A stretch of DNA of 64,000 bases, taken from the NCBI GenBank assembly GCA_017534745.1, contig JAFXVX010000018.1, positions 1 to 64,000 of the forward strand, in the 5' to 3' direction. The notes beneath the pieces are model-generated. The model made no database searches, was not told the DNA's origin, and worked only from the letters and a program-made list of their open reading frames with translations. The DNA is from Bacteroidales bacterium. GTDB lineage: Bacteria; Bacteroidota; Bacteroidia; Bacteroidales; UBA932. Positions within the stretch are counted from its first letter, which is position 1. Each line of letters starts with the position of its first letter. Both the position numbers and the translations under genes were made by a program. This document shows, piece after piece, positions 1 to 64,000 of the stretch.

Positions 1-35
1 CTTCTGTTTTCGGCCAGAAGGCCGAGCTCTCCGGC

Positions 36-827
36 ATGAATCTGTTCGTGCGTCTGAATGTTAATCGCGTGATGGCCGGAGAAAGTATGAACTTGAATGC
101 GCCAGAGTTTCTCGATTCCGTTCCTACCGCTTCCTATCGGCTGGTCGTTGTATCGCCGTCTATGATAATCTTCCAGGGCATCAAACATCAGTCCCTGCCG
201 AATAAGTTGGTCGTGAAGATGTCTTCGGCCATGAGCCCTGGCATCTCTAATGGCTGGAGCAAGACGGTGATCATCTCTCCCAACGCGGAGGATGACTGGG
301 GCGAAGCGGACCTAACTACGCTCTATACCAAGACTATTGGTGCAACGCCAGTGGTGGGGCAGAAGGTGTTCGTGGAAGTGTATTGGATGAACACGACTAC
401 CGGCGAGACGGGTCAGGAGATGCGGGATTCCGTTATCTGCTTGACGGACGAAGAAGCAGCCGCTTTGGTTGGTGGTTCCCGCGCACGTTACACTGAGGAA
501 GATATCAAGGAAGAAAGCTATGTGTCTGATTTTGACTTGGAGTACTCTACTGGCGGGCCGGCTGTAAATGTTGACATCATTAGCCAGGGAACACCGGGCG
601 TGTCCATGTCGGAAGTATTTTTGAAAGAACAGATTCCGGCCGACCGACTTGGAAAGATCTACGTTGTTAGTCGTTCCCTCCAAGAAGGGAAATATTATTT
701 CGGTCTGGTGGAAATGAATGTAAACAACACTTCCTATTACGGACCGTACATCAAAATCAATAACTACGCCGGCGGAATGTTCAAGCCCTGCGAGATTTTC
801 GGCCCCGGTATTATGCTCCCTCTTTAA
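36..827 (+). CDS. hypothetical protein; the reading frame stays open back to the window edge, so it may be 5'-truncated. First gene of the left-edge phage-like module
   Basis: 263-codon ORF with no in-frame stop back to position 3. Lower GC (about 50%) than the rest of the chromosome. No recognisable catalytic motif. Confidence 0.45.
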   Translation: MNLFVRLNVNRVMAGESMNLNAPEFLDSVPTASYRLVVVSPSMIIFQGIKHQSLPNKLVVKMSSAMSPGISNGWSKTVIISPNAEDDWGEADLTTLYTKTIGATPVVGQKVFVEVYWMNTTTGETGQEMRDSVICLTDEEAAALVGGSRARYTEEDIKEESYVSDFDLEYSTGGPAVNVDIISQGTPGVSMSEVFLKEQIPADRLGKIYVVSRSLQEGKYYFGLVEMNVNNTSYYGPYIKINNYAGGMFKPCEIFGPGIMLPL

Positions 828-839
828 TCGATTTGGACT

Positions 840-1964
840 ATGTTTAATGCAATAGGAAATAACTTTGGCGCCGGTGAGATTCGATTTAAGTCTTACCAGC
901 AACCTACTTACGTCATTCTGAATACTCGCTTCTTTATGGATCCGACTACTCCGGAGTATCAAGCTGCAGACGTACTGGAAATCACGGTGCCTAAGCTTTC
1001 TATAGACCGAAGCGCGAATAGTGTTGCGCTGATTGTATTCCGTGACAGGCGACAGAGTTATGGGTCTGCGGATTCTTATGATGCAGGTTCAGCGGCCCGT
1101 AGTTGGATCAAAGACGATCACACCATCTGTATTGAAAAGTTGGCTTGTATGGAAGGGAAAGGTAAACTGTGCGTATATATCTATTCGATGTATATCCAGC
1201 TGAATCAAGGTCTTCCCGCAGAACGTCACAGCAAGCTTGCCCTGAACGTGACGCCTTCTCCCATTTGCTGCGAGTTCTATAGAGATTCCTTTATTGTCGT
1301 GAAGGAAAAATGGGTATTCCTGTATATCGGGAAGGGAACAACGCCTTCTGGTGGTTCATATCAGCCCTGGGAGGGCGTGGTTGATAACCTTCCAACAGAT
1401 ATCCAGGCTATTGTCCCTTTCTATGGCGGCAACAACCAGTATAATAATAATTATACATCTATTTCCGAGGTAACACTGAAAGCCGGAAAGTATATCCATC
1501 CATATCGGACACCCTCTAACTCTGGAACTGGCATATTCGGCTATTTTGTCAGGGGGGATAATCAGGGAGAAGTAATCCCGGATATTCCAATGGCCGACGA
1601 TGTCACCCGGTGTCGTTTAATAATCAAGAATGAAGAGACGATGACTTCCTCATACGAGGCTGATTTTGTGATTGAGGGCTGTACTGGACCCATAAACGTT
1701 GGAGTTGTTGGGAAATTCGTTTCTCCAGGTGTTAACAATTATGCAGGTTATAATCTTAATGAGCAGTCGAAAAAGATTCCCGGTGGCAGTTTTAGTGTGG
1801 TATGTCGCACGAATGCTGGTCATAAGCTTGCCATCTATGATGCGTTTAGTTATTCTGAACTGAACAACTCCCAGAGAAATATCACCTGTCGCTGTTCGGC
1901 AGCCCGTTATGAGGAAGTAGAGGTTTTTGATACCAGTGTCTATACTTATAGTGGAACTAGATAA
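840..1964 (+). CDS. hypothetical protein, paralog A (N-terminal GNNFGxG domain with a long variable C-terminus)
   Basis: 374-aa ORF 13 nt after the previous gene. Its N-terminal ~70 aa (MFNAIGNNFGAG...AADVLEITVPKLSI) resemble the N-terminus of the next ORF (MLTIVGNNFGGN...QATVLEIKVDGLAI). Lower GC and a Gly/Asn-rich C-terminal part. Confidence 0.55.
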   Translation: MFNAIGNNFGAGEIRFKSYQQPTYVILNTRFFMDPTTPEYQAADVLEITVPKLSIDRSANSVALIVFRDRRQSYGSADSYDAGSAARSWIKDDHTICIEKLACMEGKGKLCVYIYSMYIQLNQGLPAERHSKLALNVTPSPICCEFYRDSFIVVKEKWVFLYIGKGTTPSGGSYQPWEGVVDNLPTDIQAIVPFYGGNNQYNNNYTSISEVTLKAGKYIHPYRTPSNSGTGIFGYFVRGDNQGEVIPDIPMADDVTRCRLIIKNEETMTSSYEADFVIEGCTGPINVGVVGKFVSPGVNNYAGYNLNEQSKKIPGGSFSVVCRTNAGHKLAIYDAFSYSELNNSQRNITCRCSAARYEEVEVFDTSVYTYSGTR

Positions 1965-1977
1965 AATGTAAGGTAAC

Positions 1978-2691
1978 ATGTTGACGATTGTTGGAAATAA
2001 CTTTGGAGGAAACTGCACCGGCCAGCAGCTGAAAGTGGTCCAGGATAAGTACCATGCAGTTGTAAATGGTTCCATTACCGTGGATACGAGCCAAGCCGCC
2101 TACAAGCAGGCTACTGTGCTGGAGATTAAAGTGGATGGACTGGCCATTAAGAATAGCGGGCCCGCTGCAGTATACGCGACCATGTTTTATGGCGGTATTC
2201 ATCGCATTACTGTTGTAAGGGCTTGGTTCGAGGATCAGGAAACGCTTCGCCTCGAGAAGGTCCTTGGCTGGCCGGAGAATTGCCAGTATCAGCTAACTTT
2301 CCAATGCCTGTTTATTCCTTTCGGTTTAGACTGCCTTGCCTATTACCAGAGAAAAACTGACGTTGCCCTGTCCGGAGCACCGGAGGGTTTCCTCATCTTC
2401 AACTCCAATGTGAAGTTGTTTGATGACTGGGCATTTTTTTTCATCACCTTCGAGAGATTTGCGACAGCTGAGCCGGAGACCCCGATTAACCTCACCCTGA
2501 CGGGCCTCACCGAAGACATCGAGCACGATTTCTTCCTGGTCTATAATGACCCGACCCTGGAGGAGTATGGTAGCGGCTATGTGGATCTGTCCCTGGTCGG
2601 GAACAGCCTTCTGATTGAAGATGGCCTTCCCGCACTGGCGAACGCAGCTGCCGGCCGGAAGTTCATCAAGGGAGCAGTAATATACGAATAG
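1978..2691 (+). CDS. hypothetical protein, paralog B (shared N-terminal domain, different C-terminus)
   Basis: 237-aa ORF whose N-terminal domain is paralogous to the 840-1964 product and whose C-terminal region is unrelated. Confidence 0.55.
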   Translation: MLTIVGNNFGGNCTGQQLKVVQDKYHAVVNGSITVDTSQAAYKQATVLEIKVDGLAIKNSGPAAVYATMFYGGIHRITVVRAWFEDQETLRLEKVLGWPENCQYQLTFQCLFIPFGLDCLAYYQRKTDVALSGAPEGFLIFNSNVKLFDDWAFFFITFERFATAEPETPINLTLTGLTEDIEHDFFLVYNDPTLEEYGSGYVDLSLVGNSLLIEDGLPALANAAAGRKFIKGAVIYE

Positions 2692-2694
2692 GAT

Positions 2695-2943
2695 ATGGCA
2701 CGTCAGGAACTCACAAAGCTTCAGGGCGCCATTGCCATCGCCAGCTTCTCTGCAGGAGTGCTGATTGCAATGGTGTGCCTGTTCTTCATCGAGCCCTTGG
2801 GCGAGATAGCCTCATCTGCCATCTCCATAGTGAGTGAGCTCCTGGTCCTGTGCGGTGCCATCCTGGGCGTAAAGGCCAGTTACGATACCAAGTTCCGGAA
2901 ATTTGAAAATGAACTTCGGCACAAGGCCGACAAACCTGAATAA
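2695..2943 (+). CDS. small two-TM membrane protein (holin-like topology)
   Basis: 82 aa with two hydrophobic helices (AIAIASFSAGVLIAMVCLFFI and ISIVSELLVLCGAILGV) and a charged C-terminus (KFRKFENELRHKADKPE). It starts 4 nt after the upstream gene. Confidence 0.45.
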   Translation: MARQELTKLQGAIAIASFSAGVLIAMVCLFFIEPLGEIASSAISIVSELLVLCGAILGVKASYDTKFRKFENELRHKADKPE

Positions 2944-2954
2944 GAACTTAACCT

Positions 2955-3428
2955 ATGAGATACGTTCTGCCACTGCTTTTCCTCGTGCTCGCTTCTGCCT
3001 GCAGTACTGTCCGCCAGCTTCCATCGACGGACAGTACCAAGGTGGAGGTCCGGACGGAGACGGTGTTCCAGAAGGATACTGTCTTTGTGGAGCTGCCGCT
3101 TGTTGTGGAGCGGGTCGCAGTCCTGGATACGGTCTCGCATCTGGAGAACGCCTATGCGGCTTCATCGGCCGTGGTTTCCGGCGGAGTCCTGAAGCACAGC
3201 CTGGAGACGAAGCCCGTGAAGATGCCGGCGGTTGTTGACAAAGAGATTGTGTATCGGGATTCCTTAATATATAGAGACCGGGTGCAGACCGTGACGGTTG
3301 AAGTGGAGCGCAAGTTGACCGGCTGGCAGCAGGCTAAGCTGAGGGTAGGGGGCTTCTGTTTCTTTGCTGTGATTTTGATTGGACTTTATTTCCTTATTAC
3401 TCAATTTATCAACCTTAAACTCTTCTGA
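2955..3428 (+). CDS. lipoprotein with a C-terminal transmembrane helix (unimolecular-spanin-like topology)
   Basis: 157 aa with an N-terminal lipoprotein signal (LLFLVLASAC-S) and a C-terminal hydrophobic helix (GGFCFFAVILIGLYFLITQFI). This topology matches u-spanins of phage lysis cassettes. Confidence 0.45.
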   Translation: MRYVLPLLFLVLASACSTVRQLPSTDSTKVEVRTETVFQKDTVFVELPLVVERVAVLDTVSHLENAYAASSAVVSGGVLKHSLETKPVKMPAVVDKEIVYRDSLIYRDRVQTVTVEVERKLTGWQQAKLRVGGFCFFAVILIGLYFLITQFINLKLF

Positions 3429-3430
3429 CT

Positions 3431-4123
3431 ATGAAGTACATTCCTTCCATCGCCTTCGAGGAGATGAGCGGCAGCGCCAAGGGCGTTACGGCCGCAAAGA
3501 TGAAGAACCGGAAGTACATCCGCAACCGCGGGTACGGCGGCAGCGTCCGCACTTCCGACCAGGCCAAGGTCAAGGGCATTTTCAAGCGCCTGACCACGAT
3601 GTGGAAAACGCTCACCAACGAGCAGATCCTCGCGTGGAACAAGCTTGCCCTGAGCCAGCAGGGCCGTTCTGTCCTGGGAACCGGCGCCAAGATCTCCGGC
3701 TCCAACCTGTTCACCCGCCTCAATTACTGGATCGTCGCTTGCGGCGGCCAGCCCGAGGTGACCCCTCCCACGCTCCTGGGCGTGGAGAACCCGTCCAGCG
3801 CCACCATCGTGTGCCAGGGCAATACCTTTACCTTCAAGCTGGACCAGGCTCTCGCTGATAACGGCGGCATCTTCCTGGTCATCGAAGCCACCGAAGGTCA
3901 GTCCAATGGCGTAAGCCGCGCCCACAGCAAGGCCGTTGCCATCAAGATGGTGGAAGAGCCCACCGCGGTCGCCATCGACATCCGTGCCGACTACGTGGCC
4001 AAGAACGGTGCTCCCAGCGCCGCAGCGCCGAAGATTTTCTTCCGCTACTACTACGTCAACTCCAGCACCGGCGAGAAGTCCGGCACCATGCTGGCGGAGT
4101 GCAAGTGGACTCCGGGGGCCTAA
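3431..4123 (+). CDS. hypothetical protein (GC3-rich)
   Basis: 230-aa ORF directly following with a 2-nt gap. Very high third-position GC, unlike ORFs 1-3. No motif recognised. It is followed by a terminator. Confidence 0.5.
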   Translation: MKYIPSIAFEEMSGSAKGVTAAKMKNRKYIRNRGYGGSVRTSDQAKVKGIFKRLTTMWKTLTNEQILAWNKLALSQQGRSVLGTGAKISGSNLFTRLNYWIVACGGQPEVTPPTLLGVENPSSATIVCQGNTFTFKLDQALADNGGIFLVIEATEGQSNGVSRAHSKAVAIKMVEEPTAVAIDIRADYVAKNGAPSAAAPKIFFRYYYVNSSTGEKSGTMLAECKWTPGA

Positions 4124-4175
4124 TCAAAGGCCATCCTCAATTCTTGCCCTTTTAACGGGCGAGGGGACAAAAAGA

Positions 4176-4210
4176 TTTCCTGCCTTCCTTTCGGGGGGCA
4201 GGATTTTTTT
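4176..4210 (+). terminator. rho-independent terminator (7-bp stem TCCTGCC/GGCAGGA followed by T7)
   Basis: The hairpin followed by TTTTTTT is seen directly in the sequence, downstream of the 3431-4123 ORF. Confidence 0.55.
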
Positions 4211-4307
4211 GTGTATTTCCAGACGTATGGCGTGGCGGGTTCCCGGATAGTTCACCGGTCGGACCCGCCCAAAAGCAATCAAAGTATAGGGGAGGATAGT
4301 AAAAGAA

Positions 4308-4353
4308 ATTACGCATAAATTCAGCAAGTTTTATGCGTAAATTTATGCGTAAG
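4308..4353. repeat. 13-bp inverted repeat ATTACGCATAAAT / TTTATGCGTAAAT followed by a direct copy TTATGCGTAAG; candidate protein-binding or att-associated site
   Basis: Seen directly in the sequence: inverted copies at 4308-4320 and 4330-4342 and a direct copy at 4343-4353, about 35 nt from the tRNA-Ala 3' end. Confidence 0.4.
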
Positions 4354-4386
4354 TGCCTTAAGTGACTGATTTTCAGTCTGTTCCGT

Positions 4387-4459
4387 GGAGCATAGGAGAA
4401 TCGAACTCCTGACCTTTTGAATGCCATTCAAACGCTCTACCAACTGAGCTAATACCCCG
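4387..4459 (-). tRNA. tRNA-Ala (anticodon GGC)
   Basis: Reverse complement GGGGTATTAGCTCAGTTGGTAGAGCGTTTGAATGGCATTCAAAAGGTCAGGAGTTCGATTCTCCTATGCTCCA. 7-bp acceptor stem with a G3:U70 pair (Ala identity element), GCTCAGTTGGTAGAGC D-arm, anticodon loop AT-GGC-AT, GGTTCGATTCC T-arm. CCA is not encoded. Confidence 0.85.
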
Positions 4460-4614
4460 TTTCCCTTGAATGGGATTGCAAAGGTAAGTCATTTTTTTTG
4501 TTTTGCAAATTTTTGTGTGAATTTTTTTGTTACAGTCATGCATAGCTATGCCTGAAAGGGCTATTTTCAGGTTTATCCGCGTACAATTTTTTTACATGGA
4601 TAAATCTTCATTTA

Positions 4615-5550
4615 TTGGGCGAAATATTTTGGGCTATGCAAACAAAAGGCGATTTTTTCGAGCGGGAGCGGGAGTGCGAACGCTTATTTGAGGCGGCAGG
4701 GCCGTTCTGGTTTTTTACGACAGAGGGGCTGGACCGGCTTTTATACAGTAGCCGGGAGGAGTTTATCGCCGGAACGAATATCCTTGCTATATCGGCGGCG
4801 AAATCCGGAGTGACTGTCATCAGCGACACACAGATGAGCAATCACCATCATGTGATGGCCAGGGGATCGTTGTCACAGGCCGGAGCATTCAGGGAAATAT
4901 TCCGGGATAAGAGCCGGAGATACCAGTTGGCTCTGGGTAACAAGTCGTTGAAGGACTGGGACATCCGGATAGACGCGACCGAAGATGTGAAGGCTTTCAG
5001 AAACCGTATCGTATATATCGACCGAAATGCCTACGTCGCCCGCCGGGACAGCACCCCGACTGGTTATCCGTGGGGATCCGGGCACCTGATGTTCAACGGC
5101 ACACTCTGGATGATGTCGGAAGGCTCTCCGTGGGGGACGCTCAGTATTGATAAACGGCGTTGCATATGCCGTTCACACGATATTGATCTGCCCTCCTCTT
5201 ACCGGGTGCTTGACGGGATGATTCTCCGGAGCAGTTTTATAGATTATCAGCAGACAGAATCCCTGTTCCACAGCGCAAATCAGTATTTTTCCCTCCTGTC
5301 CCGGCACGGAGAGTCCGACGTGGAAATCGCGCAAATGCTTGGCGAGGGGATTCAGCTTCCGAACGAGGAGGTGTTCCAGATCGTGGCGCAGTGGCACCGT
5401 GGACGGTCATTGAGGGAGCTTACGCCGGTTGAAAAGGCCCTCGCGGCGAAGCGGATGAAACTGCGCCTCTCCTCCTCCAACAAGCAAATTACCCAGGTGC
5501 TGCAACTCCCCCCGGAGGAGGTTGAGCGCCTGTTCCCGGTGCCGCGGTAG
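4615..5550 (+). mobile_element. IS200/RAYT-like Y1 (HUH) tyrosine transposase domain protein with a ~150-aa C-terminal extension
   Basis: 311-aa ORF. Motifs align with E. coli RayT/TnpA(REP): GPFWFFTTEG vs GTWFFTVNL (N-terminal beta-strand), NHHHVMA vs EHMHCIW (HUH region), IVYIDRNAYVARR...GYPWGSG vs YIYINPVKHGWV...DWPFSTF (catalytic Tyr helix and YPW motif). Spacing between motifs is about 55 aa. Confidence 0.6.
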
Positions 5551-5559
5551 GGGATGGGG

Positions 5560-5925
5560 CCGGCAGGAGAGCTGCCGCCGGAAAAAGGGGCGGAAATCCG
5601 TCCGCAGGGTGTGTAGGCAGGGCTTACTGCCGGGAAAAGTAGCGGAAATCCGTCCGCAGGGTGTGCTGACCGGGCCTGCTGCCGGGAAAAGTAGCGGAAA
5701 TCCGTCCGCAGGGTGTGCTGGCGAGGCTTACCGCCGGAAAAAGGGGCGGAAATCCGTCCGCAGGGTGTGTAGGCAGGGCTTACTGCCGGGAAAAGGTGCC
5801 GAAAATCCGTCCGTGGGGTGTGCTGGCGAGGCTTACCGCCGGAAAAAGGGGCGGAAATCCGTCCGCAGGGGGTGTAGGCAGGGCTTACTGCCGGGAAAAG
5901 TGCCGAAAATCCGTCTGCGCGCCGG
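5560..5925. repeat. tandem array of about 6.5 copies of a ~59-bp unit (consensus near CTGCCGGGAAAAGTAGCGGAAATCCGTCCGCAGGGTGTG[CTGGCGAGG/TAGGCAGGG]CTTA); REP/BIME-like
   Basis: Seen directly in the sequence. Units contain short palindromes (GCGGAaatccgTCCGC, GGCAGggcttaCTGCC). The array lies between convergent gene ends (the transposase-like gene and nth). Confidence 0.8.
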
Positions 5926-5987
5926 GGGGTGGCAGGGATGGAGGGAGGCGGAAGGTGCAGAAGGGCTGCGGAAGGTGCGGGGCGCGC

Positions 5988-6632
5988 CTATTTCCCCGTG
6001 TGCTCGCGGCACCAGGGGGCGAGGGGGCAGGTGTCGCAGGAGGGTTTGCGGGCGGTGCAGACGTAGCGGCCGTGGAGGATGAGCCAGTGGTGGGCGATTG
6101 CCCTCTGGTGGACCGGGATATTGGCTTCCAGGTCCTTCTCGACGGCTTCGACGGTCTTGCCATTGGAAAGGCCGAGGCGGCGGGAGACGCGGAAGACATG
6201 GGTATCGACCGCGATTACGGGCTCATTATATATAATGGATGCAACGACGTTGGCGGTCTTGCGGCCGACGCCGGGGAGGGTCATGAGGGAGGGGACGTCG
6301 CCGGGGACCTCGCCTCCGAACTCGTCGACCAGCCGGCCGGCCATGGCGATGAGGTGCTCCGTCTTGCTGCGCGGGTAGGTCACGCTGCGGACCTTTTCGA
6401 AAACATCGTCGAAAGAGGCTGCCGCAAGGGCCTTCGGGGTGGGGAAGGCTTCGAACAGGGCCGGCGTTACCATGTTGACCCTTTTGTCGGTGCATTGGGC
6501 CGACAGCATCACTGCAACGAGCAGCTGGAAGGGGGAGTCGAAGTGAAGTTCGGACTCCACATCCGGCCGGTTATCGGAAAACCAGCCGATAATTGCTGAA
6601 TATCTTTGTTTAAGTGTCATATTTGTCGGCAA
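5988..6632 (-). CDS. nth: endonuclease III (DNA glycosylase/AP lyase)
   Basis: 214 aa. HhH-GPD motifs (LPGVGRKTANVV) and a C-terminal 4Cys Fe-S cluster (CTARKPSCDTCPLAPWC). Confidence 0.9.
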   Translation of the reverse strand: MPTNMTLKQRYSAIIGWFSDNRPDVESELHFDSPFQLLVAVMLSAQCTDKRVNMVTPALFEAFPTPKALAAASFDDVFEKVRSVTYPRSKTEHLIAMAGRLVDEFGGEVPGDVPSLMTLPGVGRKTANVVASIIYNEPVIAVDTHVFRVSRRLGLSNGKTVEAVEKDLEANIPVHQRAIAHHWLILHGRYVCTARKPSCDTCPLAPWCREHTGK

Positions 6633-6687
6633 AAATAACTATTTTTGCACAATCTGTGCAGTAGCGCGGAGGACAAACAACGACAAT

Positions 6688-9645
6688 ATGCGAATAACAT
6701 TGATACTGGCCCTCTCGGCCGCGCTCCTTTCCGGAGTGGACGCGGGGGGTGCCACCCAGAGAAAAGACTTCGACAGGGCCATGGAGCTGTACCGAGCCGG
6801 GCTCTATTCGGAAGCGTTCCTCTCCTTTGGAAAGCTCGACGGGATCGTGGCGGAGGGCTATTCCGTGCTGTCCGCCGTCAAGGCGGATGCGGACTGCTGC
6901 TTCGCCCTCGCCGAAGAATACACCCGTTCCTATCCGGAGTCCCCGGTAGTGCCGAAAATCCGCTATGCCTGCGGCCTGAAGCGGTTCGACGAGGGCAATT
7001 TCGAGGAAGCGGCCTACTGGCTTGCCAGGGTTTCGGCGACCGAACTTGCCAAGAGGGACCGTTCGGAGTACATGTACAAGAAGGCCTACAGCGAGTTCGG
7101 CAAGGGCAATTATTCCTATGCCGAGGAGCTGCTTCTCAAGTCCGAGCGCCTGCCGTATTCCGATTACACGGCCCCTTCCCGCTATTCGCTGGGCTACATT
7201 TATTACTCCGGGGAGAACTTCAAGGAGGCCTTTAGGTGGTTTAGTGAATCCTCCAAAGATCCAAGATTTTACGAAATCTCCAATTACTATATGCTCGAGT
7301 GTCGTTTCATGATGAGGGACTATGACTACGTCATCGAAAACGGCGAGAGCATGTTCGACAAAGTCCCCGAGGACAGGAAGCCTCACCTGAGCCGTATCAT
7401 CTCGGAGTCTTACCTCGTAAAAGGAGATGCGTCGAAGGCCAAGGAATACTACGAAAAGACCTCCGGCAGCCGCCTCGCCCCGAAGGGCAGGACTGATTAT
7501 TTCTATTCCGGCTCGCTGCTGTATTCGGTCGGCGATTACGCCGGCGCGGTGGAGAATTTCTCGCTCATGGGCGAGAGGCGCGATTCGCTCGGCCAGATAG
7601 CCTCCTACAGGATGGGAGACAGCTACATCCGCCTGCGCAACAAGGTCGCTGCGATGGATGCCTTCCGCGAAGCTTCGCGGGAGGACTGGGATCCGGCCAT
7701 CCGCGAGGATGCAGCCTTCAATGCCGCCAAGCTCGCATTTGACCTTGGCGGCGACACCGCTCCGTTCTCCGACTATATCCGCCGCTACGGATCCGAGGGC
7801 AAGGGCGACCGAATCTATTCATATATGGCTATGGCGGCCCTTGTCAACCACGACTACGAGGGCGCGGTCGCGGCCTACGACAAGGTCGAGGTCCTCGACG
7901 ACAGGATGAAGGGCAACTACATGAAAGCCTATTACTTACGGGCAGCGCAGCTGATGGGCAACGGCTCATGGCGCAGCGCCGTTCCCTGCCTGAAGGCTGC
8001 GGCCTATTACGCCCCGAGACAGGATCCTTTCAACCAGATCTCACGCTATTACCAGGCCGAGGCCCTCTTCCGCGACGGCAACTACGCCGAGGCGCGGCAG
8101 ATTCTCCTTGACCTTTACAATATCTCCGCCCTCGACGGGACGGCGGAGGGGAACCTGATCCCTTACGGAATCGCCTGGTGCTATTTCAAGGAAGCCGACG
8201 GCAAGAACGCTATCCGTTGGTTCAACAGCTACCTTGAGACCCCTTCTCCTGTCTATGGCGCTGACGCTGAGACGAGGATCGCCGACTGCTACTTCATGGC
8301 CAAGGAATACCGCACGGCCGCGACGGCCTACGAGCGCGTCCTGAAGGACTATCCGGATTCCGACGACCTCTATCCCGCCCTCCGCGGGGGAGTGGCCTGC
8401 GGCCTTCTTGGAGACAAGGCCGGCAAGATCCGCTTCCTGGAGTCGGCCAAGGAGGCGCCGATGACGGCGGAGCTCTGGCCGGACGCGATGTATGAGCTCG
8501 GAAGGGCTTACGTCGATGCCGGAGACCGTGATTCCGCCGTTAAGACTTTCAACACCCTGAGGGCCGGAAGCACCGAGAAGGAATTCACCGCCAAAGCCCT
8601 CATCGAGCTCGGTATGCTTGAGAACAACGAAGGTCACACGGATGCCGCCCTTGCCCACTACAAGGAGGTCGTGTCGATGCTTCCGGGCAGTTCCCAGGCC
8701 GACGACGCCCTCCTTGCGATAGAGTCCATCTACAAGACCACCGGTGCTCCGGACGAGTACCTCGCCTACGTCAACAGCCTCGGTTCATCCTCCGGAAGGA
8801 GCGAGGCCGAGAAGGAGGCCGTCTATTTCGCTTCGGCCGAGCAGCTGTTCCTCGCAGGCAATTACAGCAAGGCCCTCACGGCCTTCGAGAAGTATCCATC
8901 CCTGTATCCTGGGGGGAAGAATCTCGCCAAGGCGGACTACTACAAGGCCGAGTGCCTGAGGTGCACCGGCAGGAAGGAGCAGGCGTGCGACGCTTACCGC
9001 AAGGCCGTTTCCGAAGGCTTGGAGCCTTCCTTCCTGGAGCCCGCGCTCCTTGCCCTCGGCAACCTGTCGTTCTCCCTTGAGAACTACTCCGATGCATTCT
9101 CGGCCTTCCAGACCCTCCGCGAAAAGGCGTCCCTCAAGGATAACCGCGAGGCCGCCGCGGCCGGGATGATGCGTTCCGCTTTCAAGGGAAGGAATTATTC
9201 CTCCGCGATATCCTCGGCCGACCTTGTCCTCGCGTTCTCATCCGGAGATCTCGCGAGGGAGGCGGACTGGATCAAAGCGAAGTCCTATCTCGCTACAAGC
9301 CAGAGAGACAAGGCCTTCCGCCTTCTCGAGACTCTCAGCGCCTACCCTTCGACAAGCGAAGGCGCAGAGGCGACCTATCTGATTATCCAGGATCTCTACG
9401 ACAGGGGAGAGTTCTCGTCCGTCAGCGAAAAAGTCTATGACTTCTCCTCGAAGGCCGGAGGCGAGAATTACTTCCTCGCCAAGGCCTTCATAGTCCTCGG
9501 AGACACGTTTATGGAGCAGGGCAACACCGCCCAGGCCCGTGCAACCTATGAGAGCATCGCTTCCGGTTACACTCCGGATCCCGGCCGTGAGGACGACGTC
9601 CTCGACCAGGTCAGGATGCGTCTCCGCAAAATCGACAGGCAATGA
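6688..9645 (+). CDS. large secreted tetratricopeptide-repeat protein
   Basis: 985 aa with an N-terminal signal peptide. Repeated Ala/Tyr-rich TPR-like helices throughout (e.g. ELYRAGLYSEAFLSF, AYYLRAAQLMGNGSW). Confidence 0.75.
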   Translation: MRITLILALSAALLSGVDAGGATQRKDFDRAMELYRAGLYSEAFLSFGKLDGIVAEGYSVLSAVKADADCCFALAEEYTRSYPESPVVPKIRYACGLKRFDEGNFEEAAYWLARVSATELAKRDRSEYMYKKAYSEFGKGNYSYAEELLLKSERLPYSDYTAPSRYSLGYIYYSGENFKEAFRWFSESSKDPRFYEISNYYMLECRFMMRDYDYVIENGESMFDKVPEDRKPHLSRIISESYLVKGDASKAKEYYEKTSGSRLAPKGRTDYFYSGSLLYSVGDYAGAVENFSLMGERRDSLGQIASYRMGDSYIRLRNKVAAMDAFREASREDWDPAIREDAAFNAAKLAFDLGGDTAPFSDYIRRYGSEGKGDRIYSYMAMAALVNHDYEGAVAAYDKVEVLDDRMKGNYMKAYYLRAAQLMGNGSWRSAVPCLKAAAYYAPRQDPFNQISRYYQAEALFRDGNYAEARQILLDLYNISALDGTAEGNLIPYGIAWCYFKEADGKNAIRWFNSYLETPSPVYGADAETRIADCYFMAKEYRTAATAYERVLKDYPDSDDLYPALRGGVACGLLGDKAGKIRFLESAKEAPMTAELWPDAMYELGRAYVDAGDRDSAVKTFNTLRAGSTEKEFTAKALIELGMLENNEGHTDAALAHYKEVVSMLPGSSQADDALLAIESIYKTTGAPDEYLAYVNSLGSSSGRSEAEKEAVYFASAEQLFLAGNYSKALTAFEKYPSLYPGGKNLAKADYYKAECLRCTGRKEQACDAYRKAVSEGLEPSFLEPALLALGNLSFSLENYSDAFSAFQTLREKASLKDNREAAAAGMMRSAFKGRNYSSAISSADLVLAFSSGDLAREADWIKAKSYLATSQRDKAFRLLETLSAYPSTSEGAEATYLIIQDLYDRGEFSSVSEKVYDFSSKAGGENYFLAKAFIVLGDTFMEQGNTAQARATYESIASGYTPDPGREDDVLDQVRMRLRKIDRQ

Positions 9646-11306
9646 AAAAGATAGCAGTCATACTGGCCTTGGCGGCCGTCGCAGCGGCGGCGCAGGCCCA
9701 GAACCTCAACCCGACGGTTGAAGTGACCAATATCTACGAAGGCTCGGTGACCCGTGCCGACAAGCCGGACGCCCCCGTGACCGTCCCTGATTCGGTGACT
9801 GTGTTCAACCTCGATTTCGACTACTCGACCTTCGAGCGGCCGTATATGGGCGCCTACGATTTCTCTCCTTATCTCATAGGCCTGAAGCCTTCCCCGAGCG
9901 CATCAAATCCTGGCCGGCTGTATGTCAGCGCCGGCGCAGGGTACAGGCTCCGCCCTGAGGCTGAGATAGTCTGGACCCCATGCCGTAAGGGAGACTTCCA
10001 TCCGGGGCTATATGGCTCTCTCCACTCTTTCTTCGGGCCGTATAACAATCTTGTGGAACGGGAGGGCCGGGTTGTCTCGGACGGCGGCTATTTCAATGGC
10101 TTCGATGCAGCGGTCAAGGCCGGGACTAACGGCGCCTGGTTCCTTCCCAGGTCCATTTTCTCATACGATGTCCACTACGGTGGCATTTTCACGAGGGATA
10201 CCCTGAAGCCCGTCCGCAGCGTCCACATGGCGGACGGAACTGTCAGGTTTCGCAGCGCCGATGACAGTGGAAGCCGTTTCTTCTACGATGCGGCCTTCTC
10301 CTACCGTTTCGCGAAGGAATTCAACGGCAGGAATGCCCCCATGCGGGAGCATCGCGCATTTTTCGACAGTTCGTTCGGCTACGACCTCAACGACATTCAC
10401 CGCTTCTCGGTGGATGCCGACGTGATGGTCTCCGACATCGGCGGCATGTACGACGGCTATGGCGGCTACGTCCGTTTTATCCCCAAATACAGGCTGCAAA
10501 AGGGGCGCTGGAGGCTGGATGCCGGCCTTGCGCTTTCCATCACGATGGGATCCGGCAGAAGGGAAGCGGACCCCGTGCTGTATGGCAGCCGGGGCTACCA
10601 GGTCGTCTATCCCGACGTTTTCATAGGTTTTGAGGCCATCAGGGAGAGGATGGTTATCTATGCCAGAGTGAACGGCGGCGAAAAAGTCAACTCCTTCAGT
10701 GACGTCGTTCTCTCTAACCACTTCTTCTCGAAGGACTATGCCCACAGCGGCGCCCTTCTCGACTTCTCGGCCGACAGGATCAACGCTTCGATAGGCCTTC
10801 GCGGCAATATCAGTGCCCGTTTCCGCTACGACCTTTCCGGCGGCTATGCATTGATAAAGAACGACATGCTGTATTCGACCGGCGGACCTTCCGTGGTCTA
10901 TCAGGACCACAATCTCTGGTATGCAACCCTTCTTGCCGGCTGGGATTCGGTACACTGCAGGGCTGACGGCGGTTTCTACGTCCGCAAGACCAGTCTGGAC
11001 GACTGGAATGCGGACGCATTCGAGCCCGGGATTTTCTCCGGTTATTTCAAGGCTGAATACATCTACAAGTCCCGCCTTGCGGTCGGCCTGGACTGCTCAT
11101 TTTCCACCGCGATGCACTCATACGGAGTGGAGAAGCTGACCATCCCCGGATGGTTCGACCTCGGCCTTATCGCCGACTTTGCCGTGACCCGCAAATTCGG
11201 TCTCTGGGTGCGCAGCGGCAACCTCATCGGGATGACCATCCAGAGGGTTCCGTACTACTCTGAAAAGGGTCGCTGGGTAACCGCCGGAGTGAAGTTCAAT
11301 TTGTAG
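9642..11306 (+). CDS. putative outer-membrane beta-barrel protein (unknown family)
   Basis: 554 aa with a signal peptide (MKKIAVILALAAVAAAAQA). Rich in alternating aromatic/Gly beta-strand-like segments. Start overlaps the TPR gene stop by 4 nt (translational coupling). Confidence 0.55.
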   Translation: MKKIAVILALAAVAAAAQAQNLNPTVEVTNIYEGSVTRADKPDAPVTVPDSVTVFNLDFDYSTFERPYMGAYDFSPYLIGLKPSPSASNPGRLYVSAGAGYRLRPEAEIVWTPCRKGDFHPGLYGSLHSFFGPYNNLVEREGRVVSDGGYFNGFDAAVKAGTNGAWFLPRSIFSYDVHYGGIFTRDTLKPVRSVHMADGTVRFRSADDSGSRFFYDAAFSYRFAKEFNGRNAPMREHRAFFDSSFGYDLNDIHRFSVDADVMVSDIGGMYDGYGGYVRFIPKYRLQKGRWRLDAGLALSITMGSGRREADPVLYGSRGYQVVYPDVFIGFEAIRERMVIYARVNGGEKVNSFSDVVLSNHFFSKDYAHSGALLDFSADRINASIGLRGNISARFRYDLSGGYALIKNDMLYSTGGPSVVYQDHNLWYATLLAGWDSVHCRADGGFYVRKTSLDDWNADAFEPGIFSGYFKAEYIYKSRLAVGLDCSFSTAMHSYGVEKLTIPGWFDLGLIADFAVTRKFGLWVRSGNLIGMTIQRVPYYSEKGRWVTAGVKFNL

Positions 11307-11338
11307 GTTTAACGCTTGTTATTTACGCTGGTTTTTAC

Positions 11339-11346
11339 TATCTTTG
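11339..11346 (+). promoter_or_regulatory. candidate Bacteroidetes-type -7 element TATCTTTG (TAnnTTTG) upstream of gyrB
   Basis: Motif match about 50 nt upstream of the gyrB ATG. A TTG lies about 13 nt upstream as a weak -33 candidate. Confidence 0.3.
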
Positions 11347-11395
11347 TGCGTTTTATAGGGACCTTCCCTGAGTAGAGAAAAAACAGTACAAAGAT

Positions 11396-13405
11396 ATGAC
11401 TGAAAACGAAGAAATCAAGCAGGCTGAAGAGCAGTATTCCGCCAATTCAATCCAGGTCCTCGAAGGGCTTGAAGCAGTAAGGAAAAGGCCGTCGATGTAC
11501 ATAGGCGACATCGGCGAGCGCGGCCTGCATCACCTCGTCTATGAGGTGGTCGATAATAGTATCGACGAAGCCATGGCCGGCTTCTGCACGGACATCGACG
11601 TCGTCATCCTCGGCGACAACTCCATCCGCGTCAGCGACAATGGCCGAGGCATCCCGACCGGGATGCACGAGAAAGAGCACCGCAGCGCCCTGGAGGTCGT
11701 CCTCACGATCCTCCACGCCGGCGGTAAATTCTCCAAGTCCAACTATAAAGTGTCCGGTGGTCTCCACGGTGTCGGCGTCTCCTGCGTCAACGCCCTGTCC
11801 GATCACCTCCACGCTGAGGTCCACCGCGAAGGCAAGGTCTTCGAGCAGGACTACTCCAGGGGCAAGCCCCTCGGAGATGTCCGCGTGACCGGGACCTGCG
11901 AGGACACCGGGACCGTCATAACCTTCCACCCGGACCCGACGATCTTCGTCCAGACTATCGTCTATAAGTACGACACCCTTGCGGCCCGCCTCCGCGAGCT
12001 CGCGTATCTGAACAAAGGCATACGCATCACCCTGACGGACCAGAGGGAGCTCGTGGATGAGATGGTGATGTCCCCGGACGGCGAGATGAAGGCGACCGGC
12101 AAGACTGTATTCCGTCACGACACCTTCTACTCCGAGGAAGGCCTCAAGCAGTTCATCGAGTACCTCGACGGCGGTGCCTCCCAGCTCATCCCCGAGCCGA
12201 TCTGCGTCGCCGCGGACAAGATCATCCCCATCGACATAGCCCTCAGCTACAACAACGGCTATTCCGAGAAGATCTACTCCTACGTCAACAACATCAACAC
12301 GATAGAAGGCGGCACCCACCTCCAGGGCTTCAAGATGGGCCTTTCCCGTTCCCTGAAGAACTACGCCGAGAAGAACAACCTCTTCGCGAAGCTCAAGACC
12401 GAGCTTTCGCCCGAGGACTTCCGCGAAGGCCTGACCGCCGTCGTCTCCGTCAAGGTCGCCGAGCCCCAGTTCGAGGGCCAGACCAAGACCAAGCTGGGAA
12501 ACAGCGAAGTTACTTCTGTCGTCTCGCAGGCGACCGCCGCGGCCGTCGATTCCTACCTTGAGGAGCACCCGAGGGAAGCGAAGACCATCATCGAGAAGGT
12601 CGTCCTCGCCGCGACTGCCCGCGCAGCCGCGCGCAAGGCCCGCGAAATGGTTCAGAGGAAGACAGTCATGACCGGTGCCGGCATGCCCGGCAAGCTCTCC
12701 GACTGTTCGGAGAAGGATCCCGAGAGGTGCGAGCTCTTCCTCGTCGAGGGAGATTCCGCAGGCGGCACCGCAAAGCAGGGCCGTGACCGCCGCTACCAGG
12801 CGATCCTCCCGCTGAGGGGTAAGATCCTCAACGTGGAGAAGGCCCTCGAGGCCAAGGCGTTCGAGAGCGAGGAGATCCGCAACATCTACACCGCCCTCGG
12901 CGTGACAGTAGCCCAGGAGGACGAGACCGGCGAGAAGAAAATGGACCTTTCCAGGCTCCGTTATCACAAGGTCATCATCATGACCGATGCCGATGTGGAC
13001 GGCAGCCACATCGCCTGCCTCATCCTGACCTTCTTCTTCCGCTACATGTTCGACCTCATAAAGAACGGTTACGTTTATCTCGCCACCCCTCCGCTCTATC
13101 TTGTCAAGAAGGGCAAGGACGAGGTCTATTGCTGGACCGAAGGCCAGAGGGACGAGGCGGCGCTCCGCCTTGGCAAGGGCTCGGAGAAGGGCGTTTTCAT
13201 CCAGCGCTACAAAGGTCTCGGTGAAATGTCCGAGGCCCAGCTCTGGGAGACTACGATGGATCCTTCCCGCAGGCTTCTCCGCCAAATCACTATAGAGAAC
13301 GCGGCCCAGGCCGAAAGGACCTTCTCGATGCTTATGGGCGAGGACGTTCCGCCGCGCCGCCAGTTCATCGAGGAGAACGCCCACTATGCAAACATCGACG
13401 CTTAA
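11396..13405 (+). CDS. gyrB: DNA gyrase subunit B (type IIA topoisomerase ATPase subunit)
   Basis: 669 aa. GHKL ATPase motifs (EVVDNSIDEA, GLHGVGVS), QTKTKLGN, TOPRIM EGDSAGG, C-terminal PLRGKILNVEKA. Assignment as GyrB rather than ParE is by length. Confidence 0.85.
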   Translation: MTENEEIKQAEEQYSANSIQVLEGLEAVRKRPSMYIGDIGERGLHHLVYEVVDNSIDEAMAGFCTDIDVVILGDNSIRVSDNGRGIPTGMHEKEHRSALEVVLTILHAGGKFSKSNYKVSGGLHGVGVSCVNALSDHLHAEVHREGKVFEQDYSRGKPLGDVRVTGTCEDTGTVITFHPDPTIFVQTIVYKYDTLAARLRELAYLNKGIRITLTDQRELVDEMVMSPDGEMKATGKTVFRHDTFYSEEGLKQFIEYLDGGASQLIPEPICVAADKIIPIDIALSYNNGYSEKIYSYVNNINTIEGGTHLQGFKMGLSRSLKNYAEKNNLFAKLKTELSPEDFREGLTAVVSVKVAEPQFEGQTKTKLGNSEVTSVVSQATAAAVDSYLEEHPREAKTIIEKVVLAATARAAARKAREMVQRKTVMTGAGMPGKLSDCSEKDPERCELFLVEGDSAGGTAKQGRDRRYQAILPLRGKILNVEKALEAKAFESEEIRNIYTALGVTVAQEDETGEKKMDLSRLRYHKVIIMTDADVDGSHIACLILTFFFRYMFDLIKNGYVYLATPPLYLVKKGKDEVYCWTEGQRDEAALRLGKGSEKGVFIQRYKGLGEMSEAQLWETTMDPSRRLLRQITIENAAQAERTFSMLMGEDVPPRRQFIEENAHYANIDA

Positions 13406-13472
13406 CTTGTTATTCCGAACGACGACATTTTGTCATTTCGAGCAAAGTCGAGAAATCTAAACCACAATAATT

Positions 13473-14738
13473 ATGTTAGACATTTTTGACAGGATATCCC
13501 GCGACGCCGGTGGCCCCATCGGACAGTACTTCGAGCAGGGATTCGGTTACTATATGTATCCGCGCCTTGAGGGCGAGCTCGGCCCCCATATGTTTTTCAA
13601 CGGCATGCCGGTCCTCAACTGGAGCCTCAACAACTACCTCGGCCTGGCTAACCACCCCGAGATCCGCAAAGTCGAGACCCAGGCGACGGCCGACTGGGGC
13701 CTTTCCTACCCCATGGGCAGCCGTATGCTTTCCGGACACACCAAATACCACGAGAAGCTCGAGAAGATGTTCGCCGACTTCGAGAAGAAGGAGGACGCCT
13801 TCCTCTTCAATTTCGGCTACCAGGGCATCGTCTCCACAATCGACTGCCTCCTTGCCCGCCACGACGTCGTGGTCTATGACAACGAGGCCCACGCCTGCCT
13901 CCTCGACGGTATCCGTCTCCACATCGGCAGCAAATACAAATACCGCCACAACGACATGGCCGACTGCGACCGCATCCTGACCAGGGCGTGCAAAGAGGCC
14001 GACGAGAACGGCGGCGGTGTGCTCCTCATCACTGAAGGCGTTTACGGCATGACCGGCGCCCTCGGCAAGCTCGACGAGATTGTCGCGCTGAAGAAAAAGC
14101 ACAATTTCCGTATCCTCATCGACGACGCCCATGGTTTCGGCCTTATGGGTGCCCACGGTAGGGGGACAAGCGAGCACTTCGGCGTGATGGACGGTGTTGA
14201 CCTCTACATCGGCGCCTTCGCCAAGAGTATGGCTTCCATCGGCGGCTTCGTAGCCGGTCCGCGCAAGATAATCAACTATCTGCGCCTCAACATGCGCTCC
14301 CAGATGTACGCCAAGAGCCAGCCCCTCCCGTTCGTGATTTCCAACATCAAGAGGCTTGAAATCATCATGTCTCCTGAAGGCGACGAGCGCCGTCGCAAGT
14401 GCATGGAGATAACCCACGCTATCCAGAAGGGCTTCCGCGACCAGGGCTTCGACATCGGTGAGGCCGAGGCGTGCGTCACCCCGATCCACATAGATGGCGG
14501 CGGCATCGCCCAGGCGACCAAGATTGCAAAGGACCTCCGTGAGAACTACCGCATCTTCTGCTCGATGGTCATCTATCCCGTCATCCCTAAAGGCATGATC
14601 ATCTTCCGCATAGTCTCGACAGCTTCTCACACGATGGAAGATGTCAATTACACCCTCAACGCATTCAAGGAAATCAAGGCCAAACTCGACGCCGGTCTCT
14701 ATGACGGCGACGACATCGCCGCGATGAAGGTCGAGTAA
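13473..14738 (+). CDS. PLP-dependent alpha-oxoamine synthase family acyltransferase; likely serine palmitoyltransferase (an 8-amino-7-oxononanoate synthase-like role is an alternative)
   Basis: 421 aa with class-II aminotransferase fold motifs (GYQGIVSTI, DDAHGFG, lysine region SMASIGGF). The product is inferred from the coupled SDR gene and the Bacteroidales-like context. Confidence 0.7.
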   Translation: MLDIFDRISRDAGGPIGQYFEQGFGYYMYPRLEGELGPHMFFNGMPVLNWSLNNYLGLANHPEIRKVETQATADWGLSYPMGSRMLSGHTKYHEKLEKMFADFEKKEDAFLFNFGYQGIVSTIDCLLARHDVVVYDNEAHACLLDGIRLHIGSKYKYRHNDMADCDRILTRACKEADENGGGVLLITEGVYGMTGALGKLDEIVALKKKHNFRILIDDAHGFGLMGAHGRGTSEHFGVMDGVDLYIGAFAKSMASIGGFVAGPRKIINYLRLNMRSQMYAKSQPLPFVISNIKRLEIIMSPEGDERRRKCMEITHAIQKGFRDQGFDIGEAEACVTPIHIDGGGIAQATKIAKDLRENYRIFCSMVIYPVIPKGMIIFRIVSTASHTMEDVNYTLNAFKEIKAKLDAGLYDGDDIAAMKVE

Positions 14739-15562
14739 TGAGACTCCCTGCCTATTTTAAAGACAAGGTCGTAATCGTGACCGGGGCGAGTTCGGGTATC
14801 GGACTCGCCTCGGCACGCCTTTTCGGCAGCCTCGGCGCCAGGGTAGTGATGGCCGCCCGATCTGAAGAAAAGATGCTGGAGCTCTCTCCGAGCGTGTCTT
14901 CTGATCCGGCTAACGTCCTGTGTGTCAAGGCGGATGTCTCGGTTGAGGACGACTGCCGCGCTCTTGTCGAAAAGACAGTTGAGCGCTTCGGCCGCATCGA
15001 CATACTCGTCAATAATGCCGGCCTTTCGATGCGGGCGATGTTCTCCGATCTGGACCTCAAAGTGCTCAGGACACTTATGGACGTCAATTTCTGGGGGACC
15101 GTCCAGTGCACCAAATATGCCCTTCCTTATCTTCTGGAATCAAAGGGGCAGGTCGTCGGCGTGATCTCCATCGCCGGCTACTCGGCCCTCCCGGCAAGGA
15201 CCGGCTATTCCTCATCGAAATACGCCATCCGCGGTTTCCTCGACACGCTCCGTATCGAGCATCTCAAGGACGGGCTTGGCGTCCTCGTGTTCGCTCCTGG
15301 ATACACATCGTCCAATGTGCGCAATGCAGCTCTTACTGCGGACGGCTCCGCCCAGGGCAAGACTCCTCTGGAGGAAGGCAAATTGATGAGCGCCGAGGAA
15401 TGCGCCCTTCACCTTGCCAGGGCGCTCGCAAAGCGGAAGTCCGAAGTGATCCTTACCGGACTCGGCAAGGCGACGGTGGCTTTCCACCGTCTCTTCCCCC
15501 GTCTTACCGACCGTCTCACCTACAGATTCATAGCACGTGAAGCTGACAGTCCCTTTAAGTAG
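14738..15562 (+). CDS. short-chain dehydrogenase/reductase; candidate 3-ketodihydrosphingosine reductase
   Basis: 274 aa with TGASSGIG Rossmann motif, NNAG, and catalytic YxxxK (YSSSKYAIRG). Its ATG overlaps the upstream stop codon (TAATG). Confidence 0.7.
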   Translation: MRLPAYFKDKVVIVTGASSGIGLASARLFGSLGARVVMAARSEEKMLELSPSVSSDPANVLCVKADVSVEDDCRALVEKTVERFGRIDILVNNAGLSMRAMFSDLDLKVLRTLMDVNFWGTVQCTKYALPYLLESKGQVVGVISIAGYSALPARTGYSSSKYAIRGFLDTLRIEHLKDGLGVLVFAPGYTSSNVRNAALTADGSAQGKTPLEEGKLMSAEECALHLARALAKRKSEVILTGLGKATVAFHRLFPRLTDRLTYRFIAREADSPFK

Positions 15563-15565
15563 AAA

Positions 15566-17599
15566 ATGAAATTACCGAAGATCCCGAGACGTTTCCTGCC
15601 GCTTGCAGCGCTGACCCTTGTCCTCCTCGTCATTATGCCGAGGACGGCCAAGTTCGGCTACGACTACAAGAAAGGTTCGCCCTGGCCCTACGAGACCCTT
15701 ATCGCCCAGTTCGATTTCCCGGTTCTCAAGACCGAGGAGCAGATACTGGAGGAGAGGGAAAGCGCAGGCTCCGTCATCATCCCGTATTACCGTTTCTCTG
15801 AAGAGACGGTAGGGGAGACGGTAAAGGCGGTGGAGGCGCTGGATCTTGGAAAATACTCATCCCTAAAAGGGGAAATAATATCGAAGATAGGGGAGATCTA
15901 CGGCAAAGGCATTATCTCGGACGCCAAGATAAAGGTTGTCAAAGGGTCGGCCGACGTCTCAAAGGATGTCATCTATATCCAGAGGGGCAAGAGGGCCGAG
16001 AAGCATCCTGTGAGCGAAGTTTACAAGGTCTCCTCCGCGGAGAACAAACTTCTCTCGGACATCTCCGCCGGCCATCCGGACGTCAATGTGGATTCCCTCC
16101 TTTCCAAAGGGGGAGTCTATGATTTGCTGACTCCCAACCTTACTTACGACCGCACGACGACTGAGCTCGTCCATGCGGGTTCTTCGGACTACATCTCTCC
16201 GACCCAGGGCTACGTCGCCAAGGACCGCAAGATAGTCTCGCAGGGCGAGATCGTGACGGCGGAAATCGCACAGATGCTGGATTCCTACAAGGCGGAGTAC
16301 AACAAGACCTACGGCTACGGCAAGCCCCGTGTCCTGCTTTGGCTGGGCAATCTTCTCCTGGCTATAACCCTTGTAGTAATCCTTTATTTTTCAATATATT
16401 ACACCAATCCGAAGATATTCTCCGACCGCAACAGGTACTACTATCTCCTGATGGTTTTCCTGCTTGCCTCGGTCTCGGCGTTCCTCACTGACAAGCTTCC
16501 TCCGACCCTTGTCTATCTGATGCCGTTCTACATCTTCGCCCTGTTCCTCCAGTCGTTTTTCTCCACCAGGGTGGTGCTGCCGGTCTATGTGGTCTCGCTG
16601 CTTCCGCTCCTGATTTTCTCCGGGAGCGGGGTTGAACTCTTCATTATGCACATTACGGCCGGAGTGGTAGGAGTTTTCATGGTCAGGTATTTTGGCAAGA
16701 GCTGGCGCCAGTTCATCCTGGCGACCGCAGTCTTTGTGGTGCTTCTCGTGACCCACGTCGCCTTCCGCCTGACCGACATGGTCGGCAGCAGCAATTTCTT
16801 CCGCACTGCGATGTACCTCGGCCTCGGCTGCTTCATCGCGGTCGGGCTTTACCAGTTGATATATCTCTTCGAGAAAATATTCAATTTGGTGTCAGCCAAT
16901 CGCCTGAGCGAGTTGGCAGACACAAATAACAAGCTTCTCCGCGAGCTTTCGCAGAAGGCTCCCGGTACCTTCCAGCACTGCCTTCAGGTGATGAGTATGG
17001 CCGACGCCGCGGCCCGTTCGATCGACGCGGATGTCGCGCTCGTGAGGGCCGGGGCCCTTTATCACGACATAGGCAAGATGGCTAACCCCCTCTGTTTCAT
17101 TGAGAATGAGAACCTCGTTCCGGGCGGCTCCCACTACCACGAGTCCCTGACGCCGGAGGAGAGCGCGAAGCAGATCATCCGCCACGTCAGCGACGGAGTC
17201 GAAATAGCCGTAAAGAACGGTCTGCCCGACGTGATTAAGGATTTCATACTCACTCACCACGGGACCTCCAAGACCGGCTATTTCTACGGTCGTTATCTCC
17301 AGGAAGGCGGTGACCCGGAAAACTCTGCATCCTTCACGTATCCAGGCCCCAATCCCGTGACCAAGGAGCAGACGGTCCTTATGCTCTGCGATTCTCTCGA
17401 AGCCGCATCCAGGACCCTCAAGGAGAATTCCCCGGAAGCTTATTCCGAGTTCGTGGAAAAGATAGTCGAAGGCAAGATGAAGGAGGGTCAGTTCAGGGAC
17501 GCTGACATATCTGTCCGCGAGATCGGTATAGTTAAAGAGGTGATGAAGGATTACCTCCGCCAGATTTACCATGAAAGAATAGAATATCCAAAACAATAA
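15566..17599 (+). CDS. 7TM receptor with intracellular HD-GYP-type metal-dependent phosphohydrolase domain (7TMR-HD)
   Basis: 677 aa. N-terminal extracellular region, seven hydrophobic helices in the middle, C-terminal HD domain (ALYHDIGK, LTHHGT). Confidence 0.8.
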   Translation: MKLPKIPRRFLPLAALTLVLLVIMPRTAKFGYDYKKGSPWPYETLIAQFDFPVLKTEEQILEERESAGSVIIPYYRFSEETVGETVKAVEALDLGKYSSLKGEIISKIGEIYGKGIISDAKIKVVKGSADVSKDVIYIQRGKRAEKHPVSEVYKVSSAENKLLSDISAGHPDVNVDSLLSKGGVYDLLTPNLTYDRTTTELVHAGSSDYISPTQGYVAKDRKIVSQGEIVTAEIAQMLDSYKAEYNKTYGYGKPRVLLWLGNLLLAITLVVILYFSIYYTNPKIFSDRNRYYYLLMVFLLASVSAFLTDKLPPTLVYLMPFYIFALFLQSFFSTRVVLPVYVVSLLPLLIFSGSGVELFIMHITAGVVGVFMVRYFGKSWRQFILATAVFVVLLVTHVAFRLTDMVGSSNFFRTAMYLGLGCFIAVGLYQLIYLFEKIFNLVSANRLSELADTNNKLLRELSQKAPGTFQHCLQVMSMADAAARSIDADVALVRAGALYHDIGKMANPLCFIENENLVPGGSHYHESLTPEESAKQIIRHVSDGVEIAVKNGLPDVIKDFILTHHGTSKTGYFYGRYLQEGGDPENSASFTYPGPNPVTKEQTVLMLCDSLEAASRTLKENSPEAYSEFVEKIVEGKMKEGQFRDADISVREIGIVKEVMKDYLRQIYHERIEYPKQ

Positions 17600-17603
17600 C
17601 GAA

Positions 17604-18917
17604 ATGAAAATTGACAGCAAACAGATTGACGCGCTGAATTCGACAGTGAAGATTACTCTCGCTCCCGCTGATTACGAGGAGGCAGTGAAGAAAAGACTTT
17701 CCGAGCGCAGGCGCACGGCGGAGCTCAAGGGGTTCCGCAAGGGAATGGCACCTGCATCCCTTATAAACAGGCTTTATGGCGAGCAGGCCCTTTATGAAGC
17801 GGTCAACAGGGTGGTCTCCGACGCCCTCAATAACCATATCAGCGAGAAGAAGCTCCGCGTCGTCGGTGAGCCCCTTCCCAGCGAGGATCAGCCTGAGAAC
17901 AAGTGGGAGAACGGAGCCGACTTCTCCTTCTCTTTCGATATAGCGACGACCCCGGAGATCAACGTGGATGTTGACAAGTCCGACAAGGTGGTTTACTATC
18001 AGATCAACGTGACCAAGGAAGCCCGCGAAGCCCTCAAGAAGAACATTCTCGGCAGCTACGGCACGACCGAGGAGGCCCCTAAGGCCGGCCCCGAGGACTA
18101 TATCATCGCAGACCTTGACAACGGCACCCACAAAGTGGACGGCGCCTACATTTCCCTGAGGAATGTCGCCGGGGCCGTGCAGCCGGCATTCGTCGGCATC
18201 AAGGCCGGCGACAGCCTGGATATCAATGTCAATGAGGTCTTTGAGAATGAGACCGACAGGGCCGCCCTCCTTAAAGTCAAGAAGGAGGAGCTCCCTTCCA
18301 TCGATCCTGCTTTCAAGCTCACTGTGGTCAATGTCAAGACTTTCGTCCCCGCAAAGGAGAGCCAGGAGACCTATGACAAGATCTATGGTGAAGGTGTCGT
18401 GAAGAGCGCCGAGGAGTTCGATGCGAAGATCGACGAGAGGCTTCGCGCAGAATACGCCCAGATGGCGGACTCCCGCTTCGCCAGGGACCTTCGCGACTAT
18501 CTGGTCGCAAAGGCTGCGGTCGATCTCCCCGAGGCTTTCCTCAAGAGGTGGCTCTTTGAGGTCAACGAGGGCAAATACAGCAAGGAGCAGATCGAGCACG
18601 ATTTCCCTGCCTTCCTCGCTGATTTCCGCTGGCAGATGGTCAAGGGTTCCATCATGAAGAAACTGGGGCTCAAGGTTGAAAAAGACGAGGTGCAGGCTGC
18701 GGCCTACTCCTATGCGGCCTATCAGTATGCGATGTACGGCTTTGCCAACGCTCCCAAGGAGATGGTTGAGGACTACGCAAAGAGGATTCTTACCGATGAA
18801 CGCCAGGCCCGCCAGATTGAAGAGCAGGTCGAGGACAACAAGACCATCGCCGCCGTCCGCGAGCTTATCACCCTTGAGAACAAGAAGATATCAGAAGCTA
18901 AATTCAAGGCACTATGA
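17604..18917 (+). CDS. tig: trigger factor (ribosome-associated chaperone/PPIase)
   Basis: 437 aa with the GFRKGMAP signature of the trigger factor N-domain. Position is immediately upstream of clpP-clpX. Confidence 0.9.
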
Positions 18918-19585
18918 AAAGTGAATTCAACCGTTTTGCCGTTTCCTCCGGGATCTCGTCAATGACGCTCCACCGCTATGAGAGTGCGGTGGATTCGTAC
19001 ATCAACCCCACAATCATCGAGGAGCGCAAGATGAATGTCGCTTCGATGGATGTCTTCAGCCGCCTGATGATGGACAGGATTATCTTCCTCGGCGTCCCCA
19101 TCGACGACGACGTGGCCAATATCATCCAGGCCCAGCTCCTTTTCCTCGCATCGACGGACAGCAATGCCGATATCAGTCTGTATCTCAACACTCCCGGTGG
19201 CCAGGTCACTTCCGGCCTTGCCATTTACGACACGATGCAGATCGTTTCGCCTGACGTCGCGACGATCTGTACCGGCATGGCTGCCTCGATGGGCGCCGTG
19301 CTGCTTTGCGCCGGTGCGGCGGGCAAGCGCTCGGCCCTTCCTCACTCGAGGGTGCTGATTCACCAGCCGCTCGGCGGCGCAAAGGGTCAGGCGTCCGATA
19401 TACTTATCGCAGCCAAGGAGATAGAGAAGACCCGTGAGGAGCTCTTCCGCATCATCGCTTCCCACACCGGCCAGCCTTACGAGAAGGTCGCGGCCGACGG
19501 CGACAGGGACTATTGGATGACCTCCGATGAGGCTCTTGCCTACGGTATGATTGACGAAATCCTTTCGGGAAAGAAGAATAAGTAG
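18914..19585 (+). CDS. clpP: ATP-dependent Clp protease proteolytic subunit
   Basis: 223 aa with RIIFLG, TPGG, active-site GMAASMG and HQPLGG motifs. Overlaps the tig stop by 4 nt. Confidence 0.9.
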
Positions 19586-19588
19586 GGA

Positions 19589-20809
19589 ATGGCCAGGAAA
19601 ATGTCCGGGACTTCACGCAGATGCTTTTTCTGCGGCAGGGAAGAGAAGGATGTCGATCTTCTCCTCCAGGGCATGTCGGGATGTATCTGCACCGATTGTG
19701 TCGGGATGATAGACGACTATCTTCGCGAGTCCGCTCCTTCGGTGGGAGACTCCTACAGGCCGTCCCTTCCGGTCAAGACGAAGACCCCGAAGGAGATAGT
19801 CTCTGTCCTCGACCAGTATGTCATAGGCCAGGACAGGGCCAAGAAAATCCTTTCAGTAGCTGTCTATAACCACTATAAGCGTCTTGCCAACAATCTCGGA
19901 GGCAAGGAGGACAACGAGGTTGAGCTGGAGAAGTCAAATATCCTTCTCGTGGGCCCGACAGGCACAGGTAAGACATTGCTGGCCAAGACCATAGCCAGGC
20001 TTCTGGAGGTCCCGTTCACTATTGTGGACGCGACCGTCCTGACGGAAGCCGGCTATGTCGGCGAGGATGTTGAGAGCATTCTCACCCGCCTTCTGCAGGA
20101 GGCGGATTTCGACGCGAAGAAAGCAGAGATGGGCATAGTCTTCATCGACGAGATAGACAAGATAGCCCGCAAGAGCGACAATCCATCGATTACCCGCGAC
20201 GTTTCCGGCGAAGGTGTGCAGCAGGCGCTGCTCAAGCTCCTCGAAGGTTCAGTCGTCAACGTTCCGCCGAAGGGCGGCCGCAAGCACCCCGAGCAGGAGT
20301 TTATCCACATCAACACCCAGAACATCCTCTTCATCTGCGGCGGCGCCTTCGAAGGGATAGAACGCCGTATCGCCCAGAGGCTTAACACCCAGATTATCGG
20401 TTTCGGTGCTGAGCAGAAGCAAAGGATTACTTCCGATAACCTTCTTCAGTATGTTGAGGCTCAGGATTTGAGGGCTTATGGCCTTATCCCTGAGATTGTC
20501 GGTCGGCTCCCCGTCGTGACGTATCTTGATCACCTCGACAGGGATGCCCTCAAAAGGATTCTCACGGAGCCGAAAAACTCCGTCATCCGCCAGTACACCA
20601 AACTCTTCGAGATGGACGGCAAAAAGCTTGTCATAGATCCGGAAGTCCTCGATATCATCGTGGACACTTCCATCGAGAATAAGCTTGGCGCCCGCGGCCT
20701 CCGGTCAATCTGCGAGAAAATAATGACAGACGCGATGTATGAAGCTCCCTCGACAAAGTCGGCGACCTTCCACATCACGCCTGAATACGCCCGGGAAAAA
20801 CTTTCCTAA
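19589..20809 (+). CDS. clpX: ATP-dependent Clp protease ATP-binding subunit ClpX
   Basis: 406 aa with an N-terminal C4 zinc finger (CFFCG...CTDCV), Walker A GPTGTGKT and Walker [10 protein letters not shown]. Confidence 0.95.
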
Positions 20810-22791
20810 AGAAAATCTTCAAAGTAGCGCGTGACCTTGTCCATCAGGTGGATACGGTCACGCCCCATAACGTTGTGCTCGGCCACCGGGTAGGGGAAAT
20901 AGTCCACAGGGACTCCCAGTCTCACGCATTCCTGGACAAAGCTGAGGCTGTGCTCCCAGACGACTGTCTTATCGACAGCTCCCTGGCAGATAAGAAGACG
21001 GCCCTTCAGGTTGCCGGCCTTGCTGACAAGGCCTGTCGCTTCGAATCCTTCCGGATTGGTCTCCGGAGTGTCCATGTAGCGCTCTCCGTACATCACCTCG
21101 TACCACTTCCAGTCGATGACCGGGCCGCCGGCGACGCCGACCTTGAAAGTCTCCGGGAAGCGCGTCATAAGGGTAATCGTCATAAAGCCTCCGTAGCTCC
21201 ATCCGTGGACGCCAATCCTGTCGGCATCCACATACGGCAGGCTGCGAAGCATCTTTATGCCTTCCATCTGGTCGGCGGCCTCTGCCTCGCCGCAGCGGCG
21301 GTTTATGGCCTTCTCGAAGGCGGCGCCGCGGTTTTCGGTCCCCCTGTTGTCCTGGACATAGACGATGTAACCCTTCTGTGCCATAAGCATTTCCCACATT
21401 CGGACGCCGCCGAGCCACTTGTCTGCTACCATCTGTGAATGGGGGCCACCATAGACATAGACAACAACTGGGTATTTCTTTGAAGGATCGAAACCGAGGG
21501 GACGGTAGAGCCTGTAGTAGTTGTCGAAACGTCCGTCGGCGCTTTTCACGGTGCCGAGCTCGACCTCGGTCGAGGCGTAGGCCTTGAGAGGGTCCTCTGC
21601 GACCATGACGGTGCGGCTGCTCCTGCCGTCGGTGGAGCGGACAACCGTCTGGCCGGGGAAATCAAAGGACGTCCAACTGTCTATATACCAGGTGCATGAG
21701 GGGTTCATCGAGATGTCGTGCCAGCCCTCTTCCGTTGTCAGTCGGACGCTCTTGCCGAACTTAATCCTGTCAGGAGCAGCCTTTTTCTTAGGTATATTAA
21801 GGTCAATCCGGAACAGATGATTCTCGATGGGGGAGACCTCGGCGGAGGTGTACCAGACGGATCTGCCGTTGTTGGCGACGTACTGCACGTCAGCGTCAAC
21901 CCCGGTAAGGCGGCGTATATGGCCCAGGGTATCAACCAGATAGAGATTGCGCCAGCCATCCATGTTGTCGGTGCGGTAGATGAACATGTCGGTCCTGCCC
22001 TTCAGGAACCAGACGGGATCCTGGGGTTCTACCCAGGCGTCGTTGTCCTCTGTGAGAAGCGTGCGGCGGAATTCGCCCGTTGCCGCGTCGTAGCGATCCA
22101 GCCTGGCGTGGTGCTGGCTGCGGTCGAGAATGACGGCATAGATGTCCTTCTCGTCTGGCGACCAGCTGACGGAGGTAATGTACCGCTCGGGGGTGAACCC
22201 CTTGACATCTAGCACCGTAGTGCTCTTGTTGTCAAGGTGATAGACCAGCAGTTTGACCTTTTCTGAATCCATCCCGGCCATGGGATATTTAATCTGCACC
22301 AGCGAGCCGGTCCGGGAGGTGATATCAAGGAGGGGAAAACTCGTCACCAGCCTTTCGTCCTTCATATAGAAGGCGACGGCTCTGCCGGAGGGGGAGAAAT
22401 ACCAGCCGTCGTTGATACCGAACTCATTGCGGCTCACCGTCTCGCCGAAGGTGAACGCCCCGGCGGTCCCTTCTGCGACGAGAGTTGTGTCGCGGCCATC
22501 GACGACATAAAAACTTCCGTCCTTTGAGAAGGCTGATGGCTTTACGGCAGGGATGGAGACCCCGACGGAGTCTTTTTCCCACTTGCCGTCCTTATAATAT
22601 TTATAGGTGTTCTCTCCTGTCCATCTGCAGTAGGCTCTTTTCGGATAGACACCCTTCCCGAGCACGACTTCTTCCATGGTGAAGAGCCTGCCGGAAGGGT
22701 CTCCGGCCGGTTTTGTCTTAAGAACAGCGGCTTCGGAGACACAAGGAAGAAAAGCCGCCAGGGCGATGGCGGCTGCAAGTCTTTTAATCAT
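20806..22791 (-). CDS. S9B family dipeptidyl-peptidase IV-like serine peptidase
   Basis: 661 aa with signal peptide, N-terminal beta-propeller and C-terminal alpha/beta hydrolase with GWSYGG nucleophile motif. Converges on clpX with a 4-nt overlap. Confidence 0.85.
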
Positions 22792-22796
22792 TGGAA

Positions 22797-23231
22797 CTAG
22801 GTCGTTGTGAAGATGTCCTCGTCGAGGGAATGGTTCTTGTCCTCGATGGGCCTGGACTCTTCAATGGAATCGACTATCCTTTTGTTGTAACCTCTCCAGG
22901 GAAGGGTGCCGAAATACTCCTTGAAGTGGAGCGATACCCTCTGGCCGGTCAGGCCCATAAGCTGCTCCGCTACTTCTGCGTCGGATACGGAGAAACTGAA
23001 TTCATTGGACTGGACACCGCCCTGGGAGTCTTTGCCCTTCGAGCCGTAGCCGGAGAGGATCATCACTCCTTCGTAGGTCTTGAAAACATAGCCCTTGCGG
23101 GAGATCTGGTTGAGCTCACCGGTCTTGACGCCCTCGCTGAAAACATAGTAGAAACGGAAGTAGCAGAAGGCGGCCAGGCCGAGGATCAGGATTACGATGA
23201 ACCAGGTGAGAACTTTTTTGAACGTTGTCAT
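22797..23231 (-). CDS. membrane-anchored hypothetical protein
   Basis: Start chosen at the internal ATG (MTTFKKVLTWFIVILILGLAAF...), giving 144 aa with a single N-terminal TM helix. The longer ORF-track start would add an unlikely N-terminal extension. Confidence 0.45.
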   Translation of the reverse strand: MTTFKKVLTWFIVILILGLAAFCYFRFYYVFSEGVKTGELNQISRKGYVFKTYEGVMILSGYGSKGKDSQGGVQSNEFSFSVSDAEVAEQLMGLTGQRVSLHFKEYFGTLPWRGYNKRIVDSIEESRPIEDKNHSLDEDIFTTT

Positions 23232-23446
23232 ATCAGTGCATGTTTGAGACAAAAATACGAAATTTTTAAAAAGAAAAATGCAGGGGTATGAAGGTTTTTT
23301 CCATGGGTAGTTAAGATTTCCCTTTAAAAAACAGCAAAAGTGTTTAAAAAACATAAAAATCAGGGGCCTGACGCGGCTCTCCGCTTGATTCCAGGCGGAG
23401 CCCAGGCTTACCTTTGCATCGGTTCTGATTTCAGTCAAATCCCGCA

Positions 23447-24226
23447 ATGCGCACACTTCCGCTCATATTATCCTTCGCTTTTGCCGCCTGCTCTACCATG
23501 CCGGAGCAGGCGACGGAGGTGACGGTCAGGGTGAAGTGGCCGTCTGAGGCGCCGTCATCGATGACGGTAATTGCCTACGGCAGCACGAGGCGGGAGCTGA
23601 CCAGAAAGACCGTGACCGGAGCCGACTCCGTCAGATTCCTGTGTCCCGGGAGAGTGCTCGCGGCCGTCGCTTTTCCATATACGGAGGACGAGTGGCGTTC
23701 GCTGAGGCTCCATTCGACAGGGAGCCTGGGCTCGGCGTCGGTCACCTACGGAGAGGGATACGGGTCCGGGACGCTTTTCAGTGCCGGAGGGGCTTACGTG
23801 GAAGGGAAGGAGTGCCATATATCTGCCTTGGCGCTTCTCCATCCCAGGGAAGTCTGTCTCAGGATTGACGAGCCGTCCCGGATCGCCTCGATCGAGGGAG
23901 CCCTGTCGGGCGTCCCGGCCGGAGCGCTGCTCCGCGGCGGGGAAACGCTTCCTGACAGGGTGTCGGTCCCGCTCCGGGACTGGAGATTTTCGGGGACCCT
24001 GGCGAGGTCCTCGTGCACACTGTTCGACAGCGGGTGTGTCGGGACCGTCTCGGTGAGGATACTCCTCACGGACGGGAAGACGGTCTTCCGAACCCGCTTC
24101 CCCAGCGGGCCTCCGGGCATGTTCCCGGTCCCCGAAATCTCTCTCCCGGAGACCTCTTCCGGCGGTTTTTTCCAGGCTGAAATAGGGGACTGGACCCAGT
24201 CAGACACCATCACAATCAATGTTTAA
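23447..24226 (+). CDS. lipoprotein; putative pilus anchor/accessory protein of the downstream fimbrillin cluster
   Basis: 259 aa with lipoprotein signal (LILSFAFAAC-S). Immediately upstream of and co-directional with the fimbrillin-like genes. A -7-like motif TACCTTTG lies upstream. Confidence 0.4.
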   Translation: MRTLPLILSFAFAACSTMPEQATEVTVRVKWPSEAPSSMTVIAYGSTRRELTRKTVTGADSVRFLCPGRVLAAVAFPYTEDEWRSLRLHSTGSLGSASVTYGEGYGSGTLFSAGGAYVEGKECHISALALLHPREVCLRIDEPSRIASIEGALSGVPAGALLRGGETLPDRVSVPLRDWRFSGTLARSSCTLFDSGCVGTVSVRILLTDGKTVFRTRFPSGPPGMFPVPEISLPETSSGGFFQAEIGDWTQSDTITINV

Positions 24227-24247
24227 CAAAAATACCACTCCAAAACC

Positions 24248-25237
24248 ATGAAAAGAAGCATCCTTCTTGGCGCGGCGCTCGCCGCAACGCTCCTCTCCTG
24301 CAAGTCCAACCTTGCCGACCCTTCATCCCCGGCGCTTCCCGAAGCCGTCACTTTCGGGTCTTATGTCCCTTACACCCGTACGGCCGCAATAACCAGCGCA
24401 AACATTACCGATTTCGGTGTCTATGCCAGCTACAATCCATCCGGCGGCTGGACTGCAGATCTGACACCCAATTTCATGTTCGACCAGAAAGTGGAGGGCA
24501 GCGCCGCGGCGGGTTTTTCCTATTCTCCGCTAAAATACTGGCCTAAAAACGAAGGGGAGACCATTTCTTTCTTCGCTTATGCTCCCTACAAAAGTGATTC
24601 GAACGGCATTGCCGAAAGCAGCGCCCCTTCGGATGCGGGCAGCCCGCTGATCCGCTATAACCTGCCGGATGATGAGACCGCGCAGGTTGACCTTCTCGTG
24701 GCCGCCCCTGTGCCCGGCCGCACGTCTTTTGACGGGCAGGTCCGTTTCAATTTCTCCCACGCCCTTTCAAGGATAGGCATCAGTGTCAAGACTCCCGCCG
24801 CGGTCATCGCTTCAGGCAGTTACGTTTATCTGAATGCCGTGGATGTGGAGGCTGCTTTCCCTTCGTCAGGCGTGCTGGATCTTGGAACGGGCGGCTGGAG
24901 TTTCATCAATGCCGGTGCAGCCAGGACTTATTCCAGGGATCTTGGCGCTTCCGAGTCCGGTCTTTCAGTAGGGACTTCCGAATACCCGGTGCTCACAGGC
25001 GACGACTATATCATGTGCATTCCCGGAGGATCCATCCGCACATATCTTACCGTCACTTACACAGTCGTGACCCCCGATGCGGCGCTCGCGGCAGGGAAGT
25101 CAGTGATAGTCAACACAGTGGAGCTGCAGACCAATGTGACGGCGCAGGCGGGAAAGACCTTCACCATCATACTTAATCTTTCGCCGGATGCAGTGGAGTT
25201 CGACGCTCCCGTTGTAAGCGATTGGGAAGATGTGTAG
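24248..25237 (+). CDS. fimbrillin-like lipoprotein (Bacteroidales FimA/Mfa-type pilin fold)
   Basis: 329 aa with lipoprotein signal (LLS-C), FGVYASY and SFFAYAPY motifs typical of this pilin family, and a C-terminal beta-strand region. Confidence 0.6.
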   Translation: MKRSILLGAALAATLLSCKSNLADPSSPALPEAVTFGSYVPYTRTAAITSANITDFGVYASYNPSGGWTADLTPNFMFDQKVEGSAAAGFSYSPLKYWPKNEGETISFFAYAPYKSDSNGIAESSAPSDAGSPLIRYNLPDDETAQVDLLVAAPVPGRTSFDGQVRFNFSHALSRIGISVKTPAAVIASGSYVYLNAVDVEAAFPSSGVLDLGTGGWSFINAGAARTYSRDLGASESGLSVGTSEYPVLTGDDYIMCIPGGSIRTYLTVTYTVVTPDAALAAGKSVIVNTVELQTNVTAQAGKTFTIILNLSPDAVEFDAPVVSDWEDV

Positions 25238-27158
25238 GCCGGTCCTTATGGCGGTGGCTGCGGCCGCCGCCATTTCCCTTTCCTGTTCACGGGAGGCTGA
25301 TATGCCGGAAGTTGCTCCTGCCGGCCGACAGGATGCGGCTGCGCAGAAGGGAATTGCAATTTCTTTTTCTGCGGAGGATATGGAGGAGACTCGATCTTCA
25401 GGGGACCGGGTGCCCGTCACTTCGTTCGGAGTGTTCGCCATCGGTTCACTGACGGGAGATGAGGTCATGTCGGACCAGAAGGTGAGCTGGAGCGACGGGG
25501 CATACAGGTACTCTCCGCTCAAGTATTTCCCGGACGGGGGACTTGATTTTATGGCATACGCCCCTTATGGAACGTCCTCCCTGGGATTTTCCTCAGGACC
25601 GGGTCTTCCGCTGGATTTCACTTTCTCCCTGCCGTCTCCTTTGGATGAAGACATAGTCCTTGCCGGGCCGCTCCGCGGGATTGAATCGGACGTTTCGCCG
25701 GTTATCCTTCCGTTCCGGCATCCTTTGACGCGCATAAGGGTCAGTTTTTCGATAAACCGCAGCAGCCTGCCTGTCCCGGAAGGGAAGGGGCTAAGGATAA
25801 CTTCCGTCTCGCTTTCACACTGCATCAGGGAAGGGGAGTTCGATGCCGGAAAGGATGCCTGGACTGGCAAGGGAGGTTTTGTGTCTGCCGTGCAGGAGTG
25901 CAGGACGCTTGCTTCTGCGGAGGGCGCAGTTGAGGCCTGTTCCTTCTACAGCGTTCCTTTCACCGCACCGGAAGGGACAACGCTCCATATTGAGTGGGAG
26001 GCGTTCAATATTGATTCCGACGCGGCAACGAGGCGCTACAGCACCGACGTTGACCTTGCCGGCAGGGATTTTTCCGGGTCGCAGTGCATCACGGCGTCAA
26101 TAGATGCCAGGTGGTACGCCGACACAATAGAATTTGAAGATCCTGAAGCAGAGGCGGCCTGCGTAGCGGCATTTGATGCCGACGGCGACGGGGCTCTCAG
26201 TTATGTCGAGGCTGAGAGCGTAACGGATCTCGGAGACGCCTTCCGCGACAACGACAGGATAAGCCTGTTCAATGAGTTCCGGTATTTTACCGGGCTTACC
26301 CAGATTGAGGGATTCTTTGACGGACCCTTTGCATACATGGATTCCCTAAAGGAAATAACCCTTCCGCCGAATCTGACCGACGTGGGCGGATGGCCTTTCT
26401 GCCATTGTCCCTCACTGGAGAAAATATCTGTCGCCGAGGGCAATCCGAGATATTATTCAGTGGATGGCTGCCTTTTCAACAGCAGGGCGTCGGCAATCAT
26501 AAGGGTTCCGGAGTCGGTCCCTATAGAGAATTTTGAGATTCCGTCAGGTATCCGTACTATTGGCTACGGTTGTTTTGAGGGTAATATGACTATAGAGGAG
26601 CTTACGATAGGCGCTGATGTGACCAGTATAGCGAATGAAAGCCTGAGGATATATAATCTAAGGCGTATAACGGTCGCTCCCGGATCGAGCACTTTCTCCT
26701 CTCCACTGTCCAGCGTTCTGTATTCGATAAACAGTGCCGGGGAGCCCGTTTCACTGGTGCTGATTCCCTCTGAGTCCATGATTTTTTCACTGACTCTTCC
26801 CTCCACCATAAAGTCAATAGGCAATTTTGCCGTTTACGGAGGCGACAATCTCAGAGGACTGACCCTCAACGAGGGGCTTGAGAGCATAGGGATGTATGCC
26901 CTTAACGGAGTGAGTCTGGGGGACCTTGTCATCCCTTCCACGGTCACGTCCATAGGAAAGTGTGCTCTCCGCTATATCACGCTCCGTTCGCTGACTGTCC
27001 TCCCGGAAATTCCCCCCGTGATGGGGGAGTATGCACTTCCCCTCGAATCGGACGACCAGGTCCCACTGTTCCCCGTTTATGTCTCATCCCTGTCTTATAC
27101 AAGCTACCTGCAGGCTCCGGTGTGGGGAACATATCCTTTGCTGAGTTCAAATTTCTGA
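25230..27158 (+). CDS. fimbrillin-like N-terminal domain fused to BspA-type leucine-rich repeats (putative pilus-tip adhesin)
   Basis: 642 aa. N-terminal half is paralogous to the previous gene (FGVFAIG, YSPLKYFP, DFMAYAPY). C-terminal half has repeated xIPxxVTxIGxxAFxxC LRR units (e.g. FEIPSGIRTIGYGCFEGN, LTLPSTIKSIGNFAVYGG). Overlaps the upstream gene by 8 nt. Confidence 0.65.
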   Translation: MCRPVLMAVAAAAAISLSCSREADMPEVAPAGRQDAAAQKGIAISFSAEDMEETRSSGDRVPVTSFGVFAIGSLTGDEVMSDQKVSWSDGAYRYSPLKYFPDGGLDFMAYAPYGTSSLGFSSGPGLPLDFTFSLPSPLDEDIVLAGPLRGIESDVSPVILPFRHPLTRIRVSFSINRSSLPVPEGKGLRITSVSLSHCIREGEFDAGKDAWTGKGGFVSAVQECRTLASAEGAVEACSFYSVPFTAPEGTTLHIEWEAFNIDSDAATRRYSTDVDLAGRDFSGSQCITASIDARWYADTIEFEDPEAEAACVAAFDADGDGALSYVEAESVTDLGDAFRDNDRISLFNEFRYFTGLTQIEGFFDGPFAYMDSLKEITLPPNLTDVGGWPFCHCPSLEKISVAEGNPRYYSVDGCLFNSRASAIIRVPESVPIENFEIPSGIRTIGYGCFEGNMTIEELTIGADVTSIANESLRIYNLRRITVAPGSSTFSSPLSSVLYSINSAGEPVSLVLIPSESMIFSLTLPSTIKSIGNFAVYGGDNLRGLTLNEGLESIGMYALNGVSLGDLVIPSTVTSIGKCALRYITLRSLTVLPEIPPVMGEYALPLESDDQVPLFPVYVSSLSYTSYLQAPVWGTYPLLSSNF

Positions 27159-27222
27159 ATTACTCCCCGTTTTGGAATTTCAAAAAACCTTTTTAACTTT
27201 GCAATCCTTTTCGGGAAGTAAC

Positions 27223-27297
27223 AGGGGCGTAGCTCAGTCGGTTCAGAGCGCTTCAGTCACATTGAAGAGGTCGTCGGTTCGAGCCCGACCGTCCCTA
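27223..27297 (+). tRNA. tRNA-Val (anticodon CAC)
   Basis: Cloverleaf: acceptor AGGGGCG/CGTCCCT (one G-U), D-arm GCTC...GAGC, anticodon stem CTTCA/TGAAG with loop GT-CAC-AT, T-arm GTCGGTTCGAGCCCGAC. The exact 5' end is uncertain by 1 nt. Confidence 0.8.
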
Positions 27298-27299
27298 CA

Positions 27300-27347
27300 G
27301 GAGGGATGAGAGCAAAATTCGCTCTCATCCCTCCTTCCTTATTATTT
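27300..27347 (+). terminator. perfect 14-bp-stem hairpin (GGAGGGATGAGAGC / GCTCTCATCCCTCC) followed by a T-rich tail; terminator of tRNA-Val
   Basis: Seen directly in the sequence immediately after the tRNA discriminator base. Confidence 0.6.
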
Positions 27348-27426
27348 CAGTCAGGCAAGAGGTGTTGTTGTGAAAGTGAAGGGAAAAAACTATATTTGCG
27401 AAAATTATACACTTAAACACTTGACT

Positions 27427-28119
27427 ATGAAACGTATTTTCTGGCTTCTTGCCATCTCAGCGCTCTTCCTTGGCGCATGCAAAAAGGACAAGAACAAAGG
27501 CGACGCTCCCCTCGTCGTCAACCCCTACGACCTGGTCGGTTCCTGGCTCTGTACTGACTATATCGATCCCGAGGGCGAACACCAACCGGATGCTGCTTCC
27601 CTCGAATCCCTACTCTTCAGCATCAAAGATCTGACTTTCTATGCTCCCTATTTTCAAGGTGGGAAATATACCTTTGAAAACTTTAAGGTCGATGGGAACA
27701 AACTTATTCTTGCCGAAGGAAGTGAGATGGAAATGATCCTCCATGTAAAGGCACTTGACGGAAAGCACCTGAGCTGGATTCAGTATGTGGACGAAAAGAA
27801 TTTCGTCCAGGAATCCTACATCAATGTTTCCCGCCTCCTCCCTGGAAAATGGACGGTCAATTATCCGGATGGCTCCACCACCGCCACCATTGACGCCAAG
27901 GGATCCTTTGTTGAGGAATATCACACAGAAGAGCCTCAGACTGTCAATTGCGAATGGTTGCTTTCCCACAAGGACAATAAGCTTTCCATACTTGTCTGGG
28001 AGGTTGATAGAGATGCGGATCTCTGGGAAACTGAATACACTATCCTCTCCATGACCGACGATCGCATTGAGACCAAGCAGTCGAAGACCGACGCTAATGT
28101 AGTGTTCGTGCGGCAGTAA
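27427..28119 (+). CDS. lipoprotein, unknown function
   Basis: Start chosen at MKRIFWLLAISALFLGAC-K (lipoprotein signal). This gives 230 aa. The longer ORF-track start lies upstream of the signal peptide. Confidence 0.55.
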   Translation: MKRIFWLLAISALFLGACKKDKNKGDAPLVVNPYDLVGSWLCTDYIDPEGEHQPDAASLESLLFSIKDLTFYAPYFQGGKYTFENFKVDGNKLILAEGSEMEMILHVKALDGKHLSWIQYVDEKNFVQESYINVSRLLPGKWTVNYPDGSTTATIDAKGSFVEEYHTEEPQTVNCEWLLSHKDNKLSILVWEVDRDADLWETEYTILSMTDDRIETKQSKTDANVVFVRQ

Positions 28120-28140
28120 TCCTGCTCCTCCGCATAAAAA

Positions 28141-28166
28141 CGGCGCTCTTTCGAGTGCCGTTTTTT
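28141..28166 (+). terminator. rho-independent terminator (CGGCGCTC/GAGTGCCG stem plus T6)
   Basis: Hairpin with one G-U pair followed by TTTTTT, 22 nt after the stop of the lipoprotein gene. Confidence 0.5.
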
Positions 28167-28289
28167 AATGCGACAAGCCACTGCAGTGGCTTGTCGCATA
28201 TTTGAAATTTTTTGACGAAAAACGAAATCTTTTTACGTTTTTAGAAATTTTTTATATATTTGCGGTGTGAAACCATAAACAACAAAGCC

Positions 28290-28922
28290 ATGATAGCGAT
28301 TTGGTGGACGTCTATGAGCGTCTTTATGAAAATCCTCTGGGGAATCACACTTACCGCTTCCCTGATTTTTATCATCCAGACCGTGATGACCTTCATCGGG
28401 GCCGACACGGGCGGGATGGACACCGACTTCGACGGCGACATGAGCGGGGATGTCCCCGACGCAGGCGTCGATGCCGGCGACCCTTCCGACCTCGGACACA
28501 CCGGGATGAACCTCTACACCTTCCGTAACCTCATCAACTTCCTGATCGGTTTCGGTTGGTCGGCCATCCTGCTAAGTCCCGTCATCTCCTCCACGGCAGT
28601 GCTCGTCCTTATCGCCACTCTCGTCGGCGTAGGACTCGTCGTTGCCGTGATGTACCTGTTCAAGTGGCTGAGCTCAATGCAGCAGTCCGGGACCATCAAC
28701 CTCTATAAATCCGCCATCGGCTGCCAGGGCAGCGTGTACTTCCCCATCCCGGGACACCGCGCCGGCGAAGGCAAGGTCCAGGTGACCATCAACAATTCCG
28801 TGCGCGAGTATGCAGCCCTCACTGACGGTGAGGCCCTCAAGACCGGGGACCAGATCCGTATCGTCGAAGTCATCAGCGACAGCACAGTGCTCGTCGAACC
28901 TGTAGAATCAATCATCATCTAA
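28290..28922 (+). CDS. NfeD-like membrane protein (flotillin-associated; YqiJ/YuaF-like)
   Basis: N-terminal TM helices, an acidic linker, and a C-terminal OB-fold-like region (KVQVTINNSVREYAALTDGEALKTGDQIRIVEV). Immediately upstream of a flotillin gene. Start at the internal ATG (MIAIWW) is preferred because the -7-like TATATTTG at 28255-28262 would lie inside the longer ORF. Confidence 0.65.
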   Translation: MIAIWWTSMSVFMKILWGITLTASLIFIIQTVMTFIGADTGGMDTDFDGDMSGDVPDAGVDAGDPSDLGHTGMNLYTFRNLINFLIGFGWSAILLSPVISSTAVLVLIATLVGVGLVVAVMYLFKWLSSMQQSGTINLYKSAIGCQGSVYFPIPGHRAGEGKVQVTINNSVREYAALTDGEALKTGDQIRIVEVISDSTVLVEPVESIII

Positions 28923-28934
28923 AACTATAAAGCA

Positions 28935-30341
28935 ATGGGAATCTATCTTATCCTCATCGTCGTCGTAGTGCTCATCGTGACCCTCGCCGCGATACTAAAG
29001 CGCTACAAACGCTGCCCTTCCGACAAGATCCTCGTCATCTACGGTAAGACCGGCAGAAACGCTTCCGCAAAATGCGTCCACGGCGGCGCGGCCTTCATCT
29101 GGCCCGTCTTCCAGAACTACGCATTCCTCGACCTCACTCCGATTTCCATCGAGTGCAACCTGACCAACGCGCTTTCCAAGCAGAACATCCGCGTCGATGT
29201 CCCCTGCCGCTTCACCGTCGGTATCTCGACCGACACTGACAGCATGACGAACGCCGCTGAGCGCCTCCTCGGCCTCACGACCGCCGCCATCCAGAACATC
29301 GCGACCGATATCCTCTTCGGCCAGCTGCGTCTTGTCATCGCCACGATGGACATCGAGGAGATCAACGCCGACCGCGACAAGTTCCTCGCCAACGTTTCCA
29401 CCAACGTTGAAGCTGAGCTCCGCAAGATCGGCCTCAAGCTCATCAACGTCAACGTGACCGATATCCGCGACGAGTCCGGATACATCGAGGCCCTCGGTAA
29501 GGAAGCTGCCGCCAAGGCTATCAACGACGCCAAGAAGAGCGTCGCCGAGCAGAACCGCTACGGTGAGATCGGTAAGGCCGAAGCCGACAGGGACAAGGAC
29601 ATCCGTATCGCCGAGACAGCCCGTGACACCCGTATCAAGACCGCCGACGCCAACGCGAAGGCCGTCGAGGGTGAGAACAGCGCCAAGATCTCCATCGCCA
29701 ACTCCGACGCTCTGCGTCGTGAGAAGGAAGCCGAGGCCGCCCGCATCGCGGTCGCTGCCGAGAAGGTCCAGGCCGCCAAGGCCCTCGAGGAGGCATACAA
29801 GAGCGAGCGCGACGCTGAGCTCGCCCGCGCCGACAGGGAGAAGGCGACCCAGCAGGCCAACATCGTCGTTCCCGCTGAGATCGACAAGCAGAAAGCCATC
29901 ATCAACGCCGAAGCTGAGGCCGAGAAGGTCCGCAGGCTCGCCAAGGGTGAGGCAGACGCCATCTATGCAAAGATGGACGCCCGCGCCCGCGGTCTCCTCG
30001 AGATCCTCTCCAAGCAGGCGGAAGGTTTCGGCCAGGTGGTCAACGCCGCGGCCGGAGACCCTCAGAAGGCTGTTCTCCTTATGATTGCGGACAAGCTCCC
30101 CGAGCTCGTCAAGACCCAGGTCGAAGCCGTCAAGGGCATCAACATCGACAAGGTCACTGTCTGGGACGGAGGCAATTCCGCCGACGGCAAGACCGCGACT
30201 TCCAACTTCATCTCCGGTATGATGAAGTCCGTACCTCCGCTTGACGACCTGTTCAAGATGGCCGGCATGGAGCTCCCGACCTACCTCAAGGGTAAAGAAG
30301 AAGAGCCGAAAAAGCCCGCCGTCCCTGAAAAGAAGAAGTAA
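28935..30341 (+). CDS. flotillin-like SPFH/Band-7 domain protein
   Basis: 468 aa with an N-terminal TM helix, SPFH domain and a long Ala/Glu/Lys-rich coiled-coil (EAEAARIAVAAEKVQAAKALEEAYK). Typical YqiK/FloT architecture. Confidence 0.85.
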   Translation: MGIYLILIVVVVLIVTLAAILKRYKRCPSDKILVIYGKTGRNASAKCVHGGAAFIWPVFQNYAFLDLTPISIECNLTNALSKQNIRVDVPCRFTVGISTDTDSMTNAAERLLGLTTAAIQNIATDILFGQLRLVIATMDIEEINADRDKFLANVSTNVEAELRKIGLKLINVNVTDIRDESGYIEALGKEAAAKAINDAKKSVAEQNRYGEIGKAEADRDKDIRIAETARDTRIKTADANAKAVEGENSAKISIANSDALRREKEAEAARIAVAAEKVQAAKALEEAYKSERDAELARADREKATQQANIVVPAEIDKQKAIINAEAEAEKVRRLAKGEADAIYAKMDARARGLLEILSKQAEGFGQVVNAAAGDPQKAVLLMIADKLPELVKTQVEAVKGINIDKVTVWDGGNSADGKTATSNFISGMMKSVPPLDDLFKMAGMELPTYLKGKEEEPKKPAVPEKKK

Positions 30342-30343
30342 TC

Positions 30344-30550
30344 ATGTCCATAGTCGTCAACATAGACAAGCTGATCCTCAGGAAGATGACTTCCCGTGAA
30401 CTGGCCGAAAAGAGTGGTATAGCTGAGGCTAAACTATCAATCCTCAAGACCGGGAAGGCAAATGCCATACGCTTCTCTACCCTGGAAGCTCTCTGTAAGG
30501 CGCTTGAATGCCAACCGGGCGACATATTGGAATACTCCGAGGAGGAATAA
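30344..30550 (+). CDS. small XRE-family helix-turn-helix transcriptional regulator
   Basis: 68 aa. LRKMTSRELAEKSGIAEAKLSILKTGKANAIRFSTLEALCKAL is a Cro/C1-type HTH. Starts 2 nt after the flotillin stop. Confidence 0.7.
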   Translation: MSIVVNIDKLILRKMTSRELAEKSGIAEAKLSILKTGKANAIRFSTLEALCKALECQPGDILEYSEEE

Positions 30551-30571
30551 TCCTCCCTTACTCACGAAAAA

Positions 30572-30599
30572 GCCGGTCCTTCGGGGCCGGCTCTTTTTA
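30572..30599. terminator. bidirectional terminator hairpin (AGCCGGTCC...GGGCCGGCT) flanked by an A-tract and a T-tract, between convergent genes
   Basis: Seen directly in the sequence between the XRE gene stop (30550) and the DUF1343 gene stop (30597). Confidence 0.5.
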
Positions 30600-31661
30600 T
30601 TTCATCCTGTAGGGCGGATCGTCGTAGAGGAGGAAGCGTTTGGCTTTGCGTATCCACTTCTGCTCCTCGGTCTTGACGTGTTCGATGGCGTCCTGGAAGG
30701 ATATCTCGTCGTCGATGTAGGCTTCGAGGGCCGGGTCCGCCAGCTTGAGACGGAACTCGTCCGATAGCTCGAACTGCGAATAGCGGTCCCTGAAGTAACG
30801 GATGAGACGCACTGTGTGGAGGAGTGAGTGGTAGGGCTCGCCGGTCAGGATGAGCTGGTAACCATAACAGCGTTCTCCGGCGTATTGGCCGCAGGACGGG
30901 GTAAAACTGCAGGGGCGCATAATTACGCCCTTTGGAGAAGGGACATTATCGTAGGGGCCTGTCTTGATGAACGGCGCTCCTATGTACTCGTAGGGCCTTG
31001 CGGTGCCGATTGCGGGAGTGATGGTCGTGTTGTTCCACAGACCGCCGCCGCTGTAAACGAGGCAGGTGAAAAGACCCGGTATATCGGAGGCCGGGGCAAT
31101 CGTCCAGGGCATCAGCTGACGGTTGGCCTCGCTGGCTGACGCCGAGATGACGTGAAGTGGGAAACCTGCCGAAATCTCATTGTGGTAGAGGAAGCAGAGC
31201 TCACCGAGGGTGAGCCCGTGCCTGTGGGCCACTTTGGGGACGTGCATCTCGCTTTTGCCGGCAGGCATGCTGCCTTCTACGGCCCTGCCGGCAGGGTTGA
31301 CGTGATCCACAATATACAGCGACGGGGCGTCGTCTCCGAGCAGATGGAGCATCTCCATCAGCCGGAGAACATCCCTTGTGTAGTTGAAATAGCGGCTGCC
31401 GACATCCTGTATCTCCACGACGACTGCGCTCAGGCCTGCTATCTCGTCCGGGCCGAACTCGATGTGGTTGGTCAGCGGGGTGAGCTCGGGGTCCCTCGGG
31501 GAGAACACTTTCGCGAGGTTTCCTCTCTCGCGAAAGATGTCACTGAGGTAACGCCCGCGGGCGGTGTCGTAGCTGTTCTGCGTGCAGAAACAGCCCACAC
31601 GGCCTTCGGTGAGGGATTTGTCGAGCTGGTCCTCGATGGGGGTTGTCCGGAATGAGAACAT
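30597..31661 (-). CDS. DUF1343 family protein (NamZ-like exo-beta-N-acetylmuramidase candidate)
   Basis: 354 aa. The domain is recognised by overall similarity to the YzbB/NamZ family (conserved His/Asp-rich core), not by a searched match. Confidence 0.6.
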   Translation of the reverse strand: MFSFRTTPIEDQLDKSLTEGRVGCFCTQNSYDTARGRYLSDIFRERGNLAKVFSPRDPELTPLTNHIEFGPDEIAGLSAVVVEIQDVGSRYFNYTRDVLRLMEMLHLLGDDAPSLYIVDHVNPAGRAVEGSMPAGKSEMHVPKVAHRHGLTLGELCFLYHNEISAGFPLHVISASASEANRQLMPWTIAPASDIPGLFTCLVYSGGGLWNNTTITPAIGTARPYEYIGAPFIKTGPYDNVPSPKGVIMRPCSFTPSCGQYAGERCYGYQLILTGEPYHSLLHTVRLIRYFRDRYSQFELSDEFRLKLADPALEAYIDDEISFQDAIEHVKTEEQKWIRKAKRFLLYDDPPYRMK

Positions 31662-33070
31662 CAGATGAGCGACTCGGCGACCTTGATTATCTCCTTGCCG
31701 AGGGCGTCGGCCGCTTCCTCGGTCGGGGCCTCGGAATAAATGCGGATGATGGGCTCGGTGTTGGACTTGCGCAGGTGGACCCAGGTGCGGTCCTTCTCGA
31801 AGGAAATTTTGACGCCGTCGATGTCGTTGACATCTTCGGATGCGTATTTCTCCTTGAGGGATGCGAGGATACGGCCAATCGCAGCCGGATCGGAAAGCTC
31901 CATCCTGTTTTTGGCGATGAAATACTGCGGGTAAGTCTTTTTGAGCTCGCTGACTTTCATCTTCTTATGCGCAAGATTGGAGAGGAACAGGGCGGTCCCG
32001 ACCATCGCGTCGCGACCGGCGTGGATGGCGGGATAGATCACTCCGCCGTTGCCTTCGCCGCCGATCAGGGCGCCTTCCTTGTGCATAAGGGTCGTCACGT
32101 TGACCTCGCCGACAGCGGAGGCGTAGTACTTGCCGCCGTATTTCTCCGTCACGTCCCTGAGGGCCCTGGAGGATGAAAGGTTTGAGACTGTGACTATCTT
32201 CTCGCCCTTTGCCTTCGCCAGAGAGCATAGATAGTCGGCCACGCTGACAAGGGTGTACTCCTCGACGAAAGGCTTGCCGTCCTCGCAGATGAAAGCAAGA
32301 CGATCGACATCCGGGTCCACCGAGATGCCGAGGTCAGCCTTCTCGCGGACTACGGTCTCGGAAAGATCCTTTAGGTTCGCCGGAAGCGGCTCCGGGTTGT
32401 GGGCGAAGTCGCCCGTCGGGTTGCAGTTGAGCTCTATACATTTGACACCCAGGCGCTTAAGTAGCCTCGGCATTATGATGCCGCCGACAGAGTTGATGGC
32501 GTCAACCACGACGGTGAAATGAGCTGCCTTGACGGCTTCTATGTCCACCGCCTCCATTGCAAGGACCGCATCCAGATGCGCGTCGGTGAAATCCTCATCG
32601 GTCACGGTGCCGAGATCATCGACCTCCGCGAAGGAGAAGTCTCCCTTCTCCGCGAGGTCGAGAACAGCCTGCCCCTCGGCAGCGGTGAGGAATTCGCCTT
32701 TGTCATTGAGGAGTTTGAGGGCGTTCCACTGGCGGGGATTATGGGAGGCTGTCAGGATGATGCCGCCGTCGGCTTCGGAGAACAGCACGGCCATCTCGGT
32801 CGTAGGCGTCGAGGCGAACCCGCATCTGACCACATCTATTCCGCAGGAAATCAGCGTCCCGACGACAAGATTCTCCACCATGTCGCCGGACAGGCGCGCA
32901 TCCTTTCCGACAACAATCTTATAACGCGCACCGTTGGGGGCAGGCTTACGGCCCGGCAGGGTCGCCGCATAGGCATAGGTGAATTTCACAATGTCGATGG
33001 GGGTCAGGGCATTGCCGGGAGCGCCTCCGATGGTGCCGCGAATGCCGGAGATGGATTTGATGAGGGTCAT
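31661..33070 (-). CDS. glmM: phosphoglucosamine mutase
   Basis: 469 aa with SGIRG N-terminal motif, active-site TASHNP phosphoserine loop, GDGDADR-like metal-binding region (DPDVDR) and sugar-binding GGEGNGG. Confidence 0.9.
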   Translation of the reverse strand: MTLIKSISGIRGTIGGAPGNALTPIDIVKFTYAYAATLPGRKPAPNGARYKIVVGKDARLSGDMVENLVVGTLISCGIDVVRCGFASTPTTEMAVLFSEADGGIILTASHNPRQWNALKLLNDKGEFLTAAEGQAVLDLAEKGDFSFAEVDDLGTVTDEDFTDAHLDAVLAMEAVDIEAVKAAHFTVVVDAINSVGGIIMPRLLKRLGVKCIELNCNPTGDFAHNPEPLPANLKDLSETVVREKADLGISVDPDVDRLAFICEDGKPFVEEYTLVSVADYLCSLAKAKGEKIVTVSNLSSSRALRDVTEKYGGKYYASAVGEVNVTTLMHKEGALIGGEGNGGVIYPAIHAGRDAMVGTALFLSNLAHKKMKVSELKKTYPQYFIAKNRMELSDPAAIGRILASLKEKYASEDVNDIDGVKISFEKDRTWVHLRKSNTEPIIRIYSEAPTEEAADALGKEIIKVAESLI

Positions 33071-33161
33071 TGTAAAATAATTTTCGGTTGAGTTTTCAAA
33101 TTTACAAAAAAAATTTGCAGGGAAAAATAATTTTCATACCTTTGCAGTCCCAACCGGAAAT

Positions 33162-33236
33162 GCTGGGTTCGTATAACGGTTAGTACTCAAGATTCTCAAT
33201 CTTGCAATAGGAGTTCGATTCTCCTACCCAGTACCA
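33162..33236 (+). tRNA. tRNA-Glu (anticodon CUC), CCA encoded
   Basis: GCTGGGT/ACCCAGT acceptor (G1-U72), short D-stem, anticodon stem CAAGA/TCTTG with loop TT-CTC-AA, T-arm AGGAGTTCGATTCTCCT, 3' ACCA. Confidence 0.7.
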
Positions 33237-33252
33237 AAGCGGCGAGCAATTT

Positions 33253-34293
33253 TTGCCCGCCGCTTTTTCTGTGTATATTTGCACCGTGAAAAGATTGGCG
33301 GTTATATTGCTCGCAGTGGCGGCGTGTTCGAGGATTGCGGCTCCGGAGGCAGGGGAGGATGCGCAGTTCTTCGAAATCCTGGAGGGGGAGATGCCTGCGG
33401 TCGTGACGGTCTCGCCGTACGGTGGAGTCCGCGACACGCTCTGGGTTGAGCGGCCCTTCGGCAGCATCGTCTGCGCCTCGTCGTCGTATGTGGCATGCCT
33501 TTCGGCCGTCGGCTGCGATTCCGTCGTGACCGGCGTCTCAGGCCTGCGATACCTTGCCAACGACAAGGTCAAAGCCGTCGAAGTCGGCTACGACTATGCC
33601 CCGGACTATGAGGCCGTCCTGAATCTCAAGCCCGACCTCGTTGTCGCCTACGCGACCTCCGCTGTGCTCCCGGAGCCGGTCTCATTTCTCCGCTCGGCAG
33701 GGATAAAGGTTCTGGTCCTATACGATCATCTTGAGACTCACCCTCTTGCGAGAGCATCGTACGTCCGGCTCTTCGGAGCGCTGACAGGGCGTCTTGAGGA
33801 AGCGGAGGAGTTCTACACGAAAGTCTCAGAGGCTTACCATGCCATGGTCCGCAAACCGGACGTGTGCAAAAAGGTTCTGGTCAACATCCCTTACGGCGAC
33901 CGCTGGTTCATCCCCGGTGGCGCCAACTGGTTCACCCGCCTGGTGGAGGACGCCGGTGGCGAGGTGCTCGGCGCGGCGGAAGGGGAGAGTTCTTCGTCCG
34001 TCGTTTCGCTGGAGAAAGCCCGCGAGCTTGCCGGCATCGCCGACGTATGGCTGAACCCCGGCCTATGCCGGACCCGTGAGGATATTGCAAGGGTCAGCCC
34101 TGTATTCAAAGATGTGGATATACCTATTATATACAATAATATCAGGCGTCTCGGGGATGGTGGGGGCAACGATTTCTGGGAGAGCGGAGCCGTCAGGCCG
34201 GATCTGATTCTGTCCGATCTGGTACTTATTTTGCAGGAAAACGCCCCGGTTCCGCCGGACAGCCTGCGTTATTACATAAAGGTGGCGGATTAA
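33253..34293 (+). CDS. periplasmic binding protein of the class III (BtuF/FhuD-like) family for a cobalamin/iron-siderophore-type ABC transporter; lipoprotein
   Basis: Lipoprotein signal (ILLAVAAC-S) and two-lobed PBP architecture (KPDLVVAY...IKVLVLYD). The true start may be the GTG at 33286, because a TATATTTG -7-like motif sits at 33274-33281. No permease or ATPase gene is adjacent. Confidence 0.65.
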   Translation: MPAAFSVYICTVKRLAVILLAVAACSRIAAPEAGEDAQFFEILEGEMPAVVTVSPYGGVRDTLWVERPFGSIVCASSSYVACLSAVGCDSVVTGVSGLRYLANDKVKAVEVGYDYAPDYEAVLNLKPDLVVAYATSAVLPEPVSFLRSAGIKVLVLYDHLETHPLARASYVRLFGALTGRLEEAEEFYTKVSEAYHAMVRKPDVCKKVLVNIPYGDRWFIPGGANWFTRLVEDAGGEVLGAAEGESSSSVVSLEKARELAGIADVWLNPGLCRTREDIARVSPVFKDVDIPIIYNNIRRLGDGGGNDFWESGAVRPDLILSDLVLILQENAPVPPDSLRYYIKVAD

Positions 34294-34298
34294 AACTA

Positions 34299-34694
34299 AT
34301 GACTATGAAAAAGTTTTCAAGAATCTTTGCGGCGCTCGCCGCAATCGTGCTGGTAGCGGCCGCGTCCGTCTCATGTGACAAGCACGCTTATTCCATCAGC
34401 ACCAACCATTTTGGCTACTACAGTGGCACAAGCATCAAGGAAATCGGAAACAAGCACACCATCAAAAGAGGTGACCAGCTTGAAGTCTTCGCCGTTTACA
34501 GTGACAAAACAAGGATTGAAGGCGGCGTCTATTCGTCTTCAACCAAAGATGACAGCAAGGTGAGGACATGGGTCCCTGAGTCGGGCGACCGCATCGTCAT
34601 CGAGGGCGCCTCCAAAGGCTCCGCCGATGTCACTCTCAACTTTGAGCTCAACGGGTTCAAGCTCTACAAGACTGTCACCGTGAAGGTCGAGTAA
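34299..34694 (+). CDS. small lipoprotein with a beta-rich Ig-like domain
   Basis: 131 aa with lipoprotein signal (VSC-D) and alternating beta-strand pattern (RIVIEGASKGSADVTLNFELNG, YKTVTVKVE). Confidence 0.5.
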   Translation: MTMKKFSRIFAALAAIVLVAAASVSCDKHAYSISTNHFGYYSGTSIKEIGNKHTIKRGDQLEVFAVYSDKTRIEGGVYSSSTKDDSKVRTWVPESGDRIVIEGASKGSADVTLNFELNGFKLYKTVTVKVE

Positions 34695-34695
34695 T

Positions 34696-35598
34696 TCAGA
34701 AAAGTTTGCCGCTCCACTTGCCTGCAAGGCTGCGGAGCTCTTCCTCAGAAGCGGGTCTTGACTGCCTTTCAGCGTCGGCCCGCTTTTTTTCGGCGTCGAA
34801 CTTCTCCTTCAGGAGGGCGAACTGCCTCTTTGTGTCGAGCGTGAACTCGCCTGAATCGATCCATGCGAAATAGGACGGCTCGGTCTGATAGACCTCGCGG
34901 GCGGTCCTGCCACGGTGCTTGCCGAAGGAGATGACGGCTTCGCCGCTGTCGTCGAGGATGAGGCGGCCGGCGTAATCGACGGTCTTGGAGCGCCCGCCGA
35001 TTGCGGCGAGGGAAGGGACGTCGTTCTTGATATTGTCGCCGTACTTCCGGATCTGGCCCTTGAGGACTTCGAGAGTCGCAACTGTGTCTGCTTCAGCGGT
35101 GTGGGCGTTTTCGAAATCATCGCCGCCGCAGTAGAATCGGTAGGCCGCCCGGAGGTTTCTCGGCTCGAAGTAGTGGTAGATAGTCTGGACGTCCACCATG
35201 TAGCGGTCGTGGAGGTTGATGCCAATCTCCCGGCCGGTCCACTTGCGCACCCGCTCAAACTCCTCGGCGAGCATCGGGAGGTCGAACTTGGCGGAGTTGA
35301 ATCCGGCGAGGTCGCTGTCGCCGATCCACCCGATTACTTCGTCGATCTTGTCGCAGAAGCGCGGCTCGCCGGCAAGGTCCTCATCCTTGAGGCCGTTGAC
35401 TGCAGCGGCGGCAGGGTGGATAGGGTGCTGCCTGCCCGCGGCGTAATCCCAGGGGCGGAAGCGCCAGGTCTTGATCCTCTGCTCCCCGTCCGGGAACAGC
35501 TTCACGAAGCTGAGCTCCGCGATACAGTCGGTTGCGATATTAAGGCCGGTGCTCTCTATGTCGAAGAAGAGCAGCGGCCTTGTAAGGGAAAGCTCCAT
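34696..35598 (-). CDS. DnaQ-like (DEDDh) 3'-5' exonuclease with C-terminal extension
   Basis: 300 aa. Exo I motif FFDIESTGL, Exo II GFNSAKFDLPML, Exo III YHYF...HTAEADT. The C-terminal ~110 aa are not exonuclease-like. Lies 8 nt downstream of dnaN on the same strand. Confidence 0.8.
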   Translation of the reverse strand: MELSLTRPLLFFDIESTGLNIATDCIAELSFVKLFPDGEQRIKTWRFRPWDYAAGRQHPIHPAAAAVNGLKDEDLAGEPRFCDKIDEVIGWIGDSDLAGFNSAKFDLPMLAEEFERVRKWTGREIGINLHDRYMVDVQTIYHYFEPRNLRAAYRFYCGGDDFENAHTAEADTVATLEVLKGQIRKYGDNIKNDVPSLAAIGGRSKTVDYAGRLILDDSGEAVISFGKHRGRTAREVYQTEPSYFAWIDSGEFTLDTKRQFALLKEKFDAEKKRADAERQSRPASEEELRSLAGKWSGKLF

Positions 35599-35605
35599 AT
35601 TTTCC

Positions 35606-36718
35606 TTAGATCATTATAGGCATCAGGATGCCGCAAATCTTCTGGGCTGCTTCCTCGCCCTCGGCGGGCAGGATGAGCACAGAGCGGCGGGCGTCGGCAA
35701 ACTTGATGACGATGTTTTCACAGTCGAGGTTCGAGAGAATCTCGGAGAGGAAGGTCGATTTGAACCCGATTGTGAGGACATCTCCGGAGTAGTCGCACTC
35801 GACCTTTTCGTAGGCGGCGAGGGCGAATCCGAGATCCTGCGCGGAAACTTCCAGCTGACCGGGCTTGAGGTCGAGCTTGATGTGGCTGGCTCCCTTGTCG
35901 GCGCAGACGGCGACACGGCGGACGACGCCGAGAAGCAGGTTGCGGTCTATGCGGAGGATGTTGGAATTGTTCTGGGGGATGACTTCACGGTAGCGGGGGT
36001 ACTTGCCGACGACGGGGCGGCAGACCATCAGGGTGTGGCCGAAGGTGAACACGGCGGTCGAGGAGTCGAAACTGACGCGGACGAGCTCGTCGGCCTTGCT
36101 TACGATCGAGCGGAGGACGGCTGCAGGCTTCTTGTGGAGAATGAAGGAAGCGGCGGGAGCCTTGGCTTCGGGAGTCGTGTAGCAGATGAGCTTATGGGCG
36201 TCCGAGGCGACGAGGGTCGTGGATTCGGGGCTGATGTCGAAGTAGATACCGTTCATCGCCGGGTGGATCTCGTCGTCGGCCGTCGCATAGACGGTGCTGG
36301 CGATACCCTCGATGAGGGTCTCGGCGGGGAACTCGACGGTCGTAGCGCTCTCACCGGCGGTCTTGATCTCGGGGTAATCCTCGGCGGGGAAATAGGGGAG
36401 CACGGAATTACCGCTCGACCAGGCGCACTCGAAGGAGCTGTCGCTGAGAGTCTTGATGCGGAGCGGCTGGTCGGGGAGAACCTTGAGCAGCTCGATGATG
36501 TGCCTTGCAGGCACTGCCATGGAGCCTTCTTCCTCGATCTCGGCGGGGATTTCGGTGCGGAGGGTGAACTCCGTGTCGGAGGCCGTCACTTCCAGGACTC
36601 CGCCCTTGAGGACGAAGAGGAAATTCTCCAGAATGGGGAGGGTGGTCTTTGCCGGGATGGCTTTGGAGACGTCGAGAAGGCCCTTGAGGAGCTCGCTGCT
36701 TGAGATGTTCAGTTTCAT
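35606..36718 (-). CDS. dnaN: DNA polymerase III beta sliding clamp
   Basis: 370 aa, three-domain clamp length. N-terminal MKLNISSSELLKGLLDVSKAIPAKTTLPILENFLF is typical of DnaN. Confidence 0.9.
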   Translation of the reverse strand: MKLNISSSELLKGLLDVSKAIPAKTTLPILENFLFVLKGGVLEVTASDTEFTLRTEIPAEIEEEGSMAVPARHIIELLKVLPDQPLRIKTLSDSSFECAWSSGNSVLPYFPAEDYPEIKTAGESATTVEFPAETLIEGIASTVYATADDEIHPAMNGIYFDISPESTTLVASDAHKLICYTTPEAKAPAASFILHKKPAAVLRSIVSKADELVRVSFDSSTAVFTFGHTLMVCRPVVGKYPRYREVIPQNNSNILRIDRNLLLGVVRRVAVCADKGASHIKLDLKPGQLEVSAQDLGFALAAYEKVECDYSGDVLTIGFKSTFLSEILSNLDCENIVIKFADARRSVLILPAEGEEAAQKICGILMPIMI

Positions 36719-36866
36719 ATAAAGTCCTTTTTGTTTTGCGTTATAGTACGGATTACAAATATAATCATTTTTTTGTATTATATGGCATATATTTTGAGAA
36801 ATTCCGCCCCGGCCTTGCCCGCTTGAGGGCGGGCCTTGTGGATTAAATAAAACAAATCACCATATC

Positions 36867-38315
36867 ATGAAAAAAAGCATCATTACAATCCTCCTTTCCG
36901 TGGGCCTCAGTGCACTTACAGCGTATGCGGTCGTCTGGGCAGGAGAAAAGAATTCCGTGGGTGGTATCCTCCCCGAGACTTCAGGCAGCGTCGAGTACAG
37001 GACTGTCAATCTGGCAGACAGCGATTATCCCGATTTCACCTATGCGGCCGAGGCCGCGGTCGATGCGGTCGTCTATGTCGAGGTGACCGTTTCCTATCGC
37101 CAGCAGTTCCAGAACATAGACCCGTTCTTCCGCTTCTTCTTCGGCGACGATTTTTCACAGCCGCAGTCGCGTGAGCAAAAGGGCAGCGGCTCCGGCGTCA
37201 TCATCCGTCCGGACGGTTATATCGTGACCAACAACCACGTCGTGGAGAACGCCTCCAAGGTCTCCGTGACCCTCAACAACGACAAGACCTACGAGGCCAA
37301 GGTCATCGGCACCGACCCTGCGACCGACGTCGCAATCATTAAAATCGAAGCTGAAGGTCTTCCGACCATCCCGTTCGGCGACAGCGACGCCCTCCGCCTC
37401 GGCGAGTGGGTGCTGGCCATCGGAAGCCCCCTTTCATACAACCTCCGTTCGACCATCACCGCAGGTATCGTAAGCGCAAAAGGCCGTTCGATGCCTTCCC
37501 AGAGCGGCGAGTTCAAGATCGAATCCTTCATCCAGACCGACGCGGCGGTCAACCCCGGCAACTCCGGTGGCGCCCTTGTCAACAAAAAAGGTGAGCTCGT
37601 CGGCATCAACACCGCCATCATCTCCCAGACCGGCTCCTACAGCGGCTATTCCTTCGCCGTCCCCGTCAATATAGTGAAGAAAATCGCAGAAGACCTCATC
37701 GATTACGGCTCCGTCAAGAGGGCTGTCCTCGGGATCACCATGCAGCCCGTCGATGAAAAAATAGCCAAGGAAATGAAACTTTCTTCACTTTCAGGCGTAT
37801 ATATAAACGAAGTTGCGAAAGGCGGAGCTGCCGACAAGGCAGGCCTTAAGAAGGGCGACGTCATTGTGGCCATCGGCGGAGCAAAGGTTTCCGGCCCCTC
37901 GGCAGTCCAGGAGAAGGTCAATTCCTTCCACCCCGGCGATGAGACCGAGATTACCTACCTCCGTTCCGGCAAGGAAGAGACCGTGAAGGTGACCTTCCAG
38001 GGGACTGCCCAGGCGACCGGCGAGAAGGACATAGACGGCACTACTGCATTCTATGGATCCAAACTCAGGACCGCCGACAAGGAGACCCTCGCCGCGCTTG
38101 GACTCAAGAACGGTGTTGAAGTGGTCTCCGTCGGGCCCGGAAAGCTCCTCGAGCAGGGCGTTGAGAGCGGATTCATCATCCGTTTCGTCAACGACGAGGC
38201 TGTCGCTTCTCCGGAAGATGTCGTGGCGGTCGCAAAGAAAGCGAAGCGCTCGGTCTTCCTCCAGGGAGTGACCCCTTCCGGCAAAGCCGCCTACTATGGC
38301 TTCGGAAAGGAATAG
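36867..38315 (+). CDS. htrA: HtrA/DegP-family periplasmic serine endoprotease with two PDZ domains
   Basis: 482 aa with signal peptide, trypsin-like catalytic motifs (TNNHVV, DVAIIK, GNSGGAL) and two PDZ regions. Confidence 0.9.
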
Positions 38316-38323
38316 CTATATAT

Positions 38324-39184
38324 ATGAGACAGTTAAAGATCACAAAATCGATCACGAACCGCGAGAGCGCTTCGCTGGACAAGTACCTCCAGGAGATCGG
38401 ACGGGAGGAGCTCGTCTCTCCCGAAGAGGAAGTAGAACTTGCCCAGAGGATCAGGAAGGGCGACAAGGACGCCCTTGAAAAACTGACCCGCGCGAACCTC
38501 CGGTTCGTGGTTTCCGTTGCAAAGCAGTATCAGAATCAGGGTCTCAGCCTGCCCGACCTTATCAATGAGGGCAACCTCGGCCTTATCAAGGCGGCCGAGA
38601 AGTTCGATGAGACCAGGGGCTTCAAATTCATCTCCTACGCCGTGTGGTGGATCCGTCAGTCGATTCTCCAGGCCCTCGCCGAGCAGTCCCGTATCGTGAG
38701 GCTCCCTCTCAATCAGGTGGGTTCGCTCAACAAGATCAATAAGGCCCTCGGCAAGTTCGAGCAGGAGTTCGAGAGGCAGCCGTCCAACGACGAGCTCGCC
38801 GAGATGATAGACATCCCGAGGGAGAAGATTTCCGACACCCTCCGCGTCTCGGGCCGCCACGTCAGCGTGGACGCCCCGTTCGTGGAAGGTGAGGACAACT
38901 CCCTTCTGGACGTCCTCCCCAACGACGATTCCCCGTCTGCCGACAAGGGTCTTGTCAACGAGTCGCTCAATATTGAGATCGAGCGTGCACTCTCTACCCT
39001 GACCGACAGGGAGAGGGAGATCGTGAAGTCCTTCTTCGGCATAGGATGCCAGGAGATGACTCTCGAGGAGATAGGAGAGAGGTTCGGGCTGACCCGCGAA
39101 AGGGTCCGCCAGATCAAGGAGAAGGCGATCCGCCGCCTCAAGCTTCCTTCACGCAGCAAGCTCCTCAAGGGATACCTCGGATGA
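38324..39184 (+). CDS. rpoD: primary RNA polymerase sigma-70 factor (short Bacteroidetes-type)
   Basis: 286 aa. Region 2 ([36 protein letters not shown]), region 3, and region 4 HTH ([28 protein letters not shown]). Confidence 0.9.
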
Positions 39185-40956
39185 GTGCCGAGAGCCTTCT
39201 CGCCCTGAAGGCTTCAGAAGCCCTCAAGGCGCTTTACGGGGCGGAAGTTGCTCCGGAAAGCCTTCAACTTCAGCCAACAAGGAAAGAATTCGAGGGAGAC
39301 TACACTCTTGTAGTCTTCCCTCTTTCGCGTATTTCCCACGCCTCTCCCGAGGCGACCGGCGCGGCCGTCGGCGAATACCTCGCGGCCAACGTTCCGGAGG
39401 TGGCGGCTTTCAATGTCGTCAAGGGATTCCTCAATATCCTTCTCTCGCCGCTCTACTGGGACGAACTTCTGGAAGGAATTGCCTCCGATTCGGATTTCGG
39501 CTCGCTGCCTTCGACCGGGAAGCGCATTATGGTCGAGTTTTCCTCGCCAAACACCAACAAGCCCCTCCACCTCGGCCACATCCGCAACAACCTCCTTGGC
39601 GACTCCGTCTCGAGGATCCTTGCGGCTGCCGGCAACGAGGTCATTAAGGTGACCCTCGTCAACGACCGCGGCATCCACATCTGCAAGTCGATGCTCGCCT
39701 GGAAGAAGTGCTTTGACGGAGTGACCCCGGAATCCTGCGGGAAGAAGGGAGACCACCTCGTCGGCGACTGCTATGTGGCTTTCGATAAATTATATAAGAG
39801 CGAGGTTGCAGAGCTTGTAAAGGGCGGAATGGATGAGGAGGAGGCCAAAAGGGAGGCTCCTTCCATCAGGGAGGCCCACGAGATGCTCCGCCTCTGGGAG
39901 CAGGGGGACCCTGAGGTCCGTTCCCTTTGGAAAATGATGAACGGCTGGGTCTTAGACGGTTTCGACAGCACCTACAAGGCGCTCGGCATCTCCTTCGACA
40001 AGGTCGATTACGAGTCCGAAAACTATCTTCTCGGCAAGGACCTCGTACGCGAGGGCCTGGAGAAGGGAGTTTTCGTCAGGGATCCCGACGGCTCGGTCTG
40101 GTGTGACCTCACCGCCGACGGCCTTGATCGCAAGATCGTCCTGCGCTCGGACGGCACATCAGTGTATATCACCCAGGATCTCGGCACCGCAGAGAAGAGG
40201 TTTGCCTCCTATAACCTCGATTCCCACGTCTATGTGGTTGGAAACGAGCAGGATTACCACTTCCAGGTGCTCAAGCTTATCCTCTCGAAGCTCGGCTTCG
40301 ACTGGGCCAGCCGGATTTTCCACCTTTCCTACGGAATGGTCGAGTTGCCCGAAGGCAAGATGAAATCGAGGGAGGGGACCGTCGTCGATGCCGACGATCT
40401 CATAGCGAAGATGTACGCGGAAGCGAAGGCGACATCTGAGGAGAGCGGCAAGCTCGCCGACATCCCGTCGGACGAGAGAGAAGCGCTCTACAGGATGATA
40501 GGCCTCGGCGCCCTCAAATATTTCATTATCAAGGTCGATCCCAAGAAGACCATGCTCTTCGACCCGAAGGAATCCATCGACTTCAACGGGAACACCGGTC
40601 CCTTCATCCAGTACACCCACGCGAGAATACGTTCCATACTCCGCAAGGCGGAGGGGATTGTACCTTCAGTCGGGATGGACATAGTTCCTTCGGCGAAGGA
40701 GGTGAGGCTCATCAAACTGCTGAGTTTCTATCCTTCAAAGATTGCCGAGGCGGCGGAGAGTTTCTCGCCCTCTGTCATAGCGAACTACGCCTATGAGCTG
40801 GCGAAGGAATTCAACCAGTACTACCACGAGACGAGGATCCTCGGCGAGCCGGACAAGGCTCTCCTTTCCTTCCGCCTCGTGCTGGCATCGGCTATAGCCA
40901 CGACACTCTCCAAGGCGATGTCACTTCTTGGCATCAGCCTTCCGGAGAGGATGTAA
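39181..40956 (+). CDS. argS: arginine--tRNA ligase
   Basis: Start chosen at the ATG overlapping the rpoD stop (ATGA), giving 591 aa. Class I HIGH motif ([14 protein letters not shown]), a KMSK-like region, and a C-terminal anticodon-binding DALR-type domain. Confidence 0.9.
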
Positions 40957-40975
40957 GCTATTATCTTACAAATAA

Positions 40976-41593
40976 TTACTCTTGGGAGTCGAGGTAGAAT
41001 TTGAGCTTCGACTGGATGACGTCGAGGGCGGTCGGATTGAGGCCGCCGCGGATGATGATGTCGGCGTAGGCCTTGGTCGGCTCCACGTAGAGGAGGTGCA
41101 TCGGCTTCACTGTCGTGATGTACTGTAGGGCGATGTCGCCAATCTGGCGGCCGCGGTCCTGGATGTCCCTCATGATCCTTCGGAGGATGCGCTCATCGGC
41201 GTCAGAATCGACGTAGATCTTGAGGTCGAAAGTGTCGCGGAGCTCTTTTTCGTGGAAAGCCAGAATGCCTTCCACAACTATGATCTTGTTGGGCAGGACT
41301 TCGATGGTCTCGGCCTTGCGGGTGTGGGTCGTGAAGTCATAGACGGGGCACTGGATGCTCTTGCCTTCCTTGAGGAGGTGGATGTGCTCGATGAGGAGGT
41401 CGGTGTCCAGGGCGTCGGGGCAGTCGTAGTTGATCTTGTCCCTGTCCTCCGGGGGAACGGCGCTCTGGTCTTTGTAATAATTGTCGTAGAGGAGGACGGT
41501 GATGGTCTCTCCGAACTGCTGCTTGAGGTTCTGGGTGAAGGTGGATTTTCCGGATCCCGTGCCTCCGGCCACCCCGACAAATAGAGTTTTCAT
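40976..41593 (-). CDS. udk: uridine kinase
   Basis: Start chosen at MKTLFVGVAGGTGSGKST (P-loop), giving 205 aa. The upstream extension in the ORF track is unlikely to be translated. Confidence 0.85.
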   Translation of the reverse strand: MKTLFVGVAGGTGSGKSTFTQNLKQQFGETITVLLYDNYYKDQSAVPPEDRDKINYDCPDALDTDLLIEHIHLLKEGKSIQCPVYDFTTHTRKAETIEVLPNKIIVVEGILAFHEKELRDTFDLKIYVDSDADERILRRIMRDIQDRGRQIGDIALQYITTVKPMHLLYVEPTKAYADIIIRGGLNPTALDVIQSKLKFYLDSQE

Positions 41594-41651
41594 ATTGCAA
41601 ATATACACTGCGTGTTGCATTTTTGCAATAATCAATTTATTTTTGCGTGTT

Positions 41652-42407
41652 ATGAGAAAGCTAATTATATTCATCCTGACAGTTGTCGCGCTTGCCGCAT
41701 TCCCCTCGCAGCGCGCCTCCGCGCAGTATTTCGATCATCTCGCGCTCGGTATCAGCGCCGGCGTCGATGGCTTCGGCCTCCAGTTGGCTGCCCCCATCGG
41801 CAACCAGTTCCAGATGAGGGCCGGCTATGCCTGCCTTCCTCCAATGTGGAAGCCCCATGCCGTTATCAATCTCGAGGAGACCAAAAATCACAGCAAAACA
41901 GAGGTTGATATCGAGGCCGTAGTGCTGTTCCACAATGCTAACATTATGTTCGACTGGCACCCTGCGGGGAAGGGATTCTTCATCACTGCCGGCGCCTATG
42001 CTGGCCCCAGCAAGGTTCTGACCGTGCGCAATCGCAAGCCCTTCCTTGATGAGGAAGACTGGGGCACCGCAGGCCTTGTAGTAGGCAAGACTATGGTTAC
42101 GACAGACGACAAGGGCATATGCAGGGCCGATCTGAAAGTCTGGCCCGTGCGCCCCTATGTCGGTATCGGTTACGGTACTCCTGTCAAGGCCGACAAGAGA
42201 GTCGGTTTCAACATCGAGCTAGGCACCTGCTTCACAGGTGGCTACAAAGTCTATGTGACGGGAAAGAACCTTGAGACACTTGAGCAGGGCGTCGTCAGGG
42301 TCAAGAGTGCAGACCTTGACAATGAAGACAAGGGTATAGTGGACAAGATGGGCAAGTTCCCTATCCTCCCTATGCTTAAAGCCGGCCTTTTCATAAGATT
42401 ATTCTAA
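41652..42407 (+). CDS. small outer-membrane beta-barrel protein (unknown family)
   Basis: Start at MRKLIIFILTVVALAAFPSQRASAQ (signal peptide), giving 251 aa. Amphipathic beta-strands and a C-terminal aromatic residue (FIRLF). Confidence 0.55.
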   Translation: MRKLIIFILTVVALAAFPSQRASAQYFDHLALGISAGVDGFGLQLAAPIGNQFQMRAGYACLPPMWKPHAVINLEETKNHSKTEVDIEAVVLFHNANIMFDWHPAGKGFFITAGAYAGPSKVLTVRNRKPFLDEEDWGTAGLVVGKTMVTTDDKGICRADLKVWPVRPYVGIGYGTPVKADKRVGFNIELGTCFTGGYKVYVTGKNLETLEQGVVRVKSADLDNEDKGIVDKMGKFPILPMLKAGLFIRLF

Positions 42408-42420
42408 AATTCAAAGCGAT

Positions 42421-43323
42421 ATGAAAAAATTTGCAGCACTTCTCGCATTTGCGGCTGTCCTTTTTACAGCTTGCAACAATAAGAAGGGCGACGACGTCGT
42501 TCCGCTCCCCAAGGCTCCCAATCAGGAGAACCATGTCTATCTGAAAATCAATCCGGATGACAATATCCAGATACCCCTCCCGGATCCCGACGATCCTACC
42601 ACCAAGATCAACGACAAACTTCTGGCCCTTAGCGTCTCATCCAGCAACTACGGCATGACTGAGACCGAGAATATAGGCCACAGTGCTTTTGAGGTTGAGG
42701 TGATGAGCGACACAAGGGCTCCGAAGGAAGGCACATCCTACAAGTTCCTCAGGCTCGGGACCTTCACGATTACTCATGTTGACCCTGAAGGCTGGGTGAA
42801 CGTCAAATTCGTCCCCGAGGACAATCCTTCGGCAGAGGTGATCATCACAGGCGACATCGTCGTCGAGCCTTTCGACGGCAACGAGCTTTGCCGCGCCTGG
42901 AAGGTTGACAAGACCAACCTGACAGTCGATGGCGGCGGCCTCGGCGGCGGTAAGATCTTCAACGGCTGCAACATCAATGAGATCAGCAAGTGGCTCAGGG
43001 AGAAAGAATTCGACGTCGATGAGCAGCCTTCGTCCTACAACGTCACGACCCTCCTCCTCCTCGAAGACGGTAATTTCGCAATCCTCTTTGAGGGTGAGAA
43101 ACCTTACTACGGACCTTTCCAACTCGGCAAGGAAGGCTCTTTCAGCTATAAGTTCGACGCCGACGCCTATGATGAGAATGATCCCGTCATAGCAGGGGAG
43201 GCTTCAGGCTCCTTTACGCTCGTAAGCAGCGGCAAGGGGCGCCTCGAACTCAATGCCGATTTCAAGGATAATAACGACAAGAGCTACAAGGTCAATGTTA
43301 TCTTCGAACTTCTCCCTGCATAG
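42421..43323 (+). CDS. lipoprotein, unknown function
   Basis: 300 aa with lipoprotein signal (VLFTAC-N) and no recognisable motif. Confidence 0.5.
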   Translation: MKKFAALLAFAAVLFTACNNKKGDDVVPLPKAPNQENHVYLKINPDDNIQIPLPDPDDPTTKINDKLLALSVSSSNYGMTETENIGHSAFEVEVMSDTRAPKEGTSYKFLRLGTFTITHVDPEGWVNVKFVPEDNPSAEVIITGDIVVEPFDGNELCRAWKVDKTNLTVDGGGLGGGKIFNGCNINEISKWLREKEFDVDEQPSSYNVTTLLLLEDGNFAILFEGEKPYYGPFQLGKEGSFSYKFDADAYDENDPVIAGEASGSFTLVSSGKGRLELNADFKDNNDKSYKVNVIFELLPA

Positions 43324-43347
43324 GGAGGAGATGGCCGATACGGTCCG

Positions 43348-44595
43348 CTAAGACCGGTTGGCTTCTGCGGTGAGCTCCGTATCCAATGCCTCTGCGAGGA
43401 TGGATACGGGGTTCATCACTTTATAGCCTGTGGACATCTCTATCTGCCATTTGCAGGTCTCGCAGTCACAGGCGACGACGTCGGGGGCGACGGAGGCGAT
43501 GTCCTCGAAGAGGGCTTTCCCGATGGCCTGGGAGGCTTCATAATTTTCTTTTTTGAAGCCGTAGGTCCCGGCGATGCCGCAGCAGGCGGAATCCAGAAGG
43601 GTGAACTCCACCCCGGGGATCATCTTGAGAAGCCTTGTAGAGAAGACGCCCCAGCCGAGTTTTTCGAGGTGGCAGGGGGTGTGATAGGCTATACGAGCTT
43701 TGTATGAGTCTTTGAATATGAGCTTTTTGCGCCCGGAGTCCACGGCCTCGTAGATGAAGCGGGTCGCAAGGAGCAGGGAATTCTTCCAGGCTGCGTTGTC
43801 TATGTGGAGAAGCTCCGGATATTCGTCCCTCATCGTGAAGGTGCAGGTGGAAGAGGTCGTAAGAACTCTGAGGCCTTTTTCAACGACTTTGGAGATCGCC
43901 CCGCTGTTGATGGCGGCGTTTTTCGCCGCAGCCTTGCTCATACCGTTGGAGATCATCGCTACGCCGCAGCATTTCTCCTTGTCCAGAAGTTCAACGCCGA
44001 TGCCGAGGGCATTCATCACCTTGACGAAATCCTTTCCGAGCTGCGGATAGTTGTAATTGACATAGCAGCCGTGGAAATAGGCGACTTTCTCCTTGAAAGC
44101 ATCCTGTGCGGCCTTGGCCTTGCGTTTGAACCATCCTTCGAAACTTTCGGAGGAATATTTCGGGAAGGTGCGGTGCTTGTCCACGGCAAGTACGCCGTCC
44201 ATCATGGCCTTTGTCACACCGAGGGACAGGACTCCGTTGACAACGGGAGCGAAGGGGCGCGCAAGCGATCCCATTGTGTCTGTGCTCGCGAGAATCTTGT
44301 CCCTGAGCTTGGGTTTGGACTGGCTGTACCGGATCCGGGCCTCCTGGATGATGTCGGCGACATTGACCCCGGAGGGGCAGACGACTTCGCACCTTTTGCA
44401 GTTGAGGCAGTATTTGAGAGCTTCGTCGAAGAACTCGGGATTCTTGAGGCGGAGGCGCTCGCCGTCAGGGCCGGCCTGCTTGGGGCCAGGATAGCGCGGG
44501 TTCACGGGCACGACCGGGCAATAGGCCGTACAGACCGTGCATTTCATGCATTCCTCGAAGTTGTGGGCACTGCCCGTTATTTCCTGGAGAGTCAT
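43348..44595 (-). CDS. glpC: anaerobic glycerol-3-phosphate dehydrogenase subunit C (Fe-S/CCG-domain subunit)
   Basis: 415 aa with two ferredoxin-type 4Cys clusters (CMKCTVCTAYCP, CLNCKRCEVVCP) and cysteine-rich CCG repeats. Confidence 0.85.
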   Translation of the reverse strand: MTLQEITGSAHNFEECMKCTVCTAYCPVVPVNPRYPGPKQAGPDGERLRLKNPEFFDEALKYCLNCKRCEVVCPSGVNVADIIQEARIRYSQSKPKLRDKILASTDTMGSLARPFAPVVNGVLSLGVTKAMMDGVLAVDKHRTFPKYSSESFEGWFKRKAKAAQDAFKEKVAYFHGCYVNYNYPQLGKDFVKVMNALGIGVELLDKEKCCGVAMISNGMSKAAAKNAAINSGAISKVVEKGLRVLTTSSTCTFTMRDEYPELLHIDNAAWKNSLLLATRFIYEAVDSGRKKLIFKDSYKARIAYHTPCHLEKLGWGVFSTRLLKMIPGVEFTLLDSACCGIAGTYGFKKENYEASQAIGKALFEDIASVAPDVVACDCETCKWQIEMSTGYKVMNPVSILAEALDTELTAEANRS

Positions 44596-45704
44596 AGCGC
44601 TATCTTTTTAACGACCTTGAAAGTGGATGTGAGGGCCATGCCGGCATTTTTCTTTCCGGCGAGAATGCTTCCCGCGGCATAGAGGTTCGATATGGGTTGC
44701 CCGTCCCTGAGGGGATGGAGGTCCTTGTCGGTTTTTACTCCTGCTGCCATATAGGGCTGGGGCGCGAAGAAATCTTCCGAATACCATTCGGTCCTTTCCT
44801 CCGGGCATTCAACGTCAAGCCCGAACAGCGGCTCGGAAATCTTCTGCATCGAAGACGTGAGGCCCTTGGAGAAGAATGTGCCGCTCGCAAGGATGTAATT
44901 GTCGGCCGAGAGAATGTGGGAGTCGAGATTTTTGGTGCGGATAAAACGGACAGTGCCGTCTGCAATCTCCGCCATAATTGCGGTGTCTCCCATAAGGAAG
45001 GTGCCTCCAGCCCTCTCAAAAGCCTTTTTGAGCTGGAGCTGGACCCTGATTCCCGGGACGGAAGGAGGCATCGTGCCGATGAAATTGATTTCCGCGGGGA
45101 TGGCAGCCCTGAGAGCCCTCACAGGCTCCGGACTTGCGAGCCCGAACACCTGCGGAAGAATCACCAGGTCTTCTCCGTCGAGAAGGCCCTTGATGCACTC
45201 CGCGACTTCTTCGATGCATCCGTCGAGCTTTTTGGCGATGCCCACCGAGCGCATCTCGCTGGGGCTCTCGCGTAGAAGTTTAAGGCAGGGGAGAGAGAAG
45301 GACTTTACCTTGCAGGGAATGCCCTGCTGGGAGATGCCGTCCGCTATGAAGGCGGTCGGGAAATCGATGAAGCCTTCGGGATTGGCTATGAGGACATTGG
45401 TCGCATTTATCTTCTCCGAAGGATAGAGTGTCACATCCTCAAAGGCGAGGCGGACTTTCTGCATTGATCCGGAAGGAGTCAGCCTCCAGCTGTCCTTGGC
45501 GGGATCGCCCTTCAGGACGATGCCGGCTTCTTCAAAAAGCCGGACGGTCTCTTCGGGACAGTCCCCGGAAAAAGTGCCGGAGGAGAAATGAAGGGCGTTT
45601 TCCCCGGAGGAGATGATTGCGCAGCTGATTCCTTTCTTCTGAAGCGCAAGCCCTGCCGTAAGGCCGGCAAGGCCGCCTCCTACTATTATTGTCTGAAATT
45701 TCAT
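44592..45704 (-). CDS. glpB: anaerobic glycerol-3-phosphate dehydrogenase subunit B
   Basis: 370 aa with N-terminal FAD dinucleotide-binding motif (IIVGGGLAGLTAG). Overlaps glpC start and glpA stop by 4 nt each. Confidence 0.8.
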   Translation of the reverse strand: MKFQTIIVGGGLAGLTAGLALQKKGISCAIISSGENALHFSSGTFSGDCPEETVRLFEEAGIVLKGDPAKDSWRLTPSGSMQKVRLAFEDVTLYPSEKINATNVLIANPEGFIDFPTAFIADGISQQGIPCKVKSFSLPCLKLLRESPSEMRSVGIAKKLDGCIEEVAECIKGLLDGEDLVILPQVFGLASPEPVRALRAAIPAEINFIGTMPPSVPGIRVQLQLKKAFERAGGTFLMGDTAIMAEIADGTVRFIRTKNLDSHILSADNYILASGTFFSKGLTSSMQKISEPLFGLDVECPEERTEWYSEDFFAPQPYMAAGVKTDKDLHPLRDGQPISNLYAAGSILAGKKNAGMALTSTFKVVKKIAL

Positions 45705-47290
45705 AATCCGAGGACGTGGTTATAGATCCAGTTGGTGAACTCGCACTCGCGAAGGGTGTCGCCCCAGGCGATGGGACGGCTGCCTTTCCAGCGTTCATTC
45801 ATAAATTCTCTCATATCCTTCCTGGCCCTTTCGGCGCAGCCGTGGGATGCGGCAAGCATCCCGGCTGCCCTGCAGGCGCAGAGCTCACCCTGGCAGGTCC
45901 CCATGCCGACTCTTGTGCGGCGGCGAAGATCGGTCAGGGAGTGGACTTCCAGGTTTCTGATTGCGTAGTCAACTTCACCGGAGGAAACTTCCTCGCATTC
46001 GCAGACCAGACCAACCCCCTTTTCTATGTCCTTAGCGCTGGAACCGGTCCTGAAAGCGGTCGCTTTCTGGTAGGTCGTTGCCGGCATGGTCCAGATTTTC
46101 TTGATGGTCTCCTCGAAGCCGCCGAGCTCGGAGCCAGGCAGGGGAGTCAGGGCCGTCGCGCAGTGGCGGTCCACTCCAAGCTTGCGGCAGGCGACATCGG
46201 TCGCTTTTTCCGCCATCAGCCTGTAGGTCATGAGTTTGCCGCCGGTGATTGTGATGAAGCCCTTGAGCCCGTCCCTCTCTTCGTGGTCGAGGCAGACTAT
46301 GCCGCGGCTGATGTTGCGGCCGGTCGGGTCGTTGTCCGCTGAGACGAGAGGGCGGACACCGGCATAGGCTCGAAGGATCCTCGTCGTCGCCAGCGCCGGG
46401 GCCAGTTTGGCTCCTTCCGTGAGGAGGAGGTCCACTTCCTCGGGGGTGACTTTCATGTTGTCGCACTCTTCGTAGGGGACTCTGGTTGAGGTCGTGCCAA
46501 TGATGCAGACGGTGTCTCCCGGAACTAGGATGTCGGCGTTAGCCGGCTTGCGGCAGCGGTTGATGACTATGTTGTTGACCCTGTGGGCAAAGATAAGGAG
46601 CGCTCCCTTTGCCGGGAACATTCCCACCTGGACGCCTGCCATCTCAGCGATTCCGTGGCCCCAGATGCCTCCGGCGTTGATCGTCACGGGGGCGTACCAC
46701 TCAGATTTTTCGCCAGTTACGTGATCCAGCGTCCTGACTCCGAGGACCCTGTCGCCCTCTTTGAGTATCTCAGTCACTTCGGTGTGGACCAGTACTTTAG
46801 CTCCGTGGAGCTTGGCATCCAGCATGTTGGCCGCGCAGAGGCGGAAGGGATCCACGCTGCCGTCCGGAACCCTTACGGCTCCGATGATATCCGGGTTTAC
46901 CGACGGCTCGAGCCGCCTGGCTTCTTCCGGATCTATGATGTCAGCCCTGATGCCCGCACTGCGGCAGGATTCGACAAATTTGGCCTGATAGTCAAGGTCG
47001 TCTTCCGGAAGGGTGATGAAAAATCCGTCCGTCTCATCGACACAGTGACTCGCGATGCGGCGGAGAATCATATTCTCCTCAATGCACTCCGTCGCGGACT
47101 CCTGGTCCGTCACCGCATAGCGGGCACCGCTGTGGAGGAGGCCGTGGTTGCGTCCGCTCGCACCCGTCGCGATATCGTGACGCTCGATAAGCAGGACCTT
47201 CAGTCCCCTCATCGCGCAGTCTCTCGCCGTCCCGGCTCCCGTGATGCCGCCTCCGATGATGATTACGTCAAATTCGTTGCTTTTAGCCAT
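45701..47290 (-). CDS. glpA: anaerobic glycerol-3-phosphate dehydrogenase subunit A (FAD)
   Basis: 529 aa with DVIIIGGGITGAG FAD motif, GASGRNHGLLHSG, and a C-terminal BFD-like 2Fe-2S cysteine motif (CECEEV...CQGELC). Confidence 0.9.
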   Translation of the reverse strand: MAKSNEFDVIIIGGGITGAGTARDCAMRGLKVLLIERHDIATGASGRNHGLLHSGARYAVTDQESATECIEENMILRRIASHCVDETDGFFITLPEDDLDYQAKFVESCRSAGIRADIIDPEEARRLEPSVNPDIIGAVRVPDGSVDPFRLCAANMLDAKLHGAKVLVHTEVTEILKEGDRVLGVRTLDHVTGEKSEWYAPVTINAGGIWGHGIAEMAGVQVGMFPAKGALLIFAHRVNNIVINRCRKPANADILVPGDTVCIIGTTSTRVPYEECDNMKVTPEEVDLLLTEGAKLAPALATTRILRAYAGVRPLVSADNDPTGRNISRGIVCLDHEERDGLKGFITITGGKLMTYRLMAEKATDVACRKLGVDRHCATALTPLPGSELGGFEETIKKIWTMPATTYQKATAFRTGSSAKDIEKGVGLVCECEEVSSGEVDYAIRNLEVHSLTDLRRRTRVGMGTCQGELCACRAAGMLAASHGCAERARKDMREFMNERWKGSRPIAWGDTLRECEFTNWIYNHVLGL

Positions 47291-47497
47291 ATAGCTGCTC
47301 GTTTTGCTCCTAAGAAGCGGTTTTATTTCTTCTGGACTTTCTTCAACTTGCGGCCTCCCTCCTGGGCCCTGCCGGGAATGGCAAGAAGACCTGCCATATC
47401 GATTAGAAAAAGCTTTTTCAATGTTGAAAGTTTTGTATCTACAAATATATCCATTTCGAGCTGAAAAAGCAATAGTGACCCTTCAGAAAGACATATC

Positions 47498-48613
47498 TCA
47501 TTCTTTGAGGGAGTATTCAGTGACGTTTTTGATGCCGGGAATGCTGAAGTAGGATTCTACGATGTCTCCTTTGATGAAAATATCCCGGCGGAGAAGGGAC
47601 GGGTTGGAAACGAGATTGAGGGCGTCGCGGATCGATCCTTTTTTAAGCTCCACGGCCATGCAGGAGGCTTTATCGGTTGTAGAAGATCTCGATGCAATGG
47701 CAAAATGGGTGTCCTTTGAGAACGGCGGCTCGGTCTTCATCGAACTGCCGCTGGAAAGGTCTCCGCCCACGATGAATCCGCGGACCCAGACGCCTGTCCT
47801 GCCGACCGAAGCCTTGGCTTCAGCAAGGCCCATAGCCTTTTCAATGCTGCTGCCGGCCTCTGCGGACACCTCGCCGATGACACATTCATCGTCAAGATAG
47901 ACGGCGGAGGTGTCAAGCTGGATGCTTGAAGACTTTCCTGGCGAACTCTGGCTGTCACCGCTAGAAGACTGACTTCCTGCGGAAACTTTCAGAGAGAGTA
48001 TCTCTCCGGCGTAGAGAGCCCTTGAGAACACGGTTTCCCGTTTGTCGCCCATTGCCAGCTCAAGGGAGACGATACCGGGATTGAAAAAAGCCGTCCGCTC
48101 TTCCCTGAACCCATAAGGGAGGCTCCCTCCGTCCCCGGAGACAAAGAGCTGGCCGCCAGGATAGGCAGCGGTAAAGTCGGGCGTTACGCGGAGACGGATC
48201 CCCGAGTTGATCAGAGAGCAGTCAAAGCGTACGGCGACATCTTCTCCTTCTTTAACAATGACTATCTCCTCATCGCCATAGACCGGAGTGTCGAATGCCG
48301 GCAGGCTCGCATCGGTCGAGACGACCTTTAGCGTGTAGGTCCCAGGACTGACCGGAAGAATCTCCGGGGAGGCCCCGTAGGGCCCGTTGTAGAGGATGGA
48401 ACCGCCGGGACCTGTGATGGAGAGGACAAAGTCATTGGTGTCAGGGATGTCATAGGTGGCCCTGGTCAGGCCTGCTCCGGAGAAACTCCAGCGGAGAGAG
48501 GTGAGGGGAGCGCCGTTCCCTTTTTCAGACTTTTTTCCCGTACCGAAGAAATCTTCACAGGACGGGACGGCAAGGATTGCGGCGGCCGCTAGAATGGCTG
48601 TAATCTTTTTCAT
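47498..48613 (-). CDS. lipoprotein, unknown function
   Basis: 371 aa with lipoprotein signal (ILAVPSC-E), beta-rich sequence and a Ser/Gly-rich linker. Confidence 0.5.
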   Translation of the reverse strand: MKKITAILAAAAILAVPSCEDFFGTGKKSEKGNGAPLTSLRWSFSGAGLTRATYDIPDTNDFVLSITGPGGSILYNGPYGASPEILPVSPGTYTLKVVSTDASLPAFDTPVYGDEEIVIVKEGEDVAVRFDCSLINSGIRLRVTPDFTAAYPGGQLFVSGDGGSLPYGFREERTAFFNPGIVSLELAMGDKRETVFSRALYAGEILSLKVSAGSQSSSGDSQSSPGKSSSIQLDTSAVYLDDECVIGEVSAEAGSSIEKAMGLAEAKASVGRTGVWVRGFIVGGDLSSGSSMKTEPPFSKDTHFAIASRSSTTDKASCMAVELKKGSIRDALNLVSNPSLLRRDIFIKGDIVESYFSIPGIKNVTEYSLKE

Positions 48614-48699
48614 GGCGAATCATTTTTTCGTCAAATATAATCCGCCCGCCGTTCCGCCATATTAAAAAACAAAAATTCTTTTTTGGGGTAGTCCAAATA

Positions 48700-48737
48700 T
48701 TTTCAGGGGTACCCCGAGACCGGAGTACCCCTGAAAA
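48700..48737. terminator. perfect 13-bp inverted repeat TTTTCAGGGGTAC / GTACCCCTGAAAA (12-nt loop) flanked by A/T tracts; likely terminator of the M16 peptidase gene
   Basis: Seen directly in the sequence in the 147-bp gap between the peptidase stop (48761) and the lipoprotein gene start (48613). Confidence 0.45.
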
Positions 48738-48760
48738 CTTAAAAAAGAGTAAGCAGCTGA

Positions 48761-51649
48761 TTAATAGCCGAATATATCTTCGAGAGTAACGGTCTTCACC
48801 GGACCGAGGGAACGGAGGAAACCCTGATCCAGCTCGGCCGGATCGCCGAGGATAGCGTAGGTGTAGTTCCTGCCTTTGATCCACTTTGCATGGGTTGCGA
48901 CAAGATTCTCCATGGTCATCCCTGAGAGGCCTTCGAAGATGTACTTGTCAAGCGGAGCGTCGATTCCGAGCTCCTCGTCGGAGAGGTAGCTTACAAGTAC
49001 GTCGTATCCGATGGTCCGCTCGGTGCGGATCCTGGACTCAATGGCTGACTTTGCAATCTCGAGGCTGTGCTCCGACTGCGGCATATTGTTGATGATGTCG
49101 TCGAAGGCCTCGACCGCCTTGCGGAGCTTGTCGTTCTGCGAGGCGATGTATGCCATAAAGTGGTAGGTGTCGTCCTTGAATGAAGGGGAGACGAGAACCG
49201 AGTAGGCTGAGTAGGCGAGTGCGCGGGATTCCCTCATCTCCTGGAAGACGATGGTGTTCATTCCTCCGCCGAAGTATTCGTTGAAGAATGCTATCTGCGC
49301 GATGTCTTCGGTGGAGAATTTCTCACCCCTGTTGGAATACTGCGTGAAATTGAACTGGCGGGCCTTGTAGGGGGCCAGGATTACGCTGTTGCCGCTGGTG
49401 AGGACTTTCTGGGGATGCTGCTTCACGACAGGCTCAAGGTCAGGGGAGACCGGATGGTTCTCCTTGAGGAGAGTCTCCACCTCGGCCTTTGATGCCGGTC
49501 CGTAATACAGCACCCTGTGCTTCTTGTCGGTCAGGGCGCGGAGTGAAGCGAGGACTTCGTCCGGGGTCAGTTCCATGAGGTCGGCATTGCCGATGGTCGA
49601 GTTTTTAATGTATTCGCCTCCATAGGTGAAATACTTTCTCAGTGCATAGGAGCAGGCCCTCTGGTTCATCTTGTCGTCGGACCTCTGCTTGAGGACGTCC
49701 TCTTTCAGCGATTCGAGAACCTCCTCGTCGCCCTCGGCCTTGAGGATGAGGTCCCACACAGTGCCCATGGCTTCTCCGGTGTTCTCCCCGAGACCGGAGA
49801 CGCTTACGGTCGTCCTGAACGGGCTGGTGTAAACGTTGAAGGATGAGGCGATTGCATACATCTCAGTCGCAATGTCTTCAGCGCTCTTGTCGGCGGTGCC
49901 AAGATAGTCGATGTAATCGGAAGCAATGTCGAGGACCGGATCGTCCTGGGTGCCGGTGTCCCAGACAAAGCTCATGTAGGCCAGGGCGTTGCGCTCGTTC
50001 TTCTTGTAGAGCACTTCGAGGCCTTCGCACTCGAAGATGTCCATATCGTTCTTGTAATCTACGAACACGGGCTCTATCGGCTCAGGCACAATTTCGGTCT
50101 GGGCGGAGAGGAAGTCGCTCCGGAGGTCCCTGTTGGTCAGGATGGGAGTGATTTTAGGCGCATCTATCTTTTTGACGGAGAGGTCCTCGCCGACGCGTTC
50201 GAATACCACGGCGGCATTCTCGTCAGCCAGATACTTTGAGGCCCAGGCAACTACGTCGGCCTTGCGCAGTTTGGCGACCTTGCCGGGACGTGCGACGGCG
50301 TCTTTCCAGGGGATGCCCGCTATGAAGGCATTGACGAATTTCATCGCCCTGGAACGGTTCTCTTCGAGCGAATACATCTCTTCCTTCTTAATGTTCTCTA
50401 TGACGGCAGGCACCAGATCATCGGAGAATTCGCCGCTGCGAAGCTTGGCGACTTCAGCCAGAATAAGGTCCCTGACCTCTTCCTGGCTCTGGCCCTCCTT
50501 CGGGGTGCCGATGATAAGGAAAGTGCCGTAATCCACACGGCCATAGGGGAATACCTGCACATCAAGCACCTTCTGCTGCTGCACAAGGTCGAGGTCCATA
50601 AGGCCGGCCATGCTGTTCATGAGGACGTAGCCGGCGACATCGGCGACGATGCTTTCCTCAGAGGACTCGCCAGGATACCTCCAGCCCATCATGACAAATT
50701 CGCTCTCAATGCCATAGACGTCCTTTGACATCGGCTCGGAGGGAGTTTCTTCCGCTTCAAAGCTGAATTTGGGAAGATTCGGATTGGGTTTCCAGTCGCC
50801 GAAATATTTCTTGATGATTCCGATCATCTCATCCGGGTCGAAATCGCCGGAGAGACAGATAGCGACGTTGTTGGGGACATAGTAGGTGTCCTTGTGGGAA
50901 CGGATGGTCCGGAGTGAAGGATTCTTGAGGTGATCCTGGGTGCCGATTACGGTCTGCGTGCCGTAGGGATGCTTGCGGAAAAGCATTGAATCCACAGCGT
51001 CAAGGGCTTTCTCCTCGTCGTCGGCAAGGCTCATGTTCTTCTCCTCGTACACGGCTTCAAGCTCAGTGTGGAAGCCCCTGAACACGCAGTTTTTGAAGCG
51101 GTCGGCCTCGATTTCGGCCCACTGCTCAATCCTGTTGGAGGGGATGTCTTCGGTGTAGCAGGTCACGTCGTTGGAGGTGAAGGCGTTGGTGCCGTCGCTT
51201 CCGATTGTGGCCATCAGTTTGTCGTATTCGTTGGGAATCGCGAGGCGCGAAGCTTCGTAGCTGATGGAGTCGATCTGGTGATATATGGCCAGCCTCTCAG
51301 CAGTGTCGGTCTTGGTCCTGTACACTTCAAACAGGCTGTCCACTGCGTCCAGCAGAGGCTTTTCAGCCGCATAGTCTGATGTGCCGAACTGCTCCGTACC
51401 TTTGAACATCATGTGCTCGAGGTAGTGGGCGAGGCCGGTGTTGTCCGCCGGGTCGTTTTTCCCGCCGACTTTCACGGCGATGTAGGTCTGGATGCGGGGA
51501 GCATCCTTGTTTACGGTCATGTAAACCGTCAGTCCGTTGTCGAGCGTATAGATCCTCGAATCCATCGGATCCCCGCTCACTTTCTTGTACTCGCAGCACG
51601 ACGACACCACCGCCGTCACCGCCGCCAATAAAAACAATAATTTCTTCAT
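48761..51649 (-). CDS. M16-family zinc metallopeptidase (pitrilysin/insulinase-like, two-half single chain)
   Basis: 962 aa with signal peptide, inverted zinc motif HYLEHMMFKGT and downstream Glu. Length is consistent with a fused active and inactive half. Confidence 0.85.
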   Translation of the reverse strand: MKKLLFLLAAVTAVVSSCCEYKKVSGDPMDSRIYTLDNGLTVYMTVNKDAPRIQTYIAVKVGGKNDPADNTGLAHYLEHMMFKGTEQFGTSDYAAEKPLLDAVDSLFEVYRTKTDTAERLAIYHQIDSISYEASRLAIPNEYDKLMATIGSDGTNAFTSNDVTCYTEDIPSNRIEQWAEIEADRFKNCVFRGFHTELEAVYEEKNMSLADDEEKALDAVDSMLFRKHPYGTQTVIGTQDHLKNPSLRTIRSHKDTYYVPNNVAICLSGDFDPDEMIGIIKKYFGDWKPNPNLPKFSFEAEETPSEPMSKDVYGIESEFVMMGWRYPGESSEESIVADVAGYVLMNSMAGLMDLDLVQQQKVLDVQVFPYGRVDYGTFLIIGTPKEGQSQEEVRDLILAEVAKLRSGEFSDDLVPAVIENIKKEEMYSLEENRSRAMKFVNAFIAGIPWKDAVARPGKVAKLRKADVVAWASKYLADENAAVVFERVGEDLSVKKIDAPKITPILTNRDLRSDFLSAQTEIVPEPIEPVFVDYKNDMDIFECEGLEVLYKKNERNALAYMSFVWDTGTQDDPVLDIASDYIDYLGTADKSAEDIATEMYAIASSFNVYTSPFRTTVSVSGLGENTGEAMGTVWDLILKAEGDEEVLESLKEDVLKQRSDDKMNQRACSYALRKYFTYGGEYIKNSTIGNADLMELTPDEVLASLRALTDKKHRVLYYGPASKAEVETLLKENHPVSPDLEPVVKQHPQKVLTSGNSVILAPYKARQFNFTQYSNRGEKFSTEDIAQIAFFNEYFGGGMNTIVFQEMRESRALAYSAYSVLVSPSFKDDTYHFMAYIASQNDKLRKAVEAFDDIINNMPQSEHSLEIAKSAIESRIRTERTIGYDVLVSYLSDEELGIDAPLDKYIFEGLSGMTMENLVATHAKWIKGRNYTYAILGDPAELDQGFLRSLGPVKTVTLEDIFGY

Positions 51650-51681
51650 ATATAAATATTTAGTTGTTTTTCAATAAGCTA

Positions 51682-53928
51682 CTATTGCTTCAGCCAGCGG
51701 TCGAGCCAGGAGAAGTAGCTGCGGTGCCAGTAGAGGGCGTTCTGGGGCTGGAGGATCCAGTGGTTCTCGTCGGGGAAGACGATAAGCCTGGAGGGAACGC
51801 CCATCATCTGGGCTGCGTTGAAAGCGGCCATGGCTTCGTCGTAGGGGACGCGGAAGTCGTTGCCGCCGTGGATGCAGAGGATGGGGGTGTGCCAGTTCTG
51901 TACCAGCTTGTGGGGCGAGTTGGCGTAGTGACGGACGGCTTCCGCCTTGTTGCTCCAGGGGGAGCCGGCCTGCTGCATGCCGCCGAAGGTGATGCCGTCG
52001 CCGCGGGCGCCGAGTTCGCCTTCATCGTAGGCATACTCGTAAGGGATGCCGCCGTTGTCCCAGTTGGGGAACCACATTTCTTCGGTCGTCATGTACATGT
52101 GCTCCTCGTTGAAGATGCCGGCGTGGGCGATGAAGCAGTCATAGACGTCGCCGTGGATGCCGGCGAGGTAATAGACGCTGTAGCCGCCGTAGCTGGCTCC
52201 GCAGGCTGCGATCTTGCCGACATACGGCTCTGCCTTGAGGGCTTTGGCCGCGGAGAGGTAATCCTGCATATTGAGACCAATGTAGTCGCCGCTGATCTCT
52301 TCGCACCACTCCTGACCGAAGGCGGTCGTGCCGCGGCGGTTGGGGAGGATGACGATGTATCCCTGGGAGGCCATAAGGCGGTAGTTCCACCTGTAGGACC
52401 AGTCCTCGGAAAGGGTCCCCTGGGGGCCTCCGAGGGTGATTTCGATGGCTGGATAGACCTTTGAAGGGTCGAATTTCGGAGGGTAGAGAACCCAGGTCAG
52501 CATCTGCTGGCCGTCCACGGTCTCTATCATCCTCTTCTCGTGGCGGATCGGATCAAGACGGGAGAGGATGACGTCGTTTTCGGAAGTGATTTTCTCGACT
52601 GTCTTTGCCTCCGGATTGATGGCGGCAAGCTCCGTCGGGAAATCCATGGAGGAGAAGGTCGCGAGAAGCGCGCCGTCTTCGCGGAAGCCGAACGGGCTGC
52701 CGAAATCGGCCGTCTCGTAGAAGCCGGTGAGAGGGCCTTCGACTTTGTCTCCATTAATGTCTACCCTGAAGATACCCTGGACACCTTCCTTGTACAATGC
52801 ATTGAAATAGATCCAATTGCCGTCCGGGCTGACGACCGGGGATGCGGCGTTGTAGGGGAACTCCCAGGTCAACTCGGCCGGGTTGTAGGCTACCAGCTCC
52901 GGACCGTCACCTTCGCCTTCGCCGTCTCCACAGTCGTGGTCTTCCATAATTGCTGCGCGGCAGATGTCCACCTTGTCGGCCTCGTAGCCGTCACGCGCCA
53001 TTTGGAGCCAGAAGATATACTCTCCGTCGGGGCTCCAGAAGGGAGTCGTGGAATAGCCCCTCGGGGTGAGGGCGGAGAGGGAAGCGGTCTTGCTCGTTTT
53101 CAGGTCATAGACATATATATTGGTGTCGGTGGAGAAGGCGTATTCCTTGCCTTCTTTCTTTTTGCATGAATAGGCGACATAGCGTCCGTTCGGGCTCCAG
53201 GCGAGCTCTTCGAGTCCGCCCCACGGGCCGTTCGGGAGCTGGTATTTGACTTCCGGACCGCCGAGGATGTCAATGGAATTCTCCGGGGTCACTTTCTTCC
53301 CGGCGGGAGCTATGAAGCTGTGGTTGATCTCGGTCATCCAGTGGTCCCAGTGGCGGTACATAAGGTCGTCGGTAGCATAGGCCTTGGCTTTGTCGAGAAG
53401 CGGATCGCTCTCGGAGGGAATCTCCACGGCCGAGCGTACCTGGCTGATATAGAGGATATTTTCGCCGTCAGGGGAGAAGCCGAACTCCTCAATGCCTGCG
53501 GGGATATCGCTCATCTTGACGGCCTTGCCAAGTTTGCCGGCCTTGAACGGGGCCTTCCACAACTGACCGCCCTGAAGGTACCAGATGTGGCTGCCGTCCT
53601 TGTCCCAGCGGGCGCAGGAGATGCTCTTCGGGCTCCTGGTGAGCTGAATCTTCTCTCCGCCCTCAGCGGGGGTGATAAAGAGGTTGCGGCAGGAGCGGTT
53701 CTCCGGGATGGAGGTGTAGGACACCCCGTAGAGAATCGTCTTGCCGTCAGGCGATAGCTGAGGGTCCGACAACCTGCCGAGCGACAGCAGGACCTCGGGC
53801 GTCATGTGCCCGTCCACAATCTCCGGCGACGCCGGCCCTATGTACTCAGCCTTTTCTTTCATTGCACCGTCATTGCACCCCGCGACTACTACCATGGCCG
53901 CACTGAGCGCTAAAAATAATTTTTTCAT
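51682..53928 (-). CDS. S9-family serine peptidase with N-terminal beta-propeller (acylaminoacyl-peptidase/prolyl oligopeptidase-like)
   Basis: 748 aa with signal peptide, TolB-like propeller repeats (SPDGK, SPDGE, SPNGR) and C-terminal hydrolase with GASYGG nucleophile and DxxH...H. Confidence 0.85.
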   Translation of the reverse strand: MKKLFLALSAAMVVVAGCNDGAMKEKAEYIGPASPEIVDGHMTPEVLLSLGRLSDPQLSPDGKTILYGVSYTSIPENRSCRNLFITPAEGGEKIQLTRSPKSISCARWDKDGSHIWYLQGGQLWKAPFKAGKLGKAVKMSDIPAGIEEFGFSPDGENILYISQVRSAVEIPSESDPLLDKAKAYATDDLMYRHWDHWMTEINHSFIAPAGKKVTPENSIDILGGPEVKYQLPNGPWGGLEELAWSPNGRYVAYSCKKKEGKEYAFSTDTNIYVYDLKTSKTASLSALTPRGYSTTPFWSPDGEYIFWLQMARDGYEADKVDICRAAIMEDHDCGDGEGEGDGPELVAYNPAELTWEFPYNAASPVVSPDGNWIYFNALYKEGVQGIFRVDINGDKVEGPLTGFYETADFGSPFGFREDGALLATFSSMDFPTELAAINPEAKTVEKITSENDVILSRLDPIRHEKRMIETVDGQQMLTWVLYPPKFDPSKVYPAIEITLGGPQGTLSEDWSYRWNYRLMASQGYIVILPNRRGTTAFGQEWCEEISGDYIGLNMQDYLSAAKALKAEPYVGKIAACGASYGGYSVYYLAGIHGDVYDCFIAHAGIFNEEHMYMTTEEMWFPNWDNGGIPYEYAYDEGELGARGDGITFGGMQQAGSPWSNKAEAVRHYANSPHKLVQNWHTPILCIHGGNDFRVPYDEAMAAFNAAQMMGVPSRLIVFPDENHWILQPQNALYWHRSYFSWLDRWLKQ

Positions 53929-53948
53929 ATCTGAATTTTAATGTCTTA

Positions 53949-54878
53949 TTATATATCTTCATACAGCTTAGCGGCTTTTTTGTGTTCATCGGCGACGGCG
54001 GAGCGGAGGGAGGAGGGGGAGAGGACCTCGATGCGGGGGCCGCGGCGGCAGAGTTCCATAATGAAATCCTCGTTGGGGATGAGGAAGATGCGGAAAATGG
54101 AACTGCCGTCGGGAAGGGTCTCTTCCAGCTCCTGGGTCGGGTGGATGGGCAGGTCCCTGAGATAGCGCGTCTCCTTCGGGGAGGCCTTGATGCGGATAAT
54201 CACGGGCTTTTCGCCCTCGTCCGGGAGATAGACTCCGTAGGATACCCTGAAAAGGCCCTCGGCATCGAAATCCTTCGGGAGGGTAAAACTCTTTCCGGTC
54301 TCCCGCAGGGAGCGGATGCGGTCGAGGCCATAGACGCGGAGAGCGTTTCTTTCCAGGCAGAAACCTATTAAGTACCAGCGCCTTGCCACCTCCTTTAGGG
54401 CATAGGGGCGGACAGTGAGAGGTTCCGCTCCGGAGGCGGTGTATTTCTCATAGCCGATGGCTATCTCGCGGCCGTCCAGCATCGCTTTCATAATGGTGGT
54501 CAGATGTCTGTGGCCGGAAGGGACTTCATCGACGGAAACCCTTCCGGAGAGCCTTTCCTTGCCGATGGAAAGGACGCTGCCGACGGTGAAGGTGTCCACC
54601 AGCCAGCGGGTCGTGGAGGTCGCGTCCAGCGAATCGTCCCCGCCGGGAATATAGTACCTGCGGGTGCGCCTGTCGCAGAGAATCTCCACCCCGAAAGCAT
54701 CCAGGATGGCGCTGCGGTGGTTGTTGAACGACCGCCTCGGGTATGCGGCGTCGTATCTATCCTCATACCTCTCCTGCAACTCCTCAAGCGACAACCCTCC
54801 CGGCCCTGCGTTGAGCAGGGTTTCCAGAAGCCATATGTATTTGTCTATCAGTTCACCAACCATCGGTATGAACGCCAA
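53949..54878 (-). CDS. WYL-domain transcriptional regulator (wHTH, WYL and C-terminal extension; BrxR/CapW-like architecture)
   Basis: 309 aa with an N-terminal winged-HTH region and a central ARRWYLIGFC WYL signature. Host-like GC (about 62%). Confidence 0.8.
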   Translation of the reverse strand: MAFIPMVGELIDKYIWLLETLLNAGPGGLSLEELQERYEDRYDAAYPRRSFNNHRSAILDAFGVEILCDRRTRRYYIPGGDDSLDATSTTRWLVDTFTVGSVLSIGKERLSGRVSVDEVPSGHRHLTTIMKAMLDGREIAIGYEKYTASGAEPLTVRPYALKEVARRWYLIGFCLERNALRVYGLDRIRSLRETGKSFTLPKDFDAEGLFRVSYGVYLPDEGEKPVIIRIKASPKETRYLRDLPIHPTQELEETLPDGSSIFRIFLIPNEDFIMELCRRGPRIEVLSPSSLRSAVADEHKKAAKLYEDI

Positions 54879-54904
54879 CTGACAAATTTACAAAAAGAAT
54901 TAGT

Positions 54905-55735
54905 TCACTCACTCAATAACTTATGTAAATTAGTCTCTTCCAGAACATTTATCTGTTCAATTGCCATTTTGTTGAGTCTTGTGGCTCTGGCGGGCTGAGA
55001 TAGCCCAAGTTTAATTAATTCCGCATTCATGCTTTCCAGATTTACCAGCACAATCAGTTGACTAAGCGTTGCGCCATCTCTGATATTCCCTTTTGCATTA
55101 GGGTTTTCATCCCGCCACATTCTGGCGGTCTTGCCGAAAAGTGCAACATTCAAGACATCAGCCTCGTTTGCGTAGATAAAGGACTGTGCACGTAAAGATA
55201 TGTCCTCTGGGATAAGGTGTACCTTTATTGCGTCAGTATGGATTCGATAGTTTATCTTTGTGAGTTCGCGACTTAGATTCCAGTTTAAGGAAAGGCGACT
55301 ATTTTCATCAGTTTTAAGTCTCTGGTAGTCTTTGACGATATAAAGTTTGAACTCTGGGGAAATCCACGATGCAAATTCAAAGGCAATATCATTGTGAGCG
55401 AAAGTGGAGGCATAGCGCCCTTGTTTTGTAATAATACCTTTTGCATTAGTCTGGTCCACCCATCTTTTGGGCGTAAGAACAAAGCTGTTCAATCCAGCCT
55501 CTTTCTCAATTGCCTCGAATTCGAGGTAATTGAATTCAGAATTATGGAGATGTTCCCATAAACCCAGAAAACGCACTGTGTTGCGCGTACGCATCCAGTT
55601 CTGAATCACGTATCCTGGATTCTCCGGTGTCTTATACCTGGCTATATCTGTCAGCGAGATAAAATCTCCCGATATCCCTCCATATTGGACTTCAACTTGA
55701 AATCCGTTTGCGTTTATATTCGATTTGCCAGCCAT
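54905..55735 (-). CDS. KilA-N domain DNA-binding protein (phage Bro/KilA-like)
   Basis: 276 aa. The N-terminal region contains the KilA-N hallmark FAHNDIAFEFASWISPEFKLYIV (compare HPDLAIAFAMWISPEF of phage P1 KilA and APSES proteins). Low GC (about 40%). Confidence 0.65.
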   Translation of the reverse strand: MAGKSNINANGFQVEVQYGGISGDFISLTDIARYKTPENPGYVIQNWMRTRNTVRFLGLWEHLHNSEFNYLEFEAIEKEAGLNSFVLTPKRWVDQTNAKGIITKQGRYASTFAHNDIAFEFASWISPEFKLYIVKDYQRLKTDENSRLSLNWNLSRELTKINYRIHTDAIKVHLIPEDISLRAQSFIYANEADVLNVALFGKTARMWRDENPNAKGNIRDGATLSQLIVLVNLESMNAELIKLGLSQPARATRLNKMAIEQINVLEETNLHKLLSE

Positions 55736-55906
55736 AATTATATGATCTTTTTCATTACCGCGAATATACCCCGTTTTGAACTTTCCTGCAAGATTCTTTT
55801 TGCTTTAAAATGAAAAAAAATTACATTTGTTCTGCCGTGAAATCGGTCCACAACTTTGTTAATATATGAATGCCGTGTGGAGCGACGGAAGGCTAATCAG
55901 GAATTT

Positions 55907-56479
55907 ATGGAGGAAAAAACGAATGTCCGATTCCTTACGGACTCAACAGATGGGAAAGACGGCGCTAAGGAGGTCATTATGGATTATGTGATCTCATGGA
56001 CTCTTCGTCGTGCCCAAAATATTTGCGCTGGAGAGAAACCAATTCTCTATAGGTATTGCAGGAAATTTCTGGGAAAACTTATTGGGCAGGAAATTTCAGA
56101 CTTTGATTTCGTAGAAGTGGAGACCTGGAAGCAGGAGTCAAGGATAGATCTTTGGGTTTGGGTTAAAGTAAATAATGTTGAACACGATATCCTTATCGAA
56201 GATAAGTATTATTCGCCTGTTCACAACGACCAGCTAAATAGATATAGAGAAGTATTTGATGACTGGATTGGGGAGAATCGGGCAGACTCAATTCGCCACT
56301 ACTGGTTATTGACGTGTTATGAACAGGGGGTGACTGATATATATGATATCGCTGTCAGGAATAGTGGTTTCAAGATATTGTTCTGGGACCAGATGCTTGA
56401 TGCGATGGGGTGTAATATTGAAGAACCTGTCAAGAGTGAAAGTGACATTTTTAATGAGTTCTGGCTGGAGAACTGGTGA
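55907..56479 (+). CDS. PD-(D/E)xK-motif putative nuclease
   Basis: Start taken at the first ATG (MEEKTN...). The ORF track uses an upstream TTG. 190 aa. Core motif ...ESRIDLWVWVKVNNVEHDILIEDKYY... gives a D-(x12)-E-D-K arrangement on predicted beta-strands, as in restriction-endonuclease-fold nucleases. Low GC. Divergent from the KilA-N gene. Confidence 0.5.
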   Translation: MEEKTNVRFLTDSTDGKDGAKEVIMDYVISWTLRRAQNICAGEKPILYRYCRKFLGKLIGQEISDFDFVEVETWKQESRIDLWVWVKVNNVEHDILIEDKYYSPVHNDQLNRYREVFDDWIGENRADSIRHYWLLTCYEQGVTDIYDIAVRNSGFKILFWDQMLDAMGCNIEEPVKSESDIFNEFWLENW

Positions 56480-56483
56480 TATT

Positions 56484-57065
56484 ATGGATAAGGAGACAGT
56501 CGGAATAATAGCGTTGATTGCGATAACGATAATTGCGTACATCGTTGCTCAGATTTTTTCTCGGAAGACAGAGTGTGTGATTCTGTATAAGTGGTATGAT
56601 TTTGCCTGCCTTTTATGGATTGCGGTCAGTCCTTTGTTTATCGGGTTAGGGAATAAGATTTTCACAGACGGAGAGATGACGTCTAAGACCGCCCTTGTCA
56701 ATCGCATTATTTTTATGATTCCAATAGCCATTTTGGTTTTGACATCAATTTTTTCCAATTTGGGGCATGGTTGGATGAGCCTGCTTTATATTTTCGTTTC
56801 CATTATGGCTAAGATTCCGTTTATAATCGGATCTTGGATAATAGCTTTTGCCTTATTTCTGACCCTTTATGCCGGCGCTTCCGCAAAGACTGATGCAAGA
56901 TATCATGACGGTACACGAAGGAATGAAAAAACAAATCGCAGAATGCGTGCAATCGCTATTTTCTTCGCAATTTTCAATCCTCTTCTGTTTGATTTGGTAA
57001 AGCCTCGTACCAATCGTGGCAAGTTAAGCGACTTTGTATATAATAGAGCAACTCGTGACCTATAA
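56484..57065 (+). CDS. 4-5-TM integral membrane protein, unknown function
   Basis: Start at MDKETVGIIALIAITIIAYIV, 4 nt after the stop of the upstream gene, giving 193 aa. Four to five hydrophobic helices and a basic C-terminal tail. Low GC. Confidence 0.55.
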   Translation: MDKETVGIIALIAITIIAYIVAQIFSRKTECVILYKWYDFACLLWIAVSPLFIGLGNKIFTDGEMTSKTALVNRIIFMIPIAILVLTSIFSNLGHGWMSLLYIFVSIMAKIPFIIGSWIIAFALFLTLYAGASAKTDARYHDGTRRNEKTNRRMRAIAIFFAIFNPLLFDLVKPRTNRGKLSDFVYNRATRDL

Positions 57066-57095
57066 GTTTTTGATATTAAACATATTTACTGGATA

Positions 57096-57773
57096 ATGAA
57101 AATTTTTGGTTTCCTTGAGACAATGGATTATAACGACGAAGTCTCCATCATTCACAGAATAGGTGGTATAATCCGTAACAAAAAAATGTCGCAATTGTCT
57201 ACTAACCGGATCGTTGTCAAAGAAATACATATGGTCCGAGTTGATTATTCACGGAAGTATTATGGTGGCAGGGAGGATCTTGAATTCACAGAAGTATGGC
57301 CATCTAAATATGGATGCATAGATATGTGGCAAGAAGAGGTTTTCGATGATAAGATATTTGAAGATGTCATAGTGGAACTTGACAAACGAGGAAGGAGAAA
57401 AACTGATAGGATTTCCAACTTGTCAGATATCTTAAAACCATTCCTTGATGCCTCAGAGACACATAAGGAGTGTAAATATTTCTTGAGTGAAATAGATGCC
57501 GAAATTGATCCGGAAATTGGCGATAATATACAGTCAATGTTTGTCCGGGTCTTTAAAAAGGCGGCAAAAGTAGTCAGCTATAGTATTGGCTTAAGGACTT
57601 ATGAATTATGCTTAACGCAGGCGCAAGATGGCTTAGTGTTTATTTTTGAGAAAGTCCCCGGGCTATTCAGTGAAAAACGTCTTCTTGAAAGCGATAGCCT
57701 GACACATCCGATGAAAAATCTTTCCGGAGAGCAATTAGCAGAAATAAGGAAAACTCTGCGCCAGTCGAATTAG
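57096..57773 (+). CDS. hypothetical acidic cytoplasmic protein
   Basis: 225-aa ORF, low GC, no recognisable motif. Last gene of the island. Its stop lies inside a GAATTAG 7-mer that is repeated at the other island boundary. Confidence 0.5.
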   Translation: MKIFGFLETMDYNDEVSIIHRIGGIIRNKKMSQLSTNRIVVKEIHMVRVDYSRKYYGGREDLEFTEVWPSKYGCIDMWQEEVFDDKIFEDVIVELDKRGRRKTDRISNLSDILKPFLDASETHKECKYFLSEIDAEIDPEIGDNIQSMFVRVFKKAAKVVSYSIGLRTYELCLTQAQDGLVFIFEKVPGLFSEKRLLESDSLTHPMKNLSGEQLAEIRKTLRQSN

Positions 57774-57775
57774 AT

Positions 57776-59896
57776 TCAGGAGATCTTGGAGTAGTCGCGG
57801 ATGGAGTATTTTTCGCGGCGGAGTTCGGCGACAAGGGGGGCATTGAGGGGAGACTCGAGGGCGGGGTCGCGCTCGAGGACGCTCGAGGCGTAGGCGCGGG
57901 CGTCGGATAGGATGAGGCTGTCCTTTGCGATGGATGCGATGTTAAGTGTCACGGGGAGGCCGCTCTGGGCGGTCCCCTCGAGGTCTCCGGGACCTCTCAT
58001 CTTCATGTCTTCCTCGGCGAGGACAAATCCATCCTCTGTCGAGCACATGAGTTCAAGCCTCTTTTTAGACTCGTTTGACACTTTCTGGCCTTTCATCAGG
58101 ATGCAGAACGACTCGTCGGAACCGCGGCCGACGCGGCCTCGCAGCTGGTGAAGCTGGCTGAGGCCGAAGCGCTCGGCGCTTTCGATGACCATCACCGAGG
58201 CGTTGGGCACGTCCACGCCGACTTCGATGACGGTCGTGGAGACGAGTATGTTGGCCCTGCCGGCGACAAAGGCGGCCATATTGAAGTTTTTCTCTTCGTT
58301 GGTCTGCTTGCCGTGGACAATGGCAACCTTGTACTGCGGGAGGGGAAAGTAGCTTACTATTTCTTCGTAGCCGCGCTCGAGGTTCTGGTAGTCCATCTTT
58401 TCGCTTTCGAAGATGAGGGGATAGACCACAAACACCTGACGGCCGGCTGCGATCTGCTTCTTCATGAAGTTGTAGAGGGCCATCCTCTTGTTCTCGCCGG
58501 CGAGAATCGTCTTGATGGGCTTCCTGCCCGGAGGCATCTCGTCGATGACTGAGACGTCGAGGTCTCCGTAAAGGGTCATCGCGAGGGTCCTGGGGATGGG
58601 GGTCGCCGTCATCACGAGGACGTGGGGCGGAGGACCGCCCGGGTTCTTGGCCCACAGGCGGGCGCGCTGATCCACGCCGAAACGGTGCTGCTCGTCGATA
58701 ATTGCGAGGCCGAGGGCCTTGAAACTGACAGTATCCTCGATGAGGGCGTGGGTCCCGACGAGGATGCTGAGGGAGCCGTCCTCAAGGCCGGCGTGGATGG
58801 CTCGCCTCGCGGCAGTCCCGGTCGAGCCGGTCAGGAGCTCGACGCGTACGCCGGTCGGCTCCAGGTATTTGGATATATTCGCAAAATGCTGCTGGGCAAG
58901 GACTTCCGTAGGGGCCATAAGGCAAGCCTGGTACCCGTTGCCGACGGCGATGAGCATCGTCAGAACCGCGACCATCGTCTTGCCGCTGCCGACGTCTCCC
59001 TGGAGGAGACGGTTCATCTGGGAGCCGCTCATAAGGTCTTCGCGGATTTCGCGGATAACCCTTTTCTGGGCTTTGGTGAGGGTAAACGGCAGGAAATCGT
59101 AGCAGCGGTTGAAGGGTTCGCCGACCTTGGGCATTACAATGCCGTTGGCCGCCCGGCTGCGGACGAATTTCTGCTTCAGGAGGGAGAGCTGAAGGAGGAA
59201 AAGCTCCTCGAACTTGAGCCTGTAAACCGCCTTGCTGAGGGCGCTGTTATCCGTCGGGAAATGGATGTTGCGCAGGGCATACTGCAGCGGAACGAGGCCC
59301 TTCTCCCTGATGACATAGTCCGGGAGGGTCTCCTCCATGGTCGGAAGCGCCAGGGAAAGCGCTTCGGCGACGAGCTTCTGGATCGTCCGGCCGGTGATGC
59401 CGGCGTTCTTGATCTTTTCGGTCGAGGAATAGACTCCGCTGATGGAAGCGTTGCCGGCTTCGCCCGGGGGCGGGGGAGAATCGATCTCAGGGTGGACTAT
59501 GTTGAGGCGTCCGTTGAAAACGGAGGGTTTGCCGAAAAAGAGGAAAGTGCTGCCCGGAGTGAGCTTCTCGGCCATCCAGCCGAGGCCTTTGAAGAAGACG
59601 AGGTCAAGCTCGCCTGTGTTGTCTGCGACCCTGACGTAGAGCCTCTTGCCGCCCTTGCCGGCACCTCCGCCCTGGACCTCGGTCTTTATAACTGTCGCGA
59701 GGATCTGGACATCGGCCATCCCGGGCTCCAGGGAGCCGATTTTGTGGATTACGCCGCGGTCTATGTAACGGAAAGGGTAGAAGCGCAGGAGGTCTCCGAC
59801 CGTCTCAAGGCCAAGCTCCGCCTTGAGGAGTGCAGCTCTTTTTGGCCCCACTCCGTGGAGGAACTGGATTTCCATTGTCTGAGGCGATCGACCCAT
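57776..59896 (-). CDS. recG: ATP-dependent DNA helicase RecG
   Basis: 706 aa with N-terminal wedge domain and helicase motifs (DVGSGKT Walker A, DEQHRFG DEAH box, motif VI QLRGRVGRG). Confidence 0.9.
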   Translation of the reverse strand: MGRSPQTMEIQFLHGVGPKRAALLKAELGLETVGDLLRFYPFRYIDRGVIHKIGSLEPGMADVQILATVIKTEVQGGGAGKGGKRLYVRVADNTGELDLVFFKGLGWMAEKLTPGSTFLFFGKPSVFNGRLNIVHPEIDSPPPPGEAGNASISGVYSSTEKIKNAGITGRTIQKLVAEALSLALPTMEETLPDYVIREKGLVPLQYALRNIHFPTDNSALSKAVYRLKFEELFLLQLSLLKQKFVRSRAANGIVMPKVGEPFNRCYDFLPFTLTKAQKRVIREIREDLMSGSQMNRLLQGDVGSGKTMVAVLTMLIAVGNGYQACLMAPTEVLAQQHFANISKYLEPTGVRVELLTGSTGTAARRAIHAGLEDGSLSILVGTHALIEDTVSFKALGLAIIDEQHRFGVDQRARLWAKNPGGPPPHVLVMTATPIPRTLAMTLYGDLDVSVIDEMPPGRKPIKTILAGENKRMALYNFMKKQIAAGRQVFVVYPLIFESEKMDYQNLERGYEEIVSYFPLPQYKVAIVHGKQTNEEKNFNMAAFVAGRANILVSTTVIEVGVDVPNASVMVIESAERFGLSQLHQLRGRVGRGSDESFCILMKGQKVSNESKKRLELMCSTEDGFVLAEEDMKMRGPGDLEGTAQSGLPVTLNIASIAKDSLILSDARAYASSVLERDPALESPLNAPLVAELRREKYSIRDYSKIS

Positions 59897-59940
59897 ACCC
59901 CGACAAGATACAAAAAAATTGCTTAAATTTGCCCTCCGGG

Positions 59941-60447
59941 ATGGAAAGTCTTGTAATTAATAACGACGAATTCTTCGCAAGCGTGCTCGAATGCCTCTCA
60001 AAGGGCAGCGACGCGACAATTCCCGTCAAGGGATTCAGCATGCTTCCGTTTATCCGTGCGGAGAAGGATCTCGTGGTGCTTGGCACCGTGGACGAGCTGC
60101 GGGAGAAGGACATCGTCCTTTTCCGCTACTGCGGCCGCTATGTCATGCACAGGATTATTTCAATCGACGGCGACAAGGTAGAGATCATGGGCGACGGGGT
60201 GCCGGAGAACCGTGAACGGGTGACCCGTTCCGACATCTGCGCCAAGGCCAAGGCCATTCTCCGCGGCGGGAAGCGCCGGAGAGACCCCTACAGCCGTTTA
60301 AGCCTGTGGCTTTTTGACCGCTGGTACTCGCTGCTTCCCGTAAGAAGTTATCTATTGTGGATTTACAGGCGTCTGCCCTGGAACTATTTCTGGCTCAGGC
60401 GTCAGTCAAGGGCTGCCGTCAGAGAGCAGAACGCAGAAACTCTTTGA
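59941..60447 (+). CDS. S24/S26-like (LexA/signal-peptidase-fold) peptidase domain protein
   Basis: Start at MESLVINN, giving 168 aa. The VKGFSMLPFI Ser-nucleophile motif and a downstream Lys candidate (REKDIVLFRY...) suggest a Ser/Lys dyad. No TM helix and no HTH. Confidence 0.5.
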   Translation: MESLVINNDEFFASVLECLSKGSDATIPVKGFSMLPFIRAEKDLVVLGTVDELREKDIVLFRYCGRYVMHRIISIDGDKVEIMGDGVPENRERVTRSDICAKAKAILRGGKRRRDPYSRLSLWLFDRWYSLLPVRSYLLWIYRRLPWNYFWLRRQSRAAVREQNAETL

Positions 60448-62239
60448 ATCCTTCCACCGAAAGGTCATAGCTCCTGACCGGAGCAATCTGCTCGCCGGTC
60501 GGGGAGAGGAGTATGTAGGAAGGCTGTGAATTGACGCCGAAACGCCGCCTCGCAATCTCCGAATTGACCCTTCCGACATCCTTGAGAACCCTGCCGCCGT
60601 CAGTACGGACCCACCGGTCCTCCGGGAGGCGGGCCTTGTCGTCGGTGTGGAGGGCGACTATCTCGAAGTCGTCGCGGAGCATGGAGAGTACCTCGGGGTC
60701 GCTCCAGACCCTTTCTTCCATCTCGCGGCAGTTGACGCATCCGTAGCCGGTCACGTCCACAAAGACGGGCTTGCCGCTTTTTGCAGCGGCCTCAAGTCCG
60801 CTTTCGACGCTGGGCCAGGCCCTGAGGCCGTGGGCGATTACGAGCGTCGAGCCGCTGTCTGCTTCTGACTCATCAGCGGCGCTGCGACTCAGCACAAAGT
60901 CCTGAGTCTCAAGCGGCGGCAGGTATCCGGAGAGAGCCTTGAGGGGCGCTCCGAACATCCCCGGGACCATATAGACGACAAAGGTGAAAACTGCTCCTGC
61001 AAGAAGAAGCCTGGTCAGGCCAATCTTCGCGACAGGCTCTTCATGCTTAAAGGTAATCCTGCCGAGAAGGTAGAACCCGAGGAGGGTGAAATCCACTATC
61101 CAGATTGCGAGGTAAACCTCCCTGTCGAGGATCCCCCAATGGTAAGTCTGGTCCGCGACGGATAGGAATTTCAGTCCAAGGGCTATTTCGATGAAACCGA
61201 GCACGACCTTTACGCTGCCGAGCCATCTTCCGCTCTTCAGCTTCCCGAGGAGGGAAGGGAACATCGCCAGCAGGGTAAAAGGCAGGGCGAAGGCCACCGA
61301 GAAGGCCAGCATCGTCACTATCGGAGCCCAGAACTCACCGCTTGTCGAACGGATGAGGACCGAACCGACTATCGGGCCTGTGCAGGAGAACGACACCAGC
61401 ACAAGCGTCAGGGCCATAAAGAATACCCCGGCGAGGCCCTTCCGGTCGCTGCCCTTGTCCGCCCTGTCCGTCCAGGAGGACGGCAGGGTGATCTCGAACG
61501 CTCCGAAGAAGGAAGCGGCAAAGACCATAAATATCACGAAGAACAGCAGGTTGGGAAGCCAGTGGGTCGATAGCCAGTTGAAGATATCGGCAGTCACGGC
61601 ATCGCCTCCGAGAAGCCTGGTGAGGAGGATGATGACCGTGATGGGCAGCGTGTACAGAAGTACGATGAAAAGGCCGTAGAAGAAGGCCTTTATCCTGCCG
61701 GCGCGGGGGGAGGCGCCGCTCCTCAGGAAGAACGACACCGTCATGGGCACCATGGGGAAAACGCACGGGGTCAGAAGCATCGCAAGACCCCAGAGGATTG
61801 CCTCCAGAATGAGCTTCCAGAGACCCCTGCCGGCTTTTTCAGCCGCGGCCGGGACGCTCACGAGAACTTCTTCGGGGAAGCCGCAGTGCCCTTCTTCATC
61901 ACAGAGAGTAAAACAGACGGCCGCTTCCGCATCGCCCTGAAGGGAAACTTCCTGGGCGAAGGAAACTTCACCGGAGAAGACATTCTCTTCCTTATAAATA
62001 TATCCCTCGCTCACCGCTTCAAGCTCCGAAACGGCTTCCGACGGGGGAGTCCACCGGACTGAAGTCGAGTTGAAACCGTCCCCGGGGCCATAGATGTGGT
62101 ATCCTTTGGGAACCGAGGCGGTGAAGGTAACCTTGTAATTGTCGCCGTCCCTGACGGATACCGCACTCCACGACACCTCCTGGGCACGCAGTGAAACGGC
62201 ACCCAGAAGAATCAGGAATATGGCGGCAAAGCGTCTCAC
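60419..62239 (-). CDS. dsbD: thiol:disulfide interchange protein DsbD-family (N-terminal Ig-like domain, CcdA-like TM core, C-terminal thioredoxin domain)
   Basis: 606 aa with signal peptide, central multi-TM region with conserved Cys pair (FSCTGPIVG), and C-terminal thioredoxin fold with CVNC active site. Confidence 0.8.
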   Translation of the reverse strand: MRRFAAIFLILLGAVSLRAQEVSWSAVSVRDGDNYKVTFTASVPKGYHIYGPGDGFNSTSVRWTPPSEAVSELEAVSEGYIYKEENVFSGEVSFAQEVSLQGDAEAAVCFTLCDEEGHCGFPEEVLVSVPAAAEKAGRGLWKLILEAILWGLAMLLTPCVFPMVPMTVSFFLRSGASPRAGRIKAFFYGLFIVLLYTLPITVIILLTRLLGGDAVTADIFNWLSTHWLPNLLFFVIFMVFAASFFGAFEITLPSSWTDRADKGSDRKGLAGVFFMALTLVLVSFSCTGPIVGSVLIRSTSGEFWAPIVTMLAFSVAFALPFTLLAMFPSLLGKLKSGRWLGSVKVVLGFIEIALGLKFLSVADQTYHWGILDREVYLAIWIVDFTLLGFYLLGRITFKHEEPVAKIGLTRLLLAGAVFTFVVYMVPGMFGAPLKALSGYLPPLETQDFVLSRSAADESEADSGSTLVIAHGLRAWPSVESGLEAAAKSGKPVFVDVTGYGCVNCREMEERVWSDPEVLSMLRDDFEIVALHTDDKARLPEDRWVRTDGGRVLKDVGRVNSEIARRRFGVNSQPSYILLSPTGEQIAPVRSYDLSVEGFKEFLRSAL

Positions 62240-63789
62240 TATTTTGCGAATGCGACGGAACGGGTCTCGCGGATGACGGTGATTTTGACCTGGCCCGGAT
62301 AGGTCATCTCGTTCTGGATGCGGGTCGCAATCTCTCCGGAGAGGACGGCGGCCTGCTGGTCAGTGACTTCCTCGGCGCCGACTATGACGCGGAGCTCGCG
62401 TCCGGCCTGGATGGCGTAGGAATTGGTCACTCCGGGATACGAAGCGGCGAGATCTTCCATACCCTTGAGCCTCTTGATGTAGGACTCGATGACCTCGCGG
62501 CGGGCACCGGGACGGGCGCCGGAGATGGCGTCGCCGACAAGAACTATCGGGGCGATCAGGGAGGTCATCTCGACCTCCTCGTGGTGCGCGCCGATGGCGT
62601 TGCAGATTTCGGGACGCTCCTTGTACTGCTCGGCGAGCTTCATGCCGAGGAGGGCGTGAGGAAGCTCGGGATCGTCGGTCGAGACCTTGCCGATGTCGTG
62701 GAGGAGTCCGGCCCTCTTGGCGGCCTTGACGTTGAGGCCGAGCTCGGAAGCCATTATGGCACAGATATTTGCAACCTCGCGGGAGTGCTGCAGGAGGTTC
62801 TGCCCGTAGGAAGAACGGTATTTCATACGGCCGATCAGACGGACGAGCTCCATGCTCATCCCGTGGATGCCAAGGTCGATACAGGTACGCTTGCCTGTCT
62901 CGAGAATTTCATCTTCGAGCTGCTTTGAAACCTTGGCTACGACTTCCTCGATACGGGCCGGATGGATGCGGCCGTCGATAACGAGCTGGTGGAGGGAGAG
63001 CCTTGCAACCTCGCGGCGGACAGGGTCGAAGCCGGAGATAAGGATGGCGTCGGGAGTGTCATCTACAACGATTTCAACGCCGGTCGCGGACTCGAGGGCC
63101 CTGATGTTGCGGCCCTCGCGGCCTATGATGCGACCCTTGATCTCGTCGTTTTCGATGGGGAAGGTCGTGACGGCGTTCTCAATAGCCGTCTCGGTCGCTG
63201 TCCTCTGGATGGTGTTGATAACGATTCTCTTCGCCTCCTTGGCGGCGTTGAGCCTGGCTTCGTCCATCGTGTCGTTGATGTAGGCCTGGGCCTCGGTGCG
63301 TGCCTCGGCCTTCATGTTCTCCATGAGGATGTTCTTGGCTTCAGTCGCGCTCATCGAAGCTATGCTTTCGATCTGGCGGTTGGCCTCGTCCTTGAGGCGC
63401 TCGTACTCTTCGCACTTGCGCTCGAGGGCTTCCTCGTGGCTTTTCATGGACATCTTCTGGGCCTCTGCTTCCTTGATTTTGCGCTGGAGGTCCATGTTCT
63501 GCTGGTTGAGGGTGTTTTCCTTCTGGCGGACGCGGTTCTCGGCCTCGCGGATACGATTGTTGGCCTCACCGACGTACTGGTCGTGCTCGCTCTTGAGGGA
63601 GAGGAACTTCTCCTTTGCCTGAAGGATCTTTTCACTCTTGATTTTTTCCGCCTCTATCTCTGCCTTGCGGATGATATCTTCCTTCTCGGCATTGAGGCTG
63701 CGCTTACGGATTGGTATGTAGATCGCGAGAGAGAGGGCCGCGCCCACTGCAACTCCGATTACTGCTCCGATTATCAAATACAGTATCAT
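62239..63789 (-). CDS. rny: ribonuclease Y
   Basis: 516 aa with N-terminal TM helix, long coiled-coil, KH domain ([15 protein letters not shown]) and HD domain (GLLHDIGK). Confidence 0.9.
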
Positions 63790-64000
63790 GGTATCTTTGG
63801 TTTAAGTTTGTTTATCCATAAATACACGGCAAAGCCGCTTCCACTGCGGAAACGGCTTTGCGAAAGGAAAAAAGCCGCCGTCATCTTTCGCTGAAAAATC
63901 TTCGTTAAAAGATTTGGGCTCCATCCGTTTTCCGGCTTCCCCTGTCCCGAAGGAATCCCGCTCGGGGATTGGGGCCTGTCGTCCACGGTCTGAGATTTCC

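Follow-up and report, generated by a model that had tools for sequence, protein, structure and literature searches.

A conserved gene cassette at the tRNA-Ala end of a putative small integrative element in Bacteroidales

The window analysed here is the 64,000-nucleotide stretch at the start of the Bacteroidales contig JAFXVX010000018.1. At its left edge we found six tightly packed ORFs, all on the + strand, as an earlier reading of the sequence alone (the sequence-only reading) had described: ORF1 (1-827), the last 274 codons of a P350 protein; ORF2 (840-1964), an all-beta protein of the P247 family with 374 aa; ORF3 (1978-2691), another P247 paralogue, shorter at 237 aa; ORF4 (2695-2943), a small protein with two transmembrane (TM) segments (P85); ORF5 (2955-3428), with a lipoprotein signal and a C-terminal TM segment (P157); and ORF6 (3431-4123), the best-conserved gene of the cassette (P230). 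From ORF1 to ORF6 the intergenic gaps are 12, 13, 3, 11 and 2 nt. ORF1 was confirmed to run off the window edge, its frame being open to base 3, and since P350 proteins are ~350 aa at full length in relatives and 274 codons are present, about 80 codons at the N-terminus fall beyond that edge. The left edge is probably an assembly break, because an independent contig (L002) begins at the same base and another (L001) reaches just 155 nt beyond it. None of the six ORFs had a significant match in Pfam, PHROGs, NCBIfam or PADLOC, which agrees with the earlier statement that they belong to no housekeeping family.

The GC content of ORF1 to ORF6 was 0.507, 0.445, 0.510, 0.530, 0.534 and 0.619, and GC3 was 0.43 in ORF2, 0.61 in ORF1 and ORF3 and 0.86 in ORF6, compared with 0.73 ± 0.06 in 30 long host ORFs. 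The mixed composition reported before is therefore real, but the background of about 60% GC against which it had been set is not, as the window has a GC content of 0.556. The anomaly is strongest for ORF2, a hypervariable gene whose GC is the lowest of the six. When about 100 related loci were compared, ORF4 to ORF6 and 260 bp past ORF6 proved conserved, whereas ORF2, ORF3 and the C-terminus of ORF1 consist of hypervariable sequence with a foreign composition. Within ORF1, the DNA from 1 to 440 is kept in most related loci but the remainder is not, and it is the C-terminal ~120 aa of the protein which vary.

The block is closed, as proposed, by a strong intrinsic terminator (4178-4213, + strand), consisting of an 11-bp stem with 7 G-C pairs (4178-4203) and the T run TTTTTTTGTG, which is kept in related elements (alignment A4). 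Beyond it lies a right-end region of the att-arm type (4214-4384) containing GACGTATGGCGTGG, three TTATGCGTAA boxes (4309-4318, inverted; 4331-4340; 4343-4352) and CTGATTTTCAG (4366-4376). The TTATGCGTAA 10-mer occurs three times in the 64 kb, every copy in the arm, where 0.05 occurrences were expected. These boxes (TTnTGCGTAA) co-vary among elements, as ATGCGTAA, CTGCGTAA and GTGTATAA; together with GACGTATGGCGTGG and CTGATTTTCAG they are likely to be binding sites for a recombinase or directionality factor. ARAGORN placed tRNA-Ala(GGC) on the minus strand at 4385-4458, within 1-2 nt of the 4387-4459 given previously, so the block does lie on the 3' side of this tRNA.

A stretch of ~230 bp including the arm (4169-4399) is kept beside tRNA-Ala in the window, L013, L016 and L022, beside tRNA-Phe in L100, L026 and L102, and at non-tRNA sites by hisG (L012) and by a rhamnose operon (L094). 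Homology between elements ends 8-15 nt into the tRNA 3' end, at tRNA-Ala, at tRNA-Phe or elsewhere; in elements with no tRNA at that position the end points were 4392 (L012) and 4399 (L094-99). Because homology stops at this point whatever the site, the arm forms an att-type right end, with the 3' end of tRNA-Ala as the insertion point. The earlier proposal of an integrated element whose arm ends here is supported by this stop in homology, by the presence of the cassette and arm at different sites and by the integrase-type neighbours in relatives described below.

The full-length P350 of L012 has 47% identity to ORF1 across residues 80-349, and its residues 1-230 have 30% identity to ORF6 (E ~1e-20 to 4e-20). 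By these alignments ORF1 and ORF6 are paralogues through the N-terminal ~230 aa of P350, and P238, which is found in other elements, belongs to the same set (28% identity). Elements carry two of these anchor paralogues (P350 and P230) or in some cases three (with P238). Common to all of them are an invariant peptide at the N-terminus, a helical domain and an FN3-like sandwich; in ORF6 the peptide reads MKYIPSIAFEEMSGSAKGVTA and leads into a disordered basic stretch, the helical domain and an FN3/Ig-like sandwich which matches generic FN3 domains only. A variable C-terminal binding-type domain is present in P350 and many longer relatives, and some P230 relatives end in InlB B-repeat or CHB_HEX_C domains. 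Variation along the cassette is mosaic: compared with L011 and L012, ORF6 is 98-99% identical while ORF1 is 47% and ORF2 42% identical. No signal peptide, lipobox, T9SS-type signal or TM segment was detected in ORF1, ORF2, ORF3 or ORF6.

ORF2 comprises a conserved N-terminal region of ~240 aa and an extra C-terminal domain. Its predicted fold resembles viral receptor-binding heads, and the structural neighbours of the model were overwhelmingly viral attachment proteins, with modest scores; these include siphophage receptor-binding proteins (TP901-1 BPP/ORF49, p2 RBP and Listeria PSA gp15) and the adenovirus and reovirus fibre heads. Profile searches of Pfam, PHROGs and PDB found no sequence similarity to these proteins and, unlike them, ORF2 has no recognisable shoulder/neck, collagen or coiled-coil stalk, nor any baseplate or tail genes nearby. 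ORF3 has the same N-terminal NNFG motif and aligns with relatives of ORF2. The tandem duplicate of P247 occurs in some elements only; besides the window, it was seen in L019, L025, L034, L041, L044, L056, L057, L063, L068, L070, L078, L080, L092, L100 and L101.

ORF4 has hydrophobic segments at residues 13-31 and 42-60 and then a charged C-terminal tail, in the manner of class II holins. Exactly two such segments were found in 28 of 30 P85 members, with ~11 charged residues among the last 25, and identity between loci was 70-90%. ORF4 appears holin-like by topology only, its similarity to Phage_holin_3_6 being sub-threshold (E = 0.056). The signal of ORF5 ends in LASAC with a lipobox-type Cys16, and a C-terminal TM segment spans residues 134-152; in the P157 family the cysteine is present in 37 of 41 members and the TM segment in 33 of 41. 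This combination of an outer-membrane lipoprotein signal with a C-terminal inner-membrane anchor recalls unimolecular spanins of the phage T1 gp11 type. As in holin/u-spanin pairs, P85 and P157 are adjacent and always co-occur, and Amidase_3 was found only near cassettes having both (13 of 48 loci vs 0 of 13; P = 0.05, a borderline value which ignores relatedness). The likeness of the pair to holins and u-spanins does not extend to any above-threshold family match; the window contains no endolysin gene, the position of ORF6 on the 3' side of the putative lysis genes is an unusual order, and the pair is missing altogether from a three-gene cassette that looks functional. The succession of fibre, holin and u-spanin proposed from the sequence has partial support, from the conserved topologies and the borderline tie to Amidase_3.

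Cassette synteny was kept in more than 60 of the ~100 loci. The family was present at 240 genome loci; MAGs carried several each, four in the case of RUG619. It is found only in Bacteroidales of the rumen and gut, where the 3' ends of tRNA-Ala(GGC) and tRNA-Phe(GAA) serve as insertion sites. The cassette was found in just 3 of 2.9 million IMG/VR contigs and in no sequenced plasmids. A contig end lay ≤ 10 kb upstream in 59 of 80 loci, as is expected of a repeated or variable element. The closest loci were L001, identical to the window throughout their overlap, and L102, 93% identical over 4.5 kb; both have an L012-type intergenic region upstream of P350 (94% and 97% identity to L012, respectively). 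A structured RNA of ~1.4 kb, previously unreported, was observed in ~40% of the related loci and is absent from the window.

Partner genes in relatives encode DUF3853, AAA_25, DUF6371 with Zn_ribbon_16 and an excisionase-like HTH_17, as well as a tyrosine integrase (Phage_integrase with Arm-DNA-bind_5), PriCT_2 with DUF3987, and Amidase_3. The cassette remains constant across two unrelated primase/helicase types. Related elements also carry R-M systems, MmeI, PBECR3 and AbiE as cargo, with pAgo/BrxL neighbouring. The window was correctly said to have no integrase, and none was found within 10 kb in relatives sharing its architecture; in an alternative architecture the integrase lies between the cassette and the tRNA. 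L101, apparently a near-complete element, has the order RNA, P238, six-gene cassette, primase-helicase, HTH_17, a 253-aa gene, integrase and tRNA-Ala; it covers ~12.6 kb, bounded on one side by the integrase and tRNA-Ala and with its left boundary not seen, and contains no particle genes. In many loci neither a replication gene nor an integrase gene lay within 7-10 kb of the cassette; some of the copies could be remnants, or the cassette could be cargo.

The block had been described as a late end of the kind typical of tailed-phage genomes, which would make it the tail fibre and lysis genes of a 30-60 kb prophage with its head, tail and integrase genes left of the window. The receptor-binding-type fold of ORF2, the topologies of ORF4 and ORF5, the nearby Amidase_3 in some relatives and the position at a tRNA 3' end, with the left flank beyond the contig edge, would all suit such a prophage. 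However, none of the ~100 related loci had a gene for a capsid, terminase, portal, tape measure or tail tube within 7-10 kb; the upstream DNA held replication/regulation or defence genes, unrelated chromosomal genes or a structured RNA. The nearest relatives (L102, L001, L012 and L100, of which L001 reaches only 155 nt beyond the window) have DUF3853, AAA_25 and primase genes directly upstream, the cassette had no DNA or protein match among 50,697 phage genomes, and L101 meets its integrase and tRNA at ~12.6 kb. This description is not supported by the comparison, and we consider a tailed prophage improbable. It is more improbable still that the six ORFs are ordinary chromosomal genes of the lineage which sit beside a tRNA by chance: the high conservation and GC3 of ORF6 and the missing integrase would fit, but the differing contexts and tRNAs, the several copies per genome, the adjoining integrase, excisionase-like and primase genes, the arm which stops inside the tRNA and the strongly foreign composition of ORF2 do not, and the comparative data on contexts, copy number, neighbours and right end refute it.

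A possible, though doubtful, explanation is that an integrative and possibly mobilisable element carries the cassette as non-viral cargo, i.e. as an envelope adhesin or surface-structure operon, or as a defence or competition system not yet recognised, which diversifies under selection by phages or competitors and in which ORF4 and ORF5 are membrane components. Such elements carry variable cargo, the InlB B-repeat and CHB_HEX_C domains on P230 relatives are typical of surface proteins, neither FN3 nor beta-sandwich folds are peculiar to viruses, and the cassette is also found without nearby replication or integrase genes. Against this, it is the cassette and not the replication module which is constant, four of its proteins lack any export signal of the kinds searched for, PADLOC gave zero matches, the structural neighbours of ORF2 are overwhelmingly viral and the amidase is tied to the ORF4/ORF5 form. 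The reading which we somewhat favour takes 1-4384 as the right arm of a small integrative element with site-specific insertion, and not of a tailed prophage; the arm would bear a host-recognition and lysis-like cassette.

Satellites of the PICI and P4 types combine an integrase, AlpA/HTH_17 and a primase-helicase in 10-15 kb at tRNA or other att sites. Relatives of the window element are similar in having a tyrosine integrase, HTH_17 and a PriCT_2/DUF3987 or DUF6371 and AAA_25 primase-helicase, in their size of ~12-13 kb, their location at tRNA 3' ends and their defence cargo, and in lacking particle genes. They differ in that no packaging-redirection, capsid-remodelling or small-terminase gene is recognisable, in the structured RNA added in many of them, and in a constant module made up of unknown fibre/adhesin-like families and lysis-type membrane proteins, which to our knowledge is not a feature of satellites. 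We also know of no helper phage for this family.

Charybdis elements (Kirchberger & Luque, bioRxiv 10.1101/2025.08.03.668216) are described as small marine elements with no hallmark genes and a variable receptor-binding-like locus. They similarly join an accessory module (methyltransferases and similar) to a conserved putative structural module whose variable proteins resemble viral protrusions, with no recognisable capsid gene; as described there, they differ in their marine group II archaeal host, their size of 4.6 kb and the lack of such an integrase/primase arm. This likeness is one of analogy only and implies no homology.

The cassette families are conserved and entirely uncharacterised. 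As no capsid, packaging or helper-interference gene was identified in the window or its relatives, the association with particles is one that we purely infer, as we do receptor binding, lysis and dependence on a helper. Under the favoured reading of a small integrative element, the functions for excision and replication would come from the arm beyond the window (DUF3853, the AAA_25 helicase-like protein, the DUF6371 zinc-ribbon primase and HTH_17), and the element would excise, replicate and then leave the cell in a virus-like particle, which may be borrowed from a helper phage as satellites do or, alternatively, built from these unrecognised cassette proteins. ORF4 and ORF5, with an Amidase_3 where present, would aid disruption of the envelope, and the cassette would provide host-recognition fibres or adhesins which are diversified by recombination. 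The element is most likely satellite-like or novel virus-like.

We found that the left edge of the window holds six co-directional genes on the + strand, spaced by 2–13 nt: ORF1 (edge–827, open to the window edge), ORF2 (840–1964), ORF3 (1978–2691), ORF4 (2695–2943), ORF5 (2955–3428) and ORF6 (3431–4123). We refer to these together as the cassette and to their families as P350 (ORF1), P247 (the two copies ORF2 and ORF3), P85 (ORF4), P157 (ORF5) and P230 (ORF6). A strong intrinsic terminator (4178–4203, followed by a T run) lies 3′ of ORF6, and the block stands on the 3′ side of tRNA-Ala(GGC) (4385–4458, − strand). From ORF1 to ORF6 the GC content was 0.51, 0.445, 0.51, 0.53, 0.53 and 0.62, compared to 0.556 for the whole window, and GC3 was 0.43 in ORF2 and 0.86 in ORF6, compared to 0.73 ± 0.06 in 30 long host ORFs. 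These coordinates and compositions confirm what the sequence-only reading had described here, namely six packed ORFs of mixed GC, a terminator and an adjacent tRNA-Ala, except that its chromosomal GC of about 60% was slightly too high and its tRNA coordinates were 1–2 nt off. It had also claimed that none of the six matches a housekeeping family, and in Pfam, PHROGs, NCBIfam and PADLOC scans neither these proteins nor P238, a third paralogue of P350 and P230 found in other elements, had a significant match. The left edge of the window is at the same position as the end of an independent contig, and exact-protein look-ups for a leftward extension returned short contigs only.

The 230 bp which follow ORF6 hold the terminator, GACGTATGGCGTGG, three TTATGCGTAA boxes and CTGATTTTCAG. 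This right-end arm was found in several related loci in other genomes and contigs, situated at tRNA-Ala (the window, L013, L016 and L022), at tRNA-Phe (L100, L026 and L102), next to hisG (L012) and next to a rhamnose operon (L094–L099), and such use of different sites is expected of an integrative element. Similarity between arms always ended 8–15 nt within the 3′ end of the tRNA or within a tRNA-like stub, L012 and L094 each having short stubs of this kind at the right end. In the window the end points of element-to-element homology are at 4392–4399, inside tRNA-Ala, which is the boundary position typical of tRNA-targeting integrative elements. This shows that the block forms the right arm of an integrative element that is small, occurs in multiple copies and targets tRNA genes, with the cassette as its constant module, and the earlier proposal of an integrated element ending at tRNA-Ala is upheld, as the arm is common to several sites and similarity stops within the tRNA 3′ end. 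L101 and L078 were searched for a repeat of the tRNA 3′ end (an att repeat), and no convincing one was found. It should also be noted that the cassette of L102, which has 93% DNA identity to that of the window (97% for the ORF2 protein), adjoins tRNA-Phe(GAA) (4814–4887), so near-identical cassettes are found at two different tRNA sites.

All three copies of the 10-mer TTATGCGTAA in the 64-kb window are within 4309–4352; 0.05 copies would be expected in the window. When these positions were compared to the homologous positions in L012, L100, L022, L016 and L094, the three boxes (one inverted, two direct) were found to co-vary among elements, as TTATGCGTAA, TTGTGCGTAA, TTCTGCGTAA or TTGTGTATAA. 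Such concerted change is expected of binding sites for an element-specific recombinase or directionality factor, which suggests that the boxes are co-evolving protein-binding sites in a predicted att arm.

Past tRNA-Ala on its 5′ side, and outside the element as delimited here, there is a 311-aa ORF (4615–5550, +) with nothing in Pfam, PHROGs, NCBIfam or PADLOC and a homologue in no related locus. The GC-rich stretch between this ORF and an opposite-strand endonuclease III-like gene contains a tandem array (5577–5915) in which a 52-bp unit is repeated 6.5 times (or a 104-bp unit 3.2 times), with 81–89% matches.

The cassette is widespread. We found more than 1246 homologues of ORF6, the best 120 of which (78–94% identity) all came from Bacteroidales metagenomes or MAGs, predominantly from the rumen, and when clustered at 50% identity the ORF6 superfamily has about 2,400 representatives. 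Scanning a single genome of each species gave 240 cassette loci, and several MAGs contained two to four copies each. Of the 80 loci which were fetched, 59 had a contig end ≤ 10 kb upstream of ORF6 and 38 had one within 4.5 kb, the pattern left by an element that is repeated or varies between strains.

Gene-by-gene mapping showed an invariable order of P350, P247 (at times duplicated), P85 with P157, and P230, in which P85 and P157 are optional and one was never found without the other. At DNA level most loci keep window positions 2707–4123 (ORF4–6) and approximately 1–440 (part of ORF1); positions 440–2700 (the ORF1 C-terminus, ORF2 and ORF3) are not conserved across loci. This mosaicism is also visible in comparison to L011 and L012, where ORF6 is 98–99% identical, ORF1 47% and ORF2 42%. 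As full-length P350 is approximately 350 aa in relatives, the window is short of approximately 80 P350 codons. The first 230 residues of P350 are paralogous to ORF6 (30% identity, E about 1e−20), and in about 25 loci P238 is found 5′ of P350. Some genomes have two cassettes arranged tail-to-tail (L055 7440–13711, L057 82–8571) and L065 has a single cassette with a unit of P238 and a structured RNA on either side (two copies), a pattern that may reflect rearrangement, or insertion in tandem or in nested form. We considered a shufflon of inverted P230 paralogues with an adjacent recombinase and dropped it, the paralogues having only ~28% protein identity and no DNA repeats. In L004–L007 (14710–20693) a three-gene cassette of P350, P247 and P230 has as neighbours genes for a Piwi-domain protein (prokaryotic Argonaute), a 946-aa product and BrxL, the setting of a defence island.

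Relatives with the same architecture as the window (L100, L012, L026, L016 and L097) carry, upstream of and divergent from P350, genes for DUF3853, AAA_25+HTH, primase-like DUF6371+Zn_ribbon_16 and HTH_17 proteins, with restriction-modification or other defence cargo past these genes. L102 is 93% identical to the window across 4.5 kb and L001 matches it without a difference wherever the two overlap, and 5′ of P350 both L102 and L001 have the L012-type intergenic region (97% and 94% identity to L012, respectively). An L012-type arm is therefore the best model for the DNA left of the window. No integrase was found within 10 kb in L012 and L100, which share this architecture. In a second architecture (L077, L078, L080, L101, L044 and L033) the cassette is accompanied by a PriCT_2/DUF3987 primase-helicase and a tyrosine integrase, the latter with Phage_integrase, SAM_5 and Arm-DNA-bind_5 domains in L033, L044, L078 and L101. 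In L101, whose cassette has the same six-gene layout at 79% DNA identity to the window, the order is structured RNA, P238, the six genes, primase-helicase, HTH_17, a 253-aa gene, integrase and tRNA-Ala(GGC), about 12.6 kb from the RNA to the tRNA. In the window itself the amidase, integrase, primase and helicase partners all lack a homologue, in agreement with the earlier statement that the window has no integrase.

A stretch of approximately 1.25–1.5 kb with 62–64% GC was found with a covariance model in 31 of 76 related loci, and the window is without it. It lies either immediately 5′ of P238 or 3′ of the cassette on the opposite strand along with P238, for example in L008 (5040–6450), L037 (4970–6404), L055 (4672–6386) and L101 (~1236–3200) on the + strand and in L004 (13041–14304) and L023 (12370–13889) on the − strand. 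An alternative-code gene was rejected, as all three kinds of stop occur in all six frames, and so was an rRNA, as a search of Rfam 15 gave no match. In the 3′ domain, across 62 pairs, 97.5% of cells were paired and 28 pairs had changed on both sides, a number reached in 0 of 500 shuffles and compared to 4–9 in slid controls. Three slices of the stretch had 32, 18 and 19 compensatory pairs, compared to 4, 4 and 0.7 in column-shuffled controls, and matches to its covariance model (134–251 bits) were on a single strand only. The stretch is probably a large structured RNA that is new and belongs with the element family.

We found neither a signal peptide nor a transmembrane segment in ORF1, ORF2, ORF3 or ORF6. 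The modelled fold of ORF2 resembles the receptor-binding proteins of TP901-1, p2 and PSA, adenovirus fibre knobs, reovirus sigma1 and a phage tail needle. Foldseek matches to predicted viral structures were weak, and PDB profile searches with P350, P247 and P230 alignments gave nothing under E = 0.02. The idea that ORF6 is a capsid protein of the jelly-roll type with a basic arm was unsupported, the ORF6 fold being an FN3/Ig sandwich. The paralogues P238, P350 and P230 share an invariant N-terminal peptide, and in ORF6 a basic, disordered segment comes after it. Among members of the ORF6 family, longer ones (P0190, P0197, P0202, P0219, P0221 and P0058) have 2–5 divergent InlB B-repeats (Flg_new_2) or CHB_HEX_C/Fn3_assoc at the C-terminus, from which it follows that the ORF6 scaffold displays different binding modules.

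ORF4 has two transmembrane segments and a charged C-terminal tail, a topology kept in 28 of 30 family members, and ORF5 has a lipobox (37/41 members) and a C-terminal transmembrane segment (33/41), so that in the window and in both families the topologies are those of a holin and u-spanin pair. Of 48 cassettes that have this pair, 13 had Amidase_3 nearby, compared to 0 of 13 that lack it (p = 0.05, uncorrected for relatedness). The sequence-only reading had taken the block for the late end of a tailed prophage, with tail fibre genes followed by lysis genes. Fibre-like and lysis-like content is plausible. The amidase is absent from the window, and the tailed prophage itself is unlikely. Pfam and PHROGs searches of the flanks of related loci, and precomputed Pfam tables, gave no terminase large subunit, portal or HK97-fold major capsid gene, and L101 is without terminase, portal and capsid genes. 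No tape-measure or tail-tube gene was found in related loci; large upstream proteins of relatives had been candidates for tape-measure or tail proteins, and those tested were BspA-type LRR, YobI ATPase, glycerate kinase, integrase and primase-helicase proteins. The cassette matched none of 50,697 phage records (blastn, tblastn) and none of 72,556 plasmids, and IMG/VR contained only 3 cassette loci. Of the marks of a tailed prophage, neither head and packaging genes nor a tail module were present in the related loci, and the phage records showed no similarity.

The closest kind of known element is the PICI/P4 satellites, which the family resembles in having an integrase, HTH_17, a primase-helicase, defence cargo, a length of ~12–13 kb and no particle genes. 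The satellite gene set (integrase, AlpA-type HTH, primase/helicase, ~10–15 kb) is complete in L101 and partial in L078, L100 and L097, and the 93–97% identical flanks suggest that the window's own element would carry a gene set of this type. Unlike satellites, the family has the cassette, a module without precedent, and no genes redirecting packaging or capsid size were recognisable; we found nothing relevant in the literature on DUF6371 or Bacteroides satellites. We infer that the cassette may encode host-recognition proteins of a particle surface, diversified by recombination, with ORF4 and ORF5 as an optional envelope-disruption pair. In the main rival to host recognition at a particle surface, the cassette may instead be cargo unrelated to viruses, for instance a surface adhesin or a defence system. 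A bolder reading, to which we give a small chance, makes the cassette the structural core of a virus-like element of a new kind, without known capsid or packaging genes. P238, P350 and P230 would then build or decorate the particle, joined by the P247 heads and the membrane proteins, and the ~1.4 kb RNA would cooperate in ~40% of related elements as a scaffold, packaged molecule or regulator. If true, this would be a ribonucleoprotein-based mobile-element system unlike any yet described.

Elements integrated at tRNA genes are common, but the defining module of this family consists of wholly unannotated protein families and, in Bacteroidales of rumen and gut, is found widely and in multiple copies. 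The cassette has gone unnoticed because metagenome assemblies break there. Hypervariability and recombination in a locus whose folds are receptor-binding-like point to an arms race at the surface of the cell or of a particle. The structured RNA seen in related loci is a large non-coding RNA in its own right, probably a new one. Should the elements prove to be satellites or viruses of a new type, they would represent a route of gene flow that has gone unrecognised in a major gut phylum and, as they carry restriction-modification, Abi and other defence cargo, also a source of host-range determinants.

Follow-up and report, generated by a model that had tools for sequence, protein, structure and literature searches.

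The window, the 64-kb stretch of Bacteroidales DNA analysed here, carries an uninterrupted plus-strand open reading frame that opens with a TTG at 4615 and ends with the stop codon at 5548-5550, downstream of a tRNA gene and convergent with nth, with a tandem repeat array between the two protein-coding genes (Table 1). The initial annotation had described this open reading frame as encoding a 311-aa protein. The frame itself is real; however, the likelier product is a 304-aa protein starting from the ATG at 4636, because most of the 62 close homologues are 304-305 aa long and begin at that position, and all residue numbers given here count from this ATG. Each of the 62 homologues comes from a Bacteroidales metagenome or MAG and is either without a name or labelled as hypothetical, and no precomputed Pfam domain is recorded on any of them.

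Table 1. Features of the locus, in coordinates of the window.
Feature	Position	Strand	Basis or remark
tRNA-Ala(GGC)	4385-4458	minus	177 bp upstream of ATG 4636
Inverted repeat TTTATCC-N19-GGATAAA	4572..4604	.	32-64 nt upstream of ATG
Alternative start TTG 4615 (311 aa)	4615..5550	+	ORF list
Gene, predicted 304-aa Y1 HUH protein (probable start)	4636..5550	+	homologue lengths and alignment start; AF2 pLDDT 87
W25-F-F-T28, first beta-strand of HUH domain	4708..4719	+	model strand E24-29; WFFT also in RAYT N-terminal strand region
HUH motif H70-H71-H72; H70 and H72 predicted metal-binding	4843..4851	+	invariant in protein alignments A1 and A4
Catalytic-helix motif Y127-I-D-R-N131	5014..5028	+	invariant Y127/N131; model helix 118-135
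Y144-P-W-G-S-G after catalytic helix	5065..5082	+	P141, Y144, W146 nearly invariant
Family-specific region, residues ~158-242	5107..5361	+	high pLDDT in full-length model
Helical HTH-like module, candidate dsDNA-binding, residues ~243-299	5362..5532	+	helices 243-253, 264-277, 282-289, 293-299 (model)
Tandem array, 7 head-to-tail 52-bp units, two alternating variants (104-bp super-period)	5571..5923	+	TRF and covariance model
nth (endonuclease III)	5988-6632	minus	convergent with HUH gene; array in between

The sequence elements on which the protein was first recognised as an IS200/RAYT-type transposase, WFFT at 25-28, N-H70-H-H72, Y127-I-D-R-N131-A-Y and Y144-P-W-G-S-G, are all present in the window protein and are conserved well beyond chance. 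Among 56 diverse representatives with 19-48% identity to the window protein, H70, H72, Y127 and N131 are the sole invariant columns, so that the catalytic Tyr and His residues hold up under proper alignment. The residue between the two histidines is H, M, F or L, and the motif, which lies on strand 71-76 of the model, aligns to the HUH motifs of RAYT and ISDra2 TnpA. The catalytic helix carries a single Tyr with a polar residue four positions further on; Y127 is presumed to be the nucleophile, and N131 stands at +4, the place of the third metal ligand. An AlphaFold model (AF2) built on 25 homologues has the TnpA-type alpha/beta fold, and its best Foldseek match in the PDB is 4er8_A (E 5.9e-4), a structure of E. 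coli RAYT in complex with a REP hairpin, followed by the TnpA proteins of IS608, ISDra2 and IS200. When the family profile was compared with the 4er8 sequence by hhalign, H70, H72, Y127 and N131 fell on H59, H61, Y115 and N119 of RAYT, with N-H-H-H over E-H59-M-H61 and Y127-I-D-R-N131-A over Y115-I-Y-I-N119-P (E 0.029 and 0.0053). The correspondence of WFFT to E. coli RAYT was judged by eye and fold superposition rather than by residue-level alignment, and Y144-P-W-G-S-G is similar to the tail motif W-x-x-S-(S/T) that RAYTs carry.

Direct profile searches were far less informative. Pfam gave no match for the window protein at E<=10, Y1_Tnp (PF01797) included, which is the very outcome that the initial annotation had named as speaking against its assignment and which, taken formally, does so. 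NCBIfam, PHROGs and PADLOC returned nothing usable apart from one meaningless NCBIfam match, phmmer and profile searches of the window protein against PDB sequences gave marginal matches only, and the links to TnpA obtained by sequence alone are likewise marginal (E 0.005-0.05). The relatives are closer to the known profiles. The family profile finds five PDB sequences (E 0.047-0.57), each of them an IS200/IS605 transposase whose HUH motif is aligned; the distant relative P0075 passes the Pfam gathering score of Y1_Tnp (24.3 versus 23 bits), five of the nine other representatives scanned have sub-threshold Y1_Tnp matches, and two of 25 close relatives reach E 0.018. Because of the fold match, the four invariant residues, the alignment to RAYT and these links of the relatives to PDB transposases and Y1_Tnp, we assign the protein to the Y1 HUH (IS200/RAYT) superfamily as first proposed, despite the failed direct profiles. 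As judged from sequence and model, its N-terminal ~160 residues form an HUH domain of the RAYT kind in which the catalytic set is intact.

The protein was also correctly described as about twice the canonical length (304 aa versus 165 aa for E. coli RAYT/TnpA(REP), YafM, PDB 4ER8), and the additional ~145 residues lie at the C-terminus. Neither sequence nor fold searches gave a significant match to known domains for residues ~158-242. In the full-length model residues 160-210 have a pLDDT of 96-97, whereas the first 80 residues of the C-terminal 147, when these were modelled alone, came out poorly (pLDDT ~50). Since this region is confidently modelled only with the HUH domain present, it probably packs against that domain. 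The last ~60 residues are modelled as a small helical bundle and show sub-threshold similarities to sigma-70 region 4, HTH_23, PagR, DeoR, ParB and KorA. Sigma70_r4_2 reaches E 0.0013 in the relative P0066, and it and HTH_23 appear below threshold in other members; HTH_23 reaches E 0.01 in only two of 25 members, and the PagR wHTH match to the C-terminus has an E of 0.23-0.5. A Foldseek search with the C-terminal model returned mostly HTH domains, all at E>0.5, and at the Pfam threshold the window protein has no Bac_DnaA_C, HTH_23 or HTH_28. For the helix-turn-helix-like segments noted initially, the HTH-type similarities are all sub-threshold and statistically unsupported, and to call the C-terminus HTH-like is a reasonable guess.

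The family is large and chromosomal. A HMMER scan of 1.84 billion cluster representatives found 1,714 members at E<=1e-3, nearly all full-length at ~300-320 aa. The initial annotation had proposed a count of gene copies, and when a single genome of every GTDB species was scanned, 17 loci were found, each in a different MAG of rumen Bacteroidales, a count that applies to incomplete MAGs searched with one peptide pattern. The order tRNA-Ala, HUH gene, nth, TPR protein and gyrB is kept at 79% identity; synteny is preserved among relatives at 79-98% identity, the upper end being L008 from the window's own species (98%), and it tracks protein identity. Distant members lie elsewhere, always among housekeeping genes (parAB and priA, groES/EL, dnaJ-grpE, polA). 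No relative was found in plasmid, phage and IMG/VR collections, and the ORF list of the window has no tnpB near the gene. Because of the single copy, the kept synteny, the housekeeping contexts and the absence from mobile collections, the gene is probably vertically inherited and domesticated rather than part of an active IS, in agreement with what had been claimed from the window alone. The adjacent tRNA, which had been counted as part of the same picture, is indeed there in the window, but it is a feature of close relatives and not of the family: the only loci with a tRNA next to the gene are L009, where it is tRNA-Arg, and the window, L008 and L002, where it is tRNA-Ala, and a tRNA-linked integration as a family feature was therefore rejected.

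Upstream of the gene, five loci (the window, L008, L002, L012 and L016) have a palindrome of the form TTATCC-N(13-19)-GGATAA 35-73 nt before the start codon; three more, L018, L149 and L151, have the right half, CGGATAA(G). The palindrome is a candidate operator or promoter-associated element.

Downstream of the gene, and in the window on this side only, the tandem array begins 21 nt past the stop codon. TRF reports it at 5577-5915 with a period of 52 bp and 6.5 copies, so that the array seen initially does adjoin the 3' side of the gene, but with a period of 52 bp and not 59. A covariance model recognises its seven units at 32-40 bits and nothing else in the window below E 0.9, a 24-mer core occurs five times in the array versus 0 expected, and TRF finds no other array with a period of 40-60 bp in the window. 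Contrary to the first impression that no hairpins are evident, the repeat units do hold hairpins, which are weak in the window: the unit reads CTGC-CGG, a 16-nt loop GAAAAGTGGCGGAAAT, and CCG-tcc-GCAG, with a stem that is bulged and degraded, as it is in the nearest relatives. Folded as ssDNA, the window units do no better than shuffled sequences (z +0.3 to +0.8). An Rfam search of 4100-6100 matched the tRNA alone, and the repeat is therefore no described RNA family. A CRISPR-like reading of the array was rejected, the units being homologous over their full length with no unique spacers, and so was a coding reading, as the ORFs at 5522-6082 and 5715-6599 derive from the repeat and overlap nth in antisense.

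Such repeats accompany the gene throughout the family. In nearly all of 26 related loci, units of 50-52 bp lie beside the gene as seen by TRF or by eye; TRF detects 50-52-bp arrays upstream, downstream or on both sides in L001/L002, L004-L006, L008, L010, L012, L015-L021 and L024, and in the loci that it misses two or three such units are visible by eye. Array-bearing loci span the range from 98% identity down to profile-only similarity, with hairpin units also at the profile-only relatives L025, L028, L149, L150 and L151, and the link between gene and repeat is thus stronger than had been claimed at first. The period is conserved and the sequence is not; the sequence shifts with the protein lineage. 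Each unit contains a hairpin with a GC-rich, lineage-specific stem of 6-11 bp (CGGGCAGG, GGGAACG, CTGCGGA, GGACACC, GTGAGCAAAA, GCCATCCCTGA and others), and in the lineages nearest the window the loop is 12-16 nt long and of the type AAAA-NGGCN-GAAA. In an alignment of 17 hairpins (A2), 83% of cells are paired, a percentage that is biased upward by the hand-picking of units with visible hairpins; both sides have changed in six of eight pairs, and in slid controls pairing drops to 27-44%. The alignment has a covariation score of 0.333, shuffles have one of 0.181, and none of 500 shuffles attains the value of the alignment. The compensatory stem changes between lineages are real. The flanking hairpins form multi-copy arrays, direct or inverted in orientation according to lineage, from which no boundaries of an element emerged, and the two sides are mutually inverted in L150, L016 and L010/L011. 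Within the window's species the copy number differs between two assemblies, with 6.5 units in the window versus 2.8 in L008, a comparison to be read with the collapse of repeats in short-read assemblies in mind.

In the sequence searched, the repeats are local to the gene. Across 412 kb, made up of the window and 22 loci, the hairpin covariance model gave a unit density of 3.65 per kb within 0-300 bp of the gene, 0.33 per kb at 0.3-1 kb, 0.14 per kb at 1-2 kb and 0.017 per kb at 2-5 kb, a drop of ~200-fold, and 0 in the 185 kb searched beyond 5 kb. The other 58 kb of the window hold no further units. A few secondary arrays lie 0.6-4.8 kb off, past unrelated genes (for example L002 1-168, inverted; L018 ~5351-5441; L024 ~6732-6824; L007 10376-11157). 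Several contigs end within arrays, and tandem arrays alone explain these ends. A metagenome scan with a 17-nt degenerate core gave 120 single matches from unrelated environments, which are evidently chance matches to a pattern that is too short. Within the sequence searched, the units thus look like local arrays near the gene and not like REPs scattered at one per few kb; the many cognate repeats that the initial annotation expected of a REP-like system are absent from the 185 kb of flanks beyond 5 kb.

The RAYT/REP pair is the textbook domesticated prokaryotic transposase; it is known mainly from Proteobacteria and is detected with the Y1_Tnp profile. The family described here shares with RAYT/TnpA(REP) the single-copy, vertically inherited state (17 loci in 17 MAGs) and, in nearly all of the 26 loci, the flanking of the gene by hairpin repeats as in a REPtron, although the window has them downstream only. 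Class 2 TnpA(Y1) proteins (RAYT) carry NHxH, YIxxNP and an SS tail motif, and RAYT genes are typically flanked by their own REPs (Quentin et al. 2018, PMC6006769). Of the class 2 traits the family keeps NH[HMFL]H, Y-x-x-x-N and W-G-S, whereas the RAYT form Y-[IV]-x-x-N-P is replaced by Y-I-D-R-N-A, with Ala in place of Pro, and the length of 304 aa exceeds the compact ~150-200 aa. Unlike REPs and BIMEs, the repeats are head-to-tail units of 50-52 bp with large A-rich loops and cluster within ~2 kb of the gene; no GTAG/CGTC tag of the REP type was identified in them, and high-copy dispersal was not seen in the window or in the 185 kb of flanks beyond 5 kb. By analogy the family may work like a RAYT/REPtron, yet it fails the strict definition in its profile hit, its size, its YxxxNP motif and the dispersal of its repeats.

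Other known groups also resemble the family in part. The TnpA proteins of IS200/IS605 elements (IS608, ISDra2, IS200) have the same HUH/Y1 fold, and in both cases hairpin DNA flanks the gene; but their +4 residue is Gln where that of the family is Asn, they are half as long, and the family is not multicopy, shows no sign of mobility, has no tnpB and has repeat arrays instead of unique left and right ends. Among class 2 proteins, subclass 2.1 ('TIRYT') has HTH or DnaA_C tails and terminal inverted repeats without REPs, and subclass 2.3 has ~325 aa, likewise without REPs; both were collected with Y1_Tnp profiles and are mostly proteobacterial (PMC6006769). Like these two subclasses, the family has a class-2-like NHxH, occurs in low copy number and carries, at the C-terminus, a long conserved addition with a possible role in DNA binding. 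It differs in being from Bacteroidales, in going undetected by the profile and in the hairpin arrays beside the gene, and the C-terminal domains of subclass 2.1 (Bac_DnaA_C, HTH_23 or HTH_28) are not found at threshold. Subclass 2.6 TnpA(REP) (Bertels group 5) is from Bacteroidetes, with a median of 179 aa, a YIH[QN]NP motif and flanking 'atypical secondary structures' (PMC6006769). It comes from the same phylum as the family but is detectable with Y1_Tnp, and tandem 51-bp arrays are not described for it. Our literature searches found no description of the family or of its arrays.

What we observed is a RAYT-type fold, invariance of the catalytic residues, a chromosomal gene in single copy, its tight physical linkage to arrays, and covarying stems, and on this basis we lean, as somewhat probable, towards a domesticated Y1 HUH ssDNA nuclease/ligase, predicted to be catalytically competent, that acts on its own flanking hairpin arrays. 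Its substrate and chemistry, its part in expanding and contracting the arrays and what the C-terminus does are inferred from these observations. The hairpin unit is proposed as substrate because the catalytic residues are invariant, RAYT is the closest structure, and lineage-specific hairpins with a conserved architecture lie beside the gene. Units would become single-stranded during replication or transcription, and the N-terminal HUH domain would bind the hairpin of the ~51-bp unit. Y127, with a metal held by H70, H72 and N131, would then cut nearby to form a 5'-phosphotyrosine link, and the strands would be rejoined after cleavage. Cuts at equivalent sites of neighbouring units followed by rejoining could lead to the loss or gain of whole units, and the C-terminal HTH-like module may bind dsDNA as well, with the arrays or the upstream TTATCC...GGATAA palindrome as its target. 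If cleavage and rejoining proceed by whole units, the head-to-tail register, the fixed period and the variable copy number would follow from them, the two copy numbers of 6.5 and 2.8 being weak evidence for the last.

Replication slippage alone alters the copy number of tandem repeats, and short-read assemblies collapse arrays. No cleavage site was identified in the repeat units. Three features of the window count against the mechanism: the absence of profile matches for its protein, the weakness of its hairpins and the one-sidedness of its array. It is also conceivable, and we offer this more tentatively, that the family constitutes a hitherto undescribed, Bacteroidales-wide class of domesticated HUH enzyme which does not spread REPs through the genome but builds and maintains a private tandem array of 51-nt hairpin units about its own gene, with a host function read out via the C-terminal domain. 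Unit-length single-stranded circles, for example, could be excised and re-inserted, and the array might serve the host in copy-number switching, as a barrier to replication or transcription, or in the stabilisation of transcripts.

Several alternatives can be set against the enzymatic readings. The protein could be a DNA-binding regulator or architectural protein for which arrays and palindrome are duplex sites bound by the C-terminus, cleavage being no part of its function. The sub-threshold sigma-70 region 4 and HTH matches at the C-terminus and the conserved palindrome upstream of the gene suit this idea, as does the frequent position of arrays between the gene and its likely promoter region, and the period of 50-52 bp, about five helical turns, would place the sites on one face of the helix. 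However, a family in which nothing but the four catalytic residues is invariant is difficult to account for unless catalysis takes place, the stem covariation speaks for a folded single strand and not for a duplex motif, and the HTH assignment lacks statistical support; we consider a purely DNA-binding role unlikely.

No more probable in our view is a classical RAYT with dispersed, high-copy REP-like elements, of which the gene-side arrays would be the local part in a REPtron. The best structural match is a RAYT bound to REP, RAYT genes are typically REP-flanked (PMC6006769), and both the secondary arrays 0.6-4.8 kb from the gene and the contigs that end inside arrays could be taken as signs of wider dispersal. 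Against this, units are absent from the other 58 kb of the window and from the 185 kb of flanks beyond 5 kb, TRF detects no second array of 40-60-bp period in the window, the arrays are head-to-tail with a 51-bp period instead of the alternating REP pairs of BIMEs, and tandem arrays by themselves predict contig breaks.

A still-mobile IS200/IS605-like transposase, with hairpin arrays as the ends of the element and a single copy by chance, is improbable. It would account for hairpin units on both sides of the gene in many loci, for their mutual inversion in L150, L016 and L010/L011 and for the varying genomic location among distant lineages, but it does not fit one locus in each of the 17 MAGs, synteny kept at 79-98% identity and the lack of copies in plasmid, phage and viral collections. 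Furthermore, the gene is flanked by arrays of several units, which often run in direct orientation, and not by distinct left and right ends, tnpB is missing and the array of the window is one-sided. Finally, that the arrays are unrelated minisatellites next to the gene by coincidence is strongly disfavoured and very improbable: the weak hairpins of the window and the position of its array, flanked by convergent genes as junk repeats commonly are, would agree with it, but not the fact that almost every one of the 26 loci has 50-52-bp units next to the gene, with a sequence that follows the protein lineage, nor the ~200-fold decay of density with distance from the gene.

We return to a domesticated HUH enzyme acting on its own arrays as the reading that we favour. 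A large family of gut and rumen Bacteroidales proteins, with 1,714 cluster representatives and the catalytic tetrad kept, has been missed by the profile libraries. What is new lies less in the protein alone than in its family-wide coupling to tandem hairpin arrays of fixed period beside the gene. Should the enzyme not act on these arrays, our results would still provide a useful annotation for a widespread 'hypothetical protein'. If it does, the family would offer a testable and compact model of how tandem repeats are generated and sized by HUH enzymes, would explain recurrent assembly breaks in Bacteroidales MAGs, and may supply new sequence-specific HUH domains for ssDNA-protein conjugation tools.

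The ORF block to the left of the tRNA-Ala(GGC) gene stops where the 3' end of the tRNA lies (see table), and none of its five ORFs has a match in Pfam or PHROGs. The block also has a reduced GC content, 0.47 across the first 2 kb, and when the window is compared with L008, a MAG contig from the same species, divergence begins precisely at the tRNA end. The region has the look of an island that varies between strains, or of an element that inserted at tRNA-Ala. The repeats found at the edge of this putative island could be either the remnant of an attachment site or a terminator. Elsewhere in the window, GC content drops markedly between 54000 and 58000, to 0.49 and then 0.42, compared with ~0.57 in the rest, and GC skew there is strongly positive; this stretch may be a further foreign segment.

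Proximity of the Y1 transposase-family gene to a tRNA is only occasional among lineages, and no single tRNA is favoured. Most lineages have no tRNA within 10 kb of the gene, and the tRNAs found near it elsewhere are tRNA-Arg(TCT), 228 bp upstream in L009, and tRNA-Thr(CGT), 1.9 kb upstream in L012.

Coordinates of features in the window and at related loci
Feature	Locus	Coordinates	Sequence	Position
Block of five ORFs, one strand	window	36-827, 840-1964, 1978-2691, 2955-3428, 3431-4123		within 1-4384
Inverted repeats	window	within 4302-4359	AAATTACGCATAAA / TTTATGCGTAAATT	immediately past tRNA-Ala 3' end, edge of putative island
Direct repeat, x1.9	window	within 4302-4359	TTTATGCGTAAA	immediately past tRNA-Ala 3' end, edge of putative island
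Short repeat, x3.4	window	5948-5980	GCGGAAGGT	inside G-rich stretch, array to nth
tRNA-Arg(TCT)	L009	9699-9773		upstream of gene
tRNA-Thr(CGT)	L012	7995-8069		upstream of gene
Array at contig end	L002	1-168		
Array at contig end	L010	1-161		
Array at contig end	L019	1-206		
Larger hairpin	L151	within 2317-3000, 3865-4115	TATCCAGG ... GCCCTGCAGGGC ... CCCTGGATA	flanking gene, ~100 bp spacing
Second inverted repeat	L151		GGAAGTTATCC ... GGATAACTTCC	

On the other side of the gene, the interval between the hairpin-repeat array and the nth stop codon (window 5924-5987) is G-rich and contains a short repeat. This stretch is not conserved in L008 (1434-1560), and therefore the distal border of the array varies within the species. 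In MAGs of rumen Bacteroidales, assemblies also appear to break repeatedly because of the 51-bp arrays, with the ends of several contigs, including L002, L010, and L019, falling inside them. Many homologues are seen solely on contigs of 1-2 kb that carry the gene plus little else, in a collection whose median contig is itself just ~1 kb.

Within the gene family, N-terminal extensions, 90-185 residues long, precede the full-length match in a few representatives (P0064, 486 aa; P0087, 403 aa; P0126, 397 aa; P0162, 444 aa; and P0166, 392 aa), which could be fusions or the result of mis-called start codons. The repeats differ as well: at L151, the locus of a distant family member, the gene is flanked by a larger and different hairpin, and a second inverted repeat is present. 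Therefore, the repeat architecture is not uniform across the family.

Follow-up and report, generated by a model that had tools for sequence, protein, structure and literature searches.

Results

The window analysed here is a stretch of 64,000 nucleotides from a Bacteroidales contig. Between recG and the gene of a WYL regulator it contains an AT-rich block of four open reading frames: a KilA-N gene read toward the WYL gene and, divergently from it, genes for a small nuclease, a membrane protein and a 225-aa protein. The coordinates are collected in Table 1.

Table 1. Features of the recG-WYL region, in positions of the window
Feature	Position	Strand	Basis
HTH-WYL-WCX regulator, 304 aa from ATG at 54863, native GC	53949-54863	-	Pfam, PDB, synteny
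Low-GC inserted islet, ~2.9 kb, recG stop to WYL gene	54879-57775		GC and empty sites in relatives
Imperfect inverted repeat, 15-nt arms, 87% complementary, 25-nt spacer	54881-54935		Repeat search
GAATTAG, left copy of 7-bp direct repeat	54897-54903	+	Sequence read
KilA-N domain protein, 276 aa, PADLOC candidate family PDC-S22	54905-55735	-	Pfam, PADLOC, PHROG
Divergent intergenic region, KilA-N gene/nuclease operon	55736-55906		Sequence read
Stand-alone PD-(D/E)xK nuclease (predicted), 190 aa from ATG	55907-56479	+	Profile, conserved residues, fold
Polytopic membrane protein, 193 aa, pI 9.9	56484-57065	+	Hydropathy analysis; tblastn homologues
225-aa near-orphan protein, last operon gene	57096-57773	+	Two distant relatives
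GAATTAG, right copy, overlapping the stop codon of the 225-aa ORF	57767-57773	+	Sequence read
recG, flanking core gene	57776-59896	-	ORF, Pfam domains, 65-71% identical orthologues

The GC content of the islet is 39.8% (0.398), while that of the remaining window is 56.4% (0.564). Along the profile the value falls from 0.58-0.61 to 0.36-0.44 across approximately 54800-57800, with the break on the WYL side at about 54890-54900. The two lowest 1-kb bins of the 64-kb window are those at 55001-57000 (0.40-0.41; the next lowest is 0.44). Gene by gene, the values are 0.586 for the WYL gene, 0.421 for the KilA-N gene, 0.415 for the nuclease, 0.399 for the membrane protein, 0.386 for the 225-aa protein and 0.602 for recG. 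An earlier note on this DNA had described a low-GC island of four ORFs at this position; the drop in GC is real and the ORFs have the layout that it gave.

The edges of the islet are tight. They lie within 2 nt of the recG stop, where the 225-aa ORF and the convergent recG have their stops 2 nt apart, and about 41 nt from the WYL start, where the KilA-N gene precedes the WYL gene by 41 nt in the same orientation. No other phage genes are close by. In six related Bacteroidales species (L006, L008, L010, L012, L013 and L014) the site is empty: the stop codon of recG overlaps the WYL ATG or directly adjoins it, and the spacer is 0-8 nt without the sequence CTAATTC. The islet is therefore an insertion, a foreign block of 2.9 kb placed in the few-nucleotide junction of an ancestral recG-WYL-S9 peptidase string, and the segment is accessory, as had been supposed. 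The closest relatives are 65-71% identical in recG, and presence and absence of the islet are compared between species. The combination of all four genes was found in this species only.

As first described, no integrase or transposase is present among the ORFs or Pfam matches in or beside the islet. The 7-mer GAATTAG indeed occurs at both boundaries and was the sole repeat found there as a candidate target-site duplication or att repeat. It is compatible with chance, since the two end windows share a 7-mer in approximately 16% of shuffles (P ~0.16), and it is therefore not evidence of such a duplication. The inverted repeat at the WYL end spans the KilA-N stop and the WYL 5' region. It is overlapped by a -7-type box, TAAATTTG, found by regular expression at 54890-54883 on the minus strand and ending 19 nt before the WYL ATG, and this repeat is possibly a WYL promoter or operator. 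The sole full Bacteroidetes-type promoter consensus, TTTG-N19-TAnnTTTG, found by regular expression on both strands of 54700-58000, is located at 55799-55829 (+) and is a consensus match only.

The KilA-N assignment is well founded, with a Pfam match of 3.3e-15 to residues 24-141 of 276. The protein also matches PDC-S22 from end to end (E 5.8e-125, 414 bits, residues 1-272 of 276 against profile positions 1-271 of 281). To judge from this match, the gene is a member of an already catalogued candidate phage-defence family, the activity of which is likewise a candidate one. The family is a computational candidate, and no functional paper on a PDC-S22 phenotype was found in the literature. The sole mention found there concerns co-occurrence statistics in Streptococcus suis. 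PHROG 2657, annotated as a transcriptional regulator, matches the protein at 1.2e-49.

Homologues of the KilA-N protein with 50-59% identity are found in Staphylococcus phage EW, in Streptococcus satellite phages and in plasmids of three phyla, Proteobacteria, Firmicutes and Bacteroidota. In phages, satellites and plasmids they often stand alone, without the nuclease, and a solitary insertion adjoins ybeY in Parabacteroides. In phage EW and the Streptococcus satellites the homologue sits between integrase and repressor, a slot which in temperate phages and satellites is the usual place of lysogen-expressed exclusion genes. The protein resembles other PDC-S22 members in its full-length profile match and in that its gene is carried singly, as cargo, by phages, satellites, plasmids and islets. 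This comparative context points to a highly conserved and promiscuous gene.

It is useful to compare the KilA-N protein with BstA (10.1101/2020.07.13.199331), which acts in abortive infection and is KilA-N-like. Both proteins have two domains, the N-terminal one being a KilA-N DNA-binding domain and the other C-terminal, and both are encoded by single genes of mobile elements in lysogen-expressed positions. However, no prophage genes flank the KilA-N gene of the islet. In the PADLOC search at E <= 1, PDC-S22 was the sole family matched by the KilA-N protein. PADLOC-DB holds a BstA model; the protein is therefore not a member of the BstA family by sequence, and this membership was rejected. The scan of PADLOC-DB 2.0 also matched no named defence system, in agreement with the earlier note, which had not recognised the four-gene set as one.

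The nuclease gene has an alternative start, TTG at 55856, which would extend the product to 207 aa. The match to PF14281 (PDDEXK_4) is above threshold and marginal (24.2 bits, gathering score 22.3; E 3.8e-5), and a precomputed match to this profile is carried by 23 of 78 nuclease homologues. The catalytic core is D81-x16-E98-D-K100. The spacing D-x12-E-D-K given previously was incorrect, while the PD-(D/E)xK assignment itself is upheld by the profile, by the conserved D81, E98 and K100 and by the fold, which has a restriction-endonuclease-like alpha/beta core. Five residues, D81, E98, K100, E22 and Q109, are invariant in 40 nuclease sequences of 36-70% identity, and Y113 is kept in at least 90% of them. 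The best structural match in BFVD is a 200-aa siphovirus PD-(D/E)xK protein. The 190-aa protein is, on these grounds, a member of the PD-(D/E)xK superfamily with an intact active site and a predicted nuclease.

PF14281 is listed with function unknown (PMC3424549). PADLOC gives a weak match of the nuclease to PDC-S26 (3.9e-5), over about 55 residues of the D...ExK segment. The catalytic core is common to PF14281, PDC-S26 and the islet nuclease; however, proteins of those two families have approximately 400 residues, while the islet nuclease is half as long and has conserved motifs of its own family, DSxExKDG near the N-terminus and SESDIFNEFW near the C-terminus. At the sequence level it is a member of none of the PD-(D/E)xK defence effectors compared (Shedu SduA, NucC, Card1/Can2, the nuclease domains of Hna and Upx, and type II and IV restriction endonucleases). 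Unlike those effectors it has no sensor domain, methyltransferase, CARF/SAVED domain or helicase, its partners being a membrane protein and an orphan. With regard to restriction-modification, a methyltransferase is absent from the islet by Pfam and PADLOC, and none is among the 25 families with the most matches in the 150 genes neighbouring the nuclease relatives.

The membrane protein ORF starts 4 nt past the nuclease stop. The protein is polytopic, as had been noted, with five or six hydrophobic segments in the hydropathy analysis rather than four or five transmembrane helices, and it has a conserved basic loop, K-x-D-x-R-[YF]-x-D-G-T-x-x-N. A word-indexed homologue search returned the identical sequence only, while tblastn located homologues of 34-39% identity directly 3' of nuclease homologues at two further loci, L086 and L097, where the nuclease identity is 53-59%. 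The gap between the two genes is 2-8 nt at all three independent loci, and nuclease and membrane protein form a recurrent, tightly coupled gene pair. At L097 the pair alone makes a sharply bounded islet of about 1.4 kb in a non-phage context, with GC of 0.31-0.38 against 0.55-0.60. At L086 the pair and a KilA-N gene are separate low-GC islets, 4.4 kb apart.

The 225-aa protein had been called acidic and devoid of recognisable motifs. The second description is confirmed, with no match in Pfam, PADLOC, NCBIfam, PHROG or PDB, while the protein is only mildly acidic (pI 5.7; D+E 38, K+R 34). A single-sequence AF2 model has a pLDDT of 32 and is unusable. Two relatives only were found among 1.84 billion representatives, P0081 (4.8e-15) and P0082 (1.4e-4), which are related mutually at 4e-13. 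A WYL+WCX gene is located directly upstream of the P0081 gene, at a distance of 144 nt, and a nuclease homologue precedes the gene of P0082 by 3 nt. The order of nuclease followed by a 225-aa-type protein is thus seen at two loci, the window and that of P0082.

The neighbourhoods of the nuclease relatives are varied. Membrane and 225-aa partners occur in a handful of about 40 nuclease groups, most groups having no membrane partner, and many relatives are solitary among housekeeping genes, without regulator, membrane partner or defence neighbours. Of 27 dereplicated groups, 7 have a WYL paralogue on the same strand and no more than 3 kb from the nuclease, and in six of these it lies upstream. 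No non-syntenic WYL match was found in 1.42 Mb of recG-centred background loci. In the earlier note it was asked whether the island occurs beside other WYL genes; parts of it do, in these seven groups and at one 225-aa relative, and the WYL proteins near the nucleases are paralogues, 29-37% identical to the recG-linked one. In a prophage-borne nuclease subgroup an XRE-HTH gene is located 3 nt upstream, and Zorya II genes are about 2 kb away. A nuclease subgroup also occurs in IMG/VR contigs amid typical phage early genes. Other neighbours include McrBC and a GajB-like helicase (L087-89), a YafQ/ParE toxin (L086), AbiEi/Eii, PDC-S05, PDC-S23 and PDC-S48.

The WYL gene adjoining the islet was matched by Pfam in its WYL (3.9e-17) and WCX (3.6e-12) domains, with no Pfam detection of the N-terminal HTH. 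The wHTH-WYL-WCX architecture is that of BrxR, CapW, PafBC and DriD. PafBC and DriD are DNA-damage activators. The PDB relatives of the protein are PafBC (2e-14), DriD (2e-6) and CapW (6e-3), with no match to BrxR among those detectable, and by these scores its sequence is nearer to PafBC and DriD than to CapW. In the six relatives recG is directly followed by an orthologue, about 50% identical in all but one (37%), and the gene is translationally coupled to recG there. The WYL gene is therefore a core partner of recG and not a regulator borne by the island. Now located 3' of the KilA-N gene, it may be co-transcribed with it.

BrxR and CapW are HTH-WYL-WCX repressors of defence systems, and approximately 48% of BrxR-family WYL regulators co-localise with such systems (PMC9122601). 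An arrangement of this kind, with the regulator encoded with the cargo, immediately upstream and co-directional, is seen for the WYL paralogues beside nuclease or 225-aa relatives at other loci. However, the WYL gene of the window is core, is coupled to recG without cargo in relatives, and here follows the KilA-N gene and is transcribed away from the nuclease operon. Its native GC, its coupling to recG in islet-free relatives and the lack of a BrxR match argue against the earlier suggestion of a BrxR/CapW-class regulator of the island, and the reading that this WYL protein represses the island is supported only indirectly.

Discussion

The islet contains a catalogued candidate defence gene together with an uncharacterised nuclease operon, and is therefore a plausible candidate defence islet; a role in defence or conflict is plausible but unproven. 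The comparative context suggests a composite of two separately travelling cargo units. The first would be the single KilA-N gene of PDC-S22 type, and the second the operon of the small stand-alone PD-(D/E)xK nuclease, the tightly linked polytopic membrane protein and the 225-aa near-orphan. That such an inserted composite acts in conflict or defence as proposed below is the reading we prefer, and we hold it tentatively, as something just short of probable.

In this proposal the nuclease would be the effector, cutting invading DNA or, under abortive conditions, resident DNA. Its activity or expression would be restrained, elsewhere by a WYL paralogue or XRE protein as the sensor-regulator upstream, and here by its operon partners. 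The membrane protein could serve as anchor, sensor or second effector, and the 225-aa protein as modulator or immunity partner. The KilA-N protein would work independently and, by analogy with BstA, may bind the DNA of a replicating invader. Several observations run against a defence role: the many solitary nuclease relatives, the rarity of the partners, the candidate status of PDC-S22 and the weak PDC-S26 match. The adjacent WYL gene, being core, is also oriented unlike the WYL-then-nuclease arrangement of other loci.

A broader proposal is possible, though we consider it rather doubtful. In gut and rumen Bacteroidales the nuclease would then define a new family of modular defence cassettes controlled by sensors, in which a WYL or XRE protein releases a minimal PD-(D/E)xK effector that destroys invading DNA or aborts infection. 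The partners (membrane protein, 225-aa family) would be exchangeable, and the cassettes would settle preferentially beside WYL-type regulators, the core recG-linked one included.

The islet might instead be what remains of a decayed mobile element, for instance of the lysogeny or moron region of a satellite or prophage. The genes would then serve that element rather than the host, with KilA-N as an antirepressor-type regulator and the nuclease in recombination, anti-defence or exclusion, or would be drifting cargo without a present role. This is consistent with the integrase-repressor position of the KilA-N homologues in phage EW and the satellites, the PHROG annotation, the nuclease subgroup amid phage early genes, the siphovirus protein as best BFVD match and the absence of any remaining integrase or transposase. 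However, none of the four ORFs is disrupted and no invariant catalytic residue has been lost from the nuclease, the boundaries are tight with no further phage genes near, and the same nuclease-membrane pair is a clean two-gene islet outside phage context. We regard a remnant as unlikely, if deserving of attention. Lysogen-expressed morons are often defence genes, and because of this the remnant explanation partly overlaps the defence reading.

A DNA-damage or repair unit under WYL control, in which the recG-linked sensor of single-stranded DNA (PafBC/DriD type) switches on a small structure- or damage-specific nuclease with its partners, is improbable. Such a core function is hardly expected in a foreign, patchy, low-GC islet; some nuclease genes of the family adjoin Zorya in prophages and others have McrBC or toxin genes as neighbours, repair functions seldom involve a polytopic membrane partner, and the nuclease-adjacent WYL paralogues share only 29-37% identity with the recG-linked protein.

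The interpretation of the earlier note, one four-gene defence system flanked and repressed by its own BrxR/CapW-class WYL regulator, is partly supported. The genes have similar GC and form one block adjoining the WYL gene, WYL paralogues recur beside the nuclease and 225-aa relatives, and at L086 a KilA-N homologue is found near the nuclease-membrane pair. However, the KilA-N gene belongs to a single-gene family that travels alone and is an islet of its own at L086, and the four genes are combined in this species only. The WYL gene is native, is kept without the islet in relatives, and lies 3' of the KilA-N gene with the nuclease operon diverging from it, and BrxR is not among its detectable PDB relatives. 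The four genes are probably not one system, and this version in full is very improbable. A free-standing homing-type endonuclease, which cuts empty intergenic sites and is copied in during repair with its neighbours carried along, is scarcely credible: PD-(D/E)xK homing endonucleases exist, the insertions lie precisely between genes and lack an integrase, the islets here and at L097 have sharp edges, and many nuclease relatives are solitary among housekeeping genes, but the insertion sites are unrelated with no common flanking target sequence found, and recurrent upstream regulators and operon partners are unexpected for homing genes.

Plausible candidate islets of this kind are numerous, and of the four genes here one has been catalogued before. 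The Bacteroidales of gut and rumen have defence repertoires that are poorly mapped beside those of Proteobacteria. The empty sites provide a clean natural experiment, a single junction with and without cargo, and a further outcome of the comparison is the conserved recG-WYL operon, possibly a DNA-damage sensor of this clade. If the nuclease operon works as proposed, it would add a very compact effector of 190 residues with an unusual membrane partner, and the rule that WYL regulators mark defence cargo would reach a new regulator clade.

Results

The compositional shift at the islet between the WYL regulator gene and recG is real and sharp, and the break described in the earlier note is borne out. 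In 300-nt windows the GC content is 0.58-0.61 up to about position 54800, 0.36-0.44 over 54800-57800, and about 0.59 from 57800 onwards. The islet as a whole has a GC content of 0.398 against 0.564 in the remaining window, and the two lowest 1-kb bins of the 64 kb (55001-57000) fall inside it, with none elsewhere as low. Both flanking genes have native composition (WYL gene 0.586, recG 0.602). The four open reading frames that had been listed were all found as listed (see the table), the membrane protein gene starting after a gap of 4 nt behind the nuclease stop. Elsewhere in the window, the lower-GC block at the beginning of the contig ends at a tRNA gene, and the 311-aa ORF next to it also has no match; integration of an element at the tRNA is a possible origin of this block. 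A weak Peptidase_S24-like match, at 22.2 bits slightly below the 23.3 cut-off, was obtained for the ORF divergent from recG. LexA, UmuD and signal peptidase have the S24 fold, and the location of this ORF beside recG is of possible interest.

Features of the islet, of its surroundings in the window and of comparison loci from other genomes (L-numbers)
Feature	Position	Strand	Product or remark
Lower-GC block	1-5550		GC 0.44-0.52
ORFs in lower-GC block	36-4123		no Pfam match
tRNA-Ala(ggc)	4385-4458	-
WYL regulator gene	53949-54863	-
Low-GC islet	54879-57775
KilA-N gene	54905-55735	-	276 aa
Bacteroidetes promoter consensus	55799-55829
Nuclease gene	55907-56479	+	190 aa
Membrane protein gene	56484-57065	+	193 aa
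225-aa ORF	57096-57773	+	225 aa
Convergent stops	57771-57778		225-aa ORF and recG, 2 nt apart
recG	57776-59896	-
Peptidase_S24-like ORF	59830-60447	+
Prophage-borne nuclease locus	L185:4743-9853		IMG/VR contig
RhuM/Fic-domain gene	L097:4915-5907
WYL-headed run	L099:260-3720		WYL, DEDDh/RNase T-type exonuclease, 220-aa unknown, nuclease homologue, 208-aa unknown
Spacer hairpin	L104:3125-3265		about 130 nt
WYL-headed cassette	L176:192-5965		WYL+WCX, 231-aa relative, 340-aa DnaJ-like CxxCxGxG zinc-ribbon-repeat protein, 206-aa membrane protein

A RecG scan of 185,579 species genomes contained no conspecific genome, and the nearest relatives it gave are Bacteroidales MAGs from rumen and gut, with 65-71% RecG identity. 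In six relatives (L006, L008, L010, L012, L013 and L014), recG, the WYL gene and an S9 peptidase gene follow each other on one strand, and the WYL ATG is overlapped by the recG stop or located at most 8 nt away (TGATG, ATGA, TAAATG, TGAnnnnnATG). The junction in these six is the empty site. Since the codons abut in the six relatives and are 2.9 kb apart in the window, the WYL regulator is a core partner of recG in the clade, probably with translational coupling, and the islet, an insertion into the recG-WYL junction, has split the pair. The string of recG, WYL and S9 peptidase genes is conserved across a Bacteroidales clade from rumen and gut; in three relatives recG directly abuts the peptidase gene, without a WYL gene.

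The additional junction DNA in L009 and L027 is housekeeping sequence at native GC; alternative defence cargo there was rejected, and the junction therefore cannot be called a cargo hotspot. An apparent divergence of recG in contig L004, limited to the final 70 nt, was dismissed as an assembly-end effect. The islet has no integrase or transposase, in agreement with the earlier note. The 7-bp repeat GAATTAG is present at both of its reported positions, but it does not support a target-site duplication, as about 16% of shuffled end windows share a 7-mer by chance and the junctions of the relatives have no counterpart. Exact-sequence look-up of the islet found only metagenome contigs of the same species, all filled, and exact look-ups of the islet proteins and the WYL protein gave only the same species and context.

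The KilA-N protein matches Pfam KilA-N (3.3e-15) and PHROG 2657, a "transcriptional regulator" family (1.2e-49). It also matches PDC-S22, a computationally derived phage-defence candidate family of PADLOC, from end to end (5.8e-125). It is a member of this family, so that one of the four islet genes is already in a defence-candidate catalogue. Its family is remarkably conserved and promiscuous. Homologues of 52-56% identity are found in Staphylococcus phage EW and in Streptococcus satellite phages, between integrase and repressor, and plasmid-borne homologues of 50-59% identity occur in Gammaproteobacteria, Firmicutes and Bacteroidota. On an Alistipes plasmid the homologue is two genes away from one annotated as an abortive-infection gene; in Parabacteroides it is inserted alone beside ybeY. 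A single-sequence scan of IMG/VR gave no homologue.

The nuclease scores slightly over the threshold of PF14281, and an identical protein is named PD-(D/E)xK nuclease by NCBI. With PF14281 and PDC-S26 it has only the catalytic core in common; a literature search on PF14281 gave nothing relevant. Nearly all of its 78 homologues have 176-235 residues, a few being longer or fragmentary, and almost all are metagenomic; the phage sequences of GenBank and the plasmids of PLSDB contained none. Across 40 aligned homologues, E22, D81, E98, K100 and Q109 are invariant, Y113 (forming a QxxxY motif with Q109) is kept in at least 90%, and the motifs DSxExKDG at the N-terminus and SESDIFNEFW at the C-terminus are conserved and family-specific. 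The core spacing proposed earlier, D-x12-EDK, has to be corrected to D81-x16-E98-D-K100. AF2 gave a high-confidence model (pLDDT 90.2, pTM 0.88). The conserved catalytic residues together with this model show a predicted nuclease fold with an intact putative active site, as had been suggested for the 190-aa protein; the outcome that the earlier note named as refuting, a structure prediction lacking such a fold, therefore did not occur.

The membrane protein is basic (pI 9.9) and polytopic as described, with 5-6 hydrophobic segments instead of the 4-5 first counted. A word-indexed homologue search returned only an identical sequence for this protein and only identical or near-identical ones for the 225-aa protein. 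By tblastn, L086 and L097 have homologues of the membrane protein (34-39% identity) directly behind their nuclease homologues, with the loop K-x-D-x-R-[YF]-x-D-G-T-x-x-N in common. The 225-aa protein, called acidic in the earlier note, is only mildly so (pI 5.7). It has no match among families, PADLOC, PHROG or PDB, its single-sequence AF2 model is uninformative (pLDDT 32), and a complete HMMER scan of 1.84 billion representatives gave only two remote relatives, which match each other at 4e-13. A PDB search with the profile of these three sequences gave only noise. One relative begins 3 nt past a nuclease homologue. The gene of the other, of 231 aa, comes 144 nt after a WYL+WCX gene; genes for a zinc-ribbon and a membrane protein, in this order, come next. 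This locus, L176, is a second WYL-headed cassette of different make-up; kinship between its 243-aa protein and the 220-aa WYL-neighbour protein of L099 is marginal at best.

The 106 nuclease-bearing loci form 40 groups at 85% identity, with very diverse contexts. A WYL gene is the most frequent neighbour, with 29-37% identity to that of the window; in 7 of the 27 groups with sufficient flank it lies co-directionally at a distance of up to 3 kb (upstream in 6, downstream in 1). In 1.42 Mb of recG-centred background loci, a rough control only because it spans many Bacteroidota classes, the WYL matches are syntenic orthologues only. The pairing of WYL gene and nuclease is apparently undescribed in the searchable literature, where WYL with Bacteroides and nuclease gave nothing relevant. 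At L099 a WYL paralogue is at the head of a run of nucleic-acid enzymes. In human-gut loci a spacer of about 400 nt separates the WYL gene from the nuclease homologue. This spacer contains a very stable imperfect hairpin (L104, and also groups L103-L111, L115, L123, L146 and L127-L132). The 261-nt fold has -69 kcal/mol (z -5.3) and no match in Rfam; the hairpin may represent a structured RNA or else an element of the MITE or REP type. No operator-like motif common to the regions upstream of the nuclease relatives was seen by eye.

The largest nuclease group (21 loci) is prophage-borne. Here a gene for an 84-aa XRE-HTH protein ends 3 nt upstream of the nuclease, and Zorya II genes are found about 2 kb away. 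In the prophage-borne subgroup seen at L185 and in the L142/L147/L150 group, the 84-aa protein also has a zinc ribbon, its best PADLOC matches are PDC-M69A and capH, and the Zorya genes about 2 kb away are a complete ZorA2/ZorB2 pair, consistent with a defence hotspot inside a prophage. Other neighbours are McrBC with a GajB-like helicase, a YafQ/ParE toxin and DUF6169, AbiEi/Eii, and the candidates PDC-S05, PDC-S23 and PDC-S48; many are plain housekeeping genes. Recurrent linkages of the nuclease to operon partners and regulators are seen in these loci. At L097 the nuclease-membrane pair alone makes up an islet with sharp boundaries and a length of about 1.4 kb (GC 0.31-0.38 against 0.55-0.60). 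A RhuM/Fic-domain gene is located immediately upstream of it, with a ComM/Mg-chelatase-like gene on one side, xanthine permease on the other, and ruvB near. L086 has two distinct low-GC islets, one with the KilA-N gene and one with the nuclease-membrane pair, and 4.4 kb lie between them.

The sole full Bacteroidetes promoter consensus of the region is upstream of the nuclease, and a -7-type box with a 15-nt inverted repeat is found just 5' of the WYL ATG; both are consensus matches only. Scans for sigma-70-type promoters and terminators were at or near shuffle expectation. No terminator-like structure is found between the convergent stops of the 225-aa ORF and recG, which leave no space for one. 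The transcripts of recG and of the islet operon should overlap as antisense. Speculatively, read-through from recG would be sense to the KilA-N and WYL genes and antisense to the nuclease operon.

Discussion

From these arrangements the islet appears to combine two or more units of cargo. We conclude that the second unit has the nuclease as its constant member, and that the membrane and 225-aa proteins are occasional, tightly coupled partners. The nuclease could serve as effector in a conflict or defence module, with a gate on expression or activity: at other loci an upstream WYL or XRE regulator, and in the islet its partners and perhaps local transcription. The KilA-N protein would probably act independently, by analogy with BstA, an abortive-infection protein of prophages whose N-terminus is KilA-N-like (10.1101/2020.07.13.199331). 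BstA is a functional analogue with the same type of N-terminal domain; however, the KilA-N protein does not belong to that family by sequence, since its PADLOC matches are limited to PDC-S22.

We tentatively prefer a role of the islet in defence or exclusion, at somewhat short of an even chance. That the islet is a mobile-element remnant, or that its genes serve the element itself, is unlikely but deserves serious weight. A WYL-linked DNA-damage nuclease module seems improbable. It is favored by the closest relatives of the WYL protein, PafBC and DriD, which are single-stranded-DNA sensors, by the coupling of the WYL gene to recG, and by nuclease relatives near recG and near a DEDDh exonuclease. 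The recG-coupled WYL protein may itself be a DNA-damage regulator; a literature search on WYL with recG found nothing relevant. The earlier note read the islet as a candidate four-gene module flanked by a WYL gene of the kind that represses such islands. Its observation is confirmed and its interpretation partly supported, but a single four-gene system repressed by the WYL protein is very unlikely. The WYL protein has the architecture of BrxR, CapW, PafBC and DriD, although its copy in the window does not follow their genomic logic. A homing-type selfish nuclease is hardly credible.

The operon of nuclease, membrane protein and orphan is in no catalogue queried. With a defence or exclusion role, the islet would be a variation on a familiar theme, the nuclease effector that is gated by a regulator and carried on a small mobile islet.
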